Shown here in pieces: positions 1-24,113 of a stretch of 24,113 nucleotides of DNA (the first letter of the stretch is position 1; every line of letters begins with the position of its first letter). Source of the DNA: Aquificaceae bacterium (GTDB lineage: Bacteria; Aquificota; Aquificia; Aquificales; Aquificaceae); contig JBEPZX010000019.1 of the NCBI GenBank assembly GCA_041640635.1, forward strand, positions 1 to 24,113, read 5' to 3'. The position numbers and the translations under genes are program-made. The notes under the pieces are model-generated. The model saw nothing but the letters and a program-made list of their open reading frames with translations, had not been told where the DNA came from and did not search any database.

Positions 1-2
1 GT

Positions 3-359
3 TTAGTACTGGACAAGGTCAGCAAACTTGATTATCCTTACCTAAAAAAACTTTTGGCACTGGTTTCCTTTGATATATATGTAGAAGGCTTAAACTTTGT
101 TTTTGGTCTTGCACAATTAGGCGGAAAATCTGCCGTAGTTAGCACTTACAGGCTTTACACAAGTAATGAGAAGCTATTTTTTGAGAGGGTGCACAAGGAA
201 GTTATTCACGAGGTTGGTCACACCTTTGGACTGATGCATTGCTCTAATCCTGCATGTGTAATGAGTTTTTCTAACTCTGTCTTGGATGTAGATAAAAAAG
301 GTATGGATTTTTGCTCAAGGTGTAGAGCTTTACTAAAGAAAAATGATTTCTCACCTTAA
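3..359 (+). CDS. Archaemetzincin-family Zn-dependent metalloprotease, 5'-truncated by the window edge
   Basis: Frame is open from position 3 (LVLDKVSKLDYPYLKKLLALVSFD...). Contains the metzincin motif HEVGHTFGLMH followed by C-x4-C-VM-x-FSNS and a C-terminal CSRC, the archaemetzincin Cys pattern. Confidence 0.85.
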   Translation, partial: LVLDKVSKLDYPYLKKLLALVSFDIYVEGLNFVFGLAQLGGKSAVVSTYRLYTSNEKLFFERVHKEVIHEVGHTFGLMHCSNPACVMSFSNSVLDVDKKGMDFCSRCRALLKKNDFSP

Positions 360-496
360 GGATACCAAGAAATGTGGTAAATATTCAAGTTTCATCCGAT
401 GGACGATTCCTCGCATTGGGGACGGAAAGGAGTGGAACTCTAATTTCGAAAAGTTATAATAATATGTGGTAATAATAAAAAATGGAGATAGCAACA

Positions 497-1048
497 ATGG
501 ACAAATGCCCAGTGTGCGGTATAAGCATCCAGACCGGAGTTAGATGGTGTCCAGAATGCTATACCTATGTGTTAAATCCTGAGGTTGGGCGTTTAGCTTC
601 CCCTTTTAGAAGGTTGGGAGCTTTTATACTGGATGTGATAATACTTGTTGTAGTCCCTGCACTTCTTGGTTGGGGAGCTTTTTTATTAAAAATTTTAGGG
701 ACTTTTTTATCAGGAGAAAAAACTCTTGGTATTGCTTTATTAGATATTTTAGAAGTTTTTTTATTAAAGGCAACTTTTGGTACTGTTTTATTTTTGCTAT
801 TTCTAATTTGGTATCTTTATGAGTTAGCTAATGGAAGGAGTATTGGTAAAAGGATACTAGGTATGCAAGTAATTTATAGGGATGGAAAACCAGCAAATTT
901 TTTTGTAATGCTTATTAGAGAAATAATTGGCAAATTTATTATATCTCCCTCAGTTTTTAAATTAGGTTTTGCGTGGATACTTATTGACCGTGAGCATCAA
1001 GGTTGGCATGATAAGCTTGTGCGTACATATGTTAAAGTAAAATCCTAA
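497..1048 (+). CDS. RDD-family membrane protein with an N-terminal double-CxxC zinc ribbon
   Basis: CPVC and CPEC at the N-terminus, then RRLGAFILD, GRSIGKRILGMQV and GWHDKLVRTYV (RDD signature) with hydrophobic segments. Start is 497 (GGAG 9 nt upstream) or 482. Confidence 0.8.
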   Translation: MDKCPVCGISIQTGVRWCPECYTYVLNPEVGRLASPFRRLGAFILDVIILVVVPALLGWGAFLLKILGTFLSGEKTLGIALLDILEVFLLKATFGTVLFLLFLIWYLYELANGRSIGKRILGMQVIYRDGKPANFFVMLIREIIGKFIISPSVFKLGFAWILIDREHQGWHDKLVRTYVKVKS

Positions 1049-1076
1049 AAACTTTTATGGAATTTCTAAACCTGAT

Positions 1077-1085
1077 TGCTATAAT
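1077..1085 (+). promoter_or_regulatory. Extended -10 promoter (TGcTATAAT) for the moeB operon, likely near-leaderless
   Basis: TG at 1077-1078, TATAAT at 1080-1085 and ATG at 1095, with no Shine-Dalgarno in between. Confidence 0.55.
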
Positions 1086-1094
1086 TTAATACTT

Positions 1095-1910
1095 ATGTTT
1101 GAGTTTACGGAAGAACAAATTAAACGCTACGCAAGGCATATTATACTACCAGAAGTTGGAGGAAAAGGGCAAAAGAAGCTCTTAGAATCCAAAGTTCTGG
1201 TTATAGGAGCAGGTGGTCTTGGTTCTCCTGCCATCCTTTACTTGGCAGCGGCTGGTGTGGGAACCATAGGTATTGTTGATTTTGATGTGGTAGATTACTC
1301 CAACCTTCAGCGCCAAGTCATTCACAACACGGAAAGGGTAGGAGTTTCAAAGGTAGAATCCGCCAAAAGAACCGTAGAAATGCTCAATCCTGATGTAAAA
1401 GTTATAACCTACAACACTATGATAAACAAGGACAACATAATGGACATAATAAAGGACTACGATGTGGTTTTGGATGGAACAGACAATTTCCCTACGCGCT
1501 TTTTAATAAACGATGCTTGCTACTTTGCAGGTAAACCTTTGGTTTCCGCAGCAATGCTTAGGTTTGAGGGGCAGATAAGCGTGTTTGACTACAGAAACAA
1601 GGAAACATCCCCATGCTATAGATGTCTCTTTCCAGAACCACCGCCACCTGGACTGGTCCCATCATGTCAAGAGGCTGGCATACTCGGTTCCATAGGTGGT
1701 ATAATGGGATGCATCCAAGCCACAGAAGCCATAAAGCTTCTGCTTGGAATAGGTGAACCGCTGGTTTCTAAGCTTTTAGTGATGGACGCTCTATCTATGG
1801 ATTTCAGAAAGGTCAAACTCCGTAAAGATCCATCCTGTCCTCTGTGTGGACCAAACGCCACCATAAAGGAACTCATCCAGTACGAGCAAACCTGCGATGT
1901 ACACTTTTGA
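1095..1910 (+). CDS. moeB: MoeB/ThiF-family adenylyltransferase
   Basis: RYARHIIL, nucleotide-binding GAGGLGS, SNLQRQ, DGTDNF, Zn-binding CYRC and CPLC, and SCQEAGILG. MoeB and ThiF cannot be firmly separated from sequence alone. Confidence 0.85.
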   Translation: MFEFTEEQIKRYARHIILPEVGGKGQKKLLESKVLVIGAGGLGSPAILYLAAAGVGTIGIVDFDVVDYSNLQRQVIHNTERVGVSKVESAKRTVEMLNPDVKVITYNTMINKDNIMDIIKDYDVVLDGTDNFPTRFLINDACYFAGKPLVSAAMLRFEGQISVFDYRNKETSPCYRCLFPEPPPPGLVPSCQEAGILGSIGGIMGCIQATEAIKLLLGIGEPLVSKLLVMDALSMDFRKVKLRKDPSCPLCGPNATIKELIQYEQTCDVHF

Positions 1911-1912
1911 AG

Positions 1913-2641
1913 ATGCGACTAGGTGTAAACATAGACCACAGCGCTACCATTAGGGAGGCAAGGAAAACCTTTGAACCGGATCCTGTCTTTGTTGCCCTTC
2001 TGTGTCAGCAGGCTGGAGCCCACCAGATAACTTTGCACCTAAGAGAAGACAGGAGACACATTCAGGACATGGACCTGTATCTGATAAAAAAGATGGTAAC
2101 CATTCCCATCAATTTAGAAATGGCACCTGTGGAAGAGATGAAAAAGATAGCCTTGGATGTTTTACCCAACAGAGTGACACTCGTTCCTGAAAGAAGAGAA
2201 GAGATCACCACAGAAGGTGGGCTTAACGTGATAGCTATGAAGAGTTTCCTAAGAAATTACATAAAGGACTTTATACAAAAGGGAATAGAAGTTTCCCTGT
2301 TCATAGAACCAGACAAGGATCAAGTAGAAGCATCCAAAGAAGTGAACGCACAAGCTGTAGAGTTTCATACTGGAAGGTATGCAAACCTTTGGAATGAGCA
2401 TAAATTTGAGCAGGTTAAAGAAGAACTAGCCAAGATAAAGGAAGCTGGCATTTACGCCAGATCTCTTGGACTTAGAGTATACGCTGGTCACGGGCTAACG
2501 TACCACAACGTAAGGGAACTGGTCAGAGAGCTAAAGGGTGTTATAGAGGAGCTAAATGTAGGGCACTCCATAATCTCAAACGCTCTGATTTTTGGAATAG
2601 AAAGAGCGGTTAAAGAGTTTATGCAAAGGATGAATGTATGA
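1913..2641 (+). CDS. pdxJ: Pyridoxine 5'-phosphate synthase
   Basis: MRLGVNIDHSATIREAR, HLREDRRHI, LVPERREEITTEGGL, AGHGL, ELNVGHSII. The true start is the ATG at 1913; the ORF-track start at 1844 overlaps moeB. Confidence 0.95.
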   Translation: MRLGVNIDHSATIREARKTFEPDPVFVALLCQQAGAHQITLHLREDRRHIQDMDLYLIKKMVTIPINLEMAPVEEMKKIALDVLPNRVTLVPERREEITTEGGLNVIAMKSFLRNYIKDFIQKGIEVSLFIEPDKDQVEASKEVNAQAVEFHTGRYANLWNEHKFEQVKEELAKIKEAGIYARSLGLRVYAGHGLTYHNVRELVRELKGVIEELNVGHSIISNALIFGIERAVKEFMQRMNV

Positions 2642-3117
2642 TAAGGAAGGCACGCACAAGCGACGCGGTAGCTATATACACCCTAATAAACGATTATGCA
2701 AAAGAAGGTATTCTACTTCCAAAGAGTCTGAACACCATATACGAAAACATCAGGGATTTTTGGGTTTACGAAGATAATGGAGAAATTGTTGGATGCTGTG
2801 CCTTGCATGTAGTTTGGGAAGATTTGGCAGAGATCAAAAGTCTGGCTGTTAAAAAAGAACACACAAGAAGGGGTATTGGTTATAAGTTAGTAGAGCGATG
2901 TTTACAAGAAGCAATAGAACTTGGAATAAAAAGAGTATTCGCATTAACTTACGCAGTAAGTTTTTTTGAAAAATTTGGCTTCGCTGTTGTGGATAAAAAT
3001 ACTCTTCCACATAAAGTTTGGGGAGAATGTATAAACTGTGTAAAGTTTCCATCTTGCGATGAAGTTGCGGTAAGTTTAGATTTAGAAGTAGGTATTATAA
3101 AATTTAAGCATGATTAA
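2638..3117 (+). CDS. GNAT N-acetyltransferase, short ArgA-like (amino-acid N-acetyltransferase)
   Basis: AEIKSLAV and RRGIG (acetyl-CoA motif), plus the C-terminal LPHKVWGECINCVKFPSCDE typical of short ArgA-type enzymes. ATGA overlap with pdxJ. Confidence 0.75.
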   Translation: MIRKARTSDAVAIYTLINDYAKEGILLPKSLNTIYENIRDFWVYEDNGEIVGCCALHVVWEDLAEIKSLAVKKEHTRRGIGYKLVERCLQEAIELGIKRVFALTYAVSFFEKFGFAVVDKNTLPHKVWGECINCVKFPSCDEVAVSLDLEVGIIKFKHD

Positions 3118-4837
3118 GTACTCATATATAACTTCAGTAGGAGGGTTGTCTAGGGTTGCACAAGTTTTCAAAGACAATGCGTATATATTTCTAGACACAG
3201 AAACTGCTAACGACAGAATAAGACTCGTACAGCTTGGTGACAATGAACATATATATATACTTGATCTATTTGATCTAAGAGAAGCAGGAATACTTTTCCT
3301 AAAGAATTTGCTTTCCCAAAAGGGGATAGTAGGTCACAATTTAAAGTTCGATTTAAAGTATCTATTAAAGCATGGTATAGAGCCTTACGCAGTTTTTGAT
3401 ACTTTAATTGCCAGTCAACTTTTAGGCGAAACGGATAAACACTCTTTACAACATGCTGCTATGCATTATTTGGGAGAAGTTATAGATAAAAGTATGCAAC
3501 TCTCCAATTGGGGAAGTCTTAACCTAACAGAGAAACAATTGGAATATGCTGCAATGGACGTAAAAATAGTTAGAAGTCTCTTCTACAAGTTTGTGGATAA
3601 GCTAAATGATACCGTGCATATAGAACCTATACTGCTAAAAACGAGAACCGCTCGTGTTTTTAATCTGAAAAATCCAGTAGCTATACTAGAAATGGCTTTT
3701 GTTGTTGAGGTAGCTAAGTTAGAACTTAGTGGCATACCCATAGATAAAGATGAACTGGAGAATAAAATAAAGGAACTGGAAAAAACCAGACAATCCTTGG
3801 TTATGGATTTTTACTCTAAGTATAAGGTAGATCCCATGTCTTCTAAACAGGTCGGAGATCTTTTTACAAGAAGGTTTAACCTAGACTTACCAAAAACTGA
3901 TAAAGGGAATGTATCTACTGATGACAAATACCTTTCCGAGTATGTACATATACCTGCCGTAAAATCACTATTAGACATAAGGGGTATATCTAAACAACTA
4001 GAAAAATTAAGGGATATAAAACAGAGAATACTTAATGGAAGAGTTTATCCTGAGTTTAAACAAATTGGAACGATTACAGGTAGAATGTCTAGCCTGAAAC
4101 CAAACGTGCAAAACATACCTAGAGACTTAAGAAGTATCTTCAAAGCGCAAGAAGGGAACGTTTTTGTTATAGCGGATTTTTCCCAAATAGAATTGAGATT
4201 AGCAGCAGAGTACGTAAACGAAGAAAAAATGATAAAAGCTTTTAAAGAAGGGAAAGATATGCACAGATACACAGCATCTTTGTTGCTAGGAAAACCAGAA
4301 AGTGAGATAACCCATGAAGAGAGACAGTTAGCAAAGGCTGTCAATTTTGGTTTAATTTACGGAATATCCGCAAAGGGACTTATGGAGTACGCCAAAACCT
4401 ACGGTGTGGATATAGATATAGAAAAAGCTCAAGCACTAAGGGAAGGATTTTTTGAGTATTATACTGGCTTTAAACATTGGCATGAAAAGGTTAAAAGAGA
4501 GCTAAGAGAGCATCGTGAAGTAGTTGGTACAACTCTGCTTGGCAGAAAATACGTAGCCCATACGTTTCCAGATGCAGTTAATTACCCAATTCAAGGATCA
4601 GGTGCTGATCTTCTCAAACTCTCTGTATTGATGGTAAACGCTGCTCTCAGAGCAGAGAGTTTAAAGGCAAATGTAGTTAATTTAATCCATGATGAAATTG
4701 TATTAGAGTGTGATCAAAAGGAAGCACATAAAGTAGAAGAGATATTAAAAAAGGAAACACTAAAAGCAGGATCCATATTGCTTAAAAAAGTCCCTGTGGA
4801 AGTTGAAACATCTATAAACCAAAGATGGATAAAGTAA
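3110..4837 (+). CDS. polA: Family A DNA polymerase (3'-5' exonuclease + polymerase; no 5'-3' exonuclease domain)
   Basis: ExoI FLDTET, ExoII GHNLKFD, ExoIII YAAMD; TGRMSS..PNVQNIP, motif A DFSQIELR, motif B RQLAKAVNFGLIYG, motif C IHDEIV. Only 575 aa long. Confidence 0.93.
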   Translation: MIKYSYITSVGGLSRVAQVFKDNAYIFLDTETANDRIRLVQLGDNEHIYILDLFDLREAGILFLKNLLSQKGIVGHNLKFDLKYLLKHGIEPYAVFDTLIASQLLGETDKHSLQHAAMHYLGEVIDKSMQLSNWGSLNLTEKQLEYAAMDVKIVRSLFYKFVDKLNDTVHIEPILLKTRTARVFNLKNPVAILEMAFVVEVAKLELSGIPIDKDELENKIKELEKTRQSLVMDFYSKYKVDPMSSKQVGDLFTRRFNLDLPKTDKGNVSTDDKYLSEYVHIPAVKSLLDIRGISKQLEKLRDIKQRILNGRVYPEFKQIGTITGRMSSLKPNVQNIPRDLRSIFKAQEGNVFVIADFSQIELRLAAEYVNEEKMIKAFKEGKDMHRYTASLLLGKPESEITHEERQLAKAVNFGLIYGISAKGLMEYAKTYGVDIDIEKAQALREGFFEYYTGFKHWHEKVKRELREHREVVGTTLLGRKYVAHTFPDAVNYPIQGSGADLLKLSVLMVNAALRAESLKANVVNLIHDEIVLECDQKEAHKVEEILKKETLKAGSILLKKVPVEVETSINQRWIK

Positions 4838-4874
4838 GAGCATAAGAAAAATATTTATTTTCCTAATTACACCC

Positions 4875-5831
4875 CTATAAAGATGGGAAAAGCAAGTGAG
4901 CTGTGAATTTGTCTTTTATCCTTATGCTTATTTTCCCGTTTTGTCTTTCAACAGCTCTTTTTAAAAGCCTTAGTCCTACTCCCGTACCAGCCCCTTTACC
5001 CATATCGTTCCTTATAACCAACAAAACTCTTTTATTTTTAACGCATATTTTTATATGAATAAAGCTCGCAGAATGTTTAAAAGCATTAGCTACCAAGTTA
5101 TAAATTATACTTTCCATATCCAAAGCATCCGCATGTACATAAGCATCCTTTAGGCTTTTAATGAGGCGTTTATCTGAATAGTCCTCAATTAAATCTTCTA
5201 TGGTATCTTCTATAAATGTTTTAAGGTTCAACCATTCCTTTTTTATTTCCTTTTCCTCGAGAATATTGGACATAAGATTTATGTCCCTTTGAAAACCAGA
5301 TAAGCTCTTCTCCATCCTGTGTAAGATAGGAGAGCTTGTTAAATTTTGCTGTAGAAGTTTTAAATTAATTCTTTGAATAGATATAAAATTCCCCGCCTTG
5401 TGCATAATAGATAAACCTAAATCTTTTAACATGTTCCTCTGCTGCTCTAATTTTTTTGTGAAGCTTTCTATTACGCCAAGGTATAAGGTTGCAAATAAAA
5501 AGGTGATAAGGAATTCAAGAGATATTATACTTAAAAACAACTTATTTAGTATAGAATCCACATAATCTTCAGGTACACCTACATAAACCAAGAAAGGGAA
5601 ATTAGAAGAACTAAAAGTATAAACCTTGTAACCTTGCATTTTCTCATTCCAAAACACAAAAATATCCGAGTACTCTTTACCATTTGTGAGAAAAAATGTA
5701 AAAGCTTTGACATAAACTAGCTCATTAACAATATTTTTTATCTTTAAATAGATTATAAAATTCAAGAGACTAAACGATATAACCAATAGGAAAATAAGAT
5801 AAAGGATTAGACTTAGCCTACTTTTAAGCAA
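4875..5831 (-). CDS. Membrane sensor histidine kinase with a compact, atypical HATPase domain
   Basis: Two TM segments, putative H-box MHKAGN, N-box NLVANAFKHS and G2-like GTGVGL. Overlaps the upstream response regulator by 8 nt. Confidence 0.75.
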   Translation of the reverse strand: MLKSRLSLILYLIFLLVISFSLLNFIIYLKIKNIVNELVYVKAFTFFLTNGKEYSDIFVFWNEKMQGYKVYTFSSSNFPFLVYVGVPEDYVDSILNKLFLSIISLEFLITFLFATLYLGVIESFTKKLEQQRNMLKDLGLSIMHKAGNFISIQRINLKLLQQNLTSSPILHRMEKSLSGFQRDINLMSNILEEKEIKKEWLNLKTFIEDTIEDLIEDYSDKRLIKSLKDAYVHADALDMESIIYNLVANAFKHSASFIHIKICVKNKRVLLVIRNDMGKGAGTGVGLRLLKRAVERQNGKISIRIKDKFTAHLLFPSL

Positions 5832-6468
5832 TTCTATAACCTCTACCTTTTGCTGTTTCTATAATATCCCTTGAAAGAAGTTTCCGTAAATTTTTTATAT
5901 GCGTCCTTACTACTTCGTCTCCTACAACCTCCCTACCCCATACATAGTTAAGTATCTCTTCGGTGGATACAAACCTACCCCTATTTTCCACCAAGAGTTT
6001 TAATAACAACCATTCTTTTTTTGCTAACTTTACCTCTTTGTTTCCAACATGTACACTTTCGGCATCCAAATTTATTTCTATGTCATTAATCTTCACTACT
6101 TTTTCTGGCATCTTTCTTCTATGTAAAGCGTTAAGCCTTAGAAGAAGTTCCTTTGGATCAAAGGGCTTTACCAAGTAATCGTCCGCACCTTCCAAAAAAC
6201 ATTTTTCTTTATCTTCTATTCTTGCCTTTGCTGTAAGTACGAGAATAGGGGTTTTTTTGTCATTTGCTCTTATTTGTTTCAAGAGTTCCTCACCGGATAC
6301 ATGGGGCATCATTAAATCTAAAACTATCACGTCATAAGAAGAAAATCTGAGTATGTCCAGCACTCCTCGAGGATCATAAACCCAATCTACATCCATATAA
6401 TGGGACTCTAAAAACTCTTTTAAACTCTCCCCCAAAATTCTATCATCATCTACTATTAAAACCTTCAC
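5824..6468 (-). CDS. OmpR/PhoB-family response regulator
   Basis: Receiver domain motifs LIVDDD, LDLMMP, LTA and GADDYLVKPF; winged-helix VRTHIKNLRK...IETAKGRGY. GTG start. Confidence 0.92.
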   Translation of the reverse strand: MKVLIVDDDRILGESLKEFLESHYMDVDWVYDPRGVLDILRFSSYDVIVLDLMMPHVSGEELLKQIRANDKKTPILVLTAKARIEDKEKCFLEGADDYLVKPFDPKELLLRLNALHRRKMPEKVVKINDIEINLDAESVHVGNKEVKLAKKEWLLLKLLVENRGRFVSTEEILNYVWGREVVGDEVVRTHIKNLRKLLSRDIIETAKGRGYRIA

Positions 6469-6525
6469 AAAAAAAATTATACGTAGATAAAGCTCTAAAG
6501 TACATTGATTATATTTATTTTTATT

Positions 6526-7980
6526 ATGGCTTTTAGAGACCTAAGAGAGTTTATAAGTGCCTTGGAAAAGGAAAAGGAGCTTGTGCGTATAAAAGAAGAA
6601 GTTTCTCCAATACTCGAAATAACGGAAGTTACAGATAGAGTTTCCAAGATGGAAAAAGGTGGAAAGGCTTTGCTTTTTGAGAATGTTAAAGGTTATTCTA
6701 TACCTGTTTTGACTAACATGCTAGGTTCAGAAAAGAGAATAAAGCTAGCTTTAGGATACGAAAATTTAGAGGATATTGGTTGGAAGCTCTATAGAATGCT
6801 GCGACCAGAAGTACCAAAAACCTTTCTAGAGAAGTTGAAAAAACTTCCTGAGCTAAAGAAAATGAACGATGCCATCCCAAAAGAAGTTAAGGATGGACCT
6901 ATAAGGGAAGTTATAAAAAGGGATGAGGTAGATGTTTTAGAACTACCTATACCACAATTCTGGCCAGAAGACGGTGGAAGGTACATAACCTTTGGACAGG
7001 TAGTCACAAAAGATCCGGAAAGTGGTATTAGAAACGTGGGGTTATACAGAGTTCAAGTTTTATCAAGTACAGAACTTGCTTTGCATTGGCAGATACACAA
7101 AAACGGTAATCACCACTACTGGAAAGCAAAAAGATTGGGTGAAAAACTACCAGTGGCAATAGTTATAGGTGGTGATCCCGTTTTGTCTTATGTATCATCC
7201 GCACCTTTGCCACCTGAGGTTGACGAATATCTTTTTGCAGGCATAATAAGAGAAAAGCCTGTGGAGCTGATAAAAGGTATAACGGTTGATTTAGAGTATC
7301 CAGCGCATGCGGAGATTGTTATAGAGGGTTACGTAGATCCAAACGAGCCTTTAGTAGATGAGGGTCCCTTTGGTGACCATACGGGCTTTTACACACCAGT
7401 GGATAAGTATCCTAGAATGCACATTACCGCCATTTTACACAGAAAGAACCCTATATACTTGGCTACGGTAGTAGGAAGACCACCACAGGAAGACAAATAC
7501 ATAGGATATGCTACAGAGAGAATATTCTTACCTTTGATAAAGTTCAACCTTCCAGAGGTTGTAGATTACCACTTACCTGCCGAAGGTGTATTCCACAACT
7601 TTTGTTTTGTATCTATAGACAAAAGGTTTCCAGGGCACGCTTACAAGGTAGCTTACGCTTTACTTGGTTTGGGGCTTATGTCCTTGGAAAAGTTTATAGT
7701 AGTTTTTGATGATTGGATAGACGTTCACGATATCGGGCAAGTACTTTGGGCATGGGGAAATAATGTAGATCCGGCTAGAGATGTCGTGATTTTGAAAGGT
7801 CCAATAGACGTTTTGGATCACTCCACTAACGAGGTTGGTTTTGGTGGTAAGATGGTTATAGACGCAACTACAAAATGGAAAGAGGAAGGTTACACAAGGG
7901 AGTGGCCAAAGGTAATAGAAATGACAAAGGAAGTTAAGGAGAGAATTGACAAGATATGGAACAAATTGGGAATAGAGTAA
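6526..7980 (+). CDS. UbiD-family (prFMN-dependent) decarboxylase, probably the menaquinone-biosynthesis type
   Basis: MAFRDLREFI, DGGRYIT, NVGLYRVQ, EGPFGDHTGFY, GRPPQED, GPIDVLDH, GGKMVIDAT. ATG at 6526 preferred over the upstream TTG. Confidence 0.88.
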   Translation: MAFRDLREFISALEKEKELVRIKEEVSPILEITEVTDRVSKMEKGGKALLFENVKGYSIPVLTNMLGSEKRIKLALGYENLEDIGWKLYRMLRPEVPKTFLEKLKKLPELKKMNDAIPKEVKDGPIREVIKRDEVDVLELPIPQFWPEDGGRYITFGQVVTKDPESGIRNVGLYRVQVLSSTELALHWQIHKNGNHHYWKAKRLGEKLPVAIVIGGDPVLSYVSSAPLPPEVDEYLFAGIIREKPVELIKGITVDLEYPAHAEIVIEGYVDPNEPLVDEGPFGDHTGFYTPVDKYPRMHITAILHRKNPIYLATVVGRPPQEDKYIGYATERIFLPLIKFNLPEVVDYHLPAEGVFHNFCFVSIDKRFPGHAYKVAYALLGLGLMSLEKFIVVFDDWIDVHDIGQVLWAWGNNVDPARDVVILKGPIDVLDHSTNEVGFGGKMVIDATTKWKEEGYTREWPKVIEMTKEVKERIDKIWNKLGIE

Positions 7981-8678
7981 AGCTTTTTTCTAAAGTAGAG
8001 TTTTTAGACAGTCAAATACATGCCAATTTGGGTTGGCAGTGTCTAAAGGACAAGTGTGACGTTAGTTGTTGCAAAATTCCAGATAGAACCTTTATAGTTC
8101 TTGATGAAATAGTTAGACTTTCCAAACACTTTCCTATCACCTTTACCGTAGAAGTGGATGAAAAGGGAAGAGAAGAAAAGCTTATATGCGCTCATTTGAG
8201 AGTAAAAGAGGATAAGAAAGGATGCGTATACTTGGTAGATGGTGTAGGTTGCTCAATTGAAGATCAAAAACCATACACCTGCAGACAGTATCCCTTCTTC
8301 ATAAGAGATGAAAAAGTGTGTATAGACCTAACATGTCCCGGTTTTTCCCAGACTTTTGACAGCAAAGTGCTTACCAACGAAGGTATAAATCCTTACTTTG
8401 AGGAAAATTTTCTATGGTATTCCTTAAAGCTTGAAAAACAGAAGAAGGAAACTTCAGAATTCGTTCAAATGCTTTTTGATTTGAACTTAATAGTAGGTGC
8501 AAAATACCAGGAAGACAGCTGGGAAATTCACTTTAACATGGTGGATGAAGAAAGGCTCGTAAGCCTTGAAAAAGACATCTTAGAGTCCTTTACAAAACTT
8601 GGATACTTAAGATACATATATGCTCACTTAAATTCTATAGAGAATTGGAGTAAATTGATAAACAAGGTAAGACGTTAA
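7956..8678 (+). CDS. YkgJ-like cysteine-cluster protein (putative Zn/Fe-S chelating)
   Basis: C-x4-C-x3-CC, then CVYL, GCSI and KPYTCRQYPF, the CxxxCxxCC ... KPxxCRxYPF pattern. Confidence 0.7.
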   Translation: MEQIGNRVKLFSKVEFLDSQIHANLGWQCLKDKCDVSCCKIPDRTFIVLDEIVRLSKHFPITFTVEVDEKGREEKLICAHLRVKEDKKGCVYLVDGVGCSIEDQKPYTCRQYPFFIRDEKVCIDLTCPGFSQTFDSKVLTNEGINPYFEENFLWYSLKLEKQKKETSEFVQMLFDLNLIVGAKYQEDSWEIHFNMVDEERLVSLEKDILESFTKLGYLRYIYAHLNSIENWSKLINKVRR

Positions 8679-8693
8679 ATGCAACAATATTAG

Positions 8694-8789
8694 CGGGAGA
8701 GTGAGGGAATCGAACCCTCCAAGGACTGCCCTTGCAGCCCTTCGCTGGATTTGAAGTCCAGGGGCGGCACCAGCCTACCAAACTCTCCC
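8694..8789 (-). tRNA. selC: tRNA-Sec (anticodon UCA)
   Basis: Minus strand: 8-bp acceptor stem GGGAGAGT/ACTCTCCC with discriminator G, anticodon arm CTGGA-CTTCAAA-TCCAG, long variable arm AAGGGCTGC-AAGG-GCAGTCCTT, and T arm GAGGG-TTCGATT-CCCTC. Followed by CTA, not CCA. Confidence 0.97.
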
Positions 8790-9310
8790 TACATCTTTGG
8801 TAGACACTCTACCTTTTCTCTAATTATAAATTTTCTAACAGTCTCCACCACATCCGAAGCTTTCTTGAGTCTTTTTAAAGATACTTCATCGTTAGACTCT
8901 ATCTTTACTAACCAAGAGGAGTATGGGGATATTATAACTGTATCTGGCTTTTCTTCTAATGCCTTGTTTATTTCCACAATTTTCCCACCCAAAGGTGAAG
9001 GAAAAGTAGAGACCTTTTTACCAGTTTCTATAACCGCAAGGTTGGAATCAAACTCCACTATAGTGCCCACAGGTTTTATTTTTATGCTGTATATAGGATA
9101 GAGCATGGAAGAGAGAACTTGCATAAATCCTACACTGTAAAGATTTTGCTTTTCCTTTTTCACCCACTGGAACAAAAACCTGTCTTCGTCCACTCTGTAG
9201 AGTCTGTCTGTCTTTATCTTGCACCCTAATACATCTATATCTTCCATCCTTTTAGCCATTGATGCAAAAGGCAGACTTAGCAGTATACTAAAAAACCATC
9301 TTCTTGTCAT
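8789..9310 (-). CDS. GcvH/LbpA-like lipoyl-carrier-fold protein with a possible twin-arginine signal peptide
   Basis: H-protein-like core (YSVG, IETGKKV..FPSPLGGKIVEINKAL...PY.SWLVKI) with a Lys at the lipoylation position. N-terminal TRRWFF, hydrophobic stretch and ASMA. One Cys near each end. ATGA overlap with fdhE. Confidence 0.75.
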   Translation of the reverse strand: MTRRWFFSILLSLPFASMAKRMEDIDVLGCKIKTDRLYRVDEDRFLFQWVKKEKQNLYSVGFMQVLSSMLYPIYSIKIKPVGTIVEFDSNLAVIETGKKVSTFPSPLGGKIVEINKALEEKPDTVIISPYSSWLVKIESNDEVSLKRLKKASDVVETVRKFIIREKVECLPKM

Positions 9311-10068
9311 AAACCAAAGATATTCTTTTCGTATTTCTCATAAAGATGTTCCTTTGCCCACAGGTCCAGAGCTACGGATGCTATGTCTTCCAACAGAGGA
9401 ACCGCCAAACCATCCATTCGCATGTCTACAATCTTTATGTAAGTTCCGCACGATTCACAAGCCTGAAGCTGTATGTAAGGGATCGATTGATCGAAAAAGT
9501 GGTGAATTCTGTCATCATCGTTGTTTCCACACTTTACGCACGTAGTTCTGTTGTAAAGCCATTCGGAGTTGCACACTTGACAAACCAAGAACCTGCCACC
9601 TTGAACCTCTTCCGTATCGGATATGTAAGACACCACAGCTCTAAAGCCACACACCGGGCACTTGCTTTTGTTCCAATCATCTCTATGGTTTATATCTTTT
9701 TCAGCTTTCTTTGAGAGGAAGGGATTCAAAAAGGATATAAAGAAAAACCTCTCTTCGTCCTTTGCCATTTTTTCTTTTAGAAAGTTGTTAATCATTCTTT
9801 GTATATTGGCTGGTGGCTCCTTTAGTAAGCTCTGAGCCACTTCTGAAAGCTTAGCACTGGGGCTATCTACGCAAAGCTCCAGAAGATCATAAAACTTTTT
9901 TATGTTTTCGTGCCAGTTTTCATTCTTGGAACTCACATAAAGTTGTAGCTGGAAACGAAGAATTTCTCTGTAAAACTCAAGGATCTGTTGGCTTTCAGGA
10001 AACTTTTTCAAAAGGAAGGGAACACGCTCTATAGCGTATTCCCTGTTTCTAAGACTAAAAACATTCAT
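9307..10068 (-). CDS. fdhE: Formate dehydrogenase maturation protein FdhE
   Basis: CPVCG, RFLVCQVC.SEW, CVKCG, ACESCGTYIK and EDIASVALD; located directly after the FDH structural genes. Confidence 0.92.
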   Translation of the reverse strand: MNVFSLRNREYAIERVPFLLKKFPESQQILEFYREILRFQLQLYVSSKNENWHENIKKFYDLLELCVDSPSAKLSEVAQSLLKEPPANIQRMINNFLKEKMAKDEERFFFISFLNPFLSKKAEKDINHRDDWNKSKCPVCGFRAVVSYISDTEEVQGGRFLVCQVCNSEWLYNRTTCVKCGNNDDDRIHHFFDQSIPYIQLQACESCGTYIKIVDMRMDGLAVPLLEDIASVALDLWAKEHLYEKYEKNIFGL

Positions 10069-10697
10069 TTGTTAGATATTTCCTTGAACCATCTTGGATG
10101 ATGGGACATAGCCCAAAGCGCGCTTACCTTTCCTGTAATAATTCCCGACAAAGACCCAGGCACACCTATGGTTCCCATGTAGACGTGTATTATAAAACCA
10201 GCACCTACAATTATAAAGGCTATATCATGCAAAAGAATGGAAAGTCTCACCAAAAATATGGGGAACTCTTCGGGAAACCACATGATTATACCCGATATCA
10301 AAAACACCAATCCGCCTATAAAAACCATCCATCCAAAGGTTTTTTGACCTGCGTTGTATTTTCCTGCTTCTGGTAATTTTTCCTCTTCACCTTTTAGGTA
10401 ATATTTGACATTCTTGAGCCACTGCACGTCATCTTTGTCCAACACGAAATCCTTTACCCATTTGAGAAAAGCCAAGAAAGCTGCTACAGTAAAGACTATC
10501 CCCGCCCATTTGTGAAGCCAAGCAGCAAACTCTTTTCCACCTAAAAAGGGAAGCAGCCAGGCAAACTTAGGTGAAAACATACCAAGACCTGACAGAAAGA
10601 GATACACAAAGGGCACAGCCATAAACCAATGGATTAGTCTATCCACCTTTGAAAACCTTTCAACCTGTATTTCTTCCAAGTTTTTTACGTCCTCCAT
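10065..10697 (-). CDS. fdnI: Formate dehydrogenase gamma subunit (cytochrome b556), FdnI/FdoI-type
   Basis: Four TM helices with heme-ligand His residues (RLIHW, WLHKW, LLHD, IIHVY), plus AGKYNAGQK and WAMSHHPRW. Confidence 0.9.
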   Translation of the reverse strand: MEDVKNLEEIQVERFSKVDRLIHWFMAVPFVYLFLSGLGMFSPKFAWLLPFLGGKEFAAWLHKWAGIVFTVAAFLAFLKWVKDFVLDKDDVQWLKNVKYYLKGEEEKLPEAGKYNAGQKTFGWMVFIGGLVFLISGIIMWFPEEFPIFLVRLSILLHDIAFIIVGAGFIIHVYMGTIGVPGSLSGIITGKVSALWAMSHHPRWFKEISNK

Positions 10698-10698
10698 T

Positions 10699-11580
10699 TT
10701 AGCCCTCCTTTTTTTCCTTTTTGCCGACCTTTATAGGTCCAAAAAGAATTAGCTGTAGGAAAGCCCCTAGTAAAGTGCCCCAAAGAACAATACTTCCAAT
10801 TAGCTTTACCGGACCTTTCCAAAGACTTACCAGTGGTGAAATGCTGGCTTCTTTTGGAAAACCATACATTTCTACTTTGTCTCCATGCGGTAAGACGTAT
10901 ATGTAACCAGTTCCACCTACACCTTGGGGATCGTATACTGTAGCATTTTCGAAACCTCTCTTTTTAAGGGACTCAACGATCTTGTTAGCTTTAAATAGCA
11001 TCTCCTCTTTTGTTCCAAAGTGAAGGCAGTTAGTTGGGCATGTTTTTACACAAGCAGGTGACAAGCCAGAAGAAACTCTATCTATGCAGAAGTTACACTT
11101 CCAAGGTTTGTTGTTTGCATCGTATCTTGGAATGTCAAAGGGACAGCCAGAAAGGCAGAACTTACATCCTATGCACTTGGAATGGTCAAAGTCCACAACT
11201 CCGTTTTGATACTGTATTACGGCACCAGGAGAAGGACAAGCCTTTAGGCATCCAGGGTCAGCACAGTGCATGCATTGATGCTTCGTAATAAACCAAGAGA
11301 GCCCCTTTTCTGTTTCTACTTCATTGAACTTCATATACATGAAAATGTTTGGAGACAGATCTGGAGTAGACTGATATCCAACAAACTGTGTAAATATGGG
11401 TCGGTTTAGATCATGCCACTGAGTGCACGCAGCTTCACAAGCCTTGCATCCTATGCAGCTAGATACATCTACAAGTATAGCTAAAGTCTCGCCTTTTTTT
11501 ATATCTTGGGCAGGAAGCTTAGAAGCCGAGACCCTTCTGAGCCCCAACCCTACGGTTCCCTCGCTTGTTACTACGCTCAT
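10699..11580 (-). CDS. fdnH: Formate dehydrogenase beta (iron-sulfur) subunit, FdnH/FdoH-type
   Basis: CIGCKACEAAC, CMHCADPGCLKACP, CIGCKFCLSGCPF, CNFC..R...PACVKTCP and a C-terminal TM anchor. AGGAGG RBS upstream. Confidence 0.92.
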   Translation of the reverse strand: MSVVTSEGTVGLGLRRVSASKLPAQDIKKGETLAILVDVSSCIGCKACEAACTQWHDLNRPIFTQFVGYQSTPDLSPNIFMYMKFNEVETEKGLSWFITKHQCMHCADPGCLKACPSPGAVIQYQNGVVDFDHSKCIGCKFCLSGCPFDIPRYDANNKPWKCNFCIDRVSSGLSPACVKTCPTNCLHFGTKEEMLFKANKIVESLKKRGFENATVYDPQGVGGTGYIYVLPHGDKVEMYGFPKEASISPLVSLWKGPVKLIGSIVLWGTLLGAFLQLILFGPIKVGKKEKKEG

Positions 11581-11593
11581 CTTTCTTACCTCC

Positions 11594-14500
11594 TTACGCT
11601 TTTTCTACCTTACACAGGAATCCCTTAAATTCTGGTGTTTGGGAGTTGGGATCCCACACATAGGGAGTTATGAGATTTGCTATAGCCCCCTTAACTACAC
11701 CTTCGTTTCCCCAGTGAATGGGTATGCCTATGGTGTGCACTGTCTTTCCGTTTATAGCTAAGGGTTTTATTCTCTTTGTTGGTAATACATAAGCTTCTAT
11801 ACTTCCTCTTGGTGTAGATATCTTTACTTTGTCACCTTCTTTAACCTTCAGTTCTTGAGCAAGTTCAGTTGAGATCTCTACAAACATGTGGGGCATGAGA
11901 GCTGATGGTCCGTATATGTGCTTGGTCCAAAAGTGGAAGTGCTCAACTACTCTATAAGTTGTTGCTACGTGAGGAAAATCTTGAGATGTTGCCAGCAAAT
12001 CTAACTCTGACTTGAAAACCTTAACCACTGGGTTTCTACCGTCTCCCTTGGGATGAAGTATGTTTTTCATTGGAGATTCGTATGGTTCGTAATGTTCTGG
12101 GAACGGTCCATCTACGAGCTGAGCTGCAAAAAGCCTACCTCTTCCTTCAGGTAGCATTATAAATGGTCCATAGTCTGGCGTTAGATCTGGCTTTATATCT
12201 GGTACATCGTTTCCAACCCATTTTTGTTCTATATCGTTCCACCATAGAACCTTTCTCTTTGGGTCCCATGGCTTGCCAGAAGGATCCGAGGAAGCTCTAT
12301 TGTATAGTATTCTTCTGTTAGCTGGCCAACTAAAACCGTAGTTATGATACATACCAAGACCTGAAGGATCAGAAGTATCTGTAGACTTTGCTCTGTTTCC
12401 ACTTTGTGGAAATACACCAGAATACAGCCACATTCCGCAAGCTGTAGTTCCATCGTCTTTTAGGACTGCAAAACCTGGAACACGTTCACCTTTCTTGGCT
12501 ACTACATTTCCTTTGTCATCGGTTAGATCCTCTAAAGCGTATCCGTTCATTTCGTGAAGGATTTCTTCCGCAGTTGGATGGTATGGGTTGCGGAAGTTCC
12601 ATGTTAGTTTGAGTATTGGGTCTGGAAATGCACCGCCTTCTTTCTGGTAGAGCTCCCTGAGTTTCATAAAGAAGTTGGCAACTATCCAAAACTCATCTTT
12701 TGCATCTCCGGGCGGATCTAAAGCTTTCCAGTGCCATTTTATAACTCTTCCACTGTTTGTAAAGGATGAATCCTTTTCTGCAAATATAGCTGAAGGCAAC
12801 AGAAGCACTTCTGTGTTTATATTTTTGGGATTGCTCTTCCAGAAACCCGCCATCTCCGTTTCAAAGGTGTCTATAAATACCATCCACTTGAGCTTGCTAA
12901 GTCCATTTATAGCTTTTTGGGCGTTTGCTGTATTGTTTACTATATTGACACCAAAGGACACAAATCCATCAAGCTTACCTCTATACATCCTGTCTACTAT
13001 ATCATCCCAAGATATCAGTTTTTCCATCTTTGGAAGGTAGTGATAAGCAAATTCGTTTTCCTGTGTTGCATGCGGACCAAACCAAGCCTTTAGAAGGCTG
13101 ACATAAAACTTTCCGTAGTTTGACCAGTAGTTCATTGATGTGTCTATAGCTTTTGGAGTGCTTTGTTCTATGTGATCCTTTAAAGTTTGCTGATTGGCTC
13201 TAGGAGGTCTTAAGTAACCTGGCAAGAATCTGCTCTCACATGCCAAGTCTGTAGCTCCTTGAACGTTGGCGTGTCCTCTAAGAGCGTTTACTCCACCACC
13301 TGCTACTCCTATATTTCCAAGTAGTAGCTGAAGTATAGCCATAGAACCTATCAATTGTGTGCCAAAGGAGTGGTGAGTCCACCCTAAAGCGTAAAGGTGT
13401 GTCATAGCTTTGTTTGGTGCTCCCGTCTCCGCTATTATTTTTGCCACTTCCAAAAACTTATCCTTGGGAACACCGGTGATTTTTTCCACAACCTCTGGTG
13501 TGTATCTTTCGTAATGCTTCTTCATAAGTTGGAATACACATCTGGGATCCTCTAAAGTCATGTCCTTTTTCGCCATTCCCTTTTCATCAAGTTCGTAGTT
13601 CCATAAAGATTGGTCATACTTTCTCTTTTCTGGATCGTAACCAGAGAAAAGACCCGTTTCCGGATCAAAGCTGTAAGTGTCCTTTACTATGTATGCCGCG
13701 TTTGTGTAGTGTTTAACATACTCTTCGTTATACTTTTTGTTTTGTATTACGTAGTTTATTAGTCCGCCCATAAAGGCTAAGTCTGAACCTGGTCTTATTT
13801 GCAAGAATATATCCGATACAGCAGCAGTTCTGTTAAACCTGGGATCTACACAGATTATCTTTGCTCCCCTCTTTTCTCTGGCTTTTAGCGCCCATTTGAA
13901 ACCACATGGATGGTTCTCCGCTGGGTTCCCTCCCATTATAAAGACTACGTCTGCATTTGCTATATCGTTCCATCCATTGGTCATTGCACCTCTGCCGTAT
14001 CTTGGGGCCAAACTGGCCACCGTGGGTGCGTGTCATATTCGGGCTTGAGTCTCTCTGAGTATGGTTCCAAGAGCTACACCAACTTTTACAGATAGATACA
14101 CCTCTTCGTTACCAAGAGGGCTTCCAATAAACCATGCAAACCCTTCCGTCCTGTTTACGACGTTTCCTTGTTCGTCTTTTTCTATGAAGGTCTTGTCCCT
14201 TGTATCCTTTACCCATCTTGCGAACTTCTCTATAGCTTCATCCCAACTTATCTCTTTCCAACTATCCGATCCCGCAGGTCTATAGAGGGGTTTTTTCAGC
14301 CTAAGGGGTGAGTTTATAAAGTCTTTTAGCGTAGCGCCTTTTGGACACAGTGTACCTTTGTTTACAGGATCATCAGGATTTCCTTCTACGTGAACTACCG
14401 CAGGTTTTACGTTCATGGAACCATCGGTCTGTGTGTATATGAGACATCCACAAGACACTGAACAGTAAGGGCATATACTTTTTGTAACTTTGGCGTTGGC

Positions 14501-14623
14501 GATCTTCATCTCCCTCACCCTAGCTTGGGCTTGAGAGATATCAAAACCCACGCCACCGATTATAGCTGTCCCTATACTTAACCCAGACAGCTTTAAAAAT
14601 CCCCTTCGTGTAAGCTCCTGCAT
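11594..14623 (-). CDS. fdnG: Selenocysteine-containing formate dehydrogenase alpha subunit (Mo/W-bisPGD), 1009 aa, Sec at UGA 14033-14035
   Basis: ORFs 14033..14623 and 11594..14020 are in frame and join as ETQARI-U-HAPTVASLAPRYGRGAMTN, the FdnG/FdoG active-site motif. Also Tat signal TRRGFLK, CPYCSVSC...LCPKG Fe-S motif, LRGHANVQG, and AGGAGG RBS. Confidence 0.96.
14004..14021 (-). promoter_or_regulatory. Bacterial SECIS element of the FDH alpha subunit
   Basis: The mRNA reads UGA, 11 nt, then GG(U)GGCC-AGUUU-GGCCCC: a stem with a bulged U and a G-containing apical loop, the same geometry as E. coli fdh SECIS elements. Confidence 0.85.
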
Positions 14624-14652
14624 GCCTAAACCTCCTGTTTAGTATGTAAATA

Positions 14653-14680
14653 AATATATCTTTTTAATTAAAAAAGGCAA
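14653..14680 (-). promoter_or_regulatory. Putative sigma70 promoter for the fdh operon
   Basis: Minus strand TTGCCT-16 nt-TATATT upstream of the AGGAGG RBS. The spacer contains the palindrome TTTTTAATTAAAAA (14661-14674). Confidence 0.4.
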
Positions 14681-14788
14681 TTTTTTTTCACAAAAACCAA
14701 AACATTTTATGTAAAATTCAATCATTTTTTATGAATATAAGAATATTTTTATTTGCTTATTCACCTAATTTTTGCTATATTTTTACTT

Positions 14789-15808
14789 ATGCTTGAGCTT
14801 CTTAAGATGGTGAGGTCTTCGGGTTGAGCTGCAAAGATAGGTCCGGGAGACCTTGAAAACTTAATAAGTGGATTAAACTTATACACGGACGATAGAACTA
14901 TCGTAGGAATAGGAGATGACGCTGGAGTCTACCTTTATGATGGACATCTCTATGTTCATACAGTGGATTTTATAACACCAGTTGTAAATGACCCTTACTT
15001 ATGGGGAGCCATATCTGCAGCTAACTCTTTGAGTGACGTTTACGCTATGGGATGTGTACCAATGAATGCGCTTGCGATAGTGGGATTTAGTAGCTGCGAC
15101 TTGGATATTGGGGTGTTGAAAGATGTCCTAAAAGGTTGCATTGATAAGCTGAGAGAAGCTAAAACCGTTCTATTGGGAGGGCATACTGTAGATGATAAAG
15201 AACCTAAATTCGGTCTTGCTGTAACAGGTGTCTGCAATAACGGAAAGTATATACTCCAAAGTGGAGCAAAGGTAGGCGATTTGCTTTATCTAACAAAACC
15301 CATAGGGACTGGTATCTTGATAAAGGCTTTGAAATCCGATTACATACAGCAAAGCGACATACAAGAAGCTATATCTTATATGCTCATGCTAAACGACAAA
15401 GCTGGGAGACTTGCACTAGAGTATGCCAATGCTTGCACAGATGTTACTGGTTTTGGTCTTTTAGGGCACTCTTTTATGATAGCCAGGAAGTCACATGTAA
15501 AGATCGCTATAAACTACAACCAAGTTCCCATATACACTATGGCGATAGATTTTGTAAAAAAGAAGGTTTATCCTAAAGGCGCAGTGGATAACTATAACTT
15601 TGTCAAAGAGTCCATAAGTTCCGAAAGCAACAGCTTAGATTGGTGGAAACTCCTAACACTTGCGGATCCTGTAACGTCAGGTGGATTGCTTATGAGTATT
15701 CCCAGAGAAAAATCAAAAGATTTTGAAGAAAAAGCCAACAGTGAACATCTCAACTTCTGGCGCATTGGTGAAGTCTTAGAAGGTGAAGGTTTAATGATTT
15801 ATGAATGA
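14789..15808 (+). CDS. selD: Selenophosphate synthetase, selenoprotein form (Sec13, UGA 14825-14827), 339 aa
   Basis: In frame upstream of the ORF-track call: [22 protein letters not shown]...GDDAGVY...TVDFITPVV. Further motifs [33 protein letters not shown] and DPVTSGGLL. Confidence 0.96.
14839..14853 (+). promoter_or_regulatory. Putative SECIS element of selD
   Basis: UGA, 11 nt, then the hairpin AGGUC-CGGGA-GACCU with G in the apical loop. Confidence 0.75.
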
Positions 15809-15877
15809 GGTTATGCGAAAATCAGTGTGTCTCAAGTTTTTTTATGGAAAACCTAAGATAAGCAAAGTTCTAAAAAA

Positions 15878-16569
15878 CTATGAAAGATCTAAATCACACG
15901 ATAAAAACTGAATTATATCCGCTACATAATCTTTCAAGTCGTAATATTCTCCCGATGAGTTAAATACCACCTCAGCAGGTGTAGGTCTAACAAGCTAGCA
16001 TCTTGTTCCTTTATTTGTGACACTTTTTAGTGTTTCAATGTTTTTTCTTAACTTAAATTTCTTAATTTCTAACTTAATTTGATTGTTCCTTGAAATATAT
16101 ATTAGATAATTGTTCAATTTTTTATTTTTCCTAAAGTTTTGATCTAATACAGCTCTTTCACTTATCGCAATGATCTATCCTAACCATAGATCATCGTAAA
16201 GCATCTCTTCAAGCAGTTTTTTGAAATACATAATGTCATGCTTATGTTTACCAGCAAATAAACTGTTAATAACTTCATTTCCATACGCAGTGATTATATT
16301 CACGTTAATGCCCTTTTTGGTGTTTTCTCTTCATAAACTTTATGTGGAACGTTCATTTCTCTAAGAGTTTTGACTATATTATCTCTACCTCGTAAGAGTC
16401 CATTGTAAACATATACCCCATTCTTCATCCTTTTGAGTAGTTGCAGATTCTCCCTGGATATCAAACAAAACCCCGCCTACGAGAGAAACATTCTTTACAC
16501 CAGCTTTGTTAATACAATCCTTGATGGATTTATTTGTGATAATCAGTTTGGTAAACTTGTTAGTAAATT
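15878..16569 (-). pseudogene. Degraded protein-coding gene of unknown family (~230 codons, two frameshifts, two in-frame TAG stops, no start)
   Basis: Consecutive protein-like minus-strand segments: FTNKFTKLII...VGGVLFDIQGESATTQKDEEWGIC / YNGLLRGRDNIVKTLREMNVPHKVYEEK / KKGINVNIITAYGNEV...EEMLYDDLWLG*IIAISERAVLD...GTRC*LVRPTP...YVADIIQFLSCDLDLS*. In-frame TAGs at 16175-16177 and 15995-15997; final TAG at 15878-15880. Confidence 0.7.
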
Positions 16570-18666
16570 TTATCTTTCTATTATCAAAACCTCTCTATTC
16601 TTTAATACATCCTTAAATTCCGCAATAATTTTGTAACTGACACTTTCTTTTAAGTATCTCTTGTCTATCACCAAAAGACTATCCTCTGGAAGGGAGTCTA
16701 CACTTTCTAAGGGTATGAATTTTTTCCTTGTGTAAAACACCAAAGAAGGATCGAAGTATTTGTGATAGTAAATTTCTTTTAACTTCACCTTTTGGGATTC
16801 TTCGTAGTTGAGTATGGCATCCGATATATGTTTTGGGGTAAAGAAAGCTTTTGATTTTGGAACTATGCTCGATGTGAGTATAAACAAAGTCAAGGCAAAA
16901 GCCGTAGCTAAACCAAATACGGTATCAACTTTTTTGAAAAAAGCAAGTATACCAACAATCAAAAGTGGCACACACGCTAAGGCTACACCTAAACTAACAC
17001 TTTTTACAACCTGTATAACTGCTTCGGAGTAATTGGGGATACTTTTCTCTGAAAAGATTATGGAAAGGTAATGTAACAACGTTTGAACAGGCATGTTTGC
17101 TATGTTAATAGCCAAGAAAGCCAAAAGGAAAGCCACAGAAGCTATACCAACTAAAGAGAACTTTTGAAATCTGCCTTGCATATACCTTGCCGTGAGGATG
17201 GAAAGGGCTGGATACATAGGGACAAAGTAGTGGGGAAGCTTTGTCACACTCACCGAGTAAACAAAAAAGTAAACACCTACCCATACCAAAAGAAATAAGG
17301 TAAAGGAATCTTTAAAATTTTTAAGGGCTCTGAAGATAACCTGTGGTATGAAAAAGGACCATGGGAAAAGTCCAATCAAGAGATAAATAAAAACTACCAC
17401 AAAAGGCGCTTTTGGTCCCGCTATGTGGGATGTAAATCTCTCCAAATTGTGATGGAAGAAAAAGCCTTTTATGAACTCACCGTGAGTCTCTATGTAGACA
17501 GCCACATACCAAGGCAGAGCTACAAGCAAAGAAATAAAAAATCCCAAAATGTGATGCTTAGAAACAAAAAGCTTTATATCCTGAGGTTTGTAAAAGAGAA
17601 GAAAAAGAAAAGCTATCGCAAGAGGAATGCCAAAACCCGCTGGACCTTTTGCCAAAAAGGAAACACCCAAAAAGATCCAAAAAACGTATACGTATTCAGG
17701 CTCTCTGTAAGAAAACCAGCAGTAGAAGGAAAACAGAGCTACACTATTGGTAAGCACCAAAAAGGGATCTGGAACAGACATTCTAAATAGAAGAAAAAAG
17801 TAAAGGCTCGTTGCCAATATAAATGCGCTCTTTACTGCTAAATTTCTGTCCAAAAAGTTTTTGGAAAATCTGTAAGTGATGAAAGCTAAGGCTGTGCCAA
17901 GTATAGGACTTGCAAACCTTGCGGAAAACTCACTCACACCAAAAAGCTCATAAAAGAGCATGAAAAACCAGTAATGAAGTGGAGGCTTGTCAGTTCTTAG
18001 TTGGTAATTGAAAGTTGGGACAATAAAGTCCTCTCTCTCTAACATTTCCCGTGCAGCTTCCGCATTTTTGGCTTCATCGATAACGTAAAAGGGAAACTCA
18101 CCAAGTTTATAAAAAAGTAGAGCAAAAACCAACGTAAAAACAAAGAACTCTTTTTTATGATTTGATATAAACTCCCTATACTTTATAGCTACATATCCAC
18201 AAACGATGCCTATGGTAGCACCTGCTAAAACGTCCAAAGGAAAGTGAACACCTATGTATATGCGGGAGTATCCTACCAAAAAAGCTACTAAAAAAAGTAA
18301 AAGTTTTATAAAAAAATGCTCTTTATAAGATAAAACGTAAAAGAGCGCCATAGCGGTTGCGGTGTGACCCGAAGGAAAAGAACCGTAATAGAGAGGCTCG
18401 CCTACTATATGGACATTTTCAAAAATAGCGGGAGGACGAGGTGTATGCCAAGTATTTTTTACAAACTGAACGATTAAACCTGAAAGAATATAAGAAACTA
18501 CTATAGGCAAGACCTTATCACGCTTTACAAAGTAAAAGACAAAAGCTAAGAAAATCGCAAAGTATCCACTGCCAAGTTGAGTTACGAAGAGAAAAAAGTA
18601 ATCGAAAAGCTCAGAGTTAAAACTGTTTATCAAAAAGAACAACTCTACATTCTTTTCCCAAAGCAT
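16570..18666 (-). CDS. Fusion of a PAP2 phosphatase (N-terminal) and an ArnT/PMT-like GT-C glycosyltransferase (C-terminal), 698 aa
   Basis: PAP2 motifs C1 KNTWHTPRP, C2 SFPSGH and C3 SRIYIGVHFPLD. Then ArnT-family DEAKNAEAAREM, DKPPLHYW, FGVSEFSARF, LAKGP, LPWY and KLPHY. Start set at the ATG at 18666 because the longer ORF overlaps birA. Confidence 0.85.
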   Translation of the reverse strand: MLWEKNVELFFLINSFNSELFDYFFLFVTQLGSGYFAIFLAFVFYFVKRDKVLPIVVSYILSGLIVQFVKNTWHTPRPPAIFENVHIVGEPLYYGSFPSGHTATAMALFYVLSYKEHFFIKLLLFLVAFLVGYSRIYIGVHFPLDVLAGATIGIVCGYVAIKYREFISNHKKEFFVFTLVFALLFYKLGEFPFYVIDEAKNAEAAREMLEREDFIVPTFNYQLRTDKPPLHYWFFMLFYELFGVSEFSARFASPILGTALAFITYRFSKNFLDRNLAVKSAFILATSLYFFLLFRMSVPDPFLVLTNSVALFSFYCWFSYREPEYVYVFWIFLGVSFLAKGPAGFGIPLAIAFLFLLFYKPQDIKLFVSKHHILGFFISLLVALPWYVAVYIETHGEFIKGFFFHHNLERFTSHIAGPKAPFVVVFIYLLIGLFPWSFFIPQVIFRALKNFKDSFTLFLLVWVGVYFFVYSVSVTKLPHYFVPMYPALSILTARYMQGRFQKFSLVGIASVAFLLAFLAINIANMPVQTLLHYLSIIFSEKSIPNYSEAVIQVVKSVSLGVALACVPLLIVGILAFFKKVDTVFGLATAFALTLFILTSSIVPKSKAFFTPKHISDAILNYEESQKVKLKEIYYHKYFDPSLVFYTRKKFIPLESVDSLPEDSLLVIDKRYLKESVSYKIIAEFKDVLKNREVLIIER

Positions 18667-18688
18667 AAGCAAAATTAATTTTAAAGCT

Positions 18689-19384
18689 ATGTTTAATTTC
18701 ATGCTCTGGTTAGATACCTTGCCATCTACACAAAGTTTTTTGAAAGAAAGCAACTTACCTATTGGAAGTGTGGTAGTTGCAAATACACAAACACAAGGTA
18801 GAGGCAGGCACGGAAGAGTTTGGCAATCGCAAGAAGGAGGTCTATACTTTTCCTTTCTCATAGATACGGACTTTAGAGACTTTTCAACTTTACCTTTGGT
18901 TCTTGGTTACAGCATTTCCGAGTTTATTGACTCTCAGGGCATACCTAGTGCCATAAAGTGGATAAACGATGTTTTCGTAAAGGGTAAAAAGGTCGCTGGG
19001 GTCTTGGTAGAAAAGACAAAGAAAGGCTTTGTATGTGGCATAGGTTTGAATGTAAACCAGGAGAGTTTTCCACAAGATCTACAAGCCATATCCATGTTTC
19101 TGGCGGATGGTAAAAAAAGAAACAGGGTAGATGTGCTTTTGGAACTTCTTTCATACATAGGCAGAACGCTCGAAGAGTTTAAGTTGGTAGGTTTTCCCAA
19201 ATTTAGAGAAGCCATAAAGTCAAAACTTCTATTCTTGGAGCAAGAGGTCATAATCTACGGAGAAAAACCAATAGTTGGTATACTTCAGGACATAGGAGAA
19301 GACGGAAGTCTTGTGCTTTTGACATCAAAAGGGAACATGAAAATTGTAAGTGGTGACTTGACACTAAGAGGGCTTGGGATTTAG
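18689..19384 (+). CDS. birA: Biotin-[acetyl-CoA-carboxylase] ligase (group I, no HTH)
   Basis: STQ, QTQGRGRHGRVW, GGLYFS, IKWINDV, KKVAGVLVE, GIGLNVN. No N-terminal DNA-binding domain. Confidence 0.92.
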   Translation: MFNFMLWLDTLPSTQSFLKESNLPIGSVVVANTQTQGRGRHGRVWQSQEGGLYFSFLIDTDFRDFSTLPLVLGYSISEFIDSQGIPSAIKWINDVFVKGKKVAGVLVEKTKKGFVCGIGLNVNQESFPQDLQAISMFLADGKKRNRVDVLLELLSYIGRTLEEFKLVGFPKFREAIKSKLLFLEQEVIIYGEKPIVGILQDIGEDGSLVLLTSKGNMKIVSGDLTLRGLGI

Positions 19385-19395
19385 TTTTATCTGTT

Positions 19396-20268
19396 ATGTA
19401 CGTAGACTTTACGGACAAGGTTAAGCAAGACATCAGGAACTACTTTCTGGATAGAGATTACCTAACCATAGCCGTAGCAAAAGATGAACCCATAAGGATT
19501 TACTCCTTAGAAGCAACAAATACAGCAAAGGTAGCCCAAAGGATACATGACCTGAAAGGTGAAAAGGCACAAATTATGGGGGAAGCTCTGATTTCTGCTT
19601 TGCTTCTGACTTCTCTTGTAAAGCATGCCACGAATCAGAAGGTTTTGTTCAAGCTTGATCTTTCGGATGGTTTAGTTGTAGCGGAAGCGGATGGAAAGGG
19701 AAGATCAAGGGGATTTTTGCAAGGCGACTTAGACAAACCCTGGAGTGGTAGCGTCACTGTGGTAAAGGAGCTAAGACTTGGCACACCCTATACTAGCATA
19801 ATCCCTATAGTGAGCGATAGCGTAATAGATAACCTCAGATACTACTTTCAACAGTCGGAACAGATACCTACCCATTTGGATATAGCTGTGATTCTGGACA
19901 AAGAAGGTAACATTACCTCCGCTGGTGGTTACATGGTACAAACTTTAGGCGGAGCATCGGAAGAGGTAAAGAACCTAATAAACGATAGATTTTCCAAATA
20001 CTCTCCTATGGCGCAACTCCTAAGTGAGGGTAAAAAACCCGAAGATATAGCACTTTACCTACTAAAAGACTTACAACCAAGGCTAATAGGCCTAAAAGAA
20101 GTCGAATATTACTGTCCTTGCGATGAAGAGATAGCAAAGGCAAGTCTCTTGTTACTCAGCCAAGAAGAATTAGATGAGATTTTCGAAAGTGGTCCTGCGG
20201 AAGTGGTGTGTAAGTTCTGCAGTAGGGTTTACCGCTTCGATAGAGGACAGGTGGTAAGGGAGGAGTAA
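19396..20268 (+). CDS. hslO: Hsp33 redox-regulated chaperone
   Basis: YYFQQSEQIPT, AGGYMVQ and the C-terminal Zn switch CPC...CKFC (EVVCKFCSRVYRF). Confidence 0.9.
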   Translation: MYVDFTDKVKQDIRNYFLDRDYLTIAVAKDEPIRIYSLEATNTAKVAQRIHDLKGEKAQIMGEALISALLLTSLVKHATNQKVLFKLDLSDGLVVAEADGKGRSRGFLQGDLDKPWSGSVTVVKELRLGTPYTSIIPIVSDSVIDNLRYYFQQSEQIPTHLDIAVILDKEGNITSAGGYMVQTLGGASEEVKNLINDRFSKYSPMAQLLSEGKKPEDIALYLLKDLQPRLIGLKEVEYYCPCDEEIAKASLLLLSQEELDEIFESGPAEVVCKFCSRVYRFDRGQVVREE

Positions 20269-20357
20269 GTTTTAAGCTGCGTACTTTACTTGAAAATATT
20301 CTTTAATTGAAAATAAAGAAGAAGCTGAAGAACAATATGATTTTTTAATGTTTATTT

Positions 20358-20379
20358 AATAAGCAGGGGCAAAAGCCCC
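20358..20379 (-). terminator. Rho-independent terminator after the small secreted-protein gene
   Basis: Minus strand GGGGC-TTTT-GCCCC followed by TGCTTATT, 10 nt after the stop codon. It sits between convergent genes, so it may act in both directions. Confidence 0.65.
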
Positions 20380-20389
20380 CAGGTGATTT

Positions 20390-20596
20390 TTACTTGCCGC
20401 CTTTTGATGGTGCAGGTGGAGTTGCGCCTTGCTCTTTGCCTTGTTCTTTCTTTTCTTCTTTCTTTTCTTTTGCAGATTTTTCCTTTTGTTGTTCTTGCCC
20501 TTGCTTCTGTTCCTTACTCATGTGGCTACCGCTTAATGCTATGGGAGAAATTCCTAGCAAACCTGCCAATGCTAATGCGAATAGTGCTCTCTCCAT
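20390..20596 (-). CDS. Small exported, K/E/Q-rich low-complexity protein (68 aa)
   Basis: AGGAGG RBS 6 nt before the ATG; signal-peptide-like MERALFALALAGLLGISPIALS, then a charged tail. Flanked by a promoter and a terminator. Confidence 0.8.
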   Translation of the reverse strand: MERALFALALAGLLGISPIALSGSHMSKEQKQGQEQQKEKSAKEKKEEKKEQGKEQGATPPAPSKGGK

Positions 20597-20633
20597 GGCA
20601 CACCTCCTGTTATTAATTTTAAAATTATAGGAT

Positions 20634-20661
20634 ATTATAAATTAAAAATTAAAAGAGTCAA
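20634..20661 (-). promoter_or_regulatory. Near-consensus sigma70 promoter for the small secreted-protein gene
   Basis: Minus strand TTGACT (20656-20661), a 16-nt spacer and TATAAT (20634-20639). Confidence 0.65.
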
Positions 20662-20682
20662 TGTTTATTTTTAGAGTCTTGC

Positions 20683-21162
20683 TCAATAATCCAACCATCT
20701 AAGCATTATGCTAAAGGCTGAATCTTTGTCTCTCTGTTTCCACTCTATGGCGAACTCGTTTTCTGGATAGATTTTGCGCGCTTTTTCTAAGTAAATCTTT
20801 GACTCTTCCATCCTACCCAAAGAGTAAAGAATTACACCTATACTTGCGTAAACACGAGATGACCAAACATTGGAAGGTGCCAAGTCTATAGTTATTCTTA
20901 GTCTCTCTATGGCTTGTGTGTCATATCCGCACATACTTTCAGCTACAGCCAGCCAATACTGAGCTTCAAAGTTTCTGGGATCTTTGCGTACAGCTTTTTC
21001 AAACTCGTGTATAGCTTGCTTGCAATGTCTTTTCCTTAGCTGTTTTTTCCCATTTTCTACCGCTTTATCCGATGCTATAGAGAGTCCAGGAGGATGGTGT
21101 GGTGGTTTAGAGAATGAAACAAAACCAAAAACTAACAACAAAGAAAATAAAACCTTAACCAT
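20683..21162 (-). CDS. Exported tetratricopeptide-repeat protein
   Basis: Hydrophobic N-terminal signal, then TPR-like helices (AIHEFEKAVRKDPRNFEAQYWLA; VYASIGVILYSLGRMEESKIYLEKARKIYP). Confidence 0.75.
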   Translation of the reverse strand: MVKVLFSLLLVFGFVSFSKPPHHPPGLSIASDKAVENGKKQLRKRHCKQAIHEFEKAVRKDPRNFEAQYWLAVAESMCGYDTQAIERLRITIDLAPSNVWSSRVYASIGVILYSLGRMEESKIYLEKARKIYPENEFAIEWKQRDKDSAFSIMLRWLDY

Positions 21163-21170
21163 AAAATAAA

Positions 21171-21178
21171 ATTATAAT
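21171..21178. promoter_or_regulatory. Palindromic overlapping -10 boxes (ATTATAAT) between divergent genes
   Basis: TATAAT on + at 21173-21178 (10 nt before ATG 21189) and on - at 21171-21176 (8 nt before ATG 21162). Confidence 0.55.
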
Positions 21179-21188
21179 GCTTATAGTT

Positions 21189-22199
21189 ATGAACAAAAAG
21201 AAGTTTTTAGATTTAGAACTCTCAAGTCTCGGTGTAGGCACTTACTTAGGAGAGCTTGACGAGAAAACAAGTCAAGGCTACAGGGAAGTTATAAAAGAAG
21301 CTACAGATTACGGCATAAATGTTGTAGATACAGCAATAGTCTACAGATATATGAAAAGTGAAAGGGACGTATCAGCTGTTCTAAAGGAGAAGGAAAGGCA
21401 AAACTATATCCTCTCCACAAAGGGTGGTTATGTACCTTACGACATAGACTCGCAAGCGGACCCAAAGGATTTTTTCTACGAAAACTTTGTAAACACTGGC
21501 ATTATAAAGCTTCAAGAGATGACACCTCAAGGACACTACCTTGGCAGGGATTTTATAAACTGGTGCTTCAACAAAAGCTTACAAAACCTTCAAACTGACT
21601 ACATAGACATATACTTTCTGCACAATCCAGAGGAACAACTAAATTTCTTCTCTAGAGAAACTTTCTACTCCAAACTCAGAGAGTGCTTTGAGCTATTGGA
21701 AGAAAAGGTGAGTCAGGGAAAACTAAAATACTATGGCTTGGCTACGTGGAGCGGCTTTAGAGTCTCGCCATCCTCCAAAATATACCTAGACCTTGAAAAA
21801 ATCCTGAGTATAGCACAGGAAGTGGCAGGCAAAGACCATCACTTTAGGTTCATTCAGCTTCCTTATAACTTAGGGATGCCTGAAGCTTTCACTATGAAAA
21901 ACCAAAAAGTTGGAAACGATATGGTTTCCACACTGGAAGCCTGTCAAGCTTACAACCTATACGTATACACAAGTGCCAGCATATACCAAAGAAACGTAAT
22001 AGGCAGAGTGCCACAGAAACTAAAGGATCTATTCCAAACTGACAGCGATGTTTTGGCTGCTCTTTCCTTTGTCTTGCACACCCCCGGTGTAGGAACGGCT
22101 TTGGTAGGTATGAGTAAACTTGAGCACCTACAGGAAAACGTAAAAGTCTTTGAGCTTCCCAGATTGAACCAAGAGGAGTTTTTAAGGCTATTTTCCTAA
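21189..22199 (+). CDS. Aldo/keto reductase family oxidoreductase
   Basis: LGVGTY, GINVVDTAIVY, STKGG, SLQNLQTDYIDIYFLHNP, GKLKYYG, QLPYNL, LVGMSKLEHLQEN. Start is 21189 (preferred) or 21177. Confidence 0.88.
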   Translation: MNKKKFLDLELSSLGVGTYLGELDEKTSQGYREVIKEATDYGINVVDTAIVYRYMKSERDVSAVLKEKERQNYILSTKGGYVPYDIDSQADPKDFFYENFVNTGIIKLQEMTPQGHYLGRDFINWCFNKSLQNLQTDYIDIYFLHNPEEQLNFFSRETFYSKLRECFELLEEKVSQGKLKYYGLATWSGFRVSPSSKIYLDLEKILSIAQEVAGKDHHFRFIQLPYNLGMPEAFTMKNQKVGNDMVSTLEACQAYNLYVYTSASIYQRNVIGRVPQKLKDLFQTDSDVLAALSFVLHTPGVGTALVGMSKLEHLQENVKVFELPRLNQEEFLRLFS

Positions 22200-22220
22200 A
22201 AACTTCCATTTTTCAGGCAG

Positions 22221-22275
22221 TTTAGAGCAACTTTAGAAGAACTTTAGTAAACATAAAAAAGTTTACTTTAAGTTC
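22221..22275. repeat. Three 11-bp-period TTTAG...AAC direct repeats merging into an imperfect inverted repeat upstream of dnaA
   Basis: TTTAGAGCAAC TTTAGAAGAAC TTTAGTAAAC; GAACTTTAGTAAAC (22239-22252) is nearly the reverse complement of GTTTACTTTAAGTTC (22261-22275). Confidence 0.5.
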
Positions 22276-22318
22276 TCATGAAAAAGTTTTATGATTAACT
22301 CTTTCTTGGGGAAAAAAA

Positions 22319-23536
22319 ATGAAATATAACAACAACTTTTTATTGCTTATTGAGAGTTTAGACAAATTCGCATTAGGTATATTTAAGCAGTTCAAAATTG
22401 AAGAAGACAGTGAGAAGGTAGTCCTGATAGCACCAAGCGAAGAGTACAGAAAGTGGGCTATAGAGTATACAAAAACCAAGTTAATAGGTTTTGGGAAGAG
22501 GCTGGAGGTAAGGTTAAACCAAGAGATTCAAAGCAAAGCCAAAAAAATCGGCGTATTAGAAAAGTTTACCTTCGATAACTATATAGTAGGTATGGCGAAC
22601 ACCATAGTTTACAAGGTATGTATGGAAGTTTCAGAAAAACCGGGTATTAGCTTTAACCCTCTCTTTATATACGGTCCCGTAGGGCATGGTAAAACGCACC
22701 TGCTCCATGCCATAGGAAACAGAGCTTACTCTTTGGGTTACAGCGTAATCTATACCTCCATAAATGACTTCTCCGACGAAATGGTAAAGGCTATCAAAAA
22801 AGGCAACGCTGAAGAGTTCAGGAAGAAATACTCTGAAGTGGACGTTCTTTTGATAGACGATGTGCAGTTTCTCTCGGGAAAGGAGAGGACACAGGTGGAG
22901 CTTTTTAGGATCTTTGAGTACATGCAAGCAAAAGAAAAGCAAATGGTTTTGGTGAGCGACAGACACCCAAAGCAACTAAAGGATGTCCCAGACAGGCTGG
23001 TGAGCAGGTTCGAAGGTGGTCTCATAGTAGAAGTAGGACTGGATGAGGAAACCAAGCTTTCCATAATAAAGCAAAAGCTCATACTCTATGGGTTACCTGT
23101 GGACAAGAGAACTATAGATTACGTGCACGAAAACACAGGATACAATGTGAGAGAAATAGAAGGTTTTATAAGGGGTGTGAAAGTAAAGGGCATCGAGGAT
23201 ATACCAAAGGTAAGCAATAGACAAATAAACACAAGTATCGAAAGCGTAATTAAGTTTGTAGCCAAGCACTTTAAACTCAAACAAGAGGAAATCCTAAAGG
23301 ACACAAAAGAAAGAAAAATAACCAACGCCAAGCATATCGCAATGTATATGTGTAAGACGGTTTTGGGTAGTTCTTACTCGGAAATAGCCAGATACTTTAA
23401 CAAAAAGGACCACACGAGCGTTCTCTACTCCGTCCGAAAGGTAGAAGAAAAGCTAAGAGAGGACAGAAAATACGCTTTGATGATAAGGTTTTTAGAAAAA
23501 AGTCTAAAGGAGTACCTCAAAGAGTTCAGTAACTAG
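22319..23536 (+). CDS. dnaA: Chromosomal replication initiator DnaA
   Basis: FTFDNYIVG, FNPLFIYGPVGHGKTHLLHAIGN (Walker A), LLIDDVQF (Walker B), RLVSRF, NVREIEG, and domain IV KDHTSVLYSVRK. Confidence 0.96.
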   Translation: MKYNNNFLLLIESLDKFALGIFKQFKIEEDSEKVVLIAPSEEYRKWAIEYTKTKLIGFGKRLEVRLNQEIQSKAKKIGVLEKFTFDNYIVGMANTIVYKVCMEVSEKPGISFNPLFIYGPVGHGKTHLLHAIGNRAYSLGYSVIYTSINDFSDEMVKAIKKGNAEEFRKKYSEVDVLLIDDVQFLSGKERTQVELFRIFEYMQAKEKQMVLVSDRHPKQLKDVPDRLVSRFEGGLIVEVGLDEETKLSIIKQKLILYGLPVDKRTIDYVHENTGYNVREIEGFIRGVKVKGIEDIPKVSNRQINTSIESVIKFVAKHFKLKQEEILKDTKERKITNAKHIAMYMCKTVLGSSYSEIARYFNKKDHTSVLYSVRKVEEKLREDRKYALMIRFLEKSLKEYLKEFSN

Positions 23537-23584
23537 GAGTTAGATAGGAGTTAAACCGTAATTAAGACTTATAATAAATTCTTT

Positions 23585-24113
23585 ATGAAAGACATAGGCA
23601 CATACAATCACAAAGACATAGAATCCAAACACTCTAAAAGATGGATAGAAAAGGCACTCTATCACGTAAAGGACCCAAAGGATAAGTTCTCTGTAGTCAT
23701 ACCACCTCCAAATGTTACGGGTTCCCTTCATATGGGACATGCGCTAAACGCTACGCTACAGGACATAGTATGCAGATGGCAGAGGATGAGAGGAAAGGAT
23801 GTGGTTTGGGTTCCCGGATTTGACCACGCTGGAATAGCTACCCAGTATGTGGTAGATAAACAACTCCAGAAGGAAGGTATAGACAGAATAAGCATTGGAA
23901 GAGAAGAGTTTCTAAGGAAGGTTTGGGAGTGGGTTCCAAAGTCAAGGCAAGCCATAAGAACGCAGTTGGAAAGCTTAGGTGTGAGTGTAGACTGGAAGAG
24001 AGAACGCTTCACATTGGATGAGGGCTTTTCCAGAGCCGTAAGGCAAGCTTTCAAAAAGCTTTACGAAGATGGTTTAATTTACAGAGACAAATACATAATC
24101 AATTGGTGTCCCA
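23585..24113 (+). CDS. valS: Valine--tRNA ligase, 3'-truncated by the window edge (absent from the ORF track)
   Basis: MKDIGTYNHKDIESK...VIPPPNVTGSLHMGHALNATLQD (HIGH-type motif), WVPGFDHAGIATQ, LGVSVDWKRERFT, INWCP. TATAAT at 23570-23575. Confidence 0.93.
   Translation, partial: MKDIGTYNHKDIESKHSKRWIEKALYHVKDPKDKFSVVIPPPNVTGSLHMGHALNATLQDIVCRWQRMRGKDVVWVPGFDHAGIATQYVVDKQLQKEGIDRISIGREEFLRKVWEWVPKSRQAIRTQLESLGVSVDWKRERFTLDEGFSRAVRQAFKKLYEDGLIYRDKYIINWCP

Follow-up and report, generated by a model that had tools for sequence, protein, structure and literature searches.

The final protein gene of a selenocysteine formate dehydrogenase operon

The window, by which we mean the whole 24,113-nucleotide stretch of DNA analysed (Aquificaceae bacterium, GCA_041640635.1, contig JBEPZX010000019.1), carries on its reverse strand an fdnG-fdnH-fdnI-fdhE run, and an LbpA-like gene is the last protein gene of this selenocysteine-containing (Sec) FdnGHI formate dehydrogenase (FDH) operon. 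The features of the locus are as follows:

8693..8789, minus strand: selC, tRNA-Sec; its first base is common to the stop codon of the LbpA-like gene
8789..9310, minus strand: LbpA-like H-protein-fold gene (P0001, 173 aa); orthologue of the 'glycine cleavage system protein H' of records named A. aeolicus (P0031/P0034)
8804..8806, minus strand: Cys169, the C-terminal Cys of the LbpA pair; invariant (29/29), aligned to LbpA Cys147
9017..9019, minus strand: Lys98, the lipoyl-lysine position; invariant (29/29), aligned to the lipoyl Lys of E. coli GcvH
9221..9223, minus strand: Cys30, the N-terminal Cys of the LbpA pair; invariant (29/29), aligned to LbpA Cys7
9248..9310, minus strand: twin-arginine leader, residues 1-21; T-R-R-W-F-F with an uncharged stretch of 15 residues, followed by basic residues and the internal Met22
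9307..10068, minus strand: fdhE; FdhE central and C-terminal Pfam domains, under the NCBIfam full-length cut-off, ATGA overlap with the LbpA-like gene
10065..10697, minus strand: fdnI, cytochrome b subunit; TIGR01583 over cut-off
10699..11580, minus strand: fdnH, Fe-S subunit; TIGR01582 over cut-off
11594..14623, minus strand: fdnG, catalytic subunit; TIGR01553 and TIGR01409, carries a Tat signal, and a single in-frame TGA (14035-14033) marks the selenocysteine position
14789..15808, plus strand: selD, divergent from the fdn operon; in-frame TGA at codon 13

The ATG of the LbpA-like gene overlaps the TGA of fdhE in an ATGA at 9310-9307, confirming the translational coupling that the original prediction had read from the sequence. 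At the opposite end the TAG stop supplies the first G of tRNA-Sec, so that the predicted abutment on selC is in fact a sharing of one base. In 25 of 30 loci (window stop codon 8789-8791; loci L016-L044) the acceptor stem of tRNA-Sec begins with the G of the stop codon; maturation of the tRNA 5' end would then sever the message inside that codon and leave an mRNA without a stop, an effect that could hold down expression of the LbpA-like gene. Promoter and terminator scans at the locus stayed at chance level.

This arrangement recurs well beyond the window. All 30 genomic and all 20 metagenomic loci have fdhE immediately upstream, and selC comes next on the downstream side in 29 of the genomic and all 20 of the metagenomic ones; the fdhE-gene-selC order is thus conserved and the orthologues are tied to fdh operons, as had been anticipated.

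Three further observations concern the surroundings. The in-frame TGA of selD suggests that SelD is itself probably a selenoprotein, and a plain list of open reading frames starts that gene too late. A 240-aa Cys-rich protein with a Pfam SapC match (window 7956-8678) is convergent on selC and was not found beside the LbpA-like gene in other loci. Between selD and a PAP2/PMT gene, about 700 bases (window 15850-16560) hold no reading frame of 90 aa on either strand.

Fold, conserved residues and place among H-fold proteins

Pfam GCV_H, at 102 bits, is the sole Pfam match of P0001, and H-proteins are the best structural matches of its AlphaFold model (pLDDT 88.7), in support of the H-protein fold originally proposed. 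In alignment, Lys98 of the IETGKK motif pairs with the lipoyl lysine of E. coli GcvH, where the prediction had placed it, and the cysteines it had noted near each end, Cys30 and Cys169, fall at the positions of Cys7 and Cys147 in the host's own shdr-cluster LbpA (32% identity). Together with Arg3-Arg4, these three residues are invariant in 29 of 29 genomic orthologues, so that both cysteines persist as expected; the Cys pair is also kept in all 20 metagenomic loci. Conserved N- and C-terminal cysteines are described as the mark of LbpA in the available part of PMC6067878. The claimed likeness to ESGK-type LbpA proteins therefore stands as regards the Cys pair and the lipoyl Lys but not as regards the motif itself, which reads E[ASTF]GK[RK], without the W, in all 29 orthologues and ESGKW in 16 of 16 LbpA-type paralogues.

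The family is compact. A protein search recovered 34 members among 150 candidates, the named ones being mostly from Aquificota and one from a record titled Acidobacteria, and a scan of 1.84 billion representatives found one full-length cluster at 288 bits plus fragments, the next protein scoring 111 bits. In 178 genomes from the phylum the scores form two groups: 32 genomes, each belonging to the window's family (Aquificaceae), reach 254-301 bits, one remnant stands at 139 bits, and LbpA paralogues lie at 90-123 bits. Only 17 distant records came from the plasmid collection searched, the ESM Atlas gave generic GCV_H clusters at 0.81-0.82, and a search for the origin of the gene with P0045 returned 14 distant loci, fdn genes being found in none.

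The host encodes five H-fold genes, namely gcvH beside gcvPA, two LbpA genes in a shdr-lipS1/S2 cluster, one lone LbpA gene and the FDH-linked gene. A maximum-likelihood tree was computed from 64 selected rows (26 from five genomes, 6 more orthologues and 32 of 149 outside hits) and 150 columns, its groups being labelled by motif and synteny, with no experimentally typed outside LbpA among the rows. In this tree the GcvH and LbpA sides split with 100/99 support, and the FDH-linked proteins form a 100/99 clade of their own, on a long branch on the LbpA side and outside both LbpA subgroups (KWVG and KW[AT]G); a quick 163-row tree agrees. Consistent with the original prediction, the protein does not group with GcvH. 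Nor is it nested within LbpA1/LbpA2, whose ESGKW it lacks, and linkage to shdr was absent, the loci read showing fdhE-gene-selC and the host's shdr cluster lying on another contig.

Scores against family models point the same way. P0001 falls under the GcvH cut-offs, with 61.4 versus 115.85 bits (TIGR00527) and 73.2 versus 117 (NF002270), as do all 34 family members (best E 5e-24), and the gcvPA-linked paralogue of the host reaches 145 and 157 bits against the gcvH models. P0001 has a pI of 9.4 and two cysteines, versus a pI of 4.1 and no Cys for GcvH; the pI of LbpA paralogues is about 5, and mature orthologues of the FDH-linked clade range over 5.1-9.1. No FdhD-NarQ homology was found among the Pfam matches of P0001. 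As judged from its sequence, the FDH-linked protein is LbpA-like by anatomy, but no member of GcvH, LbpA1/LbpA2 or FdhD.

Two variants were seen elsewhere among LbpA-like proteins. P0038, P0043, P0052, P0063 and P0146 carry a C-terminal extension that we take to resemble the TusA/SirA motif, and P0038 is weakly sister to the FDH-linked clade. In L081 (G010) and L076/L077, a KWAG-type LbpA either forms a fusion with a small thioredoxin-like protein or precedes one, the separate forms having W-C-x-x-C.

The twin-arginine leader and the A. aeolicus record

Twin-arginine (Tat) signals follow the consensus S/T-R-R-x-F-L-K. In the corresponding leader columns of the 29 orthologues, Ser precedes the arginines in 13, RR is present in 29, the two hydrophobic positions are hydrophobic in 28 and 29, and Lys is found in 16. 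Every one of the 30 per-genome loci has the RR pair, for which five different codons are used, and 19 of the 20 metagenomic loci have it in frame, the remaining one having an extra T within a T-run; among 21 other H-fold proteins of five genomes, none has a comparable leader. The predicted resemblance to a twin-arginine signal is thus conserved in the orthologues and not a matter of chance. In the small sample of six close pairs, pN/pS came to 0.37 for the leader and 0.17 for the mature part. The explanation of the leader as a chance open frame or as a ribosome-binding site for Met22 was rejected as the sole cause, given the five codons of RR and no consistent anti-SD pairing before either Met.

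The leader is short. Its uncharged stretch spans 8-15 residues, with 13 or more in 11 of 30 loci; in P0001 it has 15 and S-M-A is present, an A-x-A end not being general across loci. The TIGR01409 Tat model matched none of the 34 members, though it matched FdnG, and Pfam Tat models had no match in 8 members, a weak test in that P0120, with its long RR leader, went unmatched too. A Met occupies the ancestral LbpA start in 23 of 29 orthologues, the other six being without an internal Met; taken with the short leader and the lack of a general A-x-A, this makes a leaderless cytoplasmic form possible, as is a second translation start at Met22 alongside the leader. The host encodes TatC, and a crude scan of its genome returned 14 RR-leader frames, among them the LbpA-like gene, FdnG and a DsrE-family protein whose leader is about as short. 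That the leader is translated appears very likely to us; as for export of the protein, the sequence features tilt the balance modestly in its favour.

Two other proteins with such leaders are of interest. The DsrE/DsrF-family protein (L089:1277-1786; host, G000 C5) belongs to a sulfur-carrier family, of which it may be an exported member. Of the 149 hits that come next in the scan of 1.84 billion representatives, one has an RR leader: P0120, of an unrelated lineage (L086:6001-6753, Dehalococcoidia record), in which the long leader is followed by a Cys and a Thr/Ser-rich linker and whose gene adjoins CcdA-like and ArsA-like genes. P0120 may represent a second, independent case of an apparently exported H-protein.

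The A. aeolicus orthologue has been deposited in leaderless form. P0034 (143 aa, 16.18 kDa, named A. aeolicus) matches in mass the 16.2 kDa listed for aq_1052 (UniProt O67151, 'gcvH1'), and its gene follows fdhE. DNA of G001 that encodes P0031/P0034 letter for letter contains a 175-codon frame from a GTG overlapping the fdhE stop, with the leader K-R-R-T-F-L and the first Cys included; on this basis the deposited 143- and 154-aa forms are truncated, both without the leader and the 143-aa form also without the first Cys.

In the accessible text of PMC10052474, aq_1052/O67151 is filed under glycine cleavage, and Table S1 lists it as found by MS in soluble extract in two of four runs, with two peptides each. 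A preprint (bioRxiv 10.64898/2026.10.01.755906), in the portion available, counts four A. aeolicus LbpA proteins under sHdr, describes AqLbpA2_2 as departing from the Cys pair and as modified by none of five ligases, none of which is from A. aeolicus, and finds the Cys pair unneeded for ligase recognition. Because the other three LbpA-type proteins of G001 have both cysteines, AqLbpA2_2 is probably the 143-aa aq_1052; since the pair is unneeded for recognition, truncation may not explain its failed lipoylation. Five A. aeolicus proteins are reported to have been tested in vitro by Cao, Hong et al. (2018, PNAS), aq_1052 among them, apparently in truncated form. Formate goes unmentioned in the accessible part of PMC10332631, and a literature search, outside which most subscription papers lay, returned no mention of a leader or FDH role of the FDH-linked protein. 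In print, aq_1052 is filed under glycine cleavage or sHdr, not FDH.

Linkage to FdnG and a candidate sulfur carrier

Of 178 genomes, 34 have an FdnG above its cut-off: 31 belong to the window's family and all carry the LbpA-like gene, and three belong to another family and do not carry it. One genome has the gene but no FdnG; its completeness is 57%, and fdhE stands upstream of the gene, at the edge of the contig. G069, which is without FdnG and SelB, holds a gene remnant lacking the leader and either Cys. SelB is over cut-off in 49 of 90 family genomes; 18 of the 19 among these that have no FdnG are also without the LbpA-like gene, nine of the 18 being at least 90% complete. The gene accordingly tracks FdnG and not the selenocysteine trait, and the FDH-linked clade is lost with FdnG, whereas LbpA paralogues occur in family genomes with and without it. 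As the gene-positive genomes are kin within one family and many are incomplete, these counts describe block inheritance with repeated joint loss, not independent events.

FdhD was found in six of the 178 genomes, two in the family (of 90) and four in the other family, including all three FdnG-positive ones. Both family FdhD genes directly follow a cytoplasmic FdsGBA-type FDH, so that 29 of the 31 FdnG-positive family genomes are without FdhD and the other two have it beside a second, cytoplasmic FDH. The claim that gcvP/gcvT, lipoate ligase, shdr and fdhD genes are missing is true of the window; genome-wide, only fdhD is absent from the host (genome 98% complete), which elsewhere encodes gcvPA, a shdr-lbpA-lipS1/S2 cluster and a lipoate ligase, LipS1 being over and the LipS2-like protein under cut-off. 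PMC10609526 places the action of FdhD in the cytoplasm, ahead of cofactor insertion, and reports FDH producers that have no fdhD; the absence pattern is therefore suggestive rather than proof, and by itself needs no substitute. In the FdnG operons of the other family (L048-L050), two cytochrome b-like genes follow fdnH, with fdhD and molybdenum-cofactor genes after fdhE in two of three. A check for a tungsten enzyme found no WtpA in the host, and a ModA-like protein is present.

In short, a conserved LbpA-derived clade with a twin-arginine leader is tied to the Sec-FdnGHI operon of one hot-spring family without FdhD. We consider the protein likely to be a dedicated accessory of this FDH. Of the 'undescribed FDH accessory factor' first proposed, co-inheritance with FdnG and the absence of FdhD strengthen the accessory part, but 'undescribed' has to be corrected, aq_1052 having been annotated gcvH1 and tested in vitro.

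Among specific roles, we tentatively favour that of a Tat-exported lipoyl/dithiol sulfur carrier that would install or restore Mo=S on FdnG. An LbpA-type carrier would have been recruited in Aquificaceae as dedicated accessory of a periplasm-facing selenocysteine FDH. Having folded in the cytoplasm, it would be lipoylated at Lys98 by the host ligase and LipS1/S2 and exported by Tat as a folded holo-protein, like FdnGH. In the periplasm, its lipoyl arm and Cys30/Cys169 would carry sulfane sulfur and reducing equivalents to FdnG, where the Mo=S ligand, which oxygen strips from FDHs, would be installed or restored; such loss would be a standing problem for these microaerophiles, and the job of FdhD would be covered after export rather than before. 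Modification of a lipoyl domain requires that the domain be folded first, and folded proteins bearing cofactors are exported by Tat, which would make the invariant Lys and the invariant RR a coherent pair.

The chemistry has precedents in the literature. FDHs require a terminal sulfido ligand, normally from cytoplasmic FdhD (PMC10609526, PMC10385643); this ligand is lost to O2 and can be chemically reinserted under reducing conditions, with no bacterial in vivo repair known as far as the accessible text of PMC13653126 states; and the lipoyl arm of LbpA has been suggested to transport both sulfur and electrons. At least 16 of 30 genomic (1.5-kb flanks) and 16 of 20 metagenomic loci have a Cu/Zn SOD-like gene inserted between fdnI and fdhE (e.g. 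L051:7497-8006, L053:7776-8333), which points to oxidative protection of this FDH. Among the findings against the favoured reading are the short leader with no Tat HMM match, the five ligases that left AqLbpA2_2, probably this orthologue, unmodified, the change of ESGKW to E[ASTF]GK[RK], and the host itself, in whose genome no Cu/Zn SOD was found. Moreover, LbpA beside an FDH need not replace FdhD, since in Roseovarius an lbpA is found downstream of fdh genes, fdhD-type ones included. The stricter claim, of a lipoylated, Tat-exported periplasmic factor that repairs Mo=S of the selenium FDH in vivo and replaces FdhD, is doubtful. A role as reductive activator of an allosteric FdnG disulfide was rejected: the reductive switch of D. 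vulgaris FdhA is C845-C872 (bioRxiv 2024.01.10.571421, available in part), and neither position is Cys in this FdnG.

A close rival, somewhat unlikely in itself and close behind the favoured reading, keeps the protein in the cytoplasm as a substitute for FdhD, where it would pass sulfur from a TusA/DsrE/sHdr relay or a cysteine desulfurase to the cofactor of apo-FdnG before export; the short RR leader, a remnant signal, would then dock the protein to FdhE or to the receptor of the Tat system, or else the internal Met would serve as start. The same co-inheritance and FdhD pattern, the coupling to fdhE, the NifS-like gene after selC in G001 and G010, and the short leader, with no Tat HMM match and a Met at the old start in most orthologues, all suit it, as does the cytoplasmic workplace of FdhD and of all LbpA proteins known from the sources available. 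Yet a full RRxFLK-like consensus is kept under purifying selection, six of 29 orthologues offer no internal Met, the host DsrE-family protein has a similarly short RR leader, and there is no cofactor-binding domain like that of FdhD. The leader and the Cys pair could also belong to a periplasmic redox/sulfur shuttle of the FDH module that leaves Mo=S untouched, whether as antioxidant dithiol partner of SodC or as a link to polysulfide/sulfane-sulfur turnover. The sodC-like gene of about half to four fifths of loci, the encoded DsbD-type transmembrane protein and the CcdA-like neighbour of the unrelated P0120 would fit such a shuttle, which is nevertheless still more doubtful than the repair factor: it leaves unexplained why FdhD is missing exactly where the gene is present, this FdnG has no equivalent of the D. 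vulgaris FdhA switch, and FdnI is already the quinone route.

The constant neighbour selC, with selD or selB often near, invites a role as selenium carrier, in uptake or delivery to SelD, and lipoate can bind selenium in vitro. The SelB-positive, FdnG-less family genomes, however, do without the gene in all but one case, and three Sec-FdnG genomes of another family manage without it; of the S/Se carrier originally suggested, the selenium branch is thereby weakened, the gene tracking FdnG and not SelB, and we regard it as the least probable reading of all. Scarcely more probable is an ordinary LbpA or GcvH paralogue that serves glycine cleavage or sHdr sulfur oxidation and would sit in the operon by inherited accident. 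Databases do name the protein GcvH, the preprint, in its available part, counts four A. aeolicus LbpA proteins under sHdr, and all carriers of the gene are kin; but every member scores under the GcvH cut-offs, a true gcvH beside gcvPA and three ESGKW LbpA genes exist elsewhere in the host, LbpA paralogues persist regardless of FdnG, and the long private branch, basic pI and leader are unlike those of any paralogue.

Loss of the sulfido ligand to O2 limits FDHs in cells and in CO2-reduction technology, and the sulfuration of FDHs where fdhD is missing is a question raised in the literature. The FDH-linked gene is a concrete candidate for both sulfido repair and fdhD-less sulfuration, in microaerophilic thermophiles, and an exported lipoyl protein would, if confirmed, extend lipoate chemistry beyond the cytoplasm. 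The least exciting reading still corrects an annotation, as the A. aeolicus 'H protein', or failed LbpA, was deposited without its first 21-32 residues; because of the truncation, in vitro tests with a negative outcome may have to be redone with the full-length protein.

Compared with known systems, the protein is closest in anatomy to LbpA1/LbpA2 of sHdr (PMC6067878 and bioRxiv 10.64898/2026.10.01.755906, in their available parts), sharing the H-protein fold, the lipoyl Lys, a Cys pair in register and the side of the tree, but it differs in its own clade and altered motif, a pI of 9.4 versus about 5, the RR leader and a place in the fdn rather than a shdr operon. With GcvH it has in common the fold and the position of the lipoyl Lys; unlike GcvH, it scores under the family cut-offs, lies on the other side of the tree, carries the Cys pair and leader, is not acidic and is not beside gcvP. 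As described in the accessible parts of PMC10609526 and PMC10385643, FdhD/FdsC resemble it in being encoded in fdh operons, and in the Cys-based sulfur carriage and the outcome proposed here, a sulfido ligand on the FDH cofactor, whereas sequence and fold are unrelated, FdhD being cytoplasmic and cofactor-binding and the FDH-linked protein having no such domain. The LbpA-type gene of Roseovarius mucosus, known here from the description in the same preprint, likewise lies downstream of an FDH cluster (fdhGBFD-fdsD), but that FDH is cytoplasmic, its sulfuration genes are present, and the description, as far as available, speaks of no leader. As for aq_1052, it is an orthologue whose deposited form differs in being without the leader.
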